From Escherichia phage P896, in the sequence record OL451225.1: a stretch of DNA of 64,000 nucleotides, one strand, 5' to 3'. Both the position numbers and the translations under genes were made by a program. This document shows, piece by piece, positions 1-64,000 of the stretch (position 1 is its first letter; each line of letters starts with the position of its first letter). The notes below the pieces were generated by a model. The model was not told the origin of the DNA. It made no database searches and worked only from the letters and a program-made list of their open reading frames with translations.

Positions 1-1151
1 TAACCGAAAAAGGATTTAAGGCATCGGTTTCTGTTGCTGACCGAATCTCCGGGATGTTGTTCAAATATACAATTACGGCAGCAGCCGAAGCAGCCAAGCT
101 TATTGGTGGATTATTGTTGTTGGTATTCGGTATCGATGCGATACGAGTTTACTTCCAATATTTCATGAAGCAATTCGAAAAAGGATGGGCCGAATTTAAT
201 GATAAGTTCAAAGAATGGGGACCGTTGCTCGAAGGACTAATGACTTGGGCTAAGAACGCCCAGGCGATGTTTAGTGAAAAGAATTGGTTGGGATTAGCTG
301 AAGCTATTATCCGTGGGATGGTCAACTTAACGAAGAACATGGCTCAACTTCTTATGCTTGGTATTTCGAAACTGATTTCAGCTATCTTAAGCAAAATCCC
401 TGGGATGGGCGATTTAGCAGATAATGTGGAAGCCTCAGCTTTGATGTCTTATCAGCAAAATACAGGGGCAACTCTGGATGATGAAGACCAAACCAAGATA
501 GCAAAATATCATGACAAACGTTCGGCTGAAGCAATGGAAGCTGCAGAGAAGATGAATAAGAAGTATAAGGATAAACCTGAACTAATTAATCAAGCCGAAA
601 AATATGGTAACCTTACCAAGGAACAAGCTGACCAGCTTCGCGCGGGTGGTATTGACACAAGCTTCAGAGACCTTCCGGAAGAAGAACGTCTGGACTATTT
701 CAAGAAGCGTGACAAAGCACAGGCTGATATTATTCGTTTGACCCAAACTGCGGATAACTTAATGAAGCCAGACGCAACCGATAAAAAGAATGCGATGGAA
801 ATGAGAGCTAACATTGAAAAACAATTAGCTGACCCAGCTATGGCAAAAGGTGGAGCTCCGAAAGACCTGAATATGCGCGCCCTGTTGGAAAAACTTGATA
901 AGTCTCTTGAGAAGTTCAAAGACGAACCGAAAGTTAAACCGCCGGATGTTAAGACTTCTCCGGATGCACAACAAGCTGCGAAGGTAGACGAAGGCATGAA
1001 GGCCAAAGAAAATAAATACAAGGATGCACCGGCTCAGGCACAAATTAACACGGTCAATAATATTCAGAAGACTTCCAGGACGCAATACAATATGCCTCCT
1101 CAAAGTTCAACCCCTGCCCCTGGCATGAGACAGGCCACGAGAATTAACTAA
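1..1151 (+). CDS. 29: Baseplate hub / tail-length determinator, C-terminal part (5' end lies outside window)
   Basis: Reading frame is open to position 1; Lys/Glu-rich coiled-coil-like tail; sits immediately upstream of 48 and 54 as in T4. Confidence 0.55.
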   Translation, partial: TEKGFKASVSVADRISGMLFKYTITAAAEAAKLIGGLLLLVFGIDAIRVYFQYFMKQFEKGWAEFNDKFKEWGPLLEGLMTWAKNAQAMFSEKNWLGLAEAIIRGMVNLTKNMAQLLMLGISKLISAILSKIPGMGDLADNVEASALMSYQQNTGATLDDEDQTKIAKYHDKRSAEAMEAAEKMNKKYKDKPELINQAEKYGNLTKEQADQLRAGGIDTSFRDLPEEERLDYFKKRDKAQADIIRLTQTADNLMKPDATDKKNAMEMRANIEKQLADPAMAKGGAPKDLNMRALLEKLDKSLEKFKDEPKVKPPDVKTSPDAQQAAKVDEGMKAKENKYKDAPAQAQINTVNNIQKTSRTQYNMPPQSSTPAPGMRQATRIN

Positions 1152-1159
1152 GGAATAAC

Positions 1160-2254
1160 ATGAAAGTAAAAGAACTCGATATTGATATTGCGAGTTTATT
1201 TAACGGAGGTTCTAAGACCTCCGCTGGGCAGTCAAAAGCTGCCCAGACTCAAGCTACTATTGTGGCGCAATATCCAGCAGAACGAGCTTCCGGTAATGAT
1301 TCTTCAGATGATATGCGAGTTAATGACCTTTATAAAAATGGTCTGTTATTCACGGCATACAATTTCAGTTCAAGAACATCTCCGGAATTACGCTCAGACA
1401 GGTCAAGCCAATTGACTTCATTAAAGAAAGTTTCCAATGGTGCTTCATTTAACCCGGTTAAAAGTTTAACATCTTTTACTAAATCGAAATTAACCGGCGC
1501 TGGCTCAACAGGTAAAAGTTTTGATTCGAACGCTGTTGCAAATATCCTATTGCCTCGTTCGAAGTCTGATGTAGAATCCGTGTCGCATCGATTCAATGAT
1601 GTTGGTGAGTCTCTTATTACGAAAGGCGGTGGCTCAGCTACTGGCATTCTTAGTAACATCGCATCGACTGCAGTTTTCGGCGCACTCGAATCAGTTACAA
1701 ACGGTGTAATGGCCGACCATGGCGAACAGATTTACACAACGGCAAGAAGCATGTATGCTGGTCCAGATAACCGGACAAAAGTTTACACATGGGAAATGAC
1801 TCCACGTTCGGCCCAGGACTTAATCCAGATAGTGAAGATATATGAGATTTTTAACTATTACTCCTATGGGGAAACCGGTAAAAGTTCGTTTGCTTCCGAG
1901 CTGAAAGAAAAAATCGATACATGGTATAAATCCACCTTCAAAAAAGAAGCAATCGATAACTTTGACGGCAAGTTGCTCGGTGAAGAGATAACAAGCTTCC
2001 TAACGAACGTTCTGGTGGTCTCTAACCCTACTATCTGGTATATCCGCAACTTCGGCGATACAAGCTCGTACGATGGTCGTGGGGAGCTATTTGGGCCGTG
2101 TCAGATTCAGAGCATAAGATTCGATAAATCCCCGGATGGTCATTTCGGTGGATTAGCTATTGCTCCTAACCTGCCATCGACTTTTGTACTTGAAATCACT
2201 TTCCGTGAAATCATTACGCTTAACCGTGGCTCATTATATGCGGAAGGTTTCTAA
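1160..2254 (+). CDS. 48: Baseplate tail-tube cap protein gp48
   Basis: 364 aa, same length as T4 gp48; position between 29 and 54; tight coupling to the next gene (stop/start overlap at 2254). Confidence 0.8.
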   Translation: MKVKELDIDIASLFNGGSKTSAGQSKAAQTQATIVAQYPAERASGNDSSDDMRVNDLYKNGLLFTAYNFSSRTSPELRSDRSSQLTSLKKVSNGASFNPVKSLTSFTKSKLTGAGSTGKSFDSNAVANILLPRSKSDVESVSHRFNDVGESLITKGGGSATGILSNIASTAVFGALESVTNGVMADHGEQIYTTARSMYAGPDNRTKVYTWEMTPRSAQDLIQIVKIYEIFNYYSYGETGKSSFASELKEKIDTWYKSTFKKEAIDNFDGKLLGEEITSFLTNVLVVSNPTIWYIRNFGDTSSYDGRGELFGPCQIQSIRFDKSPDGHFGGLAIAPNLPSTFVLEITFREIITLNRGSLYAEGF

Positions 2255-3195
2255 TGTTTACTTTACAAGAATTTCAAACACAAGCGATTAATATCGACTT
2301 GCAGAGGAATAACCTTTTTAGTGTGGTCTTCGCGACCGCACCTTCCTCTAAATCTCAGAATCTTCTGGACCAGTTTGGTGGCGCATTATTCAGCAACCTT
2401 CCTGTTAACTCAGATTGGTTCGGATTAACACAAGGTGACTTAACTCAAGGGATAACAACTCTTGTTACTGCCGGGACACAAAAGCTTATTCGTAAATCAG
2501 GGATAAGCAAATATCTTATCGGGGCAATGAGTAACCGTGTTGTGCAATCATTATTAGGTGAATTTGAGGTTGGTACTTACCTGCTTGATTTCTTTAATAT
2601 GGCTTATCCAACGGCTGGTCTATTAGTTCACTCTGTTAAGCTTCCGGATAACACATTGAACTACGAAATGGACCTTAACCATAATGCGCCAAATATCAAG
2701 ATAACAGGGAGAGAATATTCTCCGTTGGTATTGAGTTTTAGAATGGATTCAGAGGCGGGGAACTTCAGAGCATTTAACGATTGGGTTAACTCTGTACAGG
2801 ACCCAGTTACCCAGCTAAGGGCTTTGCCTGAAGACGTTGAAGCTGATATTCAGGTTAACCTTCATTCGCGTAATGGGTTACCGCATACGGTTGTTATGTT
2901 AACTGGTTGTGTTCCTGTGAGTGTATCAGCGCCTGAATTGAGCTATGAAGGGGATAATCAGATAGCTACATTTGATGTTACTTTTGCTTATCGTGTTATG
3001 TCAACTGGTGCGGTGGGAAGAACTGCAGCATTAGAATGGTTGGAAGATAAGGTTATTAAAGGTGTATCTGGTATTAGTTCAGATAACAACTTGAACTCAG
3101 AAGTTGCCAAATTGAGTCGCTTGTCTGGTGCTCAATCTGGATTAACAAGTCTATACAATACGTTCACTGGTTCTGGGAGTCAACGTATATTATAA
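2254..3195 (+). CDS. 54: Baseplate tail-tube initiator gp54
   Basis: 313 aa versus about 320 aa in T4; follows 48; ends at a strong terminator. Confidence 0.8.
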   Translation: MFTLQEFQTQAINIDLQRNNLFSVVFATAPSSKSQNLLDQFGGALFSNLPVNSDWFGLTQGDLTQGITTLVTAGTQKLIRKSGISKYLIGAMSNRVVQSLLGEFEVGTYLLDFFNMAYPTAGLLVHSVKLPDNTLNYEMDLNHNAPNIKITGREYSPLVLSFRMDSEAGNFRAFNDWVNSVQDPVTQLRALPEDVEADIQVNLHSRNGLPHTVVMLTGCVPVSVSAPELSYEGDNQIATFDVTFAYRVMSTGAVGRTAALEWLEDKVIKGVSGISSDNNLNSEVAKLSRLSGAQSGLTSLYNTFTGSGSQRIL

Positions 3196-3230
3196 AAAGA
3201 AAGGGACCCGAAGGTCCCTTTTTTATTTGC
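3196..3230. terminator. Bidirectional intrinsic terminator between convergent genes 54 (+) and the alt.-1-like gene (-)
   Basis: GGGACC-CGAA-GGTCCC hairpin (3203-3218) flanked by an A-run upstream and a T-run downstream, so it reads as a terminator on both strands. Confidence 0.7.
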
Positions 3231-3513
3231 GGAATGAAATGAAACCTGCTGCAGTCATGACAACTTCTTTCTTAGCAAAGACTGTAATTGCAATTGGTGC
3301 TTCGGACTCAAGTTGCCCAGTTACTACACCATTAAAAATATTTTCTGTTTGTTCAGAATTTACAAAGTTTTCAACAGGGCGAAGGTCAAACTTCTTATCT
3401 TCGCCAAACACGCGCCGCAGTTCATTACCCACCGCGCTGTCAAACTCTTCTGAAGCCGGGATAACATTCTCAACTACCAGTTCCTGACCATTAAAGCGAA
3501 AAGATGATTTCAT
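3223..3513 (-). CDS. Hypothetical protein (alt.-1-like position)
   Basis: ORF with GAGGAAAA Shine-Dalgarno before the internal ATG at 3513; the track ORF 3223..3546 is probably an N-terminal over-extension. Confidence 0.5.
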   Translation of the reverse strand: MKSSFRFNGQELVVENVIPASEEFDSAVGNELRRVFGEDKKFDLRPVENFVNSEQTENIFNGVVTGQLESEAPIAITVFAKKEVVMTAAGFISFRK

Positions 3514-3576
3514 TTTGTTTTCCTCATGTGCAATTGATATGAACATTGTATCGCACTTCCTTGTGCTTGTAAACCC

Positions 3577-5637
3577 CTACGAAAGGAATTTAGGAGGAAT
3601 AGCTTCCAAATTAATACAACTAGCAAGAATACCAAGACCTTGATTGACTTTCTTCGTTACCCCAGAGGATGCAAACGATGCAAAGTCAACAGATTCTGCT
3701 GGCTCTTCTGTTTCCTCGCCCTGATAAACGACAAGCTCACCAGTTTCCATCAACACATCACCATCATAGATAACTGCATTTTCATCCAGTTGGTCCGTAG
3801 TCTGGATATCAGCTTCCAGCATTTTGACGTTCGCGTTTCCTTGATACGAAGCATCAGTAATTTTGGTAATCTTAACTACAGTCCCACGAGGAAGAATAAC
3901 TTCCTGCTCGGACGGGTTGCTTGACAATTCCCCAGGAACAATTACGTTAATTAAGTCCGCCCCAGAAATTTTCCAACCAACATGCATCATTACGTGGTCG
4001 CGGCGTGCATCCGGCATATCTGGTAAAACAATTTCGTCATCAGCCTGGAAAGATGTCCCATCACGATAGTCCTGATGAACTGCAGCCATAGCAACGTTCG
4101 CCACCCAGCCACCAAAGATAATCGGTTTAAACGACGTTGATACATAGTTCCTGAAATAAAATAATTTAGATTTCTTAATTTTATCAAATGTAGGAACGTT
4201 TAAATATTGACCACGCCAAAGAGTTGTATTAGGCGGCAACTTATGTCCAATTTCAAAGGCCGAATCCAATTCCTTAATTGTTTCGACAACTCTGTCTAGA
4301 TTTAGGAATTCAGCTTCTTCTTCATAATATTTGCCCATCAAATAATTATTAATATCGGCATAGTTTGCTCCACAATAATCTGCAATTGCTTCTCGCTGGC
4401 CATAATGGAAACGGTTGTCAGTATACCCTGCTGTGAAATTAAGAGTATTTTCTGATGCTTCTTCGGCAAAGTCTTTAACTGCAACACGAATGGCGCTTGT
4501 GTATTCTTTTTCCCAGAGCGAGGCTGCATAAGTGGCTGCATCCAGGTTAGGAGGAGCATCATTCATTTTTCTTTCGATAAATGCGGCTTTGCGAAGGTTA
4601 AGAATCTCTGCGCATGATTCGGCAAAAATCTGCATCTGCTTCATACTACCAACCGGAGCACGTTTAAGTTCACGATGCATACGGTTAAAAATTGGGTCAG
4701 AGTCTTCAACACGAATTTCTTCTTTCCAAACACCATTTGCTCGCATAGCCTCATCTGCTGCACGCATACGAGCCATAGTATTCGTTTCAGAAGGTCGAAC
4801 AAAAATTTCCAGTTCTTCATAATCATCGATAAGTTCTGCCGTAGCCGGTCGACTAAACTTAGCAGCTTCTGCATCAATTTCGTCCCAACCGTCTGGTACG
4901 GAATCACTTGGAGCGTACTGGGCTTGTGCAATAGCTCGGCGACTGATTTTAGTTTTCTGGGCAACAGCAGCATCGGTCTTTTTGTTTGCTGCGTCAATCA
5001 GAACTTCGGCTGCGATTTCTTGTTTGGAGACTTGTGCGCCTGTATCTTTATTAGTGAATACATCGCCGACTTTAGTTTCAACTTTTTGATATTTCTCAGG
5101 GACCGGTGGCATACCATCAACCGAAAGCAGGTCAACACCCTTTTTGTACATAATTACATAAGCGTTCTTTTTACCGAGGCCGGAAGCATTCGGAAGAACA
5201 TGATAACGCCCGCTGGTTTTCATTTGAATCAGTCGATTCATAATACGAATAACAGCTTGGTCTTGTCCTTTCATCTTTTTGGATGGGAAACGGAACAAGA
5301 CTACATCAGGTTTGCCTAGTTTAATGCTTTCCCAGACTGTAACAAAAATCAGGTTAATCGCATCAAGAGGTTTTTCACCTAGACCACCCTTCAGAGGAAT
5401 AGCATGGCCATGTGAAGTCCCGGATAACAGGAATACCTCGGCAATTGCATCGCCACGTTTATATTGTTTAACTGTTTCTTTGCCCGTGAATTGCATCAAA
5501 CGGGCCATAAGAGAATTGGTCCCAGGAACACCGAATTGCCAAACCTGCGGGACCTTGTATTTTGGATTCATATTAATGACAGGATAACCGAAGGCTTCGA
5601 TATATTTGTCAAAGAGTTCATTTAATTGTTCAGACAT
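3577..5637 (-). CDS. alt: Alt-family mono-ADP-ribosyltransferase (head-packaged), copy 1
   Basis: 686 aa (T4 Alt is 682 aa); R/STS/E-x-E motifs (WRGQ..., YVSTSF, EQEVILPRGT); conserved N-terminal region shared with the adjacent paralog. Confidence 0.8.
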   Translation of the reverse strand: MSEQLNELFDKYIEAFGYPVINMNPKYKVPQVWQFGVPGTNSLMARLMQFTGKETVKQYKRGDAIAEVFLLSGTSHGHAIPLKGGLGEKPLDAINLIFVTVWESIKLGKPDVVLFRFPSKKMKGQDQAVIRIMNRLIQMKTSGRYHVLPNASGLGKKNAYVIMYKKGVDLLSVDGMPPVPEKYQKVETKVGDVFTNKDTGAQVSKQEIAAEVLIDAANKKTDAAVAQKTKISRRAIAQAQYAPSDSVPDGWDEIDAEAAKFSRPATAELIDDYEELEIFVRPSETNTMARMRAADEAMRANGVWKEEIRVEDSDPIFNRMHRELKRAPVGSMKQMQIFAESCAEILNLRKAAFIERKMNDAPPNLDAATYAASLWEKEYTSAIRVAVKDFAEEASENTLNFTAGYTDNRFHYGQREAIADYCGANYADINNYLMGKYYEEEAEFLNLDRVVETIKELDSAFEIGHKLPPNTTLWRGQYLNVPTFDKIKKSKLFYFRNYVSTSFKPIIFGGWVANVAMAAVHQDYRDGTSFQADDEIVLPDMPDARRDHVMMHVGWKISGADLINVIVPGELSSNPSEQEVILPRGTVVKITKITDASYQGNANVKMLEADIQTTDQLDENAVIYDGDVLMETGELVVYQGEETEEPAESVDFASFASSGVTKKVNQGLGILASCINLEAIPPKFLS

Positions 5638-5646
5638 TTTTAACCC

Positions 5647-7521
5647 TTAATTGAGAAGGTGTACAAGTTTTTCCATAGACAAATCATAAGAGATTCTGTC
5701 ATATTTTTTCAAAAGCGAATTTGATTCGTCTATCTGGTCATTTTCTAAGATAGAGCATTCAACGAGAATGTATTTACCCATCGAACCCATCATGCCAGCT
5801 GTAGCACCATAGACTTTATCAATCTTAAGCATTGTTCCACGTGGAAGAATAACTTCGGTTTCAACGGACCAGTTTGCCAGGTCACCAGGAATAACTACCT
5901 TGATATTTTCTGCACCTTTGATAATCATACCAATCTTGATTGTAGGTTTCGCCGAACCAGTTGCACTTTTAATAGTTGCATCGATTGCCCCATCATCGAT
6001 ATCACTCGATAATGCATTTGGGTCAAGGTTCGCAGCGGTGTGGCCCATACGACCGAAAATATTTGGCGCCAGAGATGTACTCGCAAACATAGGAAGATAC
6101 ATCGTTTTATTTTTGATGGAATTAATTGCCATATCGGTTGGCATGACTTGAGCACGGTAGATGATAGTTCCTTTTGGAAGCTTAACACCGTTTTCAAATA
6201 CTTTATCCATATCGGAAATCATTTTGATTTCGCTTTCTTTTGCGTCAGCTTTCCCTAGCAGGAAATTATTGATTGCAGTATATTTTCCGCGAGTATATGC
6301 CTTAATTGCTTCGGCCTGGTCTTCAGTTATTTCAGGGTTGTCGGAGATATGAAATAATGGTTGGATGGCCTTGGTGTAAATTTCATCTGCGATAATACGA
6401 ATAGCTTCTTTAGTCTTATCTTCGCGCGCCCAGGTCCCCACAATGGAGTCGTCAAGCAACATATCAGCAACTCTGCGCAATGTATCAACAGGATTCTTTG
6501 AGGCCCGCAGGACGTTCGAAAACTCACTTATTTTGTGTTCCATGCCAACTTCTTTAAGAGCATTAAACACATCCATGGCTACACGAGTTTTTGTCTTATC
6601 TTCACCAACACCACCTTGTGCAACTAAATCAAAATAGTCTGCATACTCATCACCCGCACGGTCGATTACTTTTATTGAAGCTTTAGCTATCTGACTTTCT
6701 CTGGCATCATCTGCTGAATGCACTGCGCTACTGGTCGAGAGTTTTGTATAAATCTCTTTGTGCTCTGGTGAGAATTTAGCAAGGCCAGTTGGTTCGTTCC
6801 CCGAATACAATGCGTTAATAGCTGCGCGTTTAGAAAACTTGGTTTTAACAACAACTGCCTGGTCTGTACGTTTTTCTTCAACCTTTGCAATAGAGGCCGC
6901 AATAGCTTCATTCTTGGTAACAGTTTCGCCGGTGGCTTTGTCTACATAAACATCACCGACTTTCGATTCCACTTTTGTGTACAATTCGGTATTGATGCCA
7001 GGAATTCCGGCGATAGATTCAATTGGTTTGGATTTACGATAAATCAATACGTAAGTATGTTTACCCGTGTACTGATACATATCATCCAGAACTTTGAACT
7101 GACCGCCGGCACGGGCCATAATAAGCCGAGCAAGAACACGCTGAATAGTTCGTTCTTGTCCCTTCATTTTGCGGGTCGGGAAGCGGAACATAATTGCATC
7201 CATTTTCATCAGTTTTACTTGTTCGTAAACTACATCAAAAATGGATTTAATTGCTCCAATCGGGTTATCACCAAGACCACCTTTAAGAATAGCTGGAGTA
7301 CCGTTTGAATTTAATGACATCAAAATAACGTGTGCATACTTATCGCCAGTTTTGACCTGTTTAATAGCATCGCCTTCGGATGCGTAAGACACCATACGAG
7401 CAATAAGATTATCATTCCCCGGGACCTGGATATTCCAAATCTGTGGAACTTTTGACTTTGAAAGGTTAATGGCCGGGATATTAGATTCCCCTTCAAAAAC
7501 CTCTGACAATAATTCGGTCAT
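5647..7521 (-). CDS. Alt-family mono-ADP-ribosyltransferase paralog, copy 2
   Basis: 624 aa; N-terminal region homologous to copy 1 (KVPQ.W..VPG, LKGGLG, FRFP..KMKGQ, KVE.KVGDV); R/STS/E motifs (YRAQ, FASTSL, ETEVILPRGT). Confidence 0.8.
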   Translation of the reverse strand: MTELLSEVFEGESNIPAINLSKSKVPQIWNIQVPGNDNLIARMVSYASEGDAIKQVKTGDKYAHVILMSLNSNGTPAILKGGLGDNPIGAIKSIFDVVYEQVKLMKMDAIMFRFPTRKMKGQERTIQRVLARLIMARAGGQFKVLDDMYQYTGKHTYVLIYRKSKPIESIAGIPGINTELYTKVESKVGDVYVDKATGETVTKNEAIAASIAKVEEKRTDQAVVVKTKFSKRAAINALYSGNEPTGLAKFSPEHKEIYTKLSTSSAVHSADDARESQIAKASIKVIDRAGDEYADYFDLVAQGGVGEDKTKTRVAMDVFNALKEVGMEHKISEFSNVLRASKNPVDTLRRVADMLLDDSIVGTWAREDKTKEAIRIIADEIYTKAIQPLFHISDNPEITEDQAEAIKAYTRGKYTAINNFLLGKADAKESEIKMISDMDKVFENGVKLPKGTIIYRAQVMPTDMAINSIKNKTMYLPMFASTSLAPNIFGRMGHTAANLDPNALSSDIDDGAIDATIKSATGSAKPTIKIGMIIKGAENIKVVIPGDLANWSVETEVILPRGTMLKIDKVYGATAGMMGSMGKYILVECSILENDQIDESNSLLKKYDRISYDLSMEKLVHLLN

Positions 7522-7546
7522 ATTGTTTTCCTTATAAAATATGATG

Positions 7547-7554
7547 TATTTATA
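7547..7554 (-). promoter_or_regulatory. T4-type late promoter (TATAAATA) upstream of the alt paralogs
   Basis: Exact TATAAATA on the minus strand about 26 nt upstream of the ATG at 7521. Confidence 0.55.
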
Positions 7555-7580
7555 CGAAAAAAGGACCGAAGCCCTTTTGT
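7555..7580 (-). terminator. Intrinsic terminator after DNA ligase
   Basis: Minus-strand RNA AAAAGGGC-UUCG-GUCCUUUU (one G.U pair) followed by a U-run; abuts the ligase stop codon. Confidence 0.55.
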
Positions 7581-9121
7581 TATTTTAATCCAGTCTTTGA
7601 CCAGTCGCCAAATACATCTTCGAATGTGTCTGCATGGTCTTTATCGAAACGGAACCCTTTGATAATCGGCAGGAACAATGCAACCGTATTATCTTTACGA
7701 GTCTCGGAAGTCAACCAACCATTACATTCACAGTCGGCAATCATTCCAACCAATTCGCCTTTACGGGCTTTAACCATCAAGGCTTCACGGTCCATTTCAT
7801 GACGCTCCTCAATCGGAATAGTAACCCATTTTTTGGTTTTCTTATCTTTAACTTGAGTTGTGTCTTTAAAACCAGAACCACAGTTATTTGTAATCTTACC
7901 ACAAGAAGAACGAAGCACAACACCACCAATCTTATTCGGGTCTTTATCGTGCTCGTAATATCCAATGATTTCCATTGCGATGTCAATTACTTCTTTGAAC
8001 TTGTACAAGTTCTTTGAGCGCTTGTTTTCCCAAATCGATGCCATGTTCTTAAGGATAATACCTTCAAGACCTTCATCCACATATTTCTTATAGATAACCT
8101 TCGCTTCATCGAGATTGTTAACAACATGGTTTTCAATCAGAATCATGCGGTCAAAACCATGCAGCACCACGTTATCTGCAATCATCTTTTCCAGAACAGC
8201 AAAACGCACATCGTATTTTAACGGATTGAGTATCTTAACATCAGAATAGACTTCAATCAATGGAACATAATCCCAAACCTGGAATTTCATGCAAGAAGCT
8301 TCTGCTGCAGAAATAGTTCCTTTCAATGATTTGTTTGCCAGACCATTTGAAAAGGTTCTTGATTCCGCGAATTCTGCGAATTCTTTTGCCTTACTAAGCT
8401 CAGGCATATCGTCAAAAAGGAAGCTCAAACCATCATTCTGGGGAGCTATTTTCTGTTCATGATATACTAACTCGCCGTCAATCAAAACGCCCTCAGGATG
8501 TCTCTCACGCGCTTCACGGGTAGCTTCAATCAATTCCTTTTTAAGGAGGTCAAGCTTGAGGTATTCGTTGCCAGCTCGGGATAACAATCGAACATCATCC
8601 AACTCATCGCCACGAACTTCTGCAAAACACCGAGCGCCGTCGGCTTTCAATTGTGCAAAGGCCGGGAACTTAATGTTCTTGGCAATACCGGCTTCATCAT
8701 AGGAAGAAGCGAGCATCTGCGGTTGTTCAGGAATTAAACCTTTCCAAACCTTATTTGCAATTGATACGGATGCCCCGCATTCCAGGTCACGCATCATAAC
8801 ACGCCGCAGGACTTCAACATCTGCTTTTTTACCATCAGCAATATAGCCAGATAATTCCTCGATTGCAGCATTACCTGTTAATTTACGAGAGGCTAATGTG
8901 AATTCAATAAAGTCAAGCATATCATCGATATTCAGCATACCAAAGCTTTGAGTCGTTGTCCCAGGTTTTGGCCATTTCTTAATATAGAACTGGATGCCTT
9001 TGGAATATGTCAAACGATACACACGTTTGAGGGTTTCATTGTCAGAATACGATTCCAGAATAGCTTGTTTCTCTTTAGTAGAATCGGTTGCAGCAATTTC
9101 ATTTAAAATATCTAAAATCAT
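7580..9121 (-). CDS. 30: ATP-dependent DNA ligase gp30
   Basis: 513 aa; N-terminus and body closely resemble T4 DNA ligase (ILNEIA...KRVYRLTYS, KADGARC adenylation motif, ...FEDVFGD). Confidence 0.95.
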   Translation of the reverse strand: MILDILNEIAATDSTKEKQAILESYSDNETLKRVYRLTYSKGIQFYIKKWPKPGTTTQSFGMLNIDDMLDFIEFTLASRKLTGNAAIEELSGYIADGKKADVEVLRRVMMRDLECGASVSIANKVWKGLIPEQPQMLASSYDEAGIAKNIKFPAFAQLKADGARCFAEVRGDELDDVRLLSRAGNEYLKLDLLKKELIEATREARERHPEGVLIDGELVYHEQKIAPQNDGLSFLFDDMPELSKAKEFAEFAESRTFSNGLANKSLKGTISAAEASCMKFQVWDYVPLIEVYSDVKILNPLKYDVRFAVLEKMIADNVVLHGFDRMILIENHVVNNLDEAKVIYKKYVDEGLEGIILKNMASIWENKRSKNLYKFKEVIDIAMEIIGYYEHDKDPNKIGGVVLRSSCGKITNNCGSGFKDTTQVKDKKTKKWVTIPIEERHEMDREALMVKARKGELVGMIADCECNGWLTSETRKDNTVALFLPIIKGFRFDKDHADTFEDVFGDWSKTGLK

Positions 9122-9396
9122 TTAATATCTCTTCTGGTCATAAAGATTCTATTATAAGCTACTTCATCTTGAAGCTCATTTAAAGTCTTTTGATATGTAT
9201 TAATCCAACGTCTACCACGAGAGGTTGTTACAAAATACTCGGAGATGTAAATAAATCCTTGTTCAACACATTCCATGAATATTTTTTCATATCTAGCTTG
9301 GTTGTATAAAGGCTTTGCTCGTAAGAACTGTGTCACATTCCCGTAATCATGGGTAGAACATCTTCCGTCTGAAATATCATGAACGACAAACATCAA
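9118..9396 (-). CDS. Hypothetical protein (30.1-like position)
   Basis: 92-aa ORF translationally coupled to its neighbours. Confidence 0.5.
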   Translation of the reverse strand: MMFVVHDISDGRCSTHDYGNVTQFLRAKPLYNQARYEKIFMECVEQGFIYISEYFVTTSRGRRWINTYQKTLNELQDEVAYNRIFMTRRDIK

Positions 9397-10217
9397 TTAC
9401 CCCCTTGGCCACCGGTCGGTTGGTTGTACCAATATTCAATGCCAGTACCTACGCGTGGACCATATTGATATGGATATGCTGGATTATAACCAGGAGTCCA
9501 TGGTTGACCTGGTTGCCAGCCTTGTTGCATTTGTTGTTGAAGACGGCGAGTTTCACGAAACAGCTCTTCCAGTTTACGGAGTTCATCAGGGGTGAATTCT
9601 GGTTTGACTGGTTCATCTTTGTGTTTCAGTTTAAGCTGCCCAGCTACATCGTCCCAATTAAAAACTTTGGAAGCTGTTTTAGGAATAGCATCACGTTCAC
9701 CACGAGCCATCCAATAAACCGGAATCTCAAGGATTTCACTCGCATGGTCGCAATGGTGTGCAAGGTCATCAATATAACAAACGACATTATATTTGGTCTT
9801 CGCCTTCTGGAATAACTCTTCTTTAGAAGCTGTATGGCCGCACATCATCACTTCTTTAAATGCACCAGGGAACAAAGCATTCAGGTTGAATTGACGATTC
9901 AGACGGGCGTCAATGGAATCACCCAGAGCCGTAACAGCCACAAAATCATATTGCTCTTTGAGGTTATTAATAACCCTTAACGCATCTGCGTAAGGAGACA
10001 AATAGCGAATAAAATCTGAACAGTTATATTTCTCAATCAACTGTGCTCCCAACTCTTCATCACAATTGAACAGTTTACCAGGGGTCACAAATTTTTCATC
10101 CTGAATCATCTTAAGGATATGTTCCAGGGGTAAATTATATTTTTGGGCGAAATAAGGCAAGCCAGACTGCCATGACAAACATACGCCATCAATATCTGTT
10201 AAAATAACGGGTTTCAT
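9393..10217 (-). CDS. HAD-like (DxDG) putative nucleotidase/phosphatase with Q/P/G/Y-rich C-terminal tail
   Basis: N-terminal ILTDIDGV motif typical of HAD phosphatases and 5'(3')-deoxyribonucleotidases; C-terminal about 60 aa are low complexity (QQQMQQGWQPGQPWTPGYNPAYPYQYGP...GGQGGN). Confidence 0.55.
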   Translation of the reverse strand: MKPVILTDIDGVCLSWQSGLPYFAQKYNLPLEHILKMIQDEKFVTPGKLFNCDEELGAQLIEKYNCSDFIRYLSPYADALRVINNLKEQYDFVAVTALGDSIDARLNRQFNLNALFPGAFKEVMMCGHTASKEELFQKAKTKYNVVCYIDDLAHHCDHASEILEIPVYWMARGERDAIPKTASKVFNWDDVAGQLKLKHKDEPVKPEFTPDELRKLEELFRETRRLQQQMQQGWQPGQPWTPGYNPAYPYQYGPRVGTGIEYWYNQPTGGQGGN

Positions 10218-10699
10218 AATGCATCTCTCAATTGGTTAAGTATGTCAATAAATTCTTGTTCAGTCAATATTGTATCATGAACAGTAAGGTGACTCGCCAT
10301 CGAATGCTTTAAAACTTTGCCCTTTGTAGCTTGTAATGCGTCGCGGAATCCTTTGTTTTGGAGCGCTGCTTCAAAATAAGCATTTGTATACAACTCTTTC
10401 CATGATGTAGAGTATCTTGAAAAGGGAATTCCAAGCCAGAAAAGCGTCCCACGGTCCGCAGCTCTCGCATAAGCTCTTCCACTTTGCTGGGCGGCCAGGC
10501 CGGACATCCCAAATATACGTTTTTGTTGTTCATGATTTCTCACCTTACACCCTTGCAGGAAGCCTTCAAGACCTCCAAACTGGATGCCCTCCATAACAAA
10601 AGGCCATTTAGCAAAGTTACTTAATGCACATGATGGCCATGGGAAATTGCTTCTGATTTCTAACTCAGACATCTTTGACACTGATAATCTTGGTTGCAT
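10214..10699 (-). CDS. Hypothetical protein (30.3-like position)
   Basis: 161-aa ORF in the conserved gene-30 downstream block. Confidence 0.5.
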   Translation of the reverse strand: MQPRLSVSKMSELEIRSNFPWPSCALSNFAKWPFVMEGIQFGGLEGFLQGCKVRNHEQQKRIFGMSGLAAQQSGRAYARAADRGTLFWLGIPFSRYSTSWKELYTNAYFEAALQNKGFRDALQATKGKVLKHSMASHLTVHDTILTEQEFIDILNQLRDAL

Positions 10700-10877
10700 A
10701 CCACATACCGTGGTCCGGTAATCTGGATTTAATTGACCGCCCGCGATATGTTTTTCGCATTACAACAGTCTTAATAGCATCTTCATCACAAGCATATGGA
10801 GGTGATAAATCAATAACACGATAAGTAACTTCAACCATTTCCAAGCCAAACAGCTTTTTAAATAATTTCTTAATCAT
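10665..10877 (-). CDS. Small hypothetical protein, tandem paralog A
   Basis: 70 aa; clearly homologous to the adjacent 70-aa ORF (shared EMVEVTYRV.D.SP ... SIK.RLP..G.W ... IISVKD). Confidence 0.5.
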   Translation of the reverse strand: MIKKLFKKLFGLEMVEVTYRVIDLSPPYACDEDAIKTVVMRKTYRGRSIKSRLPDHGMWYATKIISVKDV

Positions 10878-10886
10878 GAAGGTTCC

Positions 10887-11099
10887 TTAAATATCTTTGA
10901 CGCTGATAATATATACATCAGCCCAATGACCATAACCAGGTAGACGGTCTTTAATAGATAATCCACCGTCAGATTTCAGCATTTTAATTGTTTTAGTATA
11001 TGGTTCAATATTTCGGGCCCATGGACTCACGTCAGTTACGCGATAAGTAACTTCAACCATTTCTGTTCCCAAAATTTTCTGAATCAGTTTCTTAAACAT
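10887..11099 (-). CDS. Small hypothetical protein, tandem paralog B
   Basis: 70 aa; paralog of 10665..10877. Confidence 0.5.
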   Translation of the reverse strand: MFKKLIQKILGTEMVEVTYRVTDVSPWARNIEPYTKTIKMLKSDGGLSIKDRLPGYGHWADVYIISVKDI

Positions 11100-11100
11100 A

Positions 11101-11295
11101 TTATCCTCGCCTTAAACATTTGATTACAGACAGTTCACCGTCCATGCGAACGTCTTCTGTTCCGTCAACCCACAGGACTAGATACGCTTCTTTAATTACA
11201 ATACCACCGAATTTAAAAGCAGGCAAGACCTTAGAAATCATTCCAGGAATACCTACGCCTTTTAACTGGACAGTTTGCGATAGAAATAGTTTCAT
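11101..11295 (-). CDS. Hypothetical protein
   Basis: 64-aa ORF, coupled to flanking genes. Confidence 0.4.
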   Translation of the reverse strand: MKLFLSQTVQLKGVGIPGMISKVLPAFKFGGIVIKEAYLVLWVDGTEDVRMDGELSVIKCLRRG

Positions 11296-11612
11296 TAGAA
11301 CCTCATCTGGAAACCGTGTGATTTAACATTACCGCCATTAATATCAGACGAATTGACTTCACGTGCTGCAATTGGGTCAATATCAATGTCGCGGCTAAGC
11401 TTGGTGATTGCCAGCGTATCACGTCCATTAACAGTCCTGAATTCAACTGGGCAAACTATATCCACATAGTTTTTAATGGATTCTTTAGTTGGTTCACACC
11501 CAGCAGGAACATTAGGGCCTTTTTTAGAGAAAACAACTTCACAGAAATTTTTGCGTGTATCAAAGTAAGTAGTCATAAACATAGTATTTTCCTCAAGGGG
11601 CTTTCGCCCCAT
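11295..11612 (-). CDS. Hypothetical protein
   Basis: 105-aa ORF. Confidence 0.5.
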   Translation of the reverse strand: MGRKPLEENTMFMTTYFDTRKNFCEVVFSKKGPNVPAGCEPTKESIKNYVDIVCPVEFRTVNGRDTLAITKLSRDIDIDPIAAREVNSSDINGGNVKSHGFQMRF

Positions 11613-11618
11613 TTAAGA

Positions 11619-11984
11619 TTAGATATCAAATTCATTAAGAACTACATCAAAGATTGCTTCCAGGTGTTCAGGTTTTGCTTTGTTACCCAGGATATGACGA
11701 ATCCAAGTTTTAACCAACAGCTTGCGATTAACACCATTCCAACAAGGATGAGTACCTAAATCACGCTCGCGGAAATCATCATCTAAAGCAATTTTAAAGG
11801 TTGAACCAGTCATAGTGATTGAAAGAGTGATACCATTTTCAAATCGCATATAAACGTAGTTAGGAGTCATATACTGTTCAATTTCGCACACTGAACCATT
11901 TTTATGTTTCCACAGGCAAATAACTTCAGAAGAACCTGGGATGCAGTTAGAAACATATTTGCGTTCAAAGTTGATGTAGTTCAT
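11619..11984 (-). CDS. Hypothetical protein
   Basis: 121-aa ORF preceded by the conserved leader module ...TGGAGAATAAAATG. Confidence 0.5.
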   Translation of the reverse strand: MNYINFERKYVSNCIPGSSEVICLWKHKNGSVCEIEQYMTPNYVYMRFENGITLSITMTGSTFKIALDDDFRERDLGTHPCWNGVNRKLLVKTWIRHILGNKAKPEHLEAIFDVVLNEFDI

Positions 11985-12011
11985 TTTATTCTCCAGTTGT
12001 TTTCATTTGTT

Positions 12012-12052
12012 GGTACAGGTCTATAATATCATAACCTGTACCAAAGTAAACT
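12012..12052 (-). promoter_or_regulatory. Early-type promoter with an inverted repeat flanking the -10 region
   Basis: Minus strand GTTTAC (-35-like) then GGTACAGG-N15-CCTGTACC palindrome enclosing an AT-rich -10-like segment. Confidence 0.4.
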
Positions 12053-12055
12053 GTT

Positions 12056-12424
12056 TTATGCGACTTTAATCCAATTATCTAAATTTAATTCACCCTTAGC
12101 TTTCATTTTTTCAATCAAATCATCAGCAGTAGTGCGACCATTTTGATACCATGTAACATCTTCAGAATAACCAGTTTCTTCATCTTCATAGGTCTTACAG
12201 CGAATCTTACCAAGAATCAAAGTTTTCAGTTCGTAGGTATCACCAGTAAAAAAGTTTGTTACCATAATTTTCCAGGAGAAGTCATCAGAAGGACCTTCTG
12301 GAGTCATGCAAGAAACGAATTCAAATTGTTCTTTATACAAGTGCCATTGCATTTCTTTAGTTTCAATGGCTTTGTAACCGTCGTGGTCTTTACCTTTGAT
12401 GTATGAGTTAAGATTGATTTTCAT
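12056..12424 (-). CDS. Hypothetical protein
   Basis: 122-aa ORF with TGGAGAATAAAATG leader. Confidence 0.5.
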   Translation of the reverse strand: MKINLNSYIKGKDHDGYKAIETKEMQWHLYKEQFEFVSCMTPEGPSDDFSWKIMVTNFFTGDTYELKTLILGKIRCKTYEDEETGYSEDVTWYQNGRTTADDLIEKMKAKGELNLDNWIKVA

Positions 12425-12465
12425 TTTATTCTCCAGTGTTTTATTGTGTAACTCAGTATGGAATC

Positions 12466-12497
12466 ATTATGCACTGGACCAACCCTGTTGTAAACCC
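12466..12497 (-). promoter_or_regulatory. T4 early-type promoter (GTTTAC -35, CATAAT -10)
   Basis: Minus strand GTTTACAA-N-CATAATGATTCCATACTGAG; member of a repeated promoter-leader cassette family in this window. Confidence 0.5.
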
Positions 12498-12504
12498 CTT
12501 TATG

Positions 12505-12536
12505 GAAAATAAAAAAGGGACTCCGAAGAGTCCCTG
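12505..12536 (-). terminator. Intrinsic terminator
   Basis: Minus-strand GGGACUC-UUCG-GAGUCCC hairpin followed by UUUUUUAUUUU. Confidence 0.6.
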
Positions 12537-12539
12537 AAC

Positions 12540-12701
12540 TTATGCTTTCGGCTTACCAAAGCAAGCTGCATCGGCACGCAATACCGCACGAGCACGAGCC
12601 TGAAGTTTATCAGTTACCTGATTGATTCGCTTGTTGGACGCACGCTTGTAACCAGCGCGTTTGGAGGAGCCATCAACAACTTTAACTTCTTTCTTAGCCA
12701 T
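12540..12701 (-). CDS. Small basic protein (53 aa), hypothetical
   Basis: ORF below the track's 60-aa cutoff, MAKKEVKVVDGSSKRAGYKRASNKRINQ...; Lys/Arg-rich; followed directly by a terminator. Confidence 0.4.
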   Translation of the reverse strand: MAKKEVKVVDGSSKRAGYKRASNKRINQVTDKLQARARAVLRADAACFGKPKA

Positions 12702-12996
12702 ATTAAATTCTCTTTAAAATAGAATGCAGGACTTATTGACATTGCCTGCGCAAGCCCTCGAAGGGAACATTAGGTTTCGGATATTTAACGACAGGATAAC
12801 CATAAACCTCGTCATCATACCAACCACGACTTAGACAGATAACCTTTTTCTGACGCGTGATAGTACAAAATACATTCAAGAGGTACACCACAAAATTATC
12901 GGGGTCTAAAACTATAATGATTCGCAAATCATTAATCAGATAATTCGGTGGCTCCTCGATTTTCTAGCCGCACTAAGGTAGCGAATCACCTACAGC

Positions 12997-13251
12997 TTAC
13001 TTCAGGGTTACGACAAAATGGCGAACAGCTTTACGCGCAGCAGATGCCAGCGGCTTAGCAAATTTCAGTTCATCTTTTGCTTCGAGCACTGCGCGAAGGT
13101 CGGTTTGAATCGGGTTAAGATGTTTGAAATACTGCAGAATTTCCAGTGCTTCGGCTTCAACATCAATAGATGCGCCGTAGTTTTCGTGACCGTTATTCCA
13201 TGCAGTGCGTTGCAGTTCGAGAGCGTGTTGTAATTGTTTGTTTAAAGACAT
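12997..13251 (-). CDS. rIII: rIII-like lysis-inhibition accessory protein (start probably the internal ATG)
   Basis: About 84 aa from the internal Met (MSLNKQ...WNNGHENYGASIDVEAEALEILQYF...), matching T4 rIII in size and in position between the gene-30 block and gene 31. Confidence 0.45.
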   Translation of the reverse strand: MSLNKQLQHALELQRTAWNNGHENYGASIDVEAEALEILQYFKHLNPIQTDLRAVLEAKDELKFAKPLASAARKAVRHFVVTLK

Positions 13252-13405
13252 TTTAGAAGCCTCAATATGAGGTGAATATTTGGTGGACACGTTCTTCTGA
13301 ATTTCACTTCCTTTCGGCAAGTCTCTCAGTTGTAGTCCACCGTTTAGGATTAGCTAACCCAATACACCAGCAAAGCTCTGTATGACATCAACCAATCCAT
13401 ATTAT

Positions 13406-13413
13406 TATTTATA
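13406..13413 (-). promoter_or_regulatory. T4-type late promoter (TATAAATA) upstream of the rIII-like gene
   Basis: Exact TATAAATA on the minus strand between the gene-31 stop and the rIII-like start. Confidence 0.4.
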
Positions 13414-13422
13414 ACGCTAATT

Positions 13423-13770
13423 TTACTTATAAAGACAAGGAACAGCTTTATAATGACAGGTCACAAATTTCTGCTTAACTTCTTTAGCCTGCTTAAGTCC
13501 CAGAGCAACCAGAGGATGCGGAACGTTTGCAATCTTGCCAACCGGAAGAGGAGTCAAATCACCTACTTCACAGAAACCTTCAGGAACATCCGGACCAACC
13601 GAAAATACTTCACACATCTCCGGGATTTCACCCTGATGGAGTTTTCCGATAACGATACCTGATGCCGTAGTTTCTTCATCACCAGCTTGCTTTGGCTCAG
13701 AAACCAAAATAATATATTCACCTACTGCTTTAATTGGTAATTCCATATTTAATCCATGTTGTTTGGTCAT
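13423..13770 (-). CDS. 31: Co-chaperonin gp31 (GroES analogue)
   Basis: Strong similarity to T4 gp31 (...AVGEY.ILVSEP.QAGDEE...[20 protein letters not shown]...VPHP.VALGLKQ...[16 protein letters not shown]); exact start codon uncertain. Confidence 0.85.
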
Positions 13771-13801
13771 GTATTAATAATAACACGCATTGTTTGAAGC
13801 A

Positions 13802-14101
13802 TTAAAGGACAAGCAGTGTCTCGGTCTGCAGTCCATTCACGGAAATCAATTTATTGAAACAGAATGAACGCCATTCATTAAGCTTGGTATCAAATACCCG
13901 GATATAGCTAACTGGTTCTTTATGAGCTTCTGGCCCAGGGACCTGGATTTCTTTATACGGCAGCAGGTCCAGGTCGCGAGTACAAGTCATACGGCGGATG
14001 CTACCATCTGCTTTTTCAAACAGAACTTCGTGAAAACCAACAGACAAAATAGTCTTGACTTTTTCACGGAGACGAATTGTTTCTTGTTCAGTTAAAATCA
14101 T
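13802..14101 (-). CDS. Hypothetical protein (31.1-like position)
   Basis: 99-aa ORF. Confidence 0.5.
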   Translation of the reverse strand: MILTEQETIRLREKVKTILSVGFHEVLFEKADGSIRRMTCTRDLDLLPYKEIQVPGPEAHKEPVSYIRVFDTKLNEWRSFCFNKLISVNGLQTETLLVL

Positions 14102-14103
14102 AA

Positions 14104-14337
14104 TTATTCCAAAACAGTTTTAATGGTTGTTGCATTACGCTCTTTTAGAGCTCTTAATAGGCTATGGCAATTTTCAAGAATAGGCACCGTTTTATAGTTC
14201 ATTTCGGCGCGAGCCCACTCGGATTTATAGTACGATTTCCAACGAGAGAAAAAGTACTTTTTGTATTCTACTGAATAGGCTACCAGGTTTTCACCTTTTG
14301 AGTTCAGACCTGAAAACTTAACTAGACGAAATTTCAT
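14104..14337 (-). CDS. Hypothetical protein (31.2-like position)
   Basis: 77-aa ORF. Confidence 0.5.
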   Translation of the reverse strand: MKFRLVKFSGLNSKGENLVAYSVEYKKYFFSRWKSYYKSEWARAEMNYKTVPILENCHSLLRALKERNATTIKTVLE

Positions 14338-14918
14338 TATTCACCACAAAATTCGTTAATGTTTTCCCAGTTCAATTTGTCTAGACTGCGCTTAGGCACA
14401 TTGAACACCTCAATTCCCGCGTTCTTCAGGATATCATCCCAACCAGGAATATTCTTATCATACGTTTCACAGTAAACCAATTTCTTGATTCCTGATTGAG
14501 AAATTGCCTTTGCACAATCAGGACAAGGAGAAAGCGTCACATACATAGTAGCGCCTTCAATTGACGAACCCATTCTGGCTGCGAACAGAATCGCATTAAG
14601 CTCGGCATGAATTTCGTTGTTCTTTGACCATGCAGAATGTTCTTCGCGATGGGCTTTCGCCAATACAAAACGGTCAACCTTACTGAATCTCACACATTCT
14701 GGCTTATGACCAGGGACGAGAACAGGTTTAGGTTTATTCAGTAACCAACCTTGCTCTTCCGCATGCTCGCAACAGTTAACCCCACCTGCAGGGGAACCAT
14801 TATACCCTGTAGAAATAATGCGGCCATTCTTTTCAATAACAGCCCCCACTTTCCAGGAGCAACATTTGGATTCTTGAGATACAAGGTATGCGATTTGCAG
14901 AACAGTAGTTGGTTTCAT
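14337..14918 (-). CDS. cd: dCMP deaminase
   Basis: 193 aa; zinc-binding deaminase motifs (CAEHAE and PCPDCAKAI); T4 position and size. Confidence 0.9.
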   Translation of the reverse strand: MKPTTVLQIAYLVSQESKCCSWKVGAVIEKNGRIISTGYNGSPAGGVNCCEHAEEQGWLLNKPKPVLVPGHKPECVRFSKVDRFVLAKAHREEHSAWSKNNEIHAELNAILFAARMGSSIEGATMYVTLSPCPDCAKAISQSGIKKLVYCETYDKNIPGWDDILKNAGIEVFNVPKRSLDKLNWENINEFCGE

Positions 14919-15254
14919 TTACATCACCACGAGATAATTGGTTTTAATAGTTTCAACACGATATAATTCATGTCGCAATTTAGTAATGCTCTTAACATGT
15001 GTTGTAATTATACTATCACCGTCGCTGAAGCGTTTTTTCTTATCGCCAAAAATCACCCCAAACATTCGCTCACCAATTTCTACAGGAGCTTCTGTAATAA
15101 CAACCGCATCATAATTACTTGGGTGAATACTTTTAAACAGAGCATCATTCGCAAGCGTTACTTTGATAAATGCAGCTGTCTCCGGGTCCAACTTACGATG
15201 GTCACCCAAATCATTTTTAAGGGCTTCCTGGAAAATATCCATTAAATTCATCAT
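14919..15254 (-). CDS. Hypothetical protein (cd.x block)
   Basis: 111-aa ORF. Confidence 0.5.
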   Translation of the reverse strand: MMNLMDIFQEALKNDLGDHRKLDPETAAFIKVTLANDALFKSIHPSNYDAVVITEAPVEIGERMFGVIFGDKKKRFSDGDSIITTHVKSITKLRHELYRVETIKTNYLVVM

Positions 15255-15496
15255 TGAATATACACTCGCTGCGCTTCAACCAGACCATCAGAACCCAATT
15301 TCAGTTGGGTCAACTGGTCACCACCTTTTAGAGTAATTTTCGGATTAATGACAATCATAAAACTGCGTGCGGATTCCTGAATAACTTGCAAAGTCGCATT
15401 AGGGAATCGCTCTGATACGCGATTAATCATCGCTTGAGCGAATGCTTTCACTTTTTCGTGGAACTCTTCAACAGTAATTGGTGTTTCGCTAAGCAT
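15251..15496 (-). CDS. Hypothetical protein (cd.x block)
   Basis: 81-aa ORF. Confidence 0.5.
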   Translation of the reverse strand: MLSETPITVEEFHEKVKAFAQAMINRVSERFPNATLQVIQESARSFMIVINPKITLKGGDQLTQLKLGSDGLVEAQRVYIQ

Positions 15497-16038
15497 CAGA
15501 TTGTCTCCTGTTTTACTTGTTTAACGATAGAAGCTTTTGTGATATCGCCTTTGATAATATAGCAATCTTCTGCAGTACCACGGTTTAACAGACGCTCTGC
15601 CTCGCCTTCCGCATATTCTTTTGACACATGACGAGAGTTAATCTCAATCTTGCCATTTTTAACCACAAGCAATTTCCAAACTGATGCAAGTTTCACTGGC
15701 ACAGGTTCAACTTCTGGCTTAACGCCAACTTCCGCTTGGATGAAATAATCAAATTCATCAGACAATGGACCAGCAGAAACAAACATTGCCCCATGATGCC
15801 TGTTTTCTGCACCAGATATTTTTGCCAAATCCACAAAATTCTTTTCATCAATCAAACGAATCTCACAAACTTTTCTTCCACCGCTAGCAGTATCAGGGAC
15901 AATCTTAACTTCAAACGGAGTCATACCGATGTATTTGGCAATTTGGTAATTAGCTGCCCAGCCTCCGGCAATAAACTGTTTTTTGGCATTTTCAGATGCG
16001 AACTTGTAAAACTTGCCTTCTTCAAAGAAATTACTCAT
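15496..16038 (-). CDS. Hypothetical protein (cd.x block)
   Basis: 180-aa ORF. Confidence 0.5.
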   Translation of the reverse strand: MSNFFEEGKFYKFASENAKKQFIAGGWAANYQIAKYIGMTPFEVKIVPDTASGGRKVCEIRLIDEKNFVDLAKISGAENRHHGAMFVSAGPLSDEFDYFIQAEVGVKPEVEPVPVKLASVWKLLVVKNGKIEINSRHVSKEYAEGEAERLLNRGTAEDCYIIKGDITKASIVKQVKQETI

Positions 16039-16098
16039 TTTGTTTTCCTCATGTGTTGATGAAATTCATTATACACCATCCGTGGTGAAAGTAAACAC

Positions 16099-16377
16099 TT
16101 AAATTGCTTCGACAACTACCGTTTGTTTCTGGAAGTCCATTTTGCATGAAATAGCCAAAATGTGGTTATCAATTTTAAACGGAACAATTGCAAATGCTGC
16201 ACCAGGCGTGAGTTGAACAGTGATTGCATCAACTGCATCCGGGAACATGATTTCCAGAATAGCAGACAAACGACCATGCACTTTTAGTTCAGTCGACACG
16301 TCGACGCTTTCGTATAGATAATCAGATACAATCTGACTAAAAACTACTTTAACAATTTCAGAATACGTAGGAAACAT
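16099..16377 (-). CDS. Hypothetical protein (cd.x block)
   Basis: 92-aa ORF. Confidence 0.5.
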   Translation of the reverse strand: MFPTYSEIVKVVFSQIVSDYLYESVDVSTELKVHGRLSAILEIMFPDAVDAITVQLTPGAAFAIVPFKIDNHILAISCKMDFQKQTVVVEAI

Positions 16378-16425
16378 TTTCTTTTCTCGCTTAGTTATTT
16401 GGGGTATCCAAAGGACCTAGACCCC

Positions 16426-16449
16426 ATTATAACATAAAATTTTTAAAGC
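16426..16449 (-). promoter_or_regulatory. Candidate MotA-dependent middle promoter
   Basis: Minus strand cGCTTTA (MotA-box-like), then about 11 nt, then TATAAT. Confidence 0.3.
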
Positions 16450-16450
16450 G

Positions 16451-16666
16451 TTAATGAACGGTATGCACCTTGACATTAACGATAAATCGGTCAATGACTT
16501 CAGTCAGCGGAACGAATTCAACATAATATTCGCCCTTGTATCGTTCGTTGATATCATTGCGCAGTGCAGCCAGGTTGTTGATAAGAGCAGGAGACATATT
16601 CTGCCCTACCAGTTTCTGAAGCTCTTTATAAGCTTCTTCTTCAACTTCATGGTGTTTGTTATACAT
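16451..16666 (-). CDS. Hypothetical protein
   Basis: 71-aa ORF. Confidence 0.45.
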   Translation of the reverse strand: MYNKHHEVEEEAYKELQKLVGQNMSPALINNLAALRNDINERYKGEYYVEFVPLTEVIDRFIVNVKVHTVH

Positions 16667-16868
16667 AATGTTCTTCCAAGAAGGCTAAGAGTTCTGGAGC
16701 GGATTTAAAGATACCGCCATCAACCTTGTCTTCACTATCATAATCCATTACATCCAGGCCAATACGTCCATCAGTTAAAGGCCATACGCCGAAGAAAAAG
16801 CATTTACGTTTTTCAATTTCTTCGATTGTACGAAAAATCTTTTCGATATTATTCATAGGGGTTTCCAT
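16659..16868 (-). CDS. Hypothetical protein
   Basis: 69-aa ORF. Confidence 0.45.
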   Translation of the reverse strand: METPMNNIEKIFRTIEEIEKRKCFFFGVWPLTDGRIGLDVMDYDSEDKVDGGIFKSAPELLAFLEEHYV

Positions 16869-17572
16869 TTTCTACCTAGTTGCCAATCGGGGTGGCTCAA
16901 TCTAGGGTCATTTTCATCGGTGGTAGAAGATTTCTTGCCTGAAATATGGATAAGCCATTTTCTAGACTTAGCTACTCTTGAATAATTGGCTTTTGCCTCA
17001 TCTGAACGAATCTTACCTTTGTTCGATTCAGATATTTTATTGCCCCATTCAATAATAGCTTCTTCACTCATAAAATCTTTTACATTTTTACCGTACACTG
17101 GATTATTTTCGCCTTTAAATGAATTACCATTTTTAAGGCGGCTTTTTTTGGATTTAAGCCCACTACCAGGCAATCTCTTGCCTTTATTCCATGGTATAAC
17201 ACCGTTTTTGTATCTTTGCTTTTGTGATTCTGAAATTTTTAACGAAGTTTCGGGACTCGAGTTAACATTAATACGATTTTCATTAATGTACTCCCAACCT
17301 CCTTCTCCACCGGGCTTCAAATTGTAATTAGTATCCAATTTTATAAATTCTTTAGTTACTAATTCGGCTTCTAAATCATATGCTTCTTGTTTAGTTTCAA
17401 ATATTTTTATGATTTCTTTAATAAAAGAATCTTTACCATATTTTGATTCAGCATTTTTAAAAGCTGTACCGGAACCTAAATAAGAATCGTTTTCTTCCAA
17501 GGTCTTATGAACCCCTATATAAATTTTATTATTAACCAAACATGTAGTTTTATATACAGTATATTTTTCCAT
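16853..17572 (-). CDS. GIY-YIG homing endonuclease (Seg-like), free-standing
   Basis: N-terminal GIY-YIG module (YTVYK...NNKIYIGV); C-terminal basic repeats (IPWNKGK, NPVYGKN) typical of Seg-type DNA-binding regions; likely start is the second ATG (MEKYTVYK), preceded by GGAGGUGA. Confidence 0.75.
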   Translation of the reverse strand: MEKYTVYKTTCLVNNKIYIGVHKTLEENDSYLGSGTAFKNAESKYGKDSFIKEIIKIFETKQEAYDLEAELVTKEFIKLDTNYNLKPGGEGGWEYINENRINVNSSPETSLKISESQKQRYKNGVIPWNKGKRLPGSGLKSKKSRLKNGNSFKGENNPVYGKNVKDFMSEEAIIEWGNKISESNKGKIRSDEAKANYSRVAKSRKWLIHISGKKSSTTDENDPRLSHPDWQLGRKWKPL

Positions 17573-17581
17573 TAGAATCAC

Positions 17582-17611
17582 CTCCATAGATATTTATACT
17601 TATCTATGGAG
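17582..17611 (-). promoter_or_regulatory. Hairpin sequestering the endonuclease RBS, with an embedded late promoter (TATAAATA at 17591-17598)
   Basis: CTCCATAGATA-N8-TATCTATGGAG perfect inverted repeat; the 3' arm contains GGAG and the first AUG; TATAAATA lies across the loop and the start of the 3' arm. Confidence 0.55.
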
Positions 17612-17619
17612 ATTTCTAA

Positions 17620-18838
<1,219 letters not shown>

Positions 18839-18842
<4 letters not shown>

Positions 18843-19321
18843 ACACCAAGCTCCTTATAAAGTTCTTCGCGACAGGTTTTAAGGATTTTACCAGTTTCAT
18901 AAGCTGCACTTTCAGAAACATCACCAAGTGCAGCGGCAGATTGCATTTGTCCATGGCGTTTAGCTGCATATTCAAAACTTTTCACCAATTCACGAATACG
19001 TTCTTTTTCATTGTACTCTTCAATGAATTCAGGGTATTCCCAAACAGGTCGCATCATACGATACCAATGCTGAATAGTAATATAATTACTTCCATCCAGA
19101 TTAATAATTTGCGAAGGCTTAATAGACCCTGGGGCATAAAAAGTTACCTGTCTTACTACATCAATACCGTCCACCATAGCCCAAGCAAAATCGAAAGTTG
19201 CCTTCTTTTCAATTGGTGTGCTTGCACAGGACCCTAATTTTAAGAGCTTTTGTAATACAGGAGATTTAACACCTGAAATGTATTCAGGATTAGCTACAAA
19301 AGAATTGTCACGTAAAGTCAT
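18839..19321 (-). CDS. Hypothetical early protein (about 160 aa)
   Basis: ORF with GAGGAAA Shine-Dalgarno and its own early promoter; the track ORF 18839..19438 is an upstream over-extension. Confidence 0.5.
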
Positions 19322-19357
19322 AGTCATTTCCTCAAATATTTTATAATCCGTAGGAGC

Positions 19358-19390
19358 ATTATACTCTGCTCCCATGAGTTTGTACACTAC
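19358..19390 (-). promoter_or_regulatory. T4 early-type promoter with an inverted repeat around the -10
   Basis: Minus strand GTGTACAAA-N-GGAGCAGAGTATAATGCTCC; the palindrome GGAGCA/TGCTCC encloses TATAAT. Confidence 0.5.
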
Positions 19391-19490
19391 TTTCCAAAAA
19401 GACCCTGAACACATAAAGTGGCCGCAATTCCAAAACAAAAACAGAATGCACCAAATCTAACAATATCCCAACCAAGGCTACAGGTCTCAA

Positions 19491-19781
19491 TCATTTGCAA
19501 CGTTCCTCTTTTAGTTCAGAACGATAATAACATAACATACCTTTTTGGTCACGTACATATCTTTTTACATCATTCATCCAAATCCTGAATTCTTGCGATG
19601 CTTCAAAAGGCATACCAACCCAGGCTTGACCATCAATTACCTTCACTTCCCATTGCTGCTTATAATCAGCCAATGCAACAGGCCAATTAGGATGAACTTG
19701 GATTGTGGGCTCCACAACGGGCTTCTGGGCGCATGAAACGAGTCCAATAGCCAAACATACTGCCATGATAGATTTCATCAT
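19491..19781 (-). CDS. Outer-membrane lipoprotein spanin (o-spanin; pseT.2-like)
   Basis: 96 aa; signal peptide with lipobox LVSC; followed directly by the i-spanin candidate, as in T4 pseT.3/pseT.2. Confidence 0.55.
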   Translation of the reverse strand: MMKSIMAVCLAIGLVSCAQKPVVEPTIQVHPNWPVALADYKQQWEVKVIDGQAWVGMPFEASQEFRIWMNDVKRYVRDQKGMLCYYRSELKEERCK

Positions 19782-20131
19782 TTGGTGAGCTCCTGGAAGT
19801 CCTGGGCGAACTTATCAAAAGACTGATTAATCTGTTTTTCAACTAATTTAGGCTTCGCTGCCACAACCTTAGTACGTTTTGCATCTGCGCGAAGTTTATC
19901 ATTTTCCTTCTGCAGGTGTTCAACATATTCCTGGCGCTGTTGGTCAAGGAGATTAATTTGATTAACCTGGTCTTTTATTGATTGCAGATTTTTCGCATTA
20001 TCTTCTGCGACTTTGGTGACTTCCGCCACCGCTGTCTTGAGATTATCCACTTTTGCTTTTAGATAGAAACCACTACCAGCAGTTACTACCAGGGCGAGCA
20101 TAAGCCCTGTGGTGAGATTACTTATTTGCAT
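19778..20131 (-). CDS. Inner-membrane spanin (i-spanin; pseT.3-like)
   Basis: 117 aa; N-terminal transmembrane helix followed by a long charged coiled-coil region. Confidence 0.55.
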   Translation of the reverse strand: MQISNLTTGLMLALVVTAGSGFYLKAKVDNLKTAVAEVTKVAEDNAKNLQSIKDQVNQINLLDQQRQEYVEHLQKENDKLRADAKRTKVVAAKPKLVEKQINQSFDKFAQDFQELTK

Positions 20132-20625
20132 AACTTGATGATTACCTCAACAATATCATCCTGGGATAAACCATTCAGGAGGATGTGATTTGTACTGTCA
20201 GATGCTGAAATGCGGAACTGATTACCAACTTCATCCGCCATATCATCCTGGGTTAACACTGGGTGTTTAATTCCCAGGCGGTGTTGAAGTGTCAGGGGTT
20301 CAACCACAACATAACAAACACATCCATTGATATGCACATTAGGTTGGGTCTGATTGATGAACACTTCTGCATCATATTTAACCAAATGGTTCTTTAAGAA
20401 GTCAACCATTTCAGGAACAGATTCATGCAGTGCTTCTTTCCGCTCTTCTGATTTCTTATCACGATATTCTTTTTGTTTCGCCTTCAACTTATTATCAGAC
20501 GCCAGTTTCTTTCTTAAGTCAGTAAGGAACCCAACATTTTTGGAACCTTTATAAACATAGATTCCGTCATGGCGGTCACCATATACATCAACAATCATTT
20601 CATTTGAAATCAGTTGCATATTCAT
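20122..20625 (-). CDS. Hypothetical protein at the position of T4 alc (167 aa from the internal ATG)
   Basis: GAGGAAAA Shine-Dalgarno before MNMQLISNEM; 167 aa equals T4 Alc length and the position between rnlA and the spanins matches; identity not verified. Confidence 0.35.
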   Translation of the reverse strand: MNMQLISNEMIVDVYGDRHDGIYVYKGSKNVGFLTDLRKKLASDNKLKAKQKEYRDKKSEERKEALHESVPEMVDFLKNHLVKYDAEVFINQTQPNVHINGCVCYVVVEPLTLQHRLGIKHPVLTQDDMADEVGNQFRISASDSTNHILLNGLSQDDIVEVIIKLCK

Positions 20626-20638
20626 AATATTTTCCTCA

Positions 20639-20872
20639 TTAGTAGCGGTTGTAACCTCTAGGACCAAAAGAGTTGGCACCCAGGCGTTCATCTTTCTTTT
20701 TGGCTCTTGCTCTAAACCCAGAATCACCTGTTTGAGCTTTCAGTTCTTTTAACAATTTGGCCTTCAGGTCAGTAATGAAACCAATCCGGCGGTCTCCCTT
20801 GTAGACATAGATTCCGTCATTACTGTCACCATATGCCTGTGTAACTCTTTCATTTGTAATTAAGTTTAACAT
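20639..20872 (-). CDS. Hypothetical protein, paralog of the N-terminal region of the downstream ORF
   Basis: 77 aa; shares L(I/T).NE.V...YGD..DGIYVYKG....GF.TDL..KL with 20122..20625; own promoter and Shine-Dalgarno. Confidence 0.45.
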   Translation of the reverse strand: MLNLITNERVTQAYGDSNDGIYVYKGDRRIGFITDLKAKLLKELKAQTGDSGFRARAKKKDERLGANSFGPRGYNRY

Positions 20873-20903
20873 GTTTTAGTCCTCATCAGTAGTTGATGGA
20901 ACC

Positions 20904-20935
20904 ATTATGTATAGAAAGAAGGGGCTTGTACACCC
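20904..20935 (-). promoter_or_regulatory. T4 early-type promoter
   Basis: Minus strand GTGTACAAG-N-CATAATGGTTCCATC; overlaps the AAGGGG/CCCCTT hairpin. Confidence 0.45.
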
Positions 20936-20942
20936 CTTTTTA

Positions 20943-22079
20943 TTATTCAGGAAGGATTACTTCCGCTTGGTAGTCCGACGGAATGTAAAGTTTATGATTT
21001 TTAAGGAAAACTTTATTGATTTGAGCAATCGTTTGTTCGGTTTCCTGGGGGCGTTGATAGGTGTTCATTAATACGGAGAACAATCCCGGGTACGGTTTAC
21101 ACAACTCTTGACCTTTAATCGCAAACTCGCGACGGTCTTTTCCTGCCAGTTGTTTCTGGGCGTCAAGCAACAATCCCAGCGTATTGGACAGATAATCCAG
21201 ATGTACAATGGTAAAGGCATTAACTTTTTCGCGAGCATAATCATCACCAGTAAACATGGCAATAACATCATCAGCCCCGCCGGCAACAACAACTTCAAAC
21301 AAACGCTCATTATTATTAATGGAGTCTTTAGTATGGTGCAGAGCACAATACCATTCTGTTTTCAGCTTGAACTTCTGACCACTTGCCAGCTCGTAGACGA
21401 AGCCTTCAATCTCTTTCATACCACGAACATTCTCAATGCTCACCAGGTCATATGCTTCAACCAGGAAAGGACGGAGTGCAGCATCTTTGAACAGTTCCTG
21501 GTATGGGATATATTCGCCAGTTTCATTATGACGAACGTTCAGTAAAATCAGGTCACGTTCCTGGTAAGGCAAAACAATGCGGTTGGTTGGTGCAACATAT
21601 TCCATATTGCATGCATAACCAGCTTCAGTGATTTCAGTCACACGAGCCCTGAACGCTTCACGGTGCGGTTGTTTAAACACCTGCAGAGATTCAGCAGCTT
21701 GGGAACTTTTAATCGACCCTTTGGATTTAAAAGCAATATTAGTCTGGTCCATATAAGTAGAAACCAAGCTACCATCAGCTTTTGCAGTAACCAGGACAAC
21801 TTCATCAAGGTTAAGGTCCATGGTCATTGGGTTCTCACCCAGATTAAAGAATTTTTCCATAGGACGGGCAGCAATGCGAACTGGACCATTGTCATCCATT
21901 TCAAACATAATGCCGCGGCACTCCAGTGCGTCATCAAGAAGCCAATCACTATAGGAAGCATAGTTATAGCTAAAGATGCGGAACTTAGTTTCAAATGGAG
22001 AAACAAAATCCGTATAGAAAAACTTACCTTTATCGGATTCGGCGCAAAGCTTCATTAAGTTATCATATAATTCAATCAT
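20943..22079 (-). CDS. rnlA: RNA ligase 1
   Basis: 378 aa (T4 Rnl1 is 374 aa); ligase motif I KADGSL; conserved N-terminal ...FRIFSYNYASYSDWLL.DALECRGIMFEMD... Confidence 0.85.
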   Translation of the reverse strand: MIELYDNLMKLCAESDKGKFFYTDFVSPFETKFRIFSYNYASYSDWLLDDALECRGIMFEMDDNGPVRIAARPMEKFFNLGENPMTMDLNLDEVVLVTAKADGSLVSTYMDQTNIAFKSKGSIKSSQAAESLQVFKQPHREAFRARVTEITEAGYACNMEYVAPTNRIVLPYQERDLILLNVRHNETGEYIPYQELFKDAALRPFLVEAYDLVSIENVRGMKEIEGFVYELASGQKFKLKTEWYCALHHTKDSINNNERLFEVVVAGGADDVIAMFTGDDYAREKVNAFTIVHLDYLSNTLGLLLDAQKQLAGKDRREFAIKGQELCKPYPGLFSVLMNTYQRPQETEQTIAQINKVFLKNHKLYIPSDYQAEVILPE

Positions 22080-22492
22080 TTCTTCACCTTATGTTGGTAA
22101 TTCCACGGGGGATTAAAAAGCTTGATGAACATCGGCTCTTCCAGAGACATCGTTTCGACTGACATCGTACCAAGTTCATTGGTCATTGACAGATTGAAAC
22201 ATTGTCGTGCATAGAATACCACCTTTTTACCTTCTTGTAAAGCTTCATGTATCATCCGGGATTTGTTTGAATCACTCGTCTGTTCGATTCGGTTAATTGC
22301 AGTCCGGTAATAGTTGATACGCTTCTTAAGGTTGTTCGTCTTACCAATATACACTAGTTCATCATCAACCGAAATAGCATAGATAACATTTTTCTTATTT
22401 GCGAGAGTAAGGATAGGGATTTTACCATCGACTAACTCCAACTCCGCGTATTTTATAAAACTGTATTCATCAGCGATTTGTTTCATGGGCAA
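22076..22492 (-). CDS. denA: Endonuclease II (GIY-YIG family)
   Basis: 138 aa (T4 EndoII is 136 aa); GIY-YIG motif VIYAISVDDELVYIGKT; position between nrdB and rnlA. Confidence 0.8.
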   Translation of the reverse strand: MPMKQIADEYSFIKYAELELVDGKIPILTLANKKNVIYAISVDDELVYIGKTNNLKKRINYYRTAINRIEQTSDSNKSRMIHEALQEGKKVVFYARQCFNLSMTNELGTMSVETMSLEEPMFIKLFNPPWNYQHKVKK

Positions 22493-22512
22493 AAAGGGCC
22501 GAAGCCCTTTCC
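22493..22512 (-). terminator. Intrinsic terminator after nrdB
   Basis: Minus-strand GGGC-UUCG-GCCC hairpin followed by UUUUUG, between the nrdB stop and the denA start. Confidence 0.5.
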
Positions 22513-23691
22513 TTATAGATATTTACGGAAACCAGCAAGAACATTCTCATCGACGTCATTGTCAATCTGGGCTACCAGGTAAGCAGACAACTCAACTTCT
22601 TGCGGTGCAGATTGCACATTATCAGAGTTAAGATATTCACGAATCCATGGAATCGGGTGCTTAGTAGATTCTAACACGATTTCACAAGGGAGACCGCATT
22701 GCTTCATACGAGAAACTGTCAGGTAATCGATGAAGCAGTTAAGAATCTCGACGCTCAACCCAGGGAGTCCACCATCTTTAAACAGATGTACGGCCCATTC
22801 TTTTTCCTGGCGATTAACTTCCATGAAAATAGCTGCGGCTTCTGCTTCGCATTCGTGAGCGATTTTAACCCATTCGTCACCGTCAACACCAGTCTGCAGC
22901 TGACGAAGAATATATTGGGTCCCCTTAAGGTGGAGCTGTTCATCACGGGCGATGAACTTCATTATCTTCGCATTACCTTCCATGATTTCCATGTTCTTAT
23001 GGAAGTTGAAAGTACATGCGAAAGATACATAAAAACGAATAGCTTCCAGGGCGTTAATAACATGCAGGCAGAGATAAAGAGACTTCATCAATGCTCGTTT
23101 GGCGATAGCTTCTTGTTTGATAGCTCGTTCCAAACGTTCGTCCGCTTCGGGAGTTTCTTTGGCCAGTTCAACAAAAGCAATCTGGTTTTGCCATTGACGA
23201 GTTTTATTCAGAACATCATCATAGTAATGACCAATGGATTCTGCGCGCTTCATGATTGCATCATCTAACAGGATTTCGTCGAATACCTTCGCCGGGTCCG
23301 TATAGAGATTTCGCATGATGTGCGTATAAGAACGAGAGTGAATTGTCTCGCTGAATGTCCAGGTCTGAATCCATGTATCAAGGCTCGGGTCAGAAACTAA
23401 TGCGGCTAATGCTGCAGCTGGAGCACGCCCCTGGATACTATCCAGAAGTGATTGGTATTTCAGGTTGTTGGTAAAAATATTTTGTTGATGTTCAGGAAGC
23501 TTATTAAATTGGGCTCCATCCATCATCAGGTTTACTTCCTCTGGTCGCCAGAAGAATGATAATTGCTTTTCTGTTAATTCTTCGAAAACTTTATGGCGCT
23601 GGATATCATAACGGGCGATGCCCAATCCTGAGCCAAAAAACATAGGCTCGGCTAAAACATCCACTGGAGTGGTATTAAAAACTGTACTCAT
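22513..23691 (-). CDS. nrdB: Ribonucleotide reductase small subunit (uninterrupted)
   Basis: 392 aa continuous ORF with class Ia R2 features; no intron. Confidence 0.95.
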   Translation of the reverse strand: MSTVFNTTPVDVLAEPMFFGSGLGIARYDIQRHKVFEELTEKQLSFFWRPEEVNLMMDGAQFNKLPEHQQNIFTNNLKYQSLLDSIQGRAPAAALAALVSDPSLDTWIQTWTFSETIHSRSYTHIMRNLYTDPAKVFDEILLDDAIMKRAESIGHYYDDVLNKTRQWQNQIAFVELAKETPEADERLERAIKQEAIAKRALMKSLYLCLHVINALEAIRFYVSFACTFNFHKNMEIMEGNAKIMKFIARDEQLHLKGTQYILRQLQTGVDGDEWVKIAHECEAEAAAIFMEVNRQEKEWAVHLFKDGGLPGLSVEILNCFIDYLTVSRMKQCGLPCEIVLESTKHPIPWIREYLNSDNVQSAPQEVELSAYLVAQIDNDVDENVLAGFRKYL

Positions 23692-23729
23692 TTTATTTCC
23701 TCAATAGCTCATCCATGAGCATAATTATA

Positions 23730-25985
23730 TCAAAGTTTGCAGGCGGAGCAGTCTTCTGCTTTAGGAGCTTCGATTTCGTAATCGTCTGTTCCGGAACCAT
23801 CTCTAGTGTTATGATAATAAAGGTTTTTTCCACCAAAATACCAGAAGTACATCAAGTCGTCAAGCATAACTGACATTGGAACTTTTCCTTTCGGATAATT
23901 CTGCGGGTCATAATACGTATTTGCCGATGCTGACTGACAAATCCATTTCAACATAATCGCGACTTGGGTCAGATAAGGTTTGTTACCCTGCTTAGCTAGC
24001 ACCCATGCGTAATCGTACAATCCTTTATTGTGCTCAATATTGGGCACGACTTGATTAAAGGAACCCTCTTTTGACTCTTTAATAGAGACTGGTCCACGCG
24101 GAGGTTCGATACCGTTTGTACTGTTAGAAACTTGGGAAGATGACTCACAAGGCATAAGTGCTGATAATGTGCTATTACGGATGCCATGTTCAACCAGGTC
24201 TTCCCGCAACTGCGCCCAGTCACAAACGTAGTTTGGAGCTGCGATTTGGTCAATCTTTTTATTGTACCAGTCGATAGGTAATTCGCCTCGAGCCCAACGA
24301 GTGTCTGAATAATATTCGCAAGGTCCTTTTTCTTTGGCGAGCTTGATTGATGCTCGGATAAGGCCATATTGTAATCTCTCGAACAGTTCATGTGTTAAAT
24401 CATTTGCATCAGCATAGGAAGCGAAATTGCTTGCCAGCCATGCAGCATAGTTAGTAACCCCAACACCCAGGTTGCGGCGTTTTTTGGCTTTCAGAGCTTC
24501 TTTAACCGGATAACCCTGATAGTCCAACAGGTTATCAAGAGCACGAACTTGAACTTCAGCCAGCTCGTTAATCTTATCTTGGTCCTGCCAGTCAAAACTA
24601 TCCAGAACAAATGCCGACAATGTGCACAATCCGATTTCAGCGTCTTCGCTGTTCACATCAGTAGTCGGGATTGCAATTTCGCAGCAAAGGTTTGATTGAC
24701 GAATCGGAGCCTTATCACGGATGAACGGAGTGTAGTCATTCACGTTATCGACGAACTGCGGATAAACCCTGGCTGTACCGGAACGTTCAGTCATGAATAA
24801 TTCGAATACATCTTTTGCTTTGATACGTTTCTTGCGAACTGTCGGGTCTTTTTCTAAGGCTTCATATAACTCGCGGAATTTATCCGGGTTATCAAAATAT
24901 GAATAATACAATTCACCGCCAGCTTCGTGCGGACTAAACAGAGTGATGTAATCATTCTTAGCCAGTCGTTCCATCATCAGGTTATTCAGCTGGACGCCAT
25001 AGTCCATATGTCTGATGCGGTTTTCTTCAACGCCCTTGTTGTTCTTCAGAACGAGTAAATTTTCAACTTCCAAATGCCAAATAGGATAATAAGCAGTAGC
25101 AGCGCCGCCACGGATTCCACCTTGTGAACATGATTTAACAGCCGTTTGGAAATGTTTCCAGAACGGAATAACACCAGTATGCTTAACTTCGCCCATACCG
25201 ATTTTCGAACCTTCGGCACGAATCATGCCAACGTTGATACCAATACCTGCGCGCTTACTGATATATTCGATGATTGAATTAGCAGTCTTATTAATTGACT
25301 TCAGGGAGTCAGCCGCTTCGATAACCACGCATGAACTGAACTGCCTGGTAGGTGTTCTGGCGCCCGCCATGATTGGCGTGGGCAACGAAACCTGTCGAGT
25401 GGATACTGCATCATAAAAACGGCAAACGTGCTTCAGACGGTCCGTTGGTTCATCCTGGTGCAGTGCCATGCCGATAGCCATGATTGCGAATTGCGGAGTC
25501 TCGTAGATTTTCCCAGTGGTTTTATCTTTAACCAGGTATTTTTCTTTAAGCTGCATCGCGCCTGCATAAGTCAAGTCAAAATCACGTTCGTGTTTGATAC
25601 GAGATTCCAGATAAGTAATCTCTTCGGCCGAGTAGCTTGACAACAGTTCCGGGTCGTATTTGCCTTCATTGACACAATAAGAAATCTGGTCAATAAAAGA
25701 ACGCGGTTCGAACTGGCCATAAACATCTTTACGCAGAGCAAACATCGTAGCCTTCGCTGCAACGTATTGGTAATCTGGTTCTTCAACCGAGATAAGCCCA
25801 GCAGACACTTTGATGATAACCGTCTGAATATCGCGAGTAGTCATACCATCGCGCAGGTGTGGTTTGATTGTTTCGTATAATTCATACGGGTCGATATTGG
25901 TTCCTTCACATGACCAGGAAAGAACTTTAATAATTTTCTGGCCATCAAAATCTTGAGATACGCCACTACTTTTTTGTACTTGCAT
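23730..25985 (-). CDS. nrdA: Ribonucleotide reductase large subunit
   Basis: 751 aa; class Ia R1 (ATP-cone N-terminus, C-terminal CxxC tail ...CSACKL). Confidence 0.95.
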   Translation of the reverse strand: MQVQKSSGVSQDFDGQKIIKVLSWSCEGTNIDPYELYETIKPHLRDGMTTRDIQTVIIKVSAGLISVEEPDYQYVAAKATMFALRKDVYGQFEPRSFIDQISYCVNEGKYDPELLSSYSAEEITYLESRIKHERDFDLTYAGAMQLKEKYLVKDKTTGKIYETPQFAIMAIGMALHQDEPTDRLKHVCRFYDAVSTRQVSLPTPIMAGARTPTRQFSSCVVIEAADSLKSINKTANSIIEYISKRAGIGINVGMIRAEGSKIGMGEVKHTGVIPFWKHFQTAVKSCSQGGIRGGAATAYYPIWHLEVENLLVLKNNKGVEENRIRHMDYGVQLNNLMMERLAKNDYITLFSPHEAGGELYYSYFDNPDKFRELYEALEKDPTVRKKRIKAKDVFELFMTERSGTARVYPQFVDNVNDYTPFIRDKAPIRQSNLCCEIAIPTTDVNSEDAEIGLCTLSAFVLDSFDWQDQDKINELAEVQVRALDNLLDYQGYPVKEALKAKKRRNLGVGVTNYAAWLASNFASYADANDLTHELFERLQYGLIRASIKLAKEKGPCEYYSDTRWARGELPIDWYNKKIDQIAAPNYVCDWAQLREDLVEHGIRNSTLSALMPCESSSQVSNSTNGIEPPRGPVSIKESKEGSFNQVVPNIEHNKGLYDYAWVLAKQGNKPYLTQVAIMLKWICQSASANTYYDPQNYPKGKVPMSVMLDDLMYFWYFGGKNLYYHNTRDGSGTDDYEIEAPKAEDCSACKL

Positions 25986-26006
25986 GTTTTCCTCTGTTAT
26001 AAAATG

Positions 26007-26055
26007 GGGTCATGCTTATAATAACGCATGACCCTGAAGCGGAATCGTATTTATA
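26007..26055 (-). promoter_or_regulatory. Late promoter (TATAAATA at 26048-26055) plus a 9-bp-stem hairpin in the nrdA leader
   Basis: Exact TATAAATA on the minus strand; GGGTCATGC-N10-GCATGACCC hairpin at 26007-26034, just upstream of the nrdA Shine-Dalgarno. Confidence 0.4.
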
Positions 26056-26115
26056 GAAGGAAGTTAAGCCCAACCATTACGACCAAAAATAAAATGCCAG
26101 CAATTTGAATATTCA

Positions 26116-27892
<1,777 letters not shown>

Positions 27893-27902
27893 TATATTTT
27901 CC

Positions 27903-28142
27903 TCACGCTTTCTTAGCAACTTTCCAGTCAGCTTTAAATTGGTCAACGTCAGAGTGATGAATCCAGAAACCAGATGAGCTACCATCTTCATAAAGAGGAC
28001 AACCATCACACTCATCTTTCCAACCCATCGCGCATAAAGTTTCTTCAGCTTTTTCCAGAGCTTCTGGATTGTTACCCTGGATTGTGAAGTACCATTTGCC
28101 TTTAACTTCTGAATCTTTGATGCTCTCACGTTGTAATTTCAT
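27903..28142 (-). CDS. Hypothetical protein (cysteine-containing, 79 aa)
   Basis: ORF with TGGAGAATAAAATG leader; CDGC motif. Confidence 0.5.
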   Translation of the reverse strand: MKLQRESIKDSEVKGKWYFTIQGNNPEALEKAEETLCAMGWKDECDGCPLYEDGSSSGFWIHHSDVDQFKADWKVAKKA

Positions 28143-28184
28143 TTTATTCTCCAGGGTTTTAGTTGTTAACTCAGTATGGGACCA

Positions 28185-28220
28185 TTATGTCATAGCCCCA
28201 TTTGGTTGTACACTACTTTT
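28185..28220 (-). promoter_or_regulatory. T4 early-type promoter
   Basis: Minus strand AAAAAGTAGTGTACAAC-N-CATAATGGTCCCATACTGAG. Confidence 0.5.
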
Positions 28221-28486
28221 TAAATTTTATCAAGCCATTTGCCAAGTTTAATCATTTCCTTGGTGGCTTTTTCCATACTTCTGAACTTAACTAATAAAGG
28301 ATGAGTATCAACACCCATAACAAGATTGGTTGCAAGACTGTGCTCACCCACAAGCCACAATGAGTATGTTTGAACATCGAGACCATAATTTCTGTCTTTA
28401 TGAACTCGTACACCCATTACTTCAAATTGCTTGCTTGCTTTTTCTACTGCATCCAGGAAATCATCTTTAGTCATATTAGACCCCAA
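28220..28486 (-). CDS. Hypothetical protein
   Basis: 88-aa ORF. Confidence 0.5.
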   Translation of the reverse strand: MGSNMTKDDFLDAVEKASKQFEVMGVRVHKDRNYGLDVQTYSLWLVGEHSLATNLVMGVDTHPLLVKFRSMEKATKEMIKLGKWLDKI

Positions 28487-28889
28487 AAGTTGCTTTAATC
28501 AGGGCAATAACTTCCGCGGCATTTTTATGATTTACCTGCACATGAATGGTTTGGGTATCAACATCAGGAGCATCGCCATCAACTTCCAGGAAGTGACAGA
28601 ATTCCCATTCAGCGAGTTCAAAGTACTCATCAACATCACCCATACTATTCAGGATGGTGCCATCTTTCATTTCAACTTTTTCAACAAAATAATCACCTTC
28701 AATATAACACATATCCAGGACTTTGAAGGAATTGCCATGCTGTTCCATTAACTTGACCATGCACGAATTATCATCAGGACTACCAGCGATGAATTGTTTT
28801 TTAGCAGCAGGGTCTAATACGTAAAATTTACCAGTTTCCATCATTTTAATTTCCTCATGTAGTTGATGGGTCCATAATAACATAATCAT
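28476..28889 (-). CDS. Hypothetical protein, paralog pair member 1
   Basis: 137 aa; shares ...DEYFELAEWEFCHF... with the next ORF. Confidence 0.5.
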   Translation of the reverse strand: MIMLLWTHQLHEEIKMMETGKFYVLDPAAKKQFIAGSPDDNSCMVKLMEQHGNSFKVLDMCYIEGDYFVEKVEMKDGTILNSMGDVDEYFELAEWEFCHFLEVDGDAPDVDTQTIHVQVNHKNAAEVIALIKATFGV

Positions 28890-28906
28890 AGACCCGTTGT
28901 AAACTG
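28872..28906 (-). promoter_or_regulatory. T4 early-type promoter
   Basis: Minus strand GTTTACAAC-N18-TTATTATGGACCCATCAACTAC. Confidence 0.45.
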
Positions 28907-29269
28907 CTATTTGAAAGCTTTTTGTAGAAGTTCAATGATTTGGTCGACGTTATTAGCATCCACAACACAATTAATAGAAACCGCCCCCGAAGGTGTTTTT
29001 GTATAATTGGAGTATTCACGGAAGCAATAAAACTCTTCTTCACTAAGTTCAAAATAATCGTCACCCATGCCATCATCATTATAGATTGCACCATTAGCAC
29101 AAATGATTTCGGTTACATAATCATAGCCGTCTGCACTTGATATTGATTTAACTTCAAACCAACCGCCATTTTCTTGGATGATGTCGACCATACTAGCATT
29201 CGATGAACTAATATCAATGAAAGATTTAATACGATGTGGATTGAACTCATATTTTTTGCCGATTTCCAT
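28907..29269 (-). CDS. Hypothetical protein, paralog pair member 2
   Basis: 120 aa; ...DDYFELSEEEFYCF... homologous to 28476..28889. Confidence 0.5.
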   Translation of the reverse strand: MEIGKKYEFNPHRIKSFIDISSSNASMVDIIQENGGWFEVKSISSADGYDYVTEIICANGAIYNDDGMGDDYFELSEEEFYCFREYSNYTKTPSGAVSINCVVDANNVDQIIELLQKAFK

Positions 29270-29307
29270 TTTTATTTCCTCAGTTGTTATCAGTAGTTGA
29301 TGGAATC

Positions 29308-29340
29308 ATTATGCCTTAGCTCAAAGGACTTGTACACTAC
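29308..29340 (-). promoter_or_regulatory. T4 early-type promoter
   Basis: Minus strand AAAAAGTAGTGTACAAG-N-CATAATGATTCCATCAACTAC. Confidence 0.5.
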
Positions 29341-29349
29341 TTTTTGAAA

Positions 29350-29376
29350 ATAAAAAAGGGACCCGAAGGTCCCCTT
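29350..29376 (-). terminator. Intrinsic terminator after gene 32
   Basis: Minus-strand GGGACC-UUCG-GGUCCC followed by UUUUUUAUUUU, directly after the gp32 stop codon. Confidence 0.7.
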
Positions 29377-29379
29377 ATA

Positions 29380-30291
29380 TTAAAGGCCAGCCAGAAGGTC
29401 GTCAAGACCATCATCAGAAGGCTCTGGAGTGCTTGGAGCAGTCGCAGTGCGTTCAGACTTAGCAGGTTTGCTGGAAGTGAAGTCTTCCATATCTTTATCG
29501 AAATCGTCCAGGTCAGCGCCCAGTTTATCAGCTTGTGCAGCGGCTTTAGAAGCAGCCCCGCCAAGAGCAGCCGTACCCATTACTTTAGAGAATTTCTTCT
29601 GATTCTCTTCAAGGGATTTAAATACCAGCAATTCATTCAGGTCAGACATTTCGTCCCAAAGTTTTTTCTGGAATGCTTCATCATTGATACCAGCGATTTC
29701 AGACTGGTTCATGAATTTGGAATCATCGTAGTTTTTATAACCGGAAACCAGTTTGGATTTCAGTACAAAGTTTGCACCTTCAAAAGGACAAGTTACATCA
29801 ATAGCTGTTTCGCCCATGTCAACATCGACTTCAACCATCTGGTTAATTTTGTCCATGATTTTCTTGCCGAAGCGATATTTGAATACTTGACCTTCGTTAG
29901 ACGGAACAGCAGGGTCTTTAATGACCAGGATGTTAGCCCAGTAAGAAGTATTACGCTTCAGTTTACGATATTCGGATTCGTTTGTGTTGTACAGGTCATT
30001 CTTGTTCATGTACGCACACACAGGGCAGTTTTCATAATCGCCGTGGGTAGAAGTACAGTTTTCAATATACCATTGACCGCCATTTTTAAAGCCGTGGTTA
30101 ACGAGCTTGATGAACGGAGATGGATTTTCTTCATTCTTGGAAGGCAGGAAACGAATAACCGCAGAACCGACGCCATCAGTATCTTTCAGTTTCCATTCTT
30201 TTTTATCGTCAGAAGAGAAACCAGAACCACCTTTCAGAGCATTAAGGGAAGCAGCCAGGTCAGCAGGGTTTTTACGTTTAAACATAGACAT
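29380..30291 (-). CDS. 32: Single-stranded DNA-binding protein gp32
   Basis: 303 aa; strong similarity to T4 gp32 (MFKRK...VIRFLPSK, zinc-site region ...HGDY..CPVCAY..., acidic C-terminus). Confidence 0.95.
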
Positions 30292-30372
30292 ATGATTTTC
30301 CTTAGATTATTTGATTTTTAGCAGTTGTTTTGATTACATATTAATTATACTTCAAAGTGCTTGAAGCGTTAT
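30292..30372 (-). promoter_or_regulatory. Gene 32 5' leader: hairpin plus AU-rich unstructured region (candidate autogenous translational operator)
   Basis: CTTCAA-N5-TTGAAG hairpin, then a long A/U-rich stretch ending in AAGGAAAAUCAUAUG. Confidence 0.3.
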
Positions 30373-31020
30373 TTGACAGTTTTTAACGGTCTCGATGAAC
30401 AATTTACGAGCTTCAAGAGAATCGATATTTAAGATTTTCTTATAGGCATTTAGTTTGGTTGAATACTTTTCCCAAACCAAGTCGTTAGTCTGTTCATCAT
30501 GTTTATTTATAATATCTAAAAATGAATCAAGCAAACAAAACGTTTCAAATGAGATAACATTCGATTGGAGAAGTTTGAAAATATAACTTGTGTTTACTTT
30601 AGTATTATACTCGAAAATCTCTTGAAGCGATTTGACTTCGACTTTCTTACTGAAGTAATAGATATTCTTTATATCATCTTCGTATACTTGTCTAATTCTT
30701 TTAAGTCTGCCAATGTATTCTCTATAAAATATCAGAGCATCGGCATCACTTATATCGCCTATCCATGCATCCTGGTTTGCAACCAGGTTTGACATGAATA
30801 TTAACGTTAATTCTTTAAGAGTGTACTTATCACTAAGCTTTTCGAAAAAATACTTATCGCGGCGTTTTTGATAAGCACTATCGGAGATTCGCATGGTCCA
30901 GTTATATTTGATAATATCATAACGACCCGAAAAATGCTGTTTGATGGATAAGTACAGTTGATATACTGATTTACCATTTATATATCGGTTGTTATTTGGA
31001 GGCATGCGAATCGTAATCAT
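30352..31020 (-). CDS. 59: Helicase loader gp59
   Basis: 222 aa; closely matches T4 gp59 (...YKLYL.IKQH..G.YD.IKYNW.MR.SD.AYQKRRDKYFF.KLS.KY.LKEL...). Confidence 0.9.
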   Translation of the reverse strand: MITIRMPPNNNRYINGKSVYQLYLSIKQHFSGRYDIIKYNWTMRISDSAYQKRRDKYFFEKLSDKYTLKELTLIFMSNLVANQDAWIGDISDADALIFYREYIGRLKRIRQVYEDDIKNIYYFSKKVEVKSLQEIFEYNTKVNTSYIFKLLQSNVISFETFCLLDSFLDIINKHDEQTNDLVWEKYSTKLNAYKKILNIDSLEARKLFIETVKNCQITLQAL

Positions 31021-31310
31021 AACAAAAAGTCCAGCGTATTAGTTTTCTGTGTACGAGACATACTCGGACGAAGCAGGTTATCATCATATGCTTCATTCAT
31101 AATCTTATCGACGATTCCCGCAGGGATATATCGAGCAAAATTACCTTCGGGAATTCCACGTTCTTCCAACCAGGCAGTCGCAGCTTCCAGATAAGACATT
31201 TCAGTTGTCTCGACCATGGCTTCAATATCAAGCCCGTTTTGCTGCTTACTAATCGCCCCGGAAGGCGATTCAGTTTTCTGTGTATCAAAATTAACTAAAG
31301 AGGACATCAT
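31017..31310 (-). CDS. 33: Late transcription co-activator gp33 (start at internal ATG)
   Basis: Conserved C-terminal region (...MSYLEA.TA.LEE..IPE..FA..IP.GI..KI..EA.D.NLLRPS......NTLDFLL); GGAG Shine-Dalgarno before the ATG at 31310; the track ORF is over-extended. Confidence 0.75.
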   Translation of the reverse strand: MMSSLVNFDTQKTESPSGAISKQQNGLDIEAMVETTEMSYLEAATAWLEERGIPEGNFARYIPAGIVDKIMNEAYDDNLLRPSMSRTQKTNTLDFLL

Positions 31311-31560
31311 AGAGCTCCACAGCTTCGGTTTTTTCATCTTCAAAACGCTCACGAGTACCTTTATGATACAGACCGAGCTGTGTATTGAACATCTTACCGT
31401 CAACGCCTAATTCAGTTTTTGCCTTATCTTTAAGGTCTTTAATTTCGTCTGCATATGCTTCCATTTTTAATTTGGTATCGGAAGCAGCTTTAATCAGCTT
31501 GGCCAGTTCAGCACCATGAGTATCAGGACAAAATTCAACTTTCACTTTTTTCTCTTTCAT
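31291..31560 (-). CDS. dsbA: dsDNA-binding protein DsbA
   Basis: 89 aa, same as T4 DsbA; position between rnh and 33. Confidence 0.7.
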   Translation of the reverse strand: MKEKKVKVEFCPDTHGAELAKLIKAASDTKLKMEAYADEIKDLKDKAKTELGVDGKMFNTQLGLYHKGTRERFEDEKTEAVELYDVLFS

Positions 31561-31568
31561 AATATACC

Positions 31569-32513
31569 TTAATAAAATTCGGCAATGTTTGCAGTTAGTT
31601 TAGACAGACCAGACTTAACAAAGTAAGGATAAACTTTACTTTTGGCTGGGATAACGTAGTTATTATATCGTTCTAAGATTGAAGCGGATATTTCCGTTGG
31701 GATAAAGTCCATATCAATCAGCAATTGGTTTTCACAGAATCTATTATATTGCTCTTCTGTTAAAAGCGTTTTCAGCACGTCATGGTCGTAATAGTTGAGC
31801 GCAATTTGTTCAAGTTCAGCAGCGCGGGTCGGTGGAGTGCGTTCACCTTCTTCGTGAGTGTAATAAAAATCACCACGAACCTTGATGCTTGACACGTTAT
31901 CTTTTTTGTCACCTTTAACAACCTTTGTCACGCAATCCATAAGGGCATCGCCTGATTTAGTTTTGACATATTTTTTCTGCATCGGGGACCATTGTTTCAC
32001 CCCAGGGAATTTATGCAACTGGGTAAAGTCGCCATCTGAAGAAACAACCATAATCGGATGGCCGAGACCAGTGAGCAATTTTGTTAATACTGCAATATGG
32101 TCATCAGCCTCGACTTTATCTATATTCATCACGATGTAAGGCATATGTTTTTCCATTTCATCGATGATGATGTGCATAGCAGCATGTAGACCTTCCCAAT
32201 CAAATTGAGACTCTTCACGAGCTTTCGCACGGTTTTTCTTATAATAATAAGATTTTGTGCGGCGCCAATAGCCATTCTTCGAGTTATCAACACAAATAAT
32301 TGGAATTGTATAACCAAGCTTCTTGAACTGCACAATATTTTTTCGGATAGAGTTCAGAACCAGATGTCTAGTCATTGCAGTTGTTACCTTCGGAAAGCCT
32401 GCGTCTTTGCCGAATTCCTGGAAGGCGGCTGCCATAATAAGCTGGCTAAAATCGAGTAACAGAAAACCATCTTTTTGACGGTCTTCTTCGGGGAGTAAAA
32501 AATCTAAATTCAT
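31569..32513 (-). CDS. rnh: RNase H (FEN-1 family 5'-3' exonuclease)
   Basis: 314 aa; conserved blocks shared with T4 RNase H (...LNSI..N.....LGYT......DN...GYWRR...YYYKKNR.KAREES..DWEG..., ...ADDHIAVL..., ...SSDGDFTQLHK.P.VKQWSPM.KK.VK.KSG...). Confidence 0.9.
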   Translation of the reverse strand: MNLDFLLPEEDRQKDGFLLLDFSQLIMAAAFQEFGKDAGFPKVTTAMTRHLVLNSIRKNIVQFKKLGYTIPIICVDNSKNGYWRRTKSYYYKKNRAKAREESQFDWEGLHAAMHIIIDEMEKHMPYIVMNIDKVEADDHIAVLTKLLTGLGHPIMVVSSDGDFTQLHKFPGVKQWSPMQKKYVKTKSGDALMDCVTKVVKGDKKDNVSSIKVRGDFYYTHEEGERTPPTRAAELEQIALNYYDHDVLKTLLTEEQYNRFCENQLLIDMDFIPTEISASILERYNNYVIPAKSKVYPYFVKSGLSKLTANIAEFY

Positions 32514-32569
32514 ATGAACCTCTGTTCAATTAGTTGACTCGATTATATTAGCATAAAATTTTTAAAGCA

Positions 32570-32577
32570 ATATAAAT
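32570..32577 (+). promoter_or_regulatory. T4 late promoter (TATAAATA) for gene 34
   Basis: Exact TATAAATA 31 nt upstream of the gene 34 ATG, in the divergent rnh/34 intergenic region. Confidence 0.7.
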
Positions 32578-32608
32578 ACACGTATACCAATCAATAAGGA
32601 TAAAGCAC

Positions 32609-35600
32609 ATGGCCGATATTTTAAAACCAGCATTCAGAGCAACATCCGGTCTCGATGCTGCTGGTGAGAAAGTCATTAATGTCGCGAAAGCTGATTACTC
32701 AGTTTTATCAGACGGCGTTAACGTAGATTTCTTTATAGAAGAAAACACAGTTCAACAATATGATGCGACACGAGGATACAAAAAGAACTTTGCAGTTATT
32801 AACGATAACCGTATTTGGGTTGCTCAACGTGATATCGCGGCTCCGGCAGGGACATTTACCCCTCAGTATTGGTTAGCAACCCGTACTGACCCGAAATGGG
32901 AAACTGTTGCATCTCCAACTCGTCAGCTTAGCTCGGGTGAATTTATCGCGGTCGACTCAGCTGCAAGCTTTACCACATTTACATTGCCTCCGAACCCGAC
33001 TGATGGTGATACCATCGTTATTAAAGATATCGGTGGCAATACCGGTTATAATGAAATCAAAGTTCAATCGAGCAATGTACCTGGTCAAGGTAACCAAAAG
33101 ATTGTTCGTTTCGGTAACCAATTTACTGAAATATTAATCAGTAAGCCGTTCTCTTACAACATGCTTATTTTCTCCAACCGCTTATGGCAGTTCTGGGAAG
33201 CAGGTAACGAAGAACGCGGAATAAGAATTGAACCAAGCTCTGGCAAATATCGAACTCAAGCATCAGATTTTATTATGCGTCATTATACGACTGCAGAAAA
33301 AATTACATTTATTCTTCCTAAGTATGCTAACCAAGGTGATATTATTAAATCTGTTGATATAGATGGATTAGGCCCATTATATCACCTGGATGTTGAAACG
33401 TTTGACGAGTCAAGTTCTCTGGGTAAACAAGGCCAACACAGTATGGAATTCCGTACTACTGGTGATGGTTTCTTCGTTTATAATGCCACCGAAAAATTGT
33501 GGGTGACCTGGGACGGTGATAATAAAACTCGTTTGCGTGTAATTCGTGACAATGTGAAATTGTTACCAAACGAAAGTATCATCGTGTTCGGTAATGATAA
33601 CAACACTGCGCAGACAATTAACATCGACCTTCCGACGGGTGTTCGTCCAGGTGATGTTGTTAAGATTGCTCTGAACTATCTCCGTAAGGCACAGACTGTT
33701 AATATTAAAGCTTCGGGTACTGATAAAATTGCATCTTCTGTTCAGTTGCTTCAGTTCCCGAAACGTTCGGAATATCCGCCGGATACTGAATGGGTACTGG
33801 TTGACTCTTTGACTTTCAATGGTAACATAAGTTATACTCCGGTTATTGAATTAAGTTACATGGAAGATACAGATAAAGGAATTAACTATTGGGTTGTTGC
33901 TCAGAACGTTCCGACTGTTGAGCGTGTTGACTCGAAGGATGATTTGACCCGTGCTCGCCTGGGTGTTATTGCATTGGCTAACCAGGCTCAGGCTAACGTT
34001 GACCATGAAAATAACCCTGAAAAAGAATTAGCAATTACTCCGCAGACTTTAGCTAACCGTGTGGCTACTGAATCACGTCGTGGTATTGCACGAATTGCTA
34101 ACACTGCCCAGGTAAACCAGGATACGACTTTTGCTTTCCAGGATGATATTATTATCTCTCCGAAAAAGTTAAACGAACGTACAGCTACTGAAACAAGACG
34201 TGGGCTTGCAGAAATCGCCACACAGCAAGAAACTGATGCAGGCACAGATGATACTACCATCATCACTCCACGTAAGCTACAAGCTCGTCAGGGCTCAGAA
34301 AGCCTATCTGGTATCGTTAAGTATGTTCCTACTACCGGGACTACTCCAGCAGCAAGCCGTATAACTGTTGGGACCAACGTTTATAATAAAAATACAACTA
34401 CTCTGGTAATTTCTCCGAAAGCTTTGGACCAATATAAAGCTGACCAGAACAACCAAGGTGCTGTATATTTGGCCACACAGTCAGAAGTTAACGCGGGGGC
34501 AACAAATACAGGATTCAGTAACTCGGTCGTGACTCCGGAAACATTAGGTGCACGCAGAGCAACAGATTCAAACCATGGTTTAATCGAGATTGCAACTCAG
34601 GCTGAAACTAATGCCGGAACCGATTATACCAGAGCTGTGACTCCTAAAACGTTGAATGACCGTAAAGCATCAGAATCATTATCCGGCATAGCCGAGATTG
34701 CTACGCAATCAGAATTTGATACTGGCACGGATGATACTCGTATCGCAACGCCATTAAAAATTAAAACTAGACTTAATAATACTGCTCGTACTTCTGTTAT
34801 TGCAGCAAGTGGTTTAGTAGAAACAGGGACGCTCTGGGACCATTATACGCTGAATATTCTTGAAGCAAATGAGACTCAACGTGGCACTGCAAGACTGGCT
34901 ACTCAACTTGAAGTTAATACCGGTACTGACGATAAAACAATCGTTACTCCGCTTAAGTTGATGTCGAAAAAAGCCACAGAAAGTACAGAAGGTATTGTTC
35001 GCATCGCTACTCGTGCAGAAACTATCACAGGAACAAGTTCGATTCTTGCTGTTTCTCCGGTTAGTCTGAAATGGATTGCACAGTCCGAACCAACATGGGC
35101 AGCAACCACGACGACCCGCGGTTTTGCTAAGATGTCCGAAGGCGCAATTACTTTTGTCGGTAATGCAACTGCAGGTTCGACCCAGGCTCTTGACCTGTAC
35201 GAGAAAAATAGCTATGCTATCTCTCCGTACGAGTTAAACAAAACTCTTGGTAACTTCCTGCCGCGGCTGGCTAAAGCAGCAGACTCGGATAAACTGGATA
35301 ACCTGGATAGCACGCAGTTTATTCGTCGTGATGTAGCACAAGATATTAATGCTAATATGACATTCAAACAGCCTGTTAGAATTGAAAGTACTTTAACAGT
35401 TACCGGCGTAGTTAATTTGAGTGGTTCTGTTACTTCAAATAATACTACATTAACCGGTGCTACTGCAATCAATAGCAATTCTACTGTAGGTGCTTTGAAT
35501 TACATTGAGTTCACTTCAGAATCTCAAGGTGCGGGTACTTGGAACTCTCAACATGATAGTAATGTTAAAGCTCCTGTATTTTTAAATATAACTACTCCGT

Positions 35601-36484
35601 CTGGCTCATCTAAATACGTTCCTTTAATTAAGCAACGTTATAAAGATGGGACATTTACCTTTGGTACATTGATAAATGAACCTACCTCAAATGATGAAGG
35701 TGCTTTTGTTCTTCATTATATAGATGCAGTAAAAACCCAGCGTAAATGGACCTTTAGACGGAATGGTGATTTAGAAATAACTGCAGGTAATTTCGTTATT
35801 GGTAATGGGTCTGCTGTAATTAATGGTGGTCTTAATGTTACTAAAGCTTCTGGTATTACAACCACTGGGCTAGTTGCCAATAGTGAATCCAGATTCGAAG
35901 GTGCTGTTGCTATTAACAACTTCCTTACGGTAAGCAACAAAGCTACACTTAACAACGGCTTAGCTGTTCAGAAATATGCAAGGGTTACAGGCGATAAGAC
36001 TTCTGACATCTATAACAGAAAACCTACAATGGATACTGTCGGCTTCTGGTCCGTTGATATCGATGACCCTGCTACATATAATCAGTTCCCGGGCTATTTC
36101 AAAATGGTCGAAAAGACTAACGAAGTAACTGGTCTGCCTTATTTGGAGCGTGGTGAAGAAGTTAAATCACCTGGCACATTGACTCAGTTTGGCAACACGC
36201 TGAATTCACTCTATCAAGACTGGATTACTTATCCGAATACTGCTAATGCCAGCACCACTCGTTGGACTCGTACATGGCAGCAGAACAAAAACGCGTGGTC
36301 TGGTTTTGTTCAGGTCTTTGATGGAGGTAACCCACCTCAGCCGTCGGATATTGGTGCATTGCCTGCTGATAACGCTTCGATGAGTAACCTGACTATCAGG
36401 GATTGGTTAAGAATCGGTAACGTACGTATTGTTCCGGACCCAGTAACCAAATCCGTTAAATTCGAATGGATTGATACACCATAA
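32609..36484 (+). CDS. 34: Long tail fiber proximal subunit gp34
   Basis: 1291 aa (T4 is 1289 aa); repeated ...ATQ.E.N.GTD.T...TP..L... fiber repeats; first gene of the 34-35-36-37-38 cluster. Confidence 0.9.
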   Translation: MADILKPAFRATSGLDAAGEKVINVAKADYSVLSDGVNVDFFIEENTVQQYDATRGYKKNFAVINDNRIWVAQRDIAAPAGTFTPQYWLATRTDPKWETVASPTRQLSSGEFIAVDSAASFTTFTLPPNPTDGDTIVIKDIGGNTGYNEIKVQSSNVPGQGNQKIVRFGNQFTEILISKPFSYNMLIFSNRLWQFWEAGNEERGIRIEPSSGKYRTQASDFIMRHYTTAEKITFILPKYANQGDIIKSVDIDGLGPLYHLDVETFDESSSLGKQGQHSMEFRTTGDGFFVYNATEKLWVTWDGDNKTRLRVIRDNVKLLPNESIIVFGNDNNTAQTINIDLPTGVRPGDVVKIALNYLRKAQTVNIKASGTDKIASSVQLLQFPKRSEYPPDTEWVLVDSLTFNGNISYTPVIELSYMEDTDKGINYWVVAQNVPTVERVDSKDDLTRARLGVIALANQAQANVDHENNPEKELAITPQTLANRVATESRRGIARIANTAQVNQDTTFAFQDDIIISPKKLNERTATETRRGLAEIATQQETDAGTDDTTIITPRKLQARQGSESLSGIVKYVPTTGTTPAASRITVGTNVYNKNTTTLVISPKALDQYKADQNNQGAVYLATQSEVNAGATNTGFSNSVVTPETLGARRATDSNHGLIEIATQAETNAGTDYTRAVTPKTLNDRKASESLSGIAEIATQSEFDTGTDDTRIATPLKIKTRLNNTARTSVIAASGLVETGTLWDHYTLNILEANETQRGTARLATQLEVNTGTDDKTIVTPLKLMSKKATESTEGIVRIATRAETITGTSSILAVSPVSLKWIAQSEPTWAATTTTRGFAKMSEGAITFVGNATAGSTQALDLYEKNSYAISPYELNKTLGNFLPRLAKAADSDKLDNLDSTQFIRRDVAQDINANMTFKQPVRIESTLTVTGVVNLSGSVTSNNTTLTGATAINSNSTVGALNYIEFTSESQGAGTWNSQHDSNVKAPVFLNITTPSGSSKYVPLIKQRYKDGTFTFGTLINEPTSNDEGAFVLHYIDAVKTQRKWTFRRNGDLEITAGNFVIGNGSAVINGGLNVTKASGITTTGLVANSESRFEGAVAINNFLTVSNKATLNNGLAVQKYARVTGDKTSDIYNRKPTMDTVGFWSVDIDDPATYNQFPGYFKMVEKTNEVTGLPYLERGEEVKSPGTLTQFGNTLNSLYQDWITYPNTANASTTRWTRTWQQNKNAWSGFVQVFDGGNPPQPSDIGALPADNASMSNLTIRDWLRIGNVRIVPDPVTKSVKFEWIDTP

Positions 36485-36492
36485 GAGGTATT

Positions 36493-37629
36493 ATGGAAAG
36501 ATTTATGGCTGAATTTGGACAGGGATATGTCCAAGTTCCCGTGCTTTCTGAAAATAACGCAGTAAGATATAAATTGTCGATTGCTGGGACTTGTACCAAA
36601 TCGCCAAACTATCCCTACGTTAAGTTTCAAGATGAGGCCTTCGGGCCTCAGAACTTCCAGAATGGATTAAACCTTATTGAGATTGACCCTGTAACAAATA
36701 CAATCACTGCAACCAAAAGTTATGGCTTCACAAAAGACTACGATGTTATTTCGCAGGCTTTTGTGGCTTATATTAATTCCATCCCGGCGGGTAGGATTGT
36801 TTGTTTGATATCACAGGGGAAATTGAATGCTTCTCAAACTTTAATTGATTGGTTCAGAACACACGGCTCGACTGCATTCCCGGATAAGTGGCTGATTGAC
36901 CAAGTTGATACTTCATATTCGGCATTTTATATAACTGGTCGAAATGCAATCGTTAAAGAGCATGTGTTGTATAATGACGGGAAAACTGTTGAGGATGTAT
37001 TGACTCCATTGGAAATGGTGTATGACAACTTTGCTGATGTGGGCGGCACAGGGTTCCCTCTGCGCATCGTGGAAGACGAAAACACATATTACAGTAATAG
37101 TACACAAGAAATAAAACGTTTCCCCACAGACTCTCCTATCACTCCTGCGGCCGATTATAATATGGCCCCTGGTGATACTTTTTACCTGAAGTTTCAGCTG
37201 ACATATGACCAGGCACTTAAAGACCTTGGAACAACTCAGATGTCTGTTCGATTCTTTAATGGTCAGACGATGATTCAGTCAAACGATTATGATATCCCAT
37301 CTTCAGGACAAGCAAGCCCACCGGCTGGTGCATGGATGACGTTTGAACGTTATGTAGTTGTTCCACCGAATGCTGATGGATTTACACTGTACGCAAGGAA
37401 GACTGTTACTGCTGGACAAGGTGGAGTAAGGAATATTTTCTTTACAGAAATCGCGCGACAAGAAACACAAGCTAAATCCGCGGAAATCGGTGTCAACGGT
37501 ATAAGAATGGTTGTAGCTGGAGAACCAGGAAATCTTGGTAATGTCATTGCACAATTGAATGATAAAAATGCAACTAAAGCAAGTCAGTCTGGATTTGTAT
37601 TTGCCGCAGAATTCCGTGAAAAAGAATAA
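36493..37629 (+). CDS. 35: Long tail fiber hinge connector gp35
   Basis: 378 aa (T4 is 372 aa); position between 34 and 36. Confidence 0.85.
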   Translation: MERFMAEFGQGYVQVPVLSENNAVRYKLSIAGTCTKSPNYPYVKFQDEAFGPQNFQNGLNLIEIDPVTNTITATKSYGFTKDYDVISQAFVAYINSIPAGRIVCLISQGKLNASQTLIDWFRTHGSTAFPDKWLIDQVDTSYSAFYITGRNAIVKEHVLYNDGKTVEDVLTPLEMVYDNFADVGGTGFPLRIVEDENTYYSNSTQEIKRFPTDSPITPAADYNMAPGDTFYLKFQLTYDQALKDLGTTQMSVRFFNGQTMIQSNDYDIPSSGQASPPAGAWMTFERYVVVPPNADGFTLYARKTVTAGQGGVRNIFFTEIARQETQAKSAEIGVNGIRMVVAGEPGNLGNVIAQLNDKNATKASQSGFVFAAEFREKE

Positions 37630-37650
37630 GGACCTTCGGGTCCTTTTTTC
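37629..37650 (+). terminator. Intrinsic terminator after gene 35
   Basis: AGGACC-TTCG-GGTCCT hairpin followed by TTTTTTCATT. Confidence 0.65.
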
Positions 37651-37652
37651 AT

Positions 37653-37660
37653 TATAAATA
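37653..37660 (+). promoter_or_regulatory. T4 late promoter (TATAAATA) for gene 36
   Basis: Exact TATAAATA about 25 nt upstream of the gene 36 ATG. Confidence 0.7.
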
Positions 37661-37685
37661 CTCTTATCTAATAAAGGGGAATAAT

Positions 37686-38333
37686 ATGGCCGATTTAAGA
37701 GTAGGCTCAACGACTGGAGGCTCAGTTATCTGGCACCAGGGTAACTTTCCGTTGACGCCAGTAAGCAATGATTTATTTTACAAAACATATAAAGTATATA
37801 CAGAATTCAATAAACCACAGGCAGCAGATAACGACTTTGTTTCAAAGGCTCTTGGTGGTAATTATAAAGCAAACGTATATTTCGAGCAAGGTCTGACCTT
37901 TAACGATACAAATGGTTATGGCATTAAACTCGGAGCAAGAACTGGTGGTGCACCATTTACGGCTTCATTCCGTATAAAAGGTCCGTTTGGTTTCGAAACC
38001 GAAACAGGCACGCCATTTATTATTTTTGACCCTGATACTACAACCGGAGCCAAAAGATTCACGGTTATGGGTGATACGCTGGCTCGTCAAGTTTATGATG
38101 ATTCGGGTCGTGTATTTTCCCCAGGGAATACTCCGTCAAAAGCACAAGTTGGATTAAGTGATGTGGATAACGCAAAACAGGTCCAAATAAATAATAGTAA
38201 CATACAATCTATGGCTGGCGTTCTTTCAGCCCCCAATTTTATATCTAGGAGCCCAGGTACATTGAACGAACACGTTCCTCGTATTGACCAGGTTGTTCTT
38301 AGAGGTACATCTGAAGATTTTGGATATTATTAA
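37686..38333 (+). CDS. 36: Long tail fiber distal connector gp36
   Basis: 215 aa (T4 is 221 aa); position between 35 and 37. Confidence 0.85.
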
Positions 38334-38341
38334 GAGGCATT

Positions 38342-41300
38342 ATGGCTACTTTAAAATCGATACAATTTAAAAGAAGTAAAACACCAGGAGCCAAGCCTAC
38401 TGCAGCTCAGTTAGATGAAGGCGAACTGGCTATTAACTTGCGTGACCGTACTATTTTTACCAAGTCAGACCAGGGACAGATTATTGATTTAGGCTTTGCT
38501 AAAGGTGGTACTATTGATGGTGATGTGACTATTAATGGTAAATTTACTTTAAATGGTGCGCATGTTCAGACATTAGGTGGTATTAATACTACTGGCGGAA
38601 TTTATTCCGGCGCGGATGTGAGTGCATTGATTTATCGTGCTCGAAATGGTTCGTTTTATTCTAGAGCGTCGAATGATACTTCTAATGCTCATTTGTGGTT
38701 TGAAAATACCAACGGTTCTGAACGCGGTGTTTTATATGCCAAACCCCAGCTTGAAAATGAAGGCGTAATTACCATGCGCGTTCGCCAGGGTACTGCTGCC
38801 GGTGCGCAAAATTCAGAGTTCCATTTTATTTCTAATGATGGTGGTATTTTCCAGGCACGCAAATTAACTGCTTTAACTTCTATTAGTACACCAACTATTA
38901 GTGTTAATTTAATTAATCATGATTCAAAAACATTTGGACAATACGACAGTCAATCTTTAGTTAACTACGTATATCCAGGCACCGGCGAAACAAATGGTGT
39001 AAACTATCTTCGTAAAGTTCGAGCTAAATCAGGCGGAACCATTTATCATGAAATTTGTACGGCTCAAACAGATCAGGCAGATGAGGTTTCTTGGTGGTCC
39101 GGTAATACACCATCATTTAAATTATATGGTATTCGTAATGACGGCCGAATGATCGTCCGCAATAGCGTAGCCATCGGGACCGTGACTGCAGGATACCCGT
39201 CAAGCGACTATGGTAATGGTGCCGCTTTAGGATTCGGTGTTTATTTAGCTCTAGGCGATAACGGGACGGGGCTGTCATACAAAAAAACCGGTGTATTTGA
39301 TTTAGTTGGTTCAGGGAATTCTGTCGCATCTATTACTCCAGATAGTTTCCGTAGTACTCGTAAAGGTATATTTGGTTGTTCAGAAGACCAAGGCACCACA
39401 TGGATTATGCCTGGCACTAATGCCGCTTTCTTGTCTGTTCAAACACAAGCTGATAATAACAATGCTGGAGACGGACAAACTCATATTGGATACAATGCTG
39501 GCGGTAAAATGAGTCATTATTTCCGCGGTAAAGGCAAAACTAATATTAATACTCAGGAAGGTGTAGACGTTAACCCTGGTATATTGAAGTTAACCACCGG
39601 CAGTGAAAGTATTAGCTTTAATGCCGCAACTGGAAGTATTAATTCTACATTAGCTTTTCGTCTTAATAAAGGCATAATTATTGACGGACCTGATAATCAG
39701 GGATTCCAGTTTAACGCCCCGACGGCCGCAGATGGTACTAGAAGTATATACTGGAATAGTGGTACTCTCGCAGGTCAAAACAAAAACCCTGTTACAGTTA
39801 AAGTGTGGGGTAATTCATTTAACGCATCTGGTGATCGTAATCGTGAAACCGTTTTTGAAGTAGCTGATGGGCAAGGTTATTATTTTTACGCTCAACGTAC
39901 TAATCCTGCATCAGGTCAAACGGTAGGTCCGGTCAACTTTAAATTTAACGGAACTGTCGAAACAGGTCATATCATAGGCCTTGGAAATATAAGTGCCTCC
40001 GGTACAGGTTCTTTCGGTGGCAATGTTACCATGTCTAATGGTTTGTTTGTCCAAGGTGGTTCTTCTATTACTGGACAAGTTAAAATCGGCGGAACAGCAG
40101 ATGCATTAAGAATTTGGAATGCTGAATATGGCGCTATTTTCCGTCGTTCAGAAAGTAACTTTTATATTCTTCCAACCAATCAAAATGAAGGCGAAAGTGG
40201 AGACATTCACAGCTCTTTGAGACCTGTGAGAATAGGATTAAACGATGGCATGGTTGGGTTAGGAAGAGATTCTTTTATAGTAGATCAAAATAACGCTTTA
40301 ACTACAATAAACAGTAACTCTCGCATTAATGCCAACTTTAAAATGCAATTGGGACAGTCGACATACATTTATGCAGAATGTACTGATGCTGTTCGTCCAG
40401 CAGGGTGTGGTTCCTTTGCATCACAGAATAATGAAAACGTCCGTGCTCCGATTTATATGAATATAGAGCGTACTGCTACTTCTGAATATATTCCTATTGT
40501 TAAACAGCGGTATGTTAAGGGTAACGGTTGCTATTCATTAGGGACTTTAATTAATAATGGTAACTTTAGAGTTCATTATCATGGTGGCGGAGATAATGGT
40601 TCAACAGGACCACAGACAGCTGATTTTGGATGGGAATTTATTAAAAACGGTGATTTTATTTCTCCTGGTAGAATTATTGCCGGTGCTGCTATTCTTGGCA
40701 CTGATGGTAATATCACCGGTGGCTCTGGTAACTTTGCTAACTTAAACAGTACAATTGAATCACTTAAAACTGATATTGTTTCAAGTTATCCTATTGGAGC
40801 CCCAATTCCATGGCCAACGGATACTCCTCCTAATGGTTATGCTTTGATGGAAGGTCAGACCTTTGATACTGCAGCTTATCCTAAGCTCGCTATCGCATAT
40901 CCTACAGGTACTATTCCGGATATGCGTGGACAAACTATCAAGGGTAAGCCAAGTGGGCGTGCTGTGTTGAGTGCAGAAGCTGATGGTATTAAGTCCCATA
41001 CCCATGGTGCATCTGCTTCGAGTACTGACTTGGGCACTAAAACCACATCAAGCTTTGATTATGGCACTAAAACATCTTCAAGCTTTGATTATGGTACTAA
41101 AACTACCAACACCACAGGTAACCATAACCATAGTGTTAGTGGTAATACCAACACCACAGGTAACCATAGCCATAGAGATGGACGTCGATTTAACCCCAGT
41201 ATTTTTAAAGATACTTATCAATATGGTTATACAAGCTCAGGTCAAAATAACTGGGGTGTACAAGGCTCAGTAGGTATGTCTATGGGGTGGTTAGCGAATA

Positions 41301-41530
41301 CCAGTACAGATGGTAATCATAGCCACTCGTTCTCGGCTACTACTAACACAACAGGTAACCACGCTCATACTGTTGGTATCGGTGCCCATACTCACACTGT
41401 AGGTATCGGCGCTCACACTCACACGGTAGCGATTGGTTCACATGGACACTCTGTTACCATTAACAGCACCGGTAATACAGAAAACACGGTTAAAAACATT
41501 GCTTTTAACTATATCGTTCGTTTAGCATAA
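38342..41530 (+). CDS. 37: Long tail fiber distal subunit / receptor-binding protein gp37 (T4-type tip)
   Basis: 1062 aa; C-terminal His-x-His box repeats ([42 protein letters not shown]) and terminal ...[12 protein letters not shown] as in T4 gp37. Confidence 0.9.
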
Positions 41531-41534
41531 GGAG

Positions 41535-41550
41535 AGGGGCTTAGGCCCCT
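41535..41550 (+). promoter_or_regulatory. Hairpin between genes 37 and 38 (weak terminator or structure)
   Basis: AGGGGC-TTAG-GCCCCT stem-loop with a poor downstream T-run. Confidence 0.3.
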
Positions 41551-41557
41551 TCTGAAT

Positions 41558-42103
41558 ATGAAAATTTATCATTTTTATTTTGACACAAAAGAATTTTACA
41601 AAGAAGAAAATTATAAACCAGTTAAAGGCCTTGGTCTCCCGGCCCATTCAACAGCTAAAAAGCCTTTAGAACCTAAAGAAGGATATGCAGTTGTATTTGA
41701 TGAACGCATTCAAGATTGGATTTATGAAGAAGACCATCGAGGCAAACGTGCATGGACTTTTAATAAAGAAGAAATCTTAATAAATGACATAGGAAGCCCA
41801 GTCGGTATAACTTTCGATAAACCTGGCGAGTTTGATATATGGACAGATGATGGCTGGAAAGAAGATGAAACATATAAACGAGTGATGATTCGCAATCGAA
41901 AAATTGACGATTTGTATAAAGAATTCCAGGTATTAAGTAATATGGTTGAAGCCTCAGTCGCCGATAAGAAAGAAAAATTCTATCACCAGAATCTTAAACG
42001 TTTCTTTGCTCTTTTAGAAAAACACGAACACCTCGGTGGTGAATTCCCGGCTTGGCCAGAAAAAGAGAAAAAATCATTCTTCAAAAGATGGTTTAAAAAA
42101 TAG
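41558..42103 (+). CDS. 38: Tail fiber assembly chaperone gp38 (T4-type, not an adhesin)
   Basis: 181 aa; near-identical pattern to T4 gp38 (MKIYH.YFDTKEFYKEENYKPVKGLGLPAHST.KKPLEPKEGYAVVFDER.QDWIYEEDHRGKRAWTFNKEEI...). Confidence 0.9.
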   Translation: MKIYHFYFDTKEFYKEENYKPVKGLGLPAHSTAKKPLEPKEGYAVVFDERIQDWIYEEDHRGKRAWTFNKEEILINDIGSPVGITFDKPGEFDIWTDDGWKEDETYKRVMIRNRKIDDLYKEFQVLSNMVEASVADKKEKFYHQNLKRFFALLEKHEHLGGEFPAWPEKEKKSFFKRWFKK

Positions 42104-42117
42104 TAGCACAAAAGCAT

Positions 42118-42125
42118 TATAAATA
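42118..42125 (+). promoter_or_regulatory. T4 late promoter (TATAAATA) for holin t
   Basis: Exact TATAAATA about 18 nt upstream of the t ATG. Confidence 0.65.
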
Positions 42126-42143
42126 TCTTTAAAGGAGAAAAGT

Positions 42144-42797
42144 ATGGAACCAAAAGTAGGATTTTCATTATCAGACCTACTTTTTGGACTTCTTGATAGA
42201 ATTTTTAAAGATAATGCGACCGGGAAAGTTGTTTTTTCCCGGGTACTAGTTATTGTTCTATTATTTTTAATGGCGGTAATCTGGTATAAAGGTGATGCAA
42301 TTTTAGATGCGTACAGGGATGCTTCATATGCCTCGTACACAGAAATGATAAGGCAAGACCAGGATAACAGATTTAAAATTGCAGCTATCGAGCAAATCCA
42401 GATAGTTCACTCATCAAGCGGGGCTGACTTCACGGCGATATATTCTTTTAGACCAACTAACCTTAACTACTTTGTGGATATGGTAGGGTACGAGGGGATA
42501 TTACCTGAATCAGTTGATGAAAAAAATTTGGGTGGGTTTCCAATAGATAAGACTTCAGCAGAATATTTGGCGGGGGTTAATGGTAATTATTTTGAATCCA
42601 GTACGGAATCTGTATTCTTACCAACAAAGAAAAAAAGCAGCTTCGCATATATGTTTAGCTGCCCATTCTTTAATTTGGAAAACGTTTATGCAGGTACAGT
42701 CTCGCTGTACTGGTATAAGCAAAAACCTATCCTTGGTTTTGATAGGCTTTCTGCTATGTGTGGACAAGCAGGTCGTACGCTTGGGCGTACACGTTAG
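42144..42797 (+). CDS. t: Holin T
   Basis: 217 aa; T4 holin pattern (...SDLLFG.LDR.FKDNATGKV..SRV.V..LLF.MA..WY.GD..., ...LGGFP.DKT..EY...NG..., ...YMFSCPFFNL.N.YAGT...YWY...). Confidence 0.9.
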   Translation: MEPKVGFSLSDLLFGLLDRIFKDNATGKVVFSRVLVIVLLFLMAVIWYKGDAILDAYRDASYASYTEMIRQDQDNRFKIAAIEQIQIVHSSSGADFTAIYSFRPTNLNYFVDMVGYEGILPESVDEKNLGGFPIDKTSAEYLAGVNGNYFESSTESVFLPTKKKSSFAYMFSCPFFNLENVYAGTVSLYWYKQKPILGFDRLSAMCGQAGRTLGRTR

Positions 42798-43069
42798 AAT
42801 CCGGAGGTATACATCATAAGATAACGGTGTATATCTTCGAATCCTTCGTTAAATTGTTCAATGATTTGTTCAATTTCATCTTCAGATAAACTTTTAAACA
42901 ACTTGTTAAACGATACATTGTTTAACTCATTACCATTCTCATTCCTCAATCCCAACTCATTCAAAAACGCGATAAACACATCACGCTTCATCGTAATATC
43001 TTCCCGGTCGGTTTTAATCAAAATTGAAGTTACAGTAACAATTTCAGAAACGATTTCAAATTTAGTCAT
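42794..43069 (-). CDS. asiA: Anti-sigma70 factor AsiA
   Basis: 91 aa; T4 AsiA-like (...EI.TV.SILIK..REDI...R..FIAFLNE.G......LN..SF.K.......E....I..FNEGFE...RYL.MYT..); converges on t with overlapping stop codons. Confidence 0.75.
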   Translation of the reverse strand: MTKFEIVSEIVTVTSILIKTDREDITMKRDVFIAFLNELGLRNENGNELNNVSFNKLFKSLSEDEIEQIIEQFNEGFEDIHRYLMMYTSGF

Positions 43070-43118
43070 TTTAATTTACTCAAGTATTCAATAAGACATT
43101 CAATTATTCAGTAAGGAT

Positions 43119-43150
43119 ATTGTACTATTATTCCTCTGGGTTGTACACAT
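43119..43150 (-). promoter_or_regulatory. T4 early-type promoter upstream of asiA
   Basis: Minus strand GTGTACAAC-N17-TACAAT. Confidence 0.45.
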
Positions 43151-43292
43151 GATTTTCCATCTGTACAACATATTCCTGATACATCTGTTCAACTGGTTCC
43201 TGGAACTTAAAATCAGCTCCAAGGAATTCCTCAAAGCAAGACTGTTCGTGTGTACGTTGGCCAGTGATGGTGTTCTCTAAGTTATGACTCAT
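43128..43292 (-). CDS. Small hypothetical protein (54 aa)
   Basis: ORF below the track cutoff, MSHNLENTITGQRTHEQSCFEEFLGADFKFQEPVEQMYQEYVVQMENHVYNPEE, with GAGGA Shine-Dalgarno; acidic. Confidence 0.35.
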   Translation of the reverse strand: MSHNLENTITGQRTHEQSCFEEFLGADFKFQEPVEQMYQEYVVQMENHVYNPEE

Positions 43293-43301
43293 AACGATTC
43301 C

Positions 43302-43583
43302 TCAATCAATATAATATTCTAGACCAAAATCATCAATTTCTTCTTGAATTTCTCTTAATACTTGTTCTTCATCTAGACCAGACCCAAAAGTTACTTTAGC
43401 ATAACCTGGACGTTCACAAGAGAACCGAATTGTGTATTCCGGTTGGATATATCCAAAACTACTATCCAAATCACAAAGAATTTCTGCATAGATTTCGTCG
43501 CCGACAGCAGCATGAATTTTAAAAAGTTCATCAATGAGAATAACTAGTTCAGTTGCTTCGTACGTATGGAGTTTAGTAATCAT
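43302..43583 (-). CDS. arn: Small acidic protein, Arn-like (anti-restriction DNA mimic) by size, charge and position
   Basis: 93 aa (T4 Arn is 92 aa); strongly acidic; next to asiA as in T4. Not verified by alignment. Confidence 0.35.
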   Translation of the reverse strand: MITKLHTYEATELVILIDELFKIHAAVGDEIYAEILCDLDSSFGYIQPEYTIRFSCERPGYAKVTFGSGLDEEQVLREIQEEIDDFGLEYYID

Positions 43584-43672
43584 AACCTTTACCCTTATGT
43601 TTCTGTTTACGATTAGATTCTTTAAAGTTTTTCTTCTTATCCTTATGGACAGACGCCTTATTGAAATCGTGT

Positions 43673-43951
43673 TTAGCTACCAGGTTGTTCATGTAATTTC
43701 CTTAATTGGTATTCAAGAGAGCTAATAATTTCTTTATTAGTCGCAATATACATATCACGCAGGAAGGGCTTCAGACCTTCTCTAACTCTATATGTGTTAT
43801 CACTAATATCCTTTATATATTCATGGTCTAGGGCATCCCAACCTGGCTGGTTAACATAAGTTCCCCAGTTGTCTTCCATCATGGTATTCAGATGTTTGAT
43901 ATGATTAATATGGTTTTCAATCGCATCAATTTGGAGTTGTTTAAGGTTCAT
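43673..43951 (-). CDS. Hypothetical protein
   Basis: 92-aa ORF. Confidence 0.5.
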   Translation of the reverse strand: MNLKQLQIDAIENHINHIKHLNTMMEDNWGTYVNQPGWDALDHEYIKDISDNTYRVREGLKPFLRDMYIATNKEIISSLEYQLRKLHEQPGS

Positions 43952-44421
43952 TAGTAAAGGTCCTCTGAATAAAGTTCTTTCTCACTGCCGCCACGTTCAA
44001 TGTGCACCTGATTTGCATAAGTCGCAATAATCATTGCTTCTTCGCGGGTCCAGTAATTGCTGTATTGGTCAATAAATCCTTGATTATCACCACAAACATG
44101 GTCTGACACAAGTTTATCACTTACCTGGTCAAGCACTTCTGCCATATCCTTGGAATAATGTCTGGCGCCGGGAATAACCAGAGTCCCGCCATCTTTCAAC
44201 TTAAAGCGGTTGGCTGCACACACAATCCTGCGCTGATATTTTTCATTGTTGTTCCAATGAGCAATCTGCCAACAGATTTCAGGAACTTCCTTTAGAATAT
44301 CTTCTTCTGTGCATTTATAACCATGTGCTTTAAATTTTTCAGCAAGACTTTCTGGAGTCTCACGAGATAAAGGAACATTCAGCATTTTTAAACGATTAAT
44401 AAATGGATTCATTTGAACCAA
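43951..44421 (-). CDS. Hypothetical protein
   Basis: 156-aa ORF. Confidence 0.5.
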
Positions 44422-44741
44422 CCTTTAACACGTTGCCACAGACTTTTCTGTTGAGCTTTATTAACACCAATTGAGCGAATAACTGGTTGTGATTCCTGGT
44501 ATTCTTTGTAGTCAGCTTTATATACTTCATATGCTGCTGGAACAAAGGCACCAATCGCTGCCATGAAGTTCTTGCGTGCACCAAACGGAGCTACTGCATC
44601 ATCCTGACGATGGATAAGATACTGGCCAGCTTTGACCTTGACAATAGTTCCAAGGTAAGCGCCATGATACCAAACATCCCAACCTTCTTGAGTAGGTTCC
44701 ACACAAGCGCGTAATTCATTAACAATATTCAGCTTATTCAT
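44409..44741 (-). CDS. Hypothetical protein
   Basis: 110-aa ORF. Confidence 0.5.
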
Positions 44742-44748
44742 AATTTCC

Positions 44749-45357
44749 TCACTTTAAGATGTTAATAACATGTTGAATGTTTTCAGTTGACATAACGTTG
44801 TCAATGTAGGTATTCAATCCACCTACTTTAACGCTAAATCCCACGTCTGTAAACTGTTTTACTATCTTTTGTTCAGTATTATACGCATGCACACGAATCT
44901 GACCATCACGACGTACATCAATCTGTTTTAATGTCTTGATACGTTTGAACTTCACAATCAGATTGCTGCGGTCTTCTGAAATGCTCTTAAAGTCAATACC
45001 AATAGACAACAATTGCTCTTTGATATATTCTGCAGTCGCTTCCATTTCATCAGTCACACCGCGTTTTGTTCTTGTCTTTTTCACTTCCAGAAGGTCAGGA
45101 TTATTTTCATTCGCCCAAAGTTCAGCTGCATCCAGAATAAGGTCAACGCCTTTTTCTGTAACCATCAAACCATCACCAGAAGCTTCAACATAGTTGTTAT
45201 TCAACAAGGTCTGTACGCTATCAATTGATGTGTTCTGCTGGTCTAAAACAACCTCTGGACTCACGAAGTTGTTTTTGTATACAAACACCAGAGCATTGAC
45301 ATCAGTCTCATGCAGCGCGTTCTGGGAGCATTTAACGATATAATTTAACTTGTTCAC
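44749..45357 (-). CDS. motA: MotA-like middle-transcription activator (tentative)
   Basis: 202 aa (T4 MotA is 211 aa); position between the arn block and gene 52 matches T4; similarity not verified. Confidence 0.4.
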   Translation of the reverse strand: MNKLNYIVKCSQNALHETDVNALVFVYKNNFVSPEVVLDQQNTSIDSVQTLLNNNYVEASGDGLMVTEKGVDLILDAAELWANENNPDLLEVKKTRTKRGVTDEMEATAEYIKEQLLSIGIDFKSISEDRSNLIVKFKRIKTLKQIDVRRDGQIRVHAYNTEQKIVKQFTDVGFSVKVGGLNTYIDNVMSTENIQHVINILK

Positions 45358-45359
45358 AA

Positions 45360-45587
45360 TTATCCCTTAATAGATTTCATGTAATTTGATGCATATGATT
45401 GTACCACAGTACGTTTCATATGGGAAGTAGAAACAATCACATCAATCGCTTGTTTACGTTCTTCTTTAGAATTCGCCAGTTTGAACATGTCAAAGTAATA
45501 ATAGCAAGCTTCTTTGTTAGATTTGAATTTAGCGTTGATGTATTCTTGACCTTCATTCTGTTGTGCAGTAAACATTTTATTCTCCAA
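45360..45587 (-). CDS. Hypothetical protein
   Basis: 75-aa ORF with TGGAGAATAAAATG leader and its own early promoter. Confidence 0.5.
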   Translation of the reverse strand: MENKMFTAQQNEGQEYINAKFKSNKEACYYYFDMFKLANSKEERKQAIDVIVSTSHMKRTVVQSYASNYMKSIKG

Positions 45588-45624
45588 AGTTTTTGTGATT
45601 CAGTGTGTAACTCAGTATGGAATC

Positions 45625-45660
45625 ATTATGCCTCATGACCATCTGGTTGTACACTACTTT
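45625..45660 (-). promoter_or_regulatory. T4 early-type promoter
   Basis: Minus strand AAAAAAGTAGTGTACAACC-N-CATAATGATTCCATACTGAGTTAC. Confidence 0.5.
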
Positions 45661-45667
45661 TTTAAAA

Positions 45668-45692
45668 TAAAAAAGGACCCCGAAGGGTCCTA
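45668..45692 (-). terminator. Intrinsic terminator
   Basis: Minus-strand GGACCC-UUCG-GGGUCC followed by UUUUUUAUUUU. Confidence 0.65.
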
Positions 45693-45788
45693 GTCTTTAT
45701 CTATCTTATTACCAATAAACATACCAACAATCACACCTGCGATTGCCGCAAAAATACAAAGCAATGCAAACTCAACTCCAAAACTCAT
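45690..45788 (-). CDS. Small hydrophobic protein (32 aa), coupled to gene 52
   Basis: MSFGVEFALLCIFAAIAGVIVGMFIGNKIDKD; its ATG overlaps the gene 52 stop (ATGA). Confidence 0.4.
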   Translation of the reverse strand: MSFGVEFALLCIFAAIAGVIVGMFIGNKIDKD

Positions 45789-47164
45789 AGAGCCTCCAAA
45801 TCATTAAGGTATTCAGTTTTAACATCAGTTGTCTTCCAGTACTCATGCTCAGCTTTCTTAGCCTTTGCTTCGTCTGCAAGCTTCTTGGCTTCATCAGAGG
45901 TCATATGGTAGATGTTCATCGCCACTAACTTCTCTGCATAATCGCCATATATTTCACTCGCCTGGAGTTCCTCAATCAACTTCTTACGAGGTTTCCCCTG
46001 GATAACAACCTTACCATCAATCACTTCTTTAATAAAGAAGACTTTCGCGCGGGCCAGTTTAAATGCCGCTTCAGTTTCTTTAATCTTACTGTCAATTCGC
46101 ACTTGAACATAAGTCTTACGGACATCAACGAAATCGCGAATCAGGTCAAGCGTGTTGGTGTATTCAGCCAGCTTGCCTTTGTGATTAAGCACCGTTAAGT
46201 TCTGGGAGAGCTTCTCAATCAGACCGAAGTCTTTCATGATTTTCTCATGATTCTCTTCTTCAGTACCATCCAGCTTGTATTCTTTGCGGAATTTAATCTT
46301 AAACCCGAAACCATGCTCGCCGCAGTTATCTTTCCAGGTGATAAAACCTTTCTCTTCCAGTGGGTCCAGAATTTTACTTATATACTTTTCCAGGTTCCAT
46401 TGGACCGGGATTTCAGTAATTTCCATTTGAGTCCTGGAGGTCATTTTGTATGTGCCATGAAGCTCATACTTGCCAGGCTCTTCCAATTCAACAACTTTGC
46501 CACGGAATTCTGGATATTTTACTTTCGGAGCAACCGGCTCACGACCTTCCACGATAGCTTTAACAGCTTCCTTGACGTCCTGGAACGAATGAGGAAGAAT
46601 ATCAGTAGCGAAGCCAACAGCAATCCCAGAAGTGGCGTTAAGTAATACAGTAGGAATAACAGGAAGATAAAAAGCAGGAGGCTTATGTTCTTCATCAGGA
46701 TGGACCGGAGCATATTCTGTATCCTTAAACAAGTTATAAAAGTTCTTTGAAACCCTTGCGAATACATAACGAGCTGATGATGCTTCTGGCACCATTCTGG
46801 AACCAAAGTTACCTTGCCCATCAAACATGGGGTATTCATTTTTATATGTTGCAACCAGACCAGAAGTTGCTTCTTCCGCTGATGCTTCGCCATGGTGATA
46901 ACCATAATCAGCTACGCCACCTGCAATGGATGCAACCTTATGGAATTTATTCTTATCACCGCGCGCCAGGTCTAATGCTCTCGCCATAACAAATCTGTGA
47001 ACTGGTTTAAAACCATCAATCATGTTTGGGATGGCACGACCTTCCACAGTGTATATAGCATATGACAATGCTTCCACATCAATAATGTCTTTTAGACTGC
47101 GTGGGTTAAGGGTCCCCATGGAATCACTGAACTGTTTGGACATCATACTTAAAACGTCAGACAT
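45785..47164 (-). CDS. 52: DNA topoisomerase II medium subunit gp52 (GyrA-like cleavage core)
   Basis: 459 aa (T4 is 442 aa); GyrA N-terminal features (...AIPNMIDGFKPVHRFV..., active-site region ...SSARYVFARVS...). Confidence 0.9.
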   Translation of the reverse strand: MSDVLSMMSKQFSDSMGTLNPRSLKDIIDVEALSYAIYTVEGRAIPNMIDGFKPVHRFVMARALDLARGDKNKFHKVASIAGGVADYGYHHGEASAEEATSGLVATYKNEYPMFDGQGNFGSRMVPEASSARYVFARVSKNFYNLFKDTEYAPVHPDEEHKPPAFYLPVIPTVLLNATSGIAVGFATDILPHSFQDVKEAVKAIVEGREPVAPKVKYPEFRGKVVELEEPGKYELHGTYKMTSRTQMEITEIPVQWNLEKYISKILDPLEEKGFITWKDNCGEHGFGFKIKFRKEYKLDGTEEENHEKIMKDFGLIEKLSQNLTVLNHKGKLAEYTNTLDLIRDFVDVRKTYVQVRIDSKIKETEAAFKLARAKVFFIKEVIDGKVVIQGKPRKKLIEELQASEIYGDYAEKLVAMNIYHMTSDEAKKLADEAKAKKAEHEYWKTTDVKTEYLNDLEAL

Positions 47165-47172
47165 ATATCACC

Positions 47173-47313
47173 TTACCAGATTAACGAATGTACTGCCATT
47201 ATAGCATCAGAAATAAAAAGCACAACCTGCACTAATGCAAATACAACTCCATAATACAGCGCTACCAATAATGCAGCAAGGGCTAACGAGTAGCCCAGGA
47301 TTTTCTTAATCAT
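47173..47313 (-). CDS. Small membrane protein (46 aa)
   Basis: MIKKILGYSLALAALLVALYYGVVFALVQVVLFISDAIMAVHSLIW; overlaps the next gene by ATGA. Confidence 0.4.
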   Translation of the reverse strand: MIKKILGYSLALAALLVALYYGVVFALVQVVLFISDAIMAVHSLIW

Positions 47314-47474
47314 CTATTAACCACAGAAATCATAAATTTAACAAAAGCGTCAGTTACAAACCATCCACATAAGAAATAAACAAACCCCATAGGCGGAACA
47401 AAGACACCTGCAAGAAAAAGCGTTACCAAAACAACTACTGCTATCATATAAATGAACGAAAAGACCGTTGACAT
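47310..47474 (-). CDS. Small membrane protein (54 aa; ac-like position)
   Basis: MSTVFSFIYMIAVVVLVTLFLAGVFVPP...; GAGGAAAAT Shine-Dalgarno; the track start at 47495 is a TTG upstream extension. Confidence 0.45.
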   Translation of the reverse strand: MSTVFSFIYMIAVVVLVTLFLAGVFVPPMGFVYFLCGWFVTDAFVKFMISVVNR

Positions 47475-47481
47475 ATTTTCC

Positions 47482-47562
47482 TCAGGGGCGTCCAAAGACG
47501 CCAGTTAATTTCAGATTATGACGATGCCATTGCATCACATGTTCATTATGGAAATTACTCAT
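47482..47562 (-). CDS. stp: Stp peptide (26 aa; inhibitor of type I restriction / activator of the PrrC anticodon nuclease)
   Basis: Hand-translated 26-aa [29 protein letters not shown]; size, sequence and position next to ndd match T4 stp. Confidence 0.65.
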
Positions 47563-47563
47563 A

Positions 47564-48013
47564 TTAATAGCTCTGCAAAATGAATTTAAAGTTATCAGCA
47601 AGCATGCGATTCATTTCTGAAAGGGTCTGACAATCAGAACTATGTGAGCGAGTGAACGCCATCGCAATTTGACCTTTACCATAACCAGTTGTCAGAGATT
47701 TCATTTTAGAAACTGGGACAAACAGGACTTCATAGATAACACCATTGTTCGCCATTGTGCGAGACAGTTGAGAACGCTGTTTGCGGATGTGACTTAACAC
47801 AGTGTCAAACCCTTGTTGTGAACGTTGGTTACCAACATAAAAACGTGCCGCAACAATACGTGATTCACCTTCACCTTTAACCACGAAATAAAAACCTGGC
47901 TGGGCGATAGCTTCTTTAGTTGGACGCCCTGCAACATAATTACCATTATGGATGTAAGCAACAGTGGTAGCGCCGGCATTCAGTACGTCACGACGGGTCA
48001 TGTAAGTAGTCAT
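47564..48013 (-). CDS. ndd: Nucleoid disruption protein Ndd
   Basis: 149 aa (T4 Ndd is 151 aa); position after stp. Confidence 0.7.
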
Positions 48014-48057
48014 ATTAATTTCCTCAGTAAGTTAAAGTTTTGTGCTCCAGTGGGGTC

Positions 48058-48090
48058 ATTATACTCTGACCCCAAGAGTATGTACACTAT
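48058..48090 (-). promoter_or_regulatory. T4 early-type promoter with a palindrome around the -10
   Basis: Minus strand GTGTACATA-N-GGGGTCAGAGTATAATGACCCC (GGGGTCA/TGACCCC inverted repeat). Confidence 0.5.
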
Positions 48091-48431
48091 TTTTGAAGTT
48101 GTTCTAAAATAAATCCGCTGGTGTAAAGGCTTGCATTATACAGGCGGTCAAGAGACAACGAATCCAATCCATAAGCTTCGCGAATTGCATTGATAGCACT
48201 CTCATAACTTGTATAATAAACATCGCGATAATCGCGGTCCATAGTCATGCGGAACTTAATAAATTTGTAGAAACCAGTTTCAGGGTCCTGATAGAATGCA
48301 AATTCTGCAGACATCAAATTTTTAAGGTTAACAGCTTTTGTACCACCTGAATAACTTAAATCAAATGCTTCTGATATGCTAATCTGTTTAAAGAACATAA
48401 TGTTGCGATTACCAAAAAAGATTTTAGACAT
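48087..48431 (-). CDS. Hypothetical protein
   Basis: 114-aa ORF. Confidence 0.5.
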   Translation of the reverse strand: MSKIFFGNRNIMFFKQISISEAFDLSYSGGTKAVNLKNLMSAEFAFYQDPETGFYKFIKFRMTMDRDYRDVYYTSYESAINAIREAYGLDSLSLDRLYNASLYTSGFILEQLQK

Positions 48432-48470
48432 AATGATTTCCTCAGTTAAATTTTATTATCCACTGGGAAC

Positions 48471-48503
48471 ATTATACTCTGCTCCCAAGAGTTTGTACAC
48501 TAT
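48471..48503 (-). promoter_or_regulatory. T4 early-type promoter with a palindrome around the -10
   Basis: Minus strand GTGTACAAAC-N-GGGAGCAGAGTATAATGTTCCC. Confidence 0.5.
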
Positions 48504-48745
48504 TCTACATCAACTGCGTCATCCCACAAGTCAACTTCTTCTGATGATTCCATCAGTTCATCAACTGTGAAGCACTCAGTATTATTTTCAATTGCAAAAC
48601 GCTTCTGATAAAAAGGATAATCCAAACAGTTTTCAGTGCGCACGGGGCGTTCACTGTTATCCATTAAAGGCGAAATGCGAATCAGTTGTTGACCATTACC
48701 CAGGACAAATTTTTCACCAACTGCAATGTCTTTAAAAAGTTTCAT
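48500..48745 (-). CDS. Hypothetical protein
   Basis: 81-aa acidic ORF. Confidence 0.5.
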   Translation of the reverse strand: MKLFKDIAVGEKFVLGNGQQLIRISPLMDNSERPVRTENCLDYPFYQKRFAIENNTECFTVDELMESSEEVDLWDDAVDVE

Positions 48746-48948
48746 TGCTTAGCTCCATTCCAAATTACATCAACAACAGACTTCAAACCATTATCCTGGA
48801 TTTGTGTGAATACTTCAGCAGCAATCCAGACCTGGAAACCAATCATTGCAATGGCACCAATGAAAATCAGGATAATCATCGCCACAATAAACTTGAACAT
48901 AAAGTCAAAGCGACGATTGGATTTCTGAAAGTGTGAATTGTAATTCAT
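48742..48948 (-). CDS. Small membrane protein (68 aa from internal ATG)
   Basis: GAGGA Shine-Dalgarno before MNYNSHF...; one clear transmembrane helix. Confidence 0.45.
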   Translation of the reverse strand: MNYNSHFQKSNRRFDFMFKFIVAMIILIFIGAIAMIGFQVWIAAEVFTQIQDNGLKSVVDVIWNGAKQ

Positions 48949-48958
48949 AATATTATCC

Positions 48959-49075
48959 TCAAAAGAAATAGTTAAAGTAAACACGCACATGGTCAATCAT
49001 AAAAACAATTGGGAAAATGCTCAGGACAACAAACAGTACAAACATGTTCCAAATGGCTTTAAGTAACTTTTTCAT
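48959..49075 (-). CDS. Small membrane protein (38 aa)
   Basis: MKKLLKAIWNMFVLFVVLSIFPIVFMIDHVRVYFNYFF; GGAGA Shine-Dalgarno. Confidence 0.35.
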   Translation of the reverse strand: MKKLLKAIWNMFVLFVVLSIFPIVFMIDHVRVYFNYFF

Positions 49076-49100
49076 AATCATCTCCAGTAGTTGATAGGTT

Positions 49101-49132
49101 CATTATACTACAACCACCGGAGATGTACACTT
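49101..49132 (-). promoter_or_regulatory. T4 early-type promoter
   Basis: Minus strand GTGTACATC-N16-TATAATGAACCTATCAACTAC. Confidence 0.45.
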
Positions 49133-49220
49133 TTTTATGCAAGTTTCATTAATAATAAACTAAAACAAACGCAAATTACTGGGATACACAACATCCAGAT
49201 AAGACACCAGGTTTTGCTGC

Positions 49221-49487
49221 TCAAAATATCACCTCTTTGATTTCAATCAGACCCCTGTGCAATGCGGTGCGAAGGTCATAAAGAATATCTATGCCATCAA
49301 CATTATCCAGTTTTCCATCAATAAGCTTTTTTAAATCATGCTTTGATGCAACTAGCGGGCGAAGAAATTTACATTCAGAAAGAGACAATTCTGTAGTAAT
49401 ATCATCACCATCACCTGACGCATCATACATGGCAGCAACAACCATACCTGTAACTTTGTGCTTGGCGTAATATAATTTGATATCCAT
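49221..49487 (-). CDS. Hypothetical protein (start at internal ATG)
   Basis: GAGGAAAA Shine-Dalgarno before MDIKLYYAK...; 88 aa. Confidence 0.45.
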   Translation of the reverse strand: MDIKLYYAKHKVTGMVVAAMYDASGDGDDITTELSLSECKFLRPLVASKHDLKKLIDGKLDNVDGIDILYDLRTALHRGLIEIKEVIF

Positions 49488-49497
49488 TTTGTTTTCC

Positions 49498-49704
49498 TCA
49501 ATAATCAGCAAGCAAATCAACAATACAATCGCGAAGACATTTGTTTGCAATACGTTTAAGAGCAATTTCAGTTTCTGGAGCATTTTGAATAATCAAGGAA
49601 TTCAATTCAGCTTCAGCAAATTGCAATTCTTTAACCAGTTCAGCTTTATGCTTGCCTTCGCCTTGTTTTGCTTTAGCACGTTTTAATTCAGCAGTAGTCG
49701 ACAT
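49498..49704 (-). CDS. Hypothetical protein
   Basis: 68-aa ORF with TGGAGAATAAAATG leader. Confidence 0.5.
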   Translation of the reverse strand: MSTTAELKRAKAKQGEGKHKAELVKELQFAEAELNSLIIQNAPETEIALKRIANKCLRDCIVDLLADY

Positions 49705-49738
49705 TTTATTCTCCAGTTTGGTAACTCAGTATGGAATC

Positions 49739-49770
49739 ATTATGCACTGACTCCATACTGATGTACACTA
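49739..49770 (-). promoter_or_regulatory. T4 early-type promoter
   Basis: Minus strand AAAAAGTAGTGTACATC-N-CATAATGATTCCATACTGAGTTAC. Confidence 0.5.
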
Positions 49771-49778
49771 CTTTTTAA

Positions 49779-50144
49779 TTAATTGTGCATTTGTTCTTTA
49801 ACTTCTTTATATGCGCCAACTGCATTCACGACCCCAGTAAAATCTGCAGTCCCACGATAGAGATAGAAAGCAATTTCAGTCAGGTGGTAGACTTCAAATT
49901 CTGAAAGATAAACGATAACGTCATAATATGCAACTTGGCCCTGGACTTCGTTGAATACCACATCAAAAATTTCATGGGTTGGAAAATTGATGTTGTTGTT
50001 TTTGAGTGCTTGAATAAGAATTTGTTTGATGTTGTGAGTAGTAACGTGTTCCATGATAATGTCCTCATTTGTTGGTGTGAGGACATTATTCCATAGTTGG
50101 TTCAGCTTGTAAACCGGTGATAGGGAAATTTTTCTTCTGAACAA
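49779..50144 (-). CDS. Hypothetical protein
   Basis: 121-aa ORF. Confidence 0.5.
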   Translation of the reverse strand: MFRRKISLSPVYKLNQLWNNVLTPTNEDIIMEHVTTHNIKQILIQALKNNNINFPTHEIFDVVFNEVQGQVAYYDVIVYLSEFEVYHLTEIAFYLYRGTADFTGVVNAVGAYKEVKEQMHN

Positions 50145-50695
50145 GAACGGAGGTACCAGCCATCCCCTTGTGACTTCTGCACAAGACCAGACTCAGGAAC
50201 GAAAGCACCAGGTCCAGCAAGGAATTTTGGTTTAAATCTATAACCTTTGAGAGTCTCTTTTACATCGAGCATAATCATAAGGTCAGCAAGCTTGTGTTGC
50301 ATAAAAGGACCAAGATTGACCCCGTAACCATGCGGATAATCGCCCTGGTGACCAGTATGCACGGATATCCATTTGGAACCGGACTGATGAGTCTTGACTT
50401 CAATTCTTACGCCTTCTTTCGAAACTACATCAAATGCAAAGGAATAAGGATTATCGTAATCTTCATCACCGCCGCATAAAAAACCGGAGGTCCATTTGGC
50501 AATAGCTTGTTCAGCCATTGTGGCCACCATACATCTTTGCATGACTTGCTCACGGTCCTGACCTGGGTCTTTACGCAATGAATACCTGGCCGTGTCTACA
50601 ATCTTCTGCAGGGATTCAGGGGTTAAGTCTTCCTTCGTATAAAGAAAGGAGGGCATCTTTTTCAGATGCTCCCATGTTTTACTCTTCTGAATCAT
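50102..50695 (-). CDS. Hypothetical protein (possible denB / endonuclease IV position)
   Basis: 197 aa; lies in the ndd-rIIB interval where T4 carries denB; identity not verified. Confidence 0.3.
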   Translation of the reverse strand: MIQKSKTWEHLKKMPSFLYTKEDLTPESLQKIVDTARYSLRKDPGQDREQVMQRCMVATMAEQAIAKWTSGFLCGGDEDYDNPYSFAFDVVSKEGVRIEVKTHQSGSKWISVHTGHQGDYPHGYGVNLGPFMQHKLADLMIMLDVKETLKGYRFKPKFLAGPGAFVPESGLVQKSQGDGWYLRSCSEEKFPYHRFTS

Positions 50696-50948
50696 TTACG
50701 ACCTCATCGATGCCGACGATTCCCCGGATATGAAGCTCGCCATAGTACAAACGGTCATTAGCATCAAATGTATCAGAATCCGGGTCAGGGAATTCCCCAA
50801 CAACTACTTCATCACATTCCAACCAGCCATAGTGAACATCACCTTCATGCTTGATGAGCTTACCGCAGTAAACTATTCCTGCGTAATGGTGACCCCGGAG
50901 ATTTGAAACTTTGATGTCACGGTCTGACACATTGAAATGCTTAATCAT
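50679..50948 (-). CDS. Hypothetical protein
   Basis: 89-aa ORF. Confidence 0.45.
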   Translation of the reverse strand: MIKHFNVSDRDIKVSNLRGHHYAGIVYCGKLIKHEGDVHYGWLECDEVVVGEFPDPDSDTFDANDRLYYGELHIRGIVGIDEVVNDSEE

Positions 50949-50951
50949 AAT

Positions 50952-51149
50952 TTATTCACCAAAATAAGAGATACGAGTTGCCAGTACATGAGCATATGCG
51001 CCCATCGCGTCAAGTTGTGAAATCAAAAAACCTTGTTGACGAGCATCGAGAGTTTCAAAAACACCGCCCTTAATAAATTCTTCAAGAGCATTAATTTTCA
51101 AAACCAGCTGGTCATGTTCTTCAACTACACGTGCTTGGAAACCTAACAT
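50952..51149 (-). CDS. Hypothetical protein
   Basis: 65-aa ORF. Confidence 0.45.
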   Translation of the reverse strand: MLGFQARVVEEHDQLVLKINALEEFIKGGVFETLDARQQGFLISQLDAMGAYAHVLATRISYFGE

Positions 51150-51182
51150 AAAGCCTCATTAGGGGCCGAAGCCCCGATTAAT

Positions 51183-52157
51183 TTAGAATTGTTCAGTTAC
51201 ATCATCAAGGACTAAGTAACCACACACCCTCATTTTTGCATTATTATAATCCACCGGGATACTTACAACATCACGCGGGTGAACTTTACAGGATACGATG
51301 CGTCCATCACCATGACCAAAACCACTTCCGATATAACCTTTAGAGCAAACATGCAACCCAGTCGAACAAGTCTGTTCGTCATTGTCATTCACACGAGAGC
51401 GCGGCATTTTAACATATTGACCAGGGCTGTTGTCAAATGTGTTTGAGTGGCAATCTTTGTAAGTTGCACGAACCATTTTCCATGCGATGAAATGACCGTC
51501 TTCGGTGATTTCGATATCGTTCGCAACCAGGAAGTCAAACAAACGCTGTACAGCTTTCTCACTCGGGTTCTCAAGGAGATTCTCGAGGAATGGCAGATAG
51601 AATTCAAAGTCTTCGCCATTTTGCATTGAATCAATGATACGAGTAACCAGGCCAGAGCGCAGTTCAATTCCCTGATAGAACAGGCTACCACCTTCAATAC
51701 GCACATCGCCTTTCACATATTTTTGTACTGCAGCTTTGATTGAGATAAACTCGATAGCATCATCAAAACGAGATTCAATCAATGCCTGAATAATATCATT
51801 AAAGTGTTTATGGTCTTTTGTTGCGTTCCAAACCGTACGACCTTCGGTGATGGAAACGAATTTGCTTGATGCATTCCATACGATTTCTGGGCGGCTACCG
51901 CCGATTGTATCTTCAACAACCGGAACTTCAACCGTTACTGCCACTGGAGCATTAATCGCCACCCCGACATCGGCTTTCAATGATGCAGAAATGGTTTTAG
52001 CTAATTTTGATTCTTTATCATTTTTCAAAACACGGCGAATGGTGTCAACCGATACACCGAAATTATCTGCTAGTTCCTGTTGGGTATAATTACCAGTTTT
52101 ATAAAGAGAAACTACCTGATTTTGGTCAAATTTGGATAAAGCTTTAATATTAAACAT
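51183..52157 (-). CDS. rIIB: Rapid-lysis protein rIIB
   Basis: 324 aa (T4 is 312 aa); strong match to T4 rIIB (...GNYTQQELAD..GVSVDTIRRVLKN..., ...GDVRIEGGSLFYQ.IELRSGLV.RI.DSM..GE.FEFY.PFLENLLENPS.KAV.RLFDFLVANDIEITEDG...). Confidence 0.9.
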   Translation of the reverse strand: MFNIKALSKFDQNQVVSLYKTGNYTQQELADNFGVSVDTIRRVLKNDKESKLAKTISASLKADVGVAINAPVAVTVEVPVVEDTIGGSRPEIVWNASSKFVSITEGRTVWNATKDHKHFNDIIQALIESRFDDAIEFISIKAAVQKYVKGDVRIEGGSLFYQGIELRSGLVTRIIDSMQNGEDFEFYLPFLENLLENPSEKAVQRLFDFLVANDIEITEDGHFIAWKMVRATYKDCHSNTFDNSPGQYVKMPRSRVNDNDEQTCSTGLHVCSKGYIGSGFGHGDGRIVSCKVHPRDVVSIPVDYNNAKMRVCGYLVLDDVTEQF

Positions 52158-52158
52158 A

Positions 52159-54393
52159 TTATTCCTTATTGGTCGCTTCCACGGCCTTCATGATTTGAGC
52201 AACGTTCTGCACTTGTTCAGTTGACATGGCGTTACGGTTATATAAAAAGTGTGAAACAATCGGGTGATTCTTTTCAAATTCAAAAACCATTTTATCGCTT
52301 GTTACCGAAGCGTTTTTGGTCAGGTCGTCATAAATCTTATTACAAAGGACCAGCGTTTCCTGCATGGTCTTATCAACCGTTCCACTGTTATATGCGTTAT
52401 AGGCAAAGAACTTATTGAACTGCATTAGTTCGGCATAGTCAGTATTCACATCTTTCTGAACATCTTTCGCATAAAAATACTTGAACATAAAATTCAGTTC
52501 TGCATATTCAGACAGGATAGGAATATAATAACGCGAACGGCTTGAAGCGGCAATGTACTGGTCCGCATCAACCGCATCAATCAATTCCACATAACGATTG
52601 ACTGCAGCTTCAATCAAACAATCACACTGTGCCAGCTTGGTAACCTTTTTCTGAAGCTGTGGACGAATAACACAGAATTCATTGATTTCCAACAGGTTTG
52701 CCAGTTTACACAATGTCTGGGTCCCGAAGGTCGTGGTGCCATATTCTTGATTCAACGGGGAAATGCTACTGCGGTTAATGAATACAGCATAACCATCGAT
52801 TTCCTCTGCATCAGCTGCACATGTAAATTCTTCAACAGACTGCCATTTGCCGTTGGTTTTAGTCCAACGAATCAATGATGGAGTCTTTGACTTAACGCGC
52901 GCTTTCGGGTCGGCAACCGGAATCCAGTCTTTTACAAGGGCAATCAGTTCAGACGTACGATAGATATTAACCGTATCGCCTTCAAATCGTTCCTGGAGTT
53001 GAACCATCAACCGTGTTTGAATTTCGCTGGTTGGGTCAACGAACAATAGACTACTACCTTGTACAGTCGGAACTTTACCAGATGCTTTGAGCTTTTTGGC
53101 TTTCGCGCTGGTGTCATACAGCATTGAACTGATACCACGAATCATCGCAATTCGCCCTTTAGCATCGTCAATAACAATATTCAAGGTATCATTATGAATA
53201 CCAAACATGCTTGTCAGGCTTGCAGTATTCGTGTTCGAGCTTGAGTTGCGCAGACGTTTCAGACGAGTAGTGCTATAGATATCATAGACAACCCCGGCAT
53301 TAACAAGGTCTTTGTCCAGCTCGAACATTTCGTACATCTGGTTAAAAGTCAATTGTGATTTTGTAAATTTCGTTTCAGCATTACGAGCTTTCAGAAAATT
53401 ACGAGCTTCATAATTCAAACTCTGCAATTCGCGATACGTATGGCGGATGCATTCTGATTCCTGCCATTTCTTACAATCATCTTCCATGACCTTCTTATCA
53501 AGGGATTCAATACGTTCAACGATATTTGCGACCGTACGTTTGTCCAGTGATAATGCTTCGCGAGAAGGTGCAATATCCAACGAACCCATCGGGAACTTAA
53601 TAAAGACAACATCATTTTTGGCAGTCATCCAGGTTTTCTTTGTATAACCGTCACCAATCGGATAAACAATACCACCGTAAATTGCATAAAGTCCATAACG
53701 TTCTGGACTGCTATAATTAATACGCGCTGGAGCATAATAATCATCAAATTCCGGGAAGTATTCAATTTCGCCAGCGCCTTGCACTTCAGCCAGCCCGGCA
53801 AATGGACGCATGATATATGCAATCTCGTGGCGGAACTTACCGAAATCATTACTATCAACCGGGACAACAACTTCAATCCCTGTGCGGTCACCAGGTTTCA
53901 TTGGTTCGCTAAAGGTTGGCTTAATCTGTGGACCATCGCCATCCATATAAGCGACATAACCATTAACTTGTCCATCATGATATGAAATCAGGCTAAACGT
54001 CTCTGTATAACTGAACGGAGATTTAGAACCCAGGCCAAAGCCACCAATAAAATCGTTGGATTCAGCCTTGGATGATGCAAAGAAACTGTTATACAGACCT
54101 GGAGTATTTTCATCACCACGAATCTGGAAATCACTCATACCCGGACCAAAGTCACGACATACAAAACGTGGGTCCAGTTCACCAGGAGCTTGCACAATGA
54201 ATTTATCCTGACAGCCATTGAGCATATGAGCATCAATCATATTGGTAATCAGCTCACGAACAACTGCGCGCACCTTATTTGTGTAAAGGTCGCTGGTCAG
54301 AATCTTAAACACCTTTGGAGATGCCTGGATTGTGAATGCTGACGCCTTGGCACCATTACCAAGGATTGTTTCCTTTTCAGTTTCTAAAATCAT
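52159..54393 (-). CDS. rIIA: Rapid-lysis protein rIIA (GHKL-type ATPase fold)
   Basis: 744 aa (T4 is 725 aa); N-terminus ...EKETILGNG.K..AF.I.ASPKVFKIL.SDLYTNK.RAVVRELITNMIDAH.LNG...RFVCRDFGPGMSDF...GGFGLGSKSPFSYT as in T4 rIIA. Confidence 0.9.
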   Translation of the reverse strand: MILETEKETILGNGAKASAFTIQASPKVFKILTSDLYTNKVRAVVRELITNMIDAHMLNGCQDKFIVQAPGELDPRFVCRDFGPGMSDFQIRGDENTPGLYNSFFASSKAESNDFIGGFGLGSKSPFSYTETFSLISYHDGQVNGYVAYMDGDGPQIKPTFSEPMKPGDRTGIEVVVPVDSNDFGKFRHEIAYIMRPFAGLAEVQGAGEIEYFPEFDDYYAPARINYSSPERYGLYAIYGGIVYPIGDGYTKKTWMTAKNDVVFIKFPMGSLDIAPSREALSLDKRTVANIVERIESLDKKVMEDDCKKWQESECIRHTYRELQSLNYEARNFLKARNAETKFTKSQLTFNQMYEMFELDKDLVNAGVVYDIYSTTRLKRLRNSSSNTNTASLTSMFGIHNDTLNIVIDDAKGRIAMIRGISSMLYDTSAKAKKLKASGKVPTVQGSSLLFVDPTSEIQTRLMVQLQERFEGDTVNIYRTSELIALVKDWIPVADPKARVKSKTPSLIRWTKTNGKWQSVEEFTCAADAEEIDGYAVFINRSSISPLNQEYGTTTFGTQTLCKLANLLEINEFCVIRPQLQKKVTKLAQCDCLIEAAVNRYVELIDAVDADQYIAASSRSRYYIPILSEYAELNFMFKYFYAKDVQKDVNTDYAELMQFNKFFAYNAYNSGTVDKTMQETLVLCNKIYDDLTKNASVTSDKMVFEFEKNHPIVSHFLYNRNAMSTEQVQNVAQIMKAVEATNKE

Positions 54394-54400
54394 GTTTTTC

Positions 54401-54610
54401 TCACTTTATGTTACGTTTGATTAATTCTGCAACTTCAAGAAGTTCATCCTTTGTTGCGGTGTCTGAAGCTATTTTATTACGGATTTCTTTGAAGCGTTCT
54501 TTAAACTCTTCGGCTTCTCTTATATCAAAAAATCGTTGGATAACGCGGTATTCTTTATGAACAGCTTTATCAAACAGCTCCATATTAACTTTGAAGTTCG
54601 TCATTTCCAA
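54401..54610 (-). CDS. Hypothetical protein (rIIA.1-like position)
   Basis: 69-aa ORF. Confidence 0.45.
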   Translation of the reverse strand: MEMTNFKVNMELFDKAVHKEYRVIQRFFDIREAEEFKERFKEIRNKIASDTATKDELLEVAELIKRNIK

Positions 54611-54869
54611 TCTCCTGTAATATTTTTCTCATACTACGCATGGTAGCTTTATGTTCTTGGTCATGGTATATCAATGCAAGGAGTGCTTCAATTCGCTCCT
54701 CAGGGACCTTCTGGCCAGCCTTAATACTCATGGCTGTTGTTCTTACAGCTAATAAGTAACTTCGCTTCCTGTCGCTGTCTGGGAGCTCCTGCACCTTCCT
54801 CAGACCAGCTTCCATAATACAACGAGCAACATTTTGCAGATTAACTAAACTTCCGTCAGACATAATCAT
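54585..54869 (-). CDS. Hypothetical protein
   Basis: 94-aa ORF with GAGGTGA Shine-Dalgarno. Confidence 0.45.
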   Translation of the reverse strand: MIMSDGSLVNLQNVARCIMEAGLRKVQELPDSDRKRSYLLAVRTTAMSIKAGQKVPEERIEALLALIYHDQEHKATMRSMRKILQEIGNDELQS

Positions 54870-54886
54870 ATTTTCACCTCAAAGAC

Positions 54887-54918
54887 ATCTTAACACACTT
54901 TTTGTGGCTTGTACATAA
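54887..54918 (-). promoter_or_regulatory. Early-type promoter variant (TGTACA -35, TAAGAT -10)
   Basis: Minus strand TGTACAAGCC-N-GTTAAGATG; same architecture as the promoter at 63849-63880. Confidence 0.35.
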
Positions 54919-54944
54919 TAAAAAGGTCTCCCGAAGGAGACCAA
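54918..54944 (-). terminator. Intrinsic terminator
   Basis: Minus-strand GGUCUCC-UUCG-GGAGACC followed by UUUUUAUUAU. Confidence 0.65.
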
Positions 54945-54947
54945 ATT

Positions 54948-55100
54948 TTATTCTACTTTATAGACCTGACCATACGCCATGAAAGTTTCACCTTCCCAGG
55001 TTTCGCACGTGATTGTCACAAATTCTGCAAACAAAGGTTTTTTCTCTGCCCAGAGAAAACCATATTCACCGGTAGCGAGTGTAATCCAGTATTTAGTCAT
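54948..55100 (-). CDS. Small hypothetical protein (50 aa) with late promoter
   Basis: AGGAGACAAU Shine-Dalgarno before MTKYWITL...; the track ORF is extended upstream into the promoter and the topoisomerase stop. Confidence 0.4.
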   Translation of the reverse strand: MTKYWITLATGEYGFLWAEKKPLFAEFVTITCETWEGETFMAYGQVYKVE

Positions 55101-55137
55101 ATTGTCTCCTAGTAGCGGGAGAATATTCTCCCACATC

Positions 55138-55145
55138 TATTTATA
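55138..55145 (-). promoter_or_regulatory. T4 late promoter (TATAAATA) overlapping the gene 39 stop codon
   Basis: Exact TATAAATA on the minus strand, about 37 nt upstream of the ATG at 55100. Confidence 0.45.
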
Positions 55146-56973
55146 GCGTCGCATTCATCCAATCTTTACGCTGTTGGGAATCTTTACCGAATAGCATTTC
55201 GAACAGTTCTTTCCAGTTATCAGGCAATTGAACAACTTCGAATACCGGCTCGAGCAATACGCGTTTGTACTCAGAATCTTCCAAAGAACCAAGCCCCTTG
55301 ATATATCGGATGGTGTGCTTCGGAAGTTTATCCTTAGCTTCTTCATAGTCAGGAAGAGAATAGAACCATTCTTGTTTGTCTTTGAGCTGCGCAATAATAA
55401 CAGGAGTTTTCACAAAGCGAATTCGTCCTTCATGGAACAGCTCTGGCCAGTTACTGAAAAACGCCAATAACGATGGATAGATACTACCGACACCATCCAC
55501 ATCCGCATCTGTCATGATAGCAATGTTTCGGTAATTCATATTCTTGGCCGGTTGTCCAATCGTTAACCCAGTAATTGCACACACATCAAAGGCTTCAGCG
55601 TTCTTCATAACTTCAACAGCTTTCAGACCCCATGTGTTTTTAAACTTACCACGTAATGGATAAGCACCTTGCAATTCACGGTCGCGAACCTTAATAAATG
55701 GCCCTGTTGCAGAATCACCTTCGGTCAGGAACAGAGTCGTTTCCAACTTATCATTGCCCCATTCGTTGGCTTTGATATGCTTTTGTACCTTGGCCTTTGA
55801 AGCTTTCTTATTTGCTTTAGTCTCTGCTGCTTTCTCTGCAGCCAATTTACGGGCTAATGCAGCTTCAACAATCGGCATAATCAGCGGTTCATTTTTCAGA
55901 ATAGCTTGTGCGATTTTCTTGGCATCAATCTTGATGTGATTTCGAATTTCACCGGCCGGAGAAGTCAATCGCTCCTTAGTCTGGGAATCAAATCGCATAT
56001 TGCTCATATCGCGGATGAACATAAGCATGGTGAGGCATTCTTTAACTCGTGCCTTGGTCACCTCAATGCCTTTATATTTGCGCTTAATCGCTGGTTGAAG
56101 ATGTTCGCAGATATCATCCATAACACATTCAACGTGGTGCCCGCCATTCTTTGTATGAATGTTGTTGACATAAGTCAACTGACGAAAACCATCCGGGCTA
56201 GTCGTAAAGGCCATCGATACCGTATCAGTTTCCTGGATAACAACTTCGGTTCCAAATTGCTTGGAGAACTTCTTGAAGTTGCCATCAACCTTTTTACCAT
56301 TAAAGGTAAACTGAATATCCGGATAAACAACTGCAAGAGTCTGTAGACGGTCCAATGTAATATCCAGATAAATCTGGGACAGACTATTTTCTTCAAAGTG
56401 ACTAAAGTCTGGAATAAATATAACAGTCGTACCTTTACCCTTTGATTTCTTAGTCGACCAACATTTGTTTTCCATACCGTTGGAGCAGTTAACAGTGATT
56501 TCATTTGCACCATCAGCGGTAATCCCGGTGAACAATACAGAGAAAATATTAGTCAGAGAAGACCCGACGCCATTCATCCCGCCAGTTTTACGTTCAGCAT
56601 CATCGCCAAAGTTGCCACCTGCTTTTGGAATAGTCCATGCTGCAACAGGGCCAGGGATTTGTTCACCGTTTTGGTCTGTAACCATTGCTTGTGGAATACC
56701 ACGGCCATTATCAGAAACCGAAATCTGATTATCTTTAATTTGGACATCAATTTTATTGGCAAATTTAAAACTGGTGCGAATTGCTTCATCAACAGAGTTA
56801 TCGATAATTTCATCAATCAGTTTTACAATACCAGGAACATAGCTTACGGACTTATATTCACCAAACAAGAATCGCTCATGCGCTTCATTTGAACTGGAAC
56901 CAATATACATCCCGGAACGTTTTTTGATATGCTCGACGTCCGAGAGTACTTTAATTTCATTATTAATCATCAT
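55141..56973 (-). CDS. 39: DNA topoisomerase II large subunit (GyrB-like), single uninterrupted ORF covering the gene 39 + gene 60 equivalent
   Basis: 610 aa continuous ORF with GHKL ATPase motifs (...DNGRGIP..., GGMNGVGSS...) and a Toprim region; no separate gene 60 and no mobA between it and rIIA. Confidence 0.85.
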   Translation of the reverse strand: MMINNEIKVLSDVEHIKKRSGMYIGSSSNEAHERFLFGEYKSVSYVPGIVKLIDEIIDNSVDEAIRTSFKFANKIDVQIKDNQISVSDNGRGIPQAMVTDQNGEQIPGPVAAWTIPKAGGNFGDDAERKTGGMNGVGSSLTNIFSVLFTGITADGANEITVNCSNGMENKCWSTKKSKGKGTTVIFIPDFSHFEENSLSQIYLDITLDRLQTLAVVYPDIQFTFNGKKVDGNFKKFSKQFGTEVVIQETDTVSMAFTTSPDGFRQLTYVNNIHTKNGGHHVECVMDDICEHLQPAIKRKYKGIEVTKARVKECLTMLMFIRDMSNMRFDSQTKERLTSPAGEIRNHIKIDAKKIAQAILKNEPLIMPIVEAALARKLAAEKAAETKANKKASKAKVQKHIKANEWGNDKLETTLFLTEGDSATGPFIKVRDRELQGAYPLRGKFKNTWGLKAVEVMKNAEAFDVCAITGLTIGQPAKNMNYRNIAIMTDADVDGVGSIYPSLLAFFSNWPELFHEGRIRFVKTPVIIAQLKDKQEWFYSLPDYEEAKDKLPKHTIRYIKGLGSLEDSEYKRVLLEPVFEVVQLPDNWKELFEMLFGKDSQQRKDWMNATL

Positions 56974-56995
56974 CTTTCCTCTTGTGTATGGAGGT

Positions 56996-57022
56996 ATTAT
57001 AAGTCACATATTTTAAAGCAAA
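56996..57022 (-). promoter_or_regulatory. MotA-dependent middle promoter candidate for gene 39
   Basis: Minus strand tTTGCTTTA (MotA box), 12 nt, then TATAAT, about 25 nt upstream of the gene 39 ATG. Confidence 0.45.
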
Positions 57023-57040
57023 AAGGCCCGAAGGCCTTAT
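57019..57040 (-). terminator. Intrinsic terminator after the lipoprotein gene
   Basis: Minus-strand AAGGCC-UUCG-GGCCUU followed by a U-run; overlaps the upstream stop codon. Confidence 0.5.
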
Positions 57041-57297
57041 TCAAATCGGATGGTACTGTTCTTGAACAATAATCCAGAACAAACAGTTCCTTCAACTTTC
57101 TTACCAGTTGGCCCCACGGCTGTAAAACCTGTGTGTTGAAAATCATCTTTACCACAAGAGAACCAGTTATATCCGGTGATTTGGATTTGCTCATAGCCGT
57201 TTGCATCTAATACCCGAATGGCATTATCTGCATCAGTACAACCTGCCAATGAAACCGCCAGCACCAGCGCGGCAATAGAACGATTAATGTATTTCAT
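57037..57297 (-). CDS. Small secreted lipoprotein (86 aa)
   Basis: Signal peptide with lipobox LAGC (MKYINRSIAALVLAVSLAGCTD...); two further Cys residues in the mature part. Confidence 0.55.
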   Translation of the reverse strand: MKYINRSIAALVLAVSLAGCTDADNAIRVLDANGYEQIQITGYNWFSCGKDDFQHTGFTAVGPTGKKVEGTVCSGLLFKNSTIRFE

Positions 57298-57303
57298 AAT
57301 TTC

Positions 57304-57480
57304 TCACTTAGTCAGCAGGTCATAGAACCCGCCGTTAACATGTTTAGGAGCTGAAACTAACCGAACAGCCAGCCGATGGCAATCAGGACAAACATCATTA
57401 TCTCTTTCAGAGATTTTCTTGATTTTTTCGTATTCTTTCGCGCAGTCTTCGGATTGGCATTTGTAGTCATAAAGTGGCAT
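57304..57480 (-). CDS. Zinc-ribbon protein (58 aa, FmdB-like CxxxxC...CPxC)
   Basis: Hand-translated: MPLYDYKCQSEDCAKEYEKIKKISERDNDVCPDCHRLAVRLVSAPKHVNGGFYDLLTK. Confidence 0.5.
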   Translation of the reverse strand: MPLYDYKCQSEDCAKEYEKIKKISERDNDVCPDCHRLAVRLVSAPKHVNGGFYDLLTK

Positions 57481-57481
57481 G

Positions 57482-57856
57482 TTATTCCTTAAAGTGTGCT
57501 TTCAACATCTGGTAAACGGTCCAGGCTTCAGAGTTATTAGAAATGGTGATTTTAGTCAAAGGGAATTCGCTTGGTTCAAATGCTTCATCAGCGTCTTCGC
57601 ATTCGTCTTCAGTATCGTCATCTTTTTCTTCTTCAAAGAAACGACGCTCATCTTCCTTTATGAATATTCTCTCCATTCCACCGGTCGAAAATTCTATCCG
57701 ATATACATCACCGCCTTCAATTCCGACTGGTCTAAATCCTTCACCATTGATTATAGCATCAGCTATATTATCATTATCAGAGCATAACAAACGAAATCTG
57801 CTTTCAGCAACATTATCTTTAAAATAATACCATTTATCAGTTTCAAATTTCAACAT
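57482..57856 (-). CDS. Hypothetical acidic protein (start at internal ATG)
   Basis: AAGGAG Shine-Dalgarno before MLKFETDKWYY...; acidic C-terminal stretch EEEKDDDTEDECEDADE. Confidence 0.45.
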   Translation of the reverse strand: MLKFETDKWYYFKDNVAESRFRLLCSDNDNIADAIINGEGFRPVGIEGGDVYRIEFSTGGMERIFIKEDERRFFEEEKDDDTEDECEDADEAFEPSEFPLTKITISNNSEAWTVYQMLKAHFKE

Positions 57857-58073
57857 GATAAGTCTCCTTCCAAAAATCTGTACCATCTTCTGATTCTTCG
57901 CGGAACAGTGCATAGCTAGGTAATTCCGCACCTTCATACGCATACACATAAATGATATCAGTGGTGCAAAGAAATTCATTGATGTTTTTCTTCACAATCA
58001 CTTTATCACTTTCAGCGGTTTCCCAGAACTCTTCAGCGGTCAGGGAAGTGGTCACACAATCTTCATTAAACAT
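57843..58073 (-). CDS. Hypothetical protein
   Basis: 76-aa acidic ORF. Confidence 0.45.
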   Translation of the reverse strand: MFNEDCVTTSLTAEEFWETAESDKVIVKKNINEFLCTTDIIYVYAYEGAELPSYALFREESEDGTDFWKETYHVEI

Positions 58074-58120
58074 AATATTCTCCTCATTGATAGGGCAAAT
58101 TACCCTATCATTTTTATAAT

Positions 58121-58612
58121 TTAGGCAAAATGAATATCAGCATACTCAACGATAAAGCTTTCAGGAACAACCTTAAAGGTTCCAAGGAACACAATATTAT
58201 ACAATTTAACCCCTTCTTCAACCCACTGGTCGGTGATGTAACCGGACATACTAGTGGTTTCATAAGTCGGACCATACATGCAATTGTATTCAAACGGTTT
58301 AGGTGAAACAAAAAAGACACCTTTGCCCAATTTCCATTTAAAATCAACCCCAACATGAGACTGGTCAATGGTTTCAACGTCTTCGGCCACAGGAGCGATG
58401 TACCCAGTAAATTCGGTTGATTCCAGGAATTTAGGATGCACATAAGCCAATTGAGTTTCAGTCTGACCATGTTTAGGAATAATACGCACTTTAACTTCTT
58501 TAATTCCGCCTACTAAATTAGTGCGAAGACTCACAACCTCAACAAAACGACCAGCCGCTTTAGAACGAGATTCTTTAGAAACACGTACAATATCACCAGC
58601 TTCAACTTTCAT
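58121..58612 (-). CDS. Hypothetical protein (MotB-sized, 163 aa), paralog of the next gene
   Basis: C-terminus YITDQWVEEGVKLYNIVFLGTFKVVPESFIVE is homologous to the C-terminus of 58689..59444; size and position resemble T4 motB. Confidence 0.45.
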   Translation of the reverse strand: MKVEAGDIVRVSKESRSKAAGRFVEVVSLRTNLVGGIKEVKVRIIPKHGQTETQLAYVHPKFLESTEFTGYIAPVAEDVETIDQSHVGVDFKWKLGKGVFFVSPKPFEYNCMYGPTYETTSMSGYITDQWVEEGVKLYNIVFLGTFKVVPESFIVEYADIHFA

Positions 58613-58654
58613 AATTTTCTCTCTTGGTTAATAAATTTATTCTCCAGTGGGGTC

Positions 58655-58686
58655 ATTATACTCTGACCCCAAGAGTTTGTACACAA
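58655..58686 (-). promoter_or_regulatory. T4 early-type promoter with a palindrome around the -10
   Basis: Minus strand GTGTACAAAC-N-GGGGTCAGAGTATAATGACCCCAC; near-identical to the promoter at 48058-48090. Confidence 0.5.
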
Positions 58687-58688
58687 AT

Positions 58689-59444
58689 TTAATTAAAAAT
58701 TTCAACAACCATGGAACGTGGTACAACAGTAAATTCACCAGCATGGACAACGTTCAGGAGTTCAACACCATCTTCAATCCACTGGTCTGTTACCCAACCA
58801 CAAATGGAACTATTAAATGGACGTTTGATTTGAACTGGTTTGCACAACAAGTCAATAGGGTCACCCAGTTCGCTAACTTCTTTCAGCAGTACAGATTCAC
58901 GCGGATAAAGGATAGCTTCAAGATTGTCACCTGATTCATTGACTGCAGTAAATTCAAAGATGCTTTGGTGATTGTGGTACTTAACTGTTTTAACGGTAAA
59001 TGGAGTAAATCCAAAAATACCTTTTAGTACACGCCAACCAGCATGCATTGCAACGGTCTTTCCAAACTGACTGGCATCTTCAATAAGCTGATAGGTTTTA
59101 CCAACTTTGATAGGAGTTTCTTCAACTTCTTTGAAGAGTTCAATCTCAGCTTCATAAACCATAATTTTTTCTACTTCATTTGTATCAAGGCGACGTGCAT
59201 GTAGAATATATGCTTTATCAAACCAGTTACTTTTTACAAAAGTTTCAACAATAAATTCACCTTCGCCTAAAGCATCAGTCAGAGTATTATACCCAGAAAC
59301 CATAGCTGCATTTTGAATAATAGGTTCAATCAGTTGATAAGTTTTGTTAATTTCAATAGTCATATTTTGTTTCTCAAGTTTTAATGGTTTAATTGGGCGA
59401 ACATACATACTTACAACATCAAAGTCAATAAATTCTGGTTTCAT
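58689..59444 (-). CDS. Hypothetical protein with internal duplication, paralog of 58121..58612
   Basis: 251 aa; two internal KTYQLIE-containing repeats; C-terminus WVTDQWIEDGVELLNVVHAGEFTVVPRSMVVE. Confidence 0.5.
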   Translation of the reverse strand: MKPEFIDFDVVSMYVRPIKPLKLEKQNMTIEINKTYQLIEPIIQNAAMVSGYNTLTDALGEGEFIVETFVKSNWFDKAYILHARRLDTNEVEKIMVYEAEIELFKEVEETPIKVGKTYQLIEDASQFGKTVAMHAGWRVLKGIFGFTPFTVKTVKYHNHQSIFEFTAVNESGDNLEAILYPRESVLLKEVSELGDPIDLLCKPVQIKRPFNSSICGWVTDQWIEDGVELLNVVHAGEFTVVPRSMVVEIFN

Positions 59445-59749
59445 TATGCAACCTTATTGAACATCGCCAGTTGATTAGGTTGTACAACCATAATTTCACG
59501 ACGACCTTTTGTATTTGACACGTTCAGGTAGATGCCTTTGTTCATGTCTGTTTCTTTATCATATACCGCAATTTTATTGACAGTAAAGATTTTACCACGA
59601 ATATTTGCAAATGCACATTCAAACGCTTTAGTCAGACCTGCTTCAGCAGCTTGAAGAGCGGACATTTCATATTGTTGGCCAATTTCAAAAGAAGTAATCA
59701 TTTTGTTGTCCTCATCAGTAGTTGATGAGATGATTATGTCTCTTTCCAT
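59444..59749 (-). CDS. Hypothetical protein
   Basis: 101-aa ORF. Confidence 0.5.
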   Translation of the reverse strand: MERDIIISSTTDEDNKMITSFEIGQQYEMSALQAAEAGLTKAFECAFANIRGKIFTVNKIAVYDKETDMNKGIYLNVSNTKGRREIMVVQPNQLAMFNKVA

Positions 59750-59765
59750 TGGCCTTGTACACTAC
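59733..59765 (-). promoter_or_regulatory. T4 early-type promoter
   Basis: Minus strand AAAAAGTAGTGTACAAGG-N-CATAATCATCTCATCAACTAC. Confidence 0.5.
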
Positions 59766-59768
59766 TTT

Positions 59769-60452
59769 TTATCGTTTTTTCGGCAAAGATAATGGGTCTG
59801 CATCTTCTTCGGAAGGAACTTCATCTAAACCAAGGGCATAGCGCTGGGCATACTTCAACATCAAAATATCTTTCGCGCAGTCATGTACCGAATCGTGCGC
59901 CACGAATCCATCTAAAGTCCCCTTTGGTAATGGAGTTTCACACATTTTACGGACGAGTGACAGGGCTTCGATTGCTGTTCTGATATCTCGCTGGTTCCAG
60001 AATACAACCGGCTCCAGGTTATAGGTATTCAATTCGCGCTCAGGAATCCCCTCATTGCGCTGTAGGTCACGGATAAGGTCAACAAACAACGGGAAGTCAA
60101 AAGACATTCCACGACACCACATAAGGCTTTCGTATTTGTTAATTCCATTACCATTCAGATAATCAATTGCCTGTTGGATACCAGTTAAAGTATCAACATC
60201 TTGCGCAGAAGGGACCAGGTTAACACGTGCTTCTGCTGATTGCTTTTTCCACCAATCCATGGTTGTTGTATCGAACAGACGCTTACCTTTTTGGTATTCA
60301 AGGCTGAACTTGATACGTTTGCCGCGATTAACTAGGGTTTCGAATGATTCCACAATAGCAGGGTCAGATTCGAATGTAATCAGAGCCAGGTCAATAACGG
60401 CTCCCTTCGAGCCGTTTCCCAGAGTTTCAAAGTCAATAATAGCATCAATCAT
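59769..60452 (-). CDS. dexA: Exonuclease A (DEDD 3'-5' exonuclease)
   Basis: 227 aa, same as T4 DexA; N-terminal exo I motif IIDFETLG. Confidence 0.85.
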   Translation of the reverse strand: MIDAIIDFETLGNGSKGAVIDLALITFESDPAIVESFETLVNRGKRIKFSLEYQKGKRLFDTTTMDWWKKQSAEARVNLVPSAQDVDTLTGIQQAIDYLNGNGINKYESLMWCRGMSFDFPLFVDLIRDLQRNEGIPERELNTYNLEPVVFWNQRDIRTAIEALSLVRKMCETPLPKGTLDGFVAHDSVHDCAKDILMLKYAQRYALGLDEVPSEEDADPLSLPKKR

Positions 60453-60720
60453 CGCACATCTCTTTTAATTTCTGAATTTCACCAGCAACATAGTCGGAGA
60501 TAAAAATCCCTGGCTCTTCATTGTTAAAATATTCAATCGCGGCCATACGTTTCCGAATAAGATTCAGTTCCAGTAAAACGTAATTACCCTGCACGACGAT
60601 AGTCGGATTATCTTCGAAAAATTCAACCGCGTCCTGAATACCATAGATGAGATTATCTAAATCTTCTTTATGTACCTTATACATAATATGCGTCGTACCT
60701 CGCTCGTGTGATTCCAACAT
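60445..60720 (-). CDS. Hypothetical protein
   Basis: 91-aa ORF. Confidence 0.45.
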   Translation of the reverse strand: MLESHERGTTHIMYKVHKEDLDNLIYGIQDAVEFFEDNPTIVVQGNYVLLELNLIRKRMAAIEYFNNEEPGIFISDYVAGEIQKLKEMCDD

Positions 60721-62005
60721 AAGCTAACTGGCTCGCTAATGAAGCTTCGGCCATATGGATGCATGGAGTATAGATGAATGCTTTGTCCACTGAAACACCC
60801 TGTGCCTTATGGATTGTACTGACCGGAAGAGCACGAACTTTCAAGAAGGTCCGGCGAGCTTTCCAGAAGTCTTTCCATTCTGGACGTTTACCAGCGGCTT
60901 TCATCTGTTTGTATGTGTCAGCAACTTTAGCCAGGTATGCCTGGAATTTTGGTTGCTGGTCTTCTGGTAAAACTTTGATGCGGTCAACCTGATATTCTTC
61001 ATCTTCATCAATTGACTCAACTTCCAGGTCCCAGTAATTAATCACCAACTGGTGCGATTCGCCTTTACAACGGAGAATTGTGGAAGTGTATTTGCAATCC
61101 TTGATGCGAACCAACTGACCATTATTAAAAATGGTTTCGCTGAATTTCTTGCCTTCAAATTCCAGCTCTTTCATGTGTGGCTCTTGCATAACCAGGACTT
61201 CATACGGTAAAAATGCTTTATCTGTTTCATAGAGCTTGCGACGAATAATATTGTTCAGTTTTTCAACTGATTTATTCGTGTACGCATACATCCTGTTTTC
61301 CATCAACATATCAGCATCTTTTACAATACCGAAATAGTTTATCATGAAATCCTTTAAAGCGGTTTGTGAGGTAAAACCCTGCACACCATGACCATCATAC
61401 ATACAGTCGCGGAACCAACCACCATTGCGAATTTCTGTCGCCACTTCAATGATAGGAGCATTGCTTCGCATGACTTCAGTCAGATGAATCTGTTTGAACT
61501 TAGGATGCGTAAAGAATGGGCTTATCTTTTGTTGTGTGCTTCCTGGGTCAACTGGCTGCAGCTGGTGCATATCACCAATCCCAAGAATAGTACACCATTC
61601 AGGAACAGAGTTAAGAATAATCTTAAACAGAGACCCGTCATACATACTCGCTTCATCACAAACCAGAACATTACATTTTGACATATCAGGCATTTCGCGC
61701 TGTTCAAAAACGTTTTGGTCTTCATATGTGGTCGGGTTAATCTTCAAGATACTATGGATTGTATTCGCTGTTTGACCAGACAATTTAGATAAAACTTTTT
61801 TCGCCTGGTGAGTTGGTGCAGCAAGCACAATTCCCATAACTCCATTACGCACTAAATGGTCAATGACAAATTTTGTCAGAGTAGTTTTACCTGTACCAGC
61901 TGGACCATTCAGAGTGATACATTCCCCTGAACGTCGCTGAATAGCTTCAGTGATATAATCAAAAGCTTCTTTTTGTCCTGTGTTCAAGTCTTCAAATTTA
62001 ATCAT
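60677..62005 (-). CDS. dda: Dda DNA helicase (SF1B)
   Basis: 442 aa (T4 is 439 aa); Walker A LNGPAGTGKTT, Walker B VLVCDEASM, SF1 motifs. Confidence 0.9.
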   Translation of the reverse strand: MIKFEDLNTGQKEAFDYITEAIQRRSGECITLNGPAGTGKTTLTKFVIDHLVRNGVMGIVLAAPTHQAKKVLSKLSGQTANTIHSILKINPTTYEDQNVFEQREMPDMSKCNVLVCDEASMYDGSLFKIILNSVPEWCTILGIGDMHQLQPVDPGSTQQKISPFFTHPKFKQIHLTEVMRSNAPIIEVATEIRNGGWFRDCMYDGHGVQGFTSQTALKDFMINYFGIVKDADMLMENRMYAYTNKSVEKLNNIIRRKLYETDKAFLPYEVLVMQEPHMKELEFEGKKFSETIFNNGQLVRIKDCKYTSTILRCKGESHQLVINYWDLEVESIDEDEEYQVDRIKVLPEDQQPKFQAYLAKVADTYKQMKAAGKRPEWKDFWKARRTFLKVRALPVSTIHKAQGVSVDKAFIYTPCIHMAEASLASQLAYVGITRARYDAYYV

Positions 62006-62301
62006 GCCAATTTTACTCGCTTAACATATAAAGTATCTAAAACTAATTTCAATTCTCGTGCGTGTTCTTCAGTAGGAAAAACAGTTTTTGTTTCCCGCTT
62101 ATCAAACCACCATTTTCTGGGAGTACACCGTGTTTCTATACGTCCCATACTTAAATATCTTTTTGTATTATATAAATAGCCAGCCATTTCATAATCTGCG
62201 ACAGCTTTTGTGGCGTATAAGGTCACCTTTCCATCATACTCCAATGGGCGTTCAAAACCATCTTTATCTTTGTGGACCAGCACATATGCGTAGTACATCA
62301 C
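62002..62301 (-). CDS. Hypothetical protein (dda.1-like position)
   Basis: 99-aa ORF. Confidence 0.5.
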   Translation of the reverse strand: MMYYAYVLVHKDKDGFERPLEYDGKVTLYATKAVADYEMAGYLYNTKRYLSMGRIETRCTPRKWWFDKRETKTVFPTEEHARELKLVLDTLYVKRVKLA

Positions 62302-62302
62302 A

Positions 62303-63046
62303 TTAACCTCTAATCAGTTTAAAAATTGACGCGTTCAAAGGTAGACCTTTTTTCAGTTTAAGGCGGTCAATGAATGACAACTTATCTAAACGCTCCAGAC
62401 CTTGAATAATTTTATCATACATATCGTAACGCGTTTCAGCGTCAGATGATTTCATTTTCAGACGCCAGTCAGGACCGCCCATAACCATTTTCAGTCCACG
62501 TTGACTAGTTCCGATGGAAGCCATTTGTCCATGGATACGAGCCTTGACTGCAATCACAGAAGGGGTGGTATCTTTAGCGCCACTTTTATAAAGCTCTTTT
62601 AAATGTTTTTGACGCTTCTTGATTCCACGTTCGGTATCTTTAATATTTTTAACAATTTTGCGAATTTTATAATAGTCAGCAGGAGTTACTTTAAAACTAT
62701 TGGGCATCTTAGAACCACCATTAATACGCACCGCCAAACGAGTCTGTGCACGTTTAAGTTCATCAAGAGATAAATCAGCACGTAAACCGTTGTACTTAGT
62801 TTTGACAGGGATAACATTGCCTTCAATATAACCTATATCATTGTTAAAGCGTTCAAAGGAAACTTTATCTTGAGTTGAATTTTCATCAAAACGTTCACCA
62901 GAATACGCACAGAATTCTTGTTTCAAAAGATTGGCGATATACTTACTAGACAGATTGAAATCCTTGTTACGACGTTTTGCAGACGTTTTGGTATGCTCGC
63001 GACGTTTGTAAACTTTTAATTCAAACTCTTCTTTTGACATATTCAT
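62303..63046 (-). CDS. srd: Srd-like protein (tentative)
   Basis: 247 aa, the size of T4 Srd, at the T4 position between dda.1 and modA; basic; identity not verified. Confidence 0.4.
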   Translation of the reverse strand: MNMSKEEFELKVYKRREHTKTSAKRRNKDFNLSSKYIANLLKQEFCAYSGERFDENSTQDKVSFERFNNDIGYIEGNVIPVKTKYNGLRADLSLDELKRAQTRLAVRINGGSKMPNSFKVTPADYYKIRKIVKNIKDTERGIKKRQKHLKELYKSGAKDTTPSVIAVKARIHGQMASIGTSQRGLKMVMGGPDWRLKMKSSDAETRYDMYDKIIQGLERLDKLSFIDRLKLKKGLPLNASIFKLIRG

Positions 63047-63092
63047 GATATTTTTCTCATCTTACGGACGATTGAAAACTCAGTATGGATTC

Positions 63093-63124
63093 ATTATACA
63101 CTATTCATCTTTTATGTACACTAC
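63093..63124 (-). promoter_or_regulatory. T4 early-type promoter
   Basis: Minus strand AAAAAGTAGTGTACATAA-N16-TATAATGAATCCATACTGAG. Confidence 0.5.
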
Positions 63125-63202
63125 TTTTTAGCCTTTAACGCTTTTATTTTTACTGTGTATAATGGTTCTAAGGTCTTTGGCCTTTTGTTAACCCAGAATA
63201 CT

Positions 63203-63817
63203 TCAGTAAGAAAGAACGGAAAGATTCCATAATTTATAGTCTTCCCATCTATAAATGCTCTCAATAGAGTCCACGCGTAGCGTAGTTCCCGCAGGGAACA
63301 TCATCTCATCTTCATCATTTACTAATTGTAAGTTTGAAGAACGAGTTATTTCAGGATATAGTCCGTTGAACTCTTCAGGAGGTGCCGCACAAATCATTTT
63401 AAAAATCGCTTCCTGATAATCAAATGCGAATGGTGCATCATTAATACAGAAAATATTTTTGGTTCCATAGAAGCTAAAGGAAGCAAAGTTACGCGCAACA
63501 CTGAAATCTTTGGAGAAACTCATTACACGGTCAAACTCAATCGTAGCACCAACACATCCTACGGTTTCAAGATATGCCAAAGTTTTCTTAGAAATCCCGC
63601 GATATAACTTACCAGGCACAACAGAAGTCAAATTCTTACGAATAATTTTGTTCAAAGTTTCCTGGATAGTGTCTGGCTTATTTTCCATGCACTGCCAGAG
63701 TGTACTCTGTTCCAACTCAGAGTAAATTTCATCAATTTCAATCTGGGTATTTTCGCGAAAATATTCACATTTAACTGCATTGATGTACTCTGCTAATTGG
63801 TGACTTGCGTACAGCAT
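63203..63817 (-). CDS. modA: ModA/ModB-family mono-ADP-ribosyltransferase
   Basis: About 204 aa from the internal ATG with GAGGA Shine-Dalgarno; ART motifs (LYRGIS, MSFSKDF, DEDEMMFPAGTTL); T4 position after srd. Confidence 0.65.
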   Translation of the reverse strand: MLYASHQLAEYINAVKCEYFRENTQIEIDEIYSELEQSTLWQCMENKPDTIQETLNKIIRKNLTSVVPGKLYRGISKKTLAYLETVGCVGATIEFDRVMSFSKDFSVARNFASFSFYGTKNIFCINDAPFAFDYQEAIFKMICAAPPEEFNGLYPEITRSSNLQLVNDEDEMMFPAGTTLRVDSIESIYRWEDYKLWNLSVLSY

Positions 63818-63848
63818 TTTATTATCCTCATCAGTAGTTGATAGGAAC

Positions 63849-63880
63849 ATCTTAACATGTCTTATTGTGCTTGTACACAG
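63849..63880 (-). promoter_or_regulatory. Early-type promoter variant (TGTACA -35, TAAGAT -10)
   Basis: Minus strand GTGTACAAGCACAATAAGACATGTTAAGATG. Confidence 0.35.
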
Positions 63881-64000
63881 TCAAGAACATAATAATCACC
63901 AACAAATCCAGCATCAACTATCACGAATTTCTGGTCAACTGGAACAAACCATTCAAGCTCAGAATCAATCATGTCCATGTATTCTTCACGTCTTAACGTT
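63862..64000 (-). CDS. C-terminal part of a gene truncated by the window end (possibly a second Mod-family protein)
   Basis: Open frame to the window edge, ending ...EWFVPVDQKFVIVDAGFVGDYYVLDCVQAQ; position matches T4 modB. Confidence 0.3.
   Translation of the reverse strand, partial: TLRREEYMDMIDSELEWFVPVDQKFVIVDAGFVGDYYVLDCVQAQ

Follow-up and report, generated by a model that had tools for sequence, protein, structure and literature searches.

The MotB protein of phage T4 binds DNA tightly and without sequence preference, co-purifies with H-NS/StpA, remodels H-NS/StpA-DNA complexes, is toxic when overexpressed and confers a modest fitness gain on the phage (Patterson-West et al. 2018 and 2021; PMC6070864, PMC7827196). 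Its N-terminal domain was assigned as KOW, and the C-terminal barrel was predicted to be an OB fold of the cold-shock type with a capacity for nucleic-acid binding, DNA binding being allowed (PMC7827196). The C-terminal paralogy of MotB and MotB.1 was published in 2021 in the same study, where homologues of T4 MotB.1 appear as MotB.1 'Categories 2-4' and the MotB.1 protein of phage SP18 (YP_003934637), a close relative of the phage considered here, is listed in Table S4 (PMC7827196). Furthermore, an LSm-like N-terminal module shared by T4 MotB.1, GoF and Frd.2 was published in 2025; T4 deleted for motB.1 showed no phenotype in the laboratory, nor was a reporter RNA stabilised by MotB.1 (PMC12152347).

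In the T4 reference, motB.1 (P39415 / NP_049627) contains a one-base frameshift reducing the product to 119 aa, as compared to 143 aa for the intact protein. This frameshift is absent from all other T4 records among those listed. The published T4 MotB.1 construct followed the frameshifted reference and is missing most of the C-terminal barrel.

The motB-motB.1 locus of phage P896

Within the window, i.e., the whole stretch of 64,000 nucleotides analyzed from Escherichia phage P896 (OL451225.1), two open reading frames of 163 aa (58121-58612) and 251 aa (58689-59444) on the minus strand are the motB-motB.1 pair of an SP18-like (Gaprivervirus) T4-type phage. The pair belongs to the early non-essential gene block reaching from gene 39 to dda. 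Approx. 97% DNA identity and the same gene order were observed in comparison to SP18 and phage 212, and the order dexA...motB.1-motB-cef-goF-39.2-39.1-39 in the window is that of T4, SP18, HY01 and JS98. Synteny of the locus was also found in an uncultured phage contig. The 163-aa frame is located between cef and motB.1, as is the annotated motB of SP18, T4 and JS98. Its immediate upstream neighbour, separated by a 76-nt spacer, is the 251-aa gene, whose equivalents carry the annotation motB.1 in SP18, JS98 and T4. The pair and both domain types have already been described, and near-identical proteins are present in public records. Features of the motB part of the locus and of the gene upstream of motB.1 are as follows:

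58121..58612, minus strand: motB, 163 aa, orthologue of T4 MotB (PF17613, phrog_1671, identity to T4 MotB, position)
58415..58612, minus strand: MotB residues 1-66, basic KOW/SH3-like barrel (AF2 strands, charge, KOW assignment of T4 MotB in PMC7827196)
58343..58414, minus strand: MotB residues 67-90, acidic, partly disordered linker with ETIDQSHVGVDF at its end (pLDDT, charge)
58124..58342, minus strand: MotB residues 91-163, five-stranded C-terminal barrel common with MotB.1 (AF2, HHalign)
58649..58683, minus strand: early-promoter-like site for motB, TGTACA, 17 nt, TATAAT (promoter scan)
59444..59749, minus strand: orf101, candidate stand-alone module coupled to motB.1 (phrog_17795, HHalign)

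The Pfam family motB (PF17613) covers residues 1-162 of the 163-aa protein (175.8 bits against a cut-off of 25, E 7.7e-52), phrog_1671 was matched with E 2.4e-67, and the full-length alignment with T4 MotB (163 vs. 162 aa) showed 54% identity and 70% positives (E 2e-58). Position and Pfam/PHROG assignments agree on the motB locus. The initial annotation had proposed a MotB-like DNA-binding protein on the basis of size and position; the 163-aa frame is more than MotB-like, being the MotB orthologue itself.

In the AF2 model of P896 MotB, which is of moderate confidence (pLDDT 77, pTM 0.46), two five-stranded barrels (strands 8-11, 23-31, 37-44, 54-58 and 63-65, and strands 98-110, 116-132, 135-142, 145-150 and 154-157) are separated by a linker predicted to be disordered at residues 68-84 (pLDDT <50) and carrying a net charge of -6. 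The KOW domain (pI 10.0, net charge +5) is the only basic part of the protein, and this charge distribution argues for the KOW half as the site of MotB DNA binding. The P896 protein shares with T4 MotB the KOW plus barrel layout and a gene position upstream of cef, and each of the two genes has an early-promoter-like site of its own. Their overall charge differs, T4 MotB being basic (pI 9.2) and the P896 protein acidic (pI 5.8). As the orthologue of T4 MotB, the P896 protein would function as an early nucleoid-associated protein. The -10 box of the promoter-like site is enclosed by a 7-bp hairpin at 58649-58670 (-18.5 kcal/mol, z -3.6), the stem of which is completely (100%) paired in five phages, with compensatory changes in four of the seven pairs.

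Domain architecture of MotB.1

The 251-aa protein is covered over its full length by phrog_2333 (E 9e-79). Compared to intact T4 MotB.1, it is encoded at the same locus and ends in the same C-terminal barrel, in which WVTDQWIEDGVELLNVVHAG is identical; 45% identity was obtained over residues 112-251 (E 1e-34), corresponding to module B and the barrel. In contrast to the 143-aa T4 protein, P896 MotB.1 possesses an additional conserved leader and module A in front of this region. The predicted order is a conserved disordered leader, module A, module B and a MotB-type barrel, and both this architecture and the identity of the pair are considered practically certain, the AF2 model of MotB.1 being of moderate confidence (pLDDT 74, pTM 0.42):

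58689..59444, minus strand: motB.1, 251 aa, two-module MotB.1 of SP18/VR-type (Gaprivervirus) phages (phrog_2333, SP18 annotation, T4 MotB.1 identity)
59364..59444, minus strand: MotB.1 residues 1-27, conserved leader, predicted disordered, IDFDVVSMYVRPIKPL (pLDDT, invariant residues)
59121..59363, minus strand: MotB.1 residues 28-108, module A, predicted LSm/SH3-like small barrel (AF2, identity, phrog_622)
58869..59120, minus strand: MotB.1 residues 109-192, module B, paralogue of module A (AF2, identity, tblastn)
58692..58868, minus strand: MotB.1 residues 193-251, MotB-type C-terminal barrel, best-conserved part of MotB.1 (AF2, conservation, PF17613)

That the two proteins are paralogues via a common C-terminal domain, as noted initially, was confirmed by formal alignment. 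BLASTP aligned MotB residues 119-156 with MotB.1 residues 211-248 (53% identity over 38 aa, E 1e-12), and profile-profile comparison by HHalign extended the match to the whole barrel (MotB 95-159 vs. MotB.1 200-251; probability 98.2%, E 5e-14). PF17613 matches both proteins, in MotB.1 at residues 211-247, and both AF2 models show a C-terminal barrel with matching five-strand topology (strands 203-206, 214-224, 227-234, 237-242 and 246-248 in MotB.1). At the DNA level, similarity between the two genes is confined to the C-terminal motif (39 nt, 77% identity; 58205-58243 vs. 58761-58799). The MotB.1 barrel has 26 invariant columns among 25 sequences, and its WVTDQWIEDGVELLNVVH core is invariant in all 25 aligned homologues. 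Its pI is 4.5, as opposed to a mildly basic 8.6 for the barrel of T4 MotB.

The internal repeats of the 251-aa protein, recognized before by their KTYQLIE motif, were likewise substantiated. The motif occurs at residues 34-40 and 115-121, and the two repeats (approx. 28-108 and 109-192) align with 35% identity over 81 aa (E 1e-7) and a Smith-Waterman z-score of 12, a value reached by none of 300 shuffles. HHalign of the two module families yielded 97.7% (E 1e-11). Module A is predicted to be composed of strand 35-38, helix 46-59, strands 63-71, 78-85 and 91-97, a short helix (98-103) and strand 104-107; the same order of beta, alpha, three betas, short helix and beta recurs in module B (117-190), whose sequence can be aligned to the T4 MotB.1 N-terminal domain. 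With a net charge of -8, module A is highly acidic; it weakly matches the GoF-like family phrog_622 (E 0.003). In the leader (pLDDT <50), residues D7, D9, Y14 and P20 are invariant.

Screening at E-values up to 1 revealed no Pfam match to Sm/LSM, Hfq or SH3 in the modules, and residues 1-210 of MotB.1 lacked any Pfam match. With five predicted strands, a long helix linking the first strand to the second and a short one ahead of strand 5, the modules are nearer to an SH3-like layout, in contrast to Sm/Hfq proteins, in which the helix is N-terminal. No relative of either protein was found by sequence search of the PDB, MotB.1 giving chance-level matches only (E 0.027 and above). In structural comparison, both AF2 models came closest to Spt5 KOW repeats, the 53BP1 tandem Tudor, Agenet and SAWADEE domains, at E-values of 1e-4 to 1e-2, 8-17% identity and TM 0.1-0.5, i.e., weak matches indicating the generic small-barrel class only. 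Like MotB and MotB.1, these proteins are beads-on-string arrays of five-stranded barrels, the likeness being at fold level only. Small-barrel arrays such as Spt5 KOW repeats, tandem Tudor and Agenet domains serve as binding platforms.

The initial annotation could not match this architecture to a described protein. For the pair and both domain types this does not apply, as they are covered by PMC7827196 and PMC12152347; for the doubling of the module it stands. No description of the doubling was found, and PMC12152347 does not mention a duplication, two LSm modules or SP18. The presence of two copies of the small-barrel module, rather than one, in Gaprivervirus MotB.1 is the sole unreported feature of the pair.

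Origin and distribution of the modules

The single module of Tequatrovirus/Dhakavirus-type MotB.1 shares 65% identity with module A, as compared to only 33% between modules A and B. Module B shows 55% identity to the single module of P0095, a MotB.1 protein whose gene occupies the motB.1 position in an uncultured T4-like phage. Between classes, the modules diverge to 14-33% identity. A neighbour-joining tree of the modules had uninformative bootstraps at its deep nodes, and interpretation was based on the identity matrix together with three clades that had good support. No nucleotide-level repeat was detected between modules A and B. Since the 39-nt C-terminal motif is all that is left at the DNA level and nothing remains between the internal repeats, the duplications are old.

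Judged from these comparisons, modules A and B are old paralogues, either retained together or joined, and no recent tandem copy. An in-place tandem duplication of one module, occurring recently in the Gaprivervirus lineage, would account for their adjacency, equal length and common KTYQLIE start, and for the occurrence of module B, in cultured phages, exclusively within the two-module protein. However, the greater similarity of module A to its single-module counterpart in other phages than to module B, the 55% identity of module B to P0095 and the missing nucleotide repeat speak against such an event, which is considered very improbable.

Module B was found by tblastn in 33 phage records only, all of the SP18/VR type (Gaprivervirus) among the matches listed. 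Related phages possess one type-A, one type-B or one T4-type module, and relatives with a KOW-type MotB have none. In one further MotB.1 class (type C, 245-250 aa), an extra N-terminal domain of uncertain kind is present. JS98 MotB.1 was considered as a KOW type and rejected, as it has the ordinary leader-A-barrel form.

The KOW-type MotB proteins, represented by gp128 of Klebsiella phage Potts1 (Marfavirus) and P0133-P0140, share with MotB.1 the leader motif hDxDVxSxY..P..P and a MotB.1-type barrel containing GWVTDQWIEDG(V/I)ELLNVVH. Unlike MotB.1, they feature an N-terminal KOW domain, lack an LSm-like module, and their leader adjoins the barrel; KOW, leader motif and barrel are contiguous in Potts1 MotB and P0134-P0140. 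Potts1 encodes a single such gene at the locus, as opposed to the pair in P896. For the leader motif, five of nine KOW-type proteins scored above all 1800 shuffled controls, with a profile of a short motif built from only seven unique sequences and giving weak E-values. Because the leader directly precedes the barrel in the KOW-type MotB of these more distant phages, the MotB.1 modules look like insertions between leader motif and barrel. The exhaustive representative search yielded 19 clusters only. On inspection, P0130 (3446 aa) and P0141 (2552 aa) turned out to be long repetitive proteins and were discarded as repeat-inflated false positives.

A candidate stand-alone module is encoded by orf101, whose stop codon overlaps the motB.1 start codon by one base (TAATG), suggesting translational coupling. 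The protein probably comprises 85 aa starting from Met17 (59701): its family phrog_17795 has a length of 85 aa, four of only six close homologue clusters are of this length, the start codon at 59701 is preceded by GAGGA at a distance of 8 nt, and the ATG further upstream lies within reach of a promoter-like site (59761-59733) that overlaps it. HHalign against modules A+B was end to end for orf101 (weak, P 0.002) as well as for GoF (P 0.0017), and the type C N-terminal domain gave P 0.011; these values represent leads only, and pairwise scores for orf101, the type C domain and GoF as one module were non-significant. The N-terminal domains of GoF and Frd.2 fall into the same predicted small-barrel class as the MotB.1 modules, sequence similarity alone being non-significant. 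GoF differs from MotB.1 in its helical, acidic C-terminal part and the lack of a MotB barrel. A doubled module was also suspected in the 239-aa goF-position proteins of Potts1 and contig L007, but no significant internal repeat was found there (z 0.6 and -0.6).

Possible functions of MotB.1

As the most likely mechanism, it is tentatively proposed that MotB.1 acts as a modular adaptor and not as a second DNA-coating protein. The near-invariant acidic, aromatic barrel would anchor MotB.1 to a conserved ligand also recognized by the MotB barrel; candidates for this ligand are the H-NS/DNA nucleoprotein and, via barrel-barrel pairing, MotB itself. The fast-evolving modules would add one or two RNA- or protein-binding surfaces. 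The contrast between the 26 invariant barrel columns and the divergence of the modules between classes is in line with this proposal, which is regarded as possible, at somewhat less than even chances. The negative net charge of MotB.1, with basic character in MotB limited to the KOW part, and the small-barrel arrays among the structural neighbours also favour it. The lack of a phenotype after T4 motB.1 deletion and the negative reporter result obtained with the truncated T4 protein speak against it. The overall explanation of the pair, combining identity, architecture, module history and adaptor mechanism, is considered likely.

The suggested MotB-like DNA binding is not supported for MotB.1, since the protein is acidic (net charge -12, pI 5.0) and has no basic KOW domain. 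If MotB.1 were a second non-specific DNA-binding nucleoid protein, the common barrel would have to be the DNA-binding domain. Its homology to the barrel of DNA-binding MotB, the predicted cold-shock-type OB fold with possible nucleic-acid binding (PMC7827196) and the frequent naming of MotB.1 as "transcriptional regulator" in database records point in this direction, and the OB-fold assignment together with the pI of the T4 MotB barrel leaves DNA binding by the barrel some plausibility. However, the P896 MotB.1 barrel is acidic as well, the sole basic part of P896 MotB has no counterpart in MotB.1, no cold-shock or S1 domain was matched by Pfam at E-values up to 1, and the fold neighbours, weak as these matches are, belong to the Tudor, KOW and SAWADEE barrels and not to the OB folds. 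A DNA-binding role is accordingly judged quite unlikely. An Hfq-like RNA chaperone, in which the doubled LSm-like modules would form a bivalent RNA binder, would fit the LSm-like fold assigned to the N-terminal domains of T4 MotB.1, GoF and Frd.2, the RNA-stabilizing GoF(D25Y) mutant (PMC12152347) and the same predicted barrel in modules A and B. Yet the RNA reporter assay showed little effect of either T4 MotB.1 or wild-type GoF, and AlphaFold3 multimer models of T4 MotB.1 yielded no confident ring (PMC12152347). Moreover, the missing Sm/LSM matches, the placement of the helix and the acidity of module A are at odds with an Hfq-like protein, and this role is judged rather unlikely.

A more specific version of the adaptor proposal would regard the common barrel as a protein-recognition or pairing module for H-NS/StpA or the partner paralogue, and MotB.1 as a DNA-free decoy/adaptor that recruits RNA or proteins to the MotB/H-NS nucleoprotein via a swappable cassette of 0-2 small-barrel modules, with the leader as a short docking motif. 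This version is speculative and improbable as it stands; if it were true, the motB locus would provide the phage with a modular set of tools to counter xenogeneic silencing.

As a discovery, the pair carries little weight, and its value for work on T4 early genes is modest. The frameshift of the reference truncates T4 MotB.1 in its most conserved domain, and negative results published with the 13.8-kDa T4 MotB.1 may therefore misrepresent the native 143-aa protein. Furthermore, MotB.1 is a mosaic of a constant barrel and a short conserved motif with a variable number and type of small-barrel modules, and functions determined for the single-module form of T4 may, given this mosaic architecture, not transfer directly to other members of the family.

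The motB locus and its two proteins

The window originates from a T4-type phage, and the 3.1 kb around the motB pair share 97% identity with Escherichia phage 212 and Shigella phage SP18 (Gaprivervirus), with all genes matching. The T4 gene order dda...dexA-motB.2-motB.1-motB-cef-goF-39.2-39.1-39 is matched, with a 101-aa ORF (orf101) occupying the place of T4 motB.2:

60677-62005, minus strand, dda
60445-60720, minus strand, 91-aa ORF
59769-60452, minus strand, dexA
59444-59749, minus strand, orf101
58689-59444, minus strand, 251-aa ORF (MotB.1), part of the finding
58121-58612, minus strand, 163-aa ORF (MotB), part of the finding
57843-58073, minus strand, cef
end at 57482, minus strand, goF-like gene
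downstream of the goF-like gene, minus strand, 39.2, 39.1 and gene 39

A match to the Pfam family motB (PF17613) spans the whole 163-aa protein (E 7.7e-52), which also shows 54% full-length identity to T4 MotB and is the MotB orthologue. Within the 251-aa protein, the PF17613 match was restricted to residues 211-247; PHROG 2333 matched along the whole length, the SP18 counterpart is annotated as motB.1, and intact T4 MotB.1 is 45% identical to residues 112-251. This protein is MotB.1. The common C-terminus noticed in the initial annotation was confirmed by pairwise alignment (53% identity over 38 aa, E 1e-12) and by profile-profile comparison of 39 MotB with 25 MotB.1 sequences, aligning MotB 95-159 with MotB.1 200-251 (probability 98.2%, E 5e-14). 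The annotation also placed the locus broadly correctly as MotB-like; its remark that the duplication architecture could not be matched to a described protein largely does not hold, since the paralogue pair is already published. Patterson-West et al. (2021, PMC7827196) described the common C-terminal domain and a possible origin by gene duplication, grouped MotB.1-like proteins into categories by differing N-terminal regions, and included the SP18 protein YP_003934637 in Table S4.

The motB.1 ATG overlaps the orf101 stop codon by one base (TAATG), which suggests translational coupling. The 76 nt separating motB.1 from motB contain an early-promoter-like site (TGTACA, 17 nt, TATAAT; 58683-58655), whose -10 TATAAT is enclosed by a 7-bp hairpin (GGGGTCA...TGACCCC, 58649-58670, minus strand; fold z -3.6). 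The stem is 100% paired in the window phage, T4, HY01, JS98 and an uncultured phage, with compensatory changes in four of seven pairs; it could mark where the transcript ends or is processed, or serve to occlude the promoter. For orf101, only six close homologue clusters were found. Translation probably starts at Met17 (59701), for a product of 85 aa; this ATG has GAGGA 8 nt before it, and the first ATG is overlapped by a promoter-like site (59761-59733).

Further observations concern neighboring genes. The mechanically called goF-like ORF (165 aa, 57482-57979, minus strand) overlaps cef by approximately 135 nt; SP18 goF is annotated at 124 aa, corresponding to a start at Met42 (MLKFETDKWYYF, ~57856). 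The goF-like product matches PHROG 622, which MotB.1 residues 28-109 also match weakly. An 8-bp palindromic stem (TGATAGGG...CCCTATCA, 58088-58110) lies between motB and cef, with a terminator-like flag on the plus (non-coding) strand. Gene 39 (55141-56973, minus strand) encodes 610 aa, compared with T4 gene 39 annotated at 1551 nt (~516 aa). In T4, the topoisomerase subunit is split between genes 39 and 60; it therefore appears to be unsplit in the window phage.

Domain architecture of MotB.1 and age of the repeat

AlphaFold2 models were obtained for MotB.1 (25-sequence alignment, pLDDT 74, pTM 0.42) and MotB (39 sequences, pLDDT 77).

Predicted structural elements
MotB.1 1-27: disordered (leader)
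MotB.1 35-107: strand, long helix, three strands, short helix, strand (module A)
MotB.1 117-190: the same order of elements, repeated (module B)
MotB.1 203-248: five-stranded barrel
MotB 8-65: five-stranded barrel
MotB 68-84: disordered linker
MotB 98-157: five-stranded barrel, first hairpin longer than that of MotB.1

PDB neighbors of both models identified by Foldseek were small-barrel arrays with weak scores (E 1e-4 to 1e-2), namely Spt5 KOW repeats, 53BP1 tandem Tudor, Agenet, SETDB1 Tudor and SAWADEE. Viral-model neighbors comprised MotB.1 relatives, including T4 P39415, and many uncharacterized phage proteins of 220-260 aa at ~15% identity.

The leader (IDFDVVSMYVRPIKPL) is conserved though predicted to be disordered, with D7, D9, Y14 and P20 invariant. 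The Klebsiella phage Potts1 (Marfavirus) encodes a single MotB-like protein at this locus, consisting, in this order, of a KOW domain, YVTDTDVASAYTCPVLPLV and DPTDLLCRAV...GWVTDQWIEDGIELLNVVH; metagenomic clusters P0134-P0140 share this layout. With a leader profile, five of nine KOW-type proteins scored higher than every one of 1800 shuffled controls, and the match always lay immediately before the barrel. The leader belongs together with the barrel: both are contiguous in the KOW-type form, and in MotB.1 the small-barrel modules separate the two or, in some variants, precede the leader motif.

Architectures of MotB.1 relatives drawn from homologue searches
Leader-A-barrel, ~180 aa: JS98 and PP01-type proteins, by far the most frequent length in the homologue clusters
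Leader-B-barrel, 165 aa: P0095, uncultured phage
T4-type module-barrel, 143 aa: T4
T4-type module-leader-barrel, 164 aa: P0131
Extra N-terminal domain-leader-A-barrel, 245-250 aa: metagenome clusters P0008, P0009, P0021, P0047
Leader-A-B-barrel, 251 aa: window
Fused motB.2 N-terminus and last 29 barrel residues, 43 aa: P0143, deletion remnant

In many Tequatrovirus genomes, motB.1 is reduced to its last 50-60 codons, and phage records such as RB51 motB.1, JS09 and APCEc01 match residues 195-251 alone. In P0143, the motB.2 N-terminus (MKIYRVESSFSIL) is joined to the motB.1 C-terminus, which points to a deletion between these genes; this form may correspond to a 29-aa peptide placed in 'Category 3' by PMC7827196.

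The internal repeat around KTYQLIE, present twice, was substantiated: residues ~28-108 and ~109-192 share 35% identity over 81 aa (E 1e-7; z = 12 versus shuffled sequences), and the module families matched by HHalign (97.7%, E 1e-11). No nucleotide-level similarity between the two repeats was found, and of the C-terminal motif only a 39-nt stretch is still recognizable in the DNA; hence both duplications are old. A recent tandem origin is very improbable. Module A shares 65% identity with the sole module of cluster P0023 but 33% with module B; module B shares 55% with P0095, and the T4 module ~22% with each. The P0095 gene lies directly upstream of motB, cef and 39.2 in its contig, and all 33 phage records listed by tblastn for module B are SP18/VR-type phages or close relatives. 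Modules A and B diverged before the Gaprivervirus lineage, and the 251-aa form either retains the ancestral state or results from recombinational fusion. Furthermore, orf101 may be a stand-alone module copy: its terminal patterns (FEIGQQYEM ... IMVVQPNQLAMFNKV) resemble both modules, and HHalign aligned it with A+B over the full length, though weakly (P 0.002). No published report of a doubled module in MotB.1 was found; this feature, the leader-barrel relationship and the charge argument below are small additions to the published pair.

A sequence error in the T4 reference motB.1

The most useful by-product of the analysis is a sequence error in T4 reference motB.1. NC_000866.4 / AF158101.6 contains an extra G (TGGATTGGAAGATGG versus TGGATTGAAGATGG in other records; L001:2850-2870 of the NC_000866.4 segment, NC_000866.4 ~7290-7310), which stops the ORF at 119 aa (13.8 kDa, P39415) inside the conserved WVTDQWIEDG. 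Thirteen other listed records (11 T4/T4T, RB55 and RB59) carry a motB.1 one base shorter; the one translated, MT984581, encodes an intact 143-aa MotB.1 (L004:146-577 of its segment). The 2025 study describes a 13.8-kDa MotB.1, matching in mass the 119-aa product of the reference sequence (UniProt P39415); its constructs came from gene synthesis, and its amber-mutant fragment followed NC_000866.4 coordinates (PMC12152347). The tested protein therefore probably lacked most of the barrel.

Proposed functions of MotB and MotB.1

MotB of the window phage would, by orthology, function as in T4, where this early protein shows tight, non-specific DNA binding, co-purifies with H-NS/StpA, changes H-NS footprints, relieves repression of part of the H-NS regulon and increases fitness (PMC6070864, PMC7827196). 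The window MotB is acidic (net -3, pI 5.8) and T4 MotB basic (net +6, pI 9.2), with the KOW half alone basic in both (pI 10 in the window protein). This acidity may affect DNA-binding strength.

The initial annotation's suggestion of a MotB-like DNA-binding protein is not supported for the 251-aa ORF. For MotB.1 (net -12, pI 5.0; module A net -8, barrel net -4), MotB-like DNA coating is unlikely given these charges and the confinement of basic character in MotB to its KOW half, and a role as a second DNA-binding protein is accordingly rated improbable, even with the shared barrel. An RNA chaperone, conceivable for LSm-like modules, is also doubtful, if somewhat less so: T4 MotB.1 had little effect on reporter RNA (PMC12152347). 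T4 motB.1 amber and deletion mutants grew normally (PMC12152347).

The barrel contains 26 invariant positions among 25 sequences and the module classes differ by 67-86%, a pattern consistent with one constant anchor carrying variable binding surfaces. In the favored but tentative reading, MotB.1 could be an adaptor, whose barrel would bind the conserved ligand also recognized by the MotB barrel, either H-NS/DNA nucleoprotein or MotB itself, and whose modules would bind RNA or protein.
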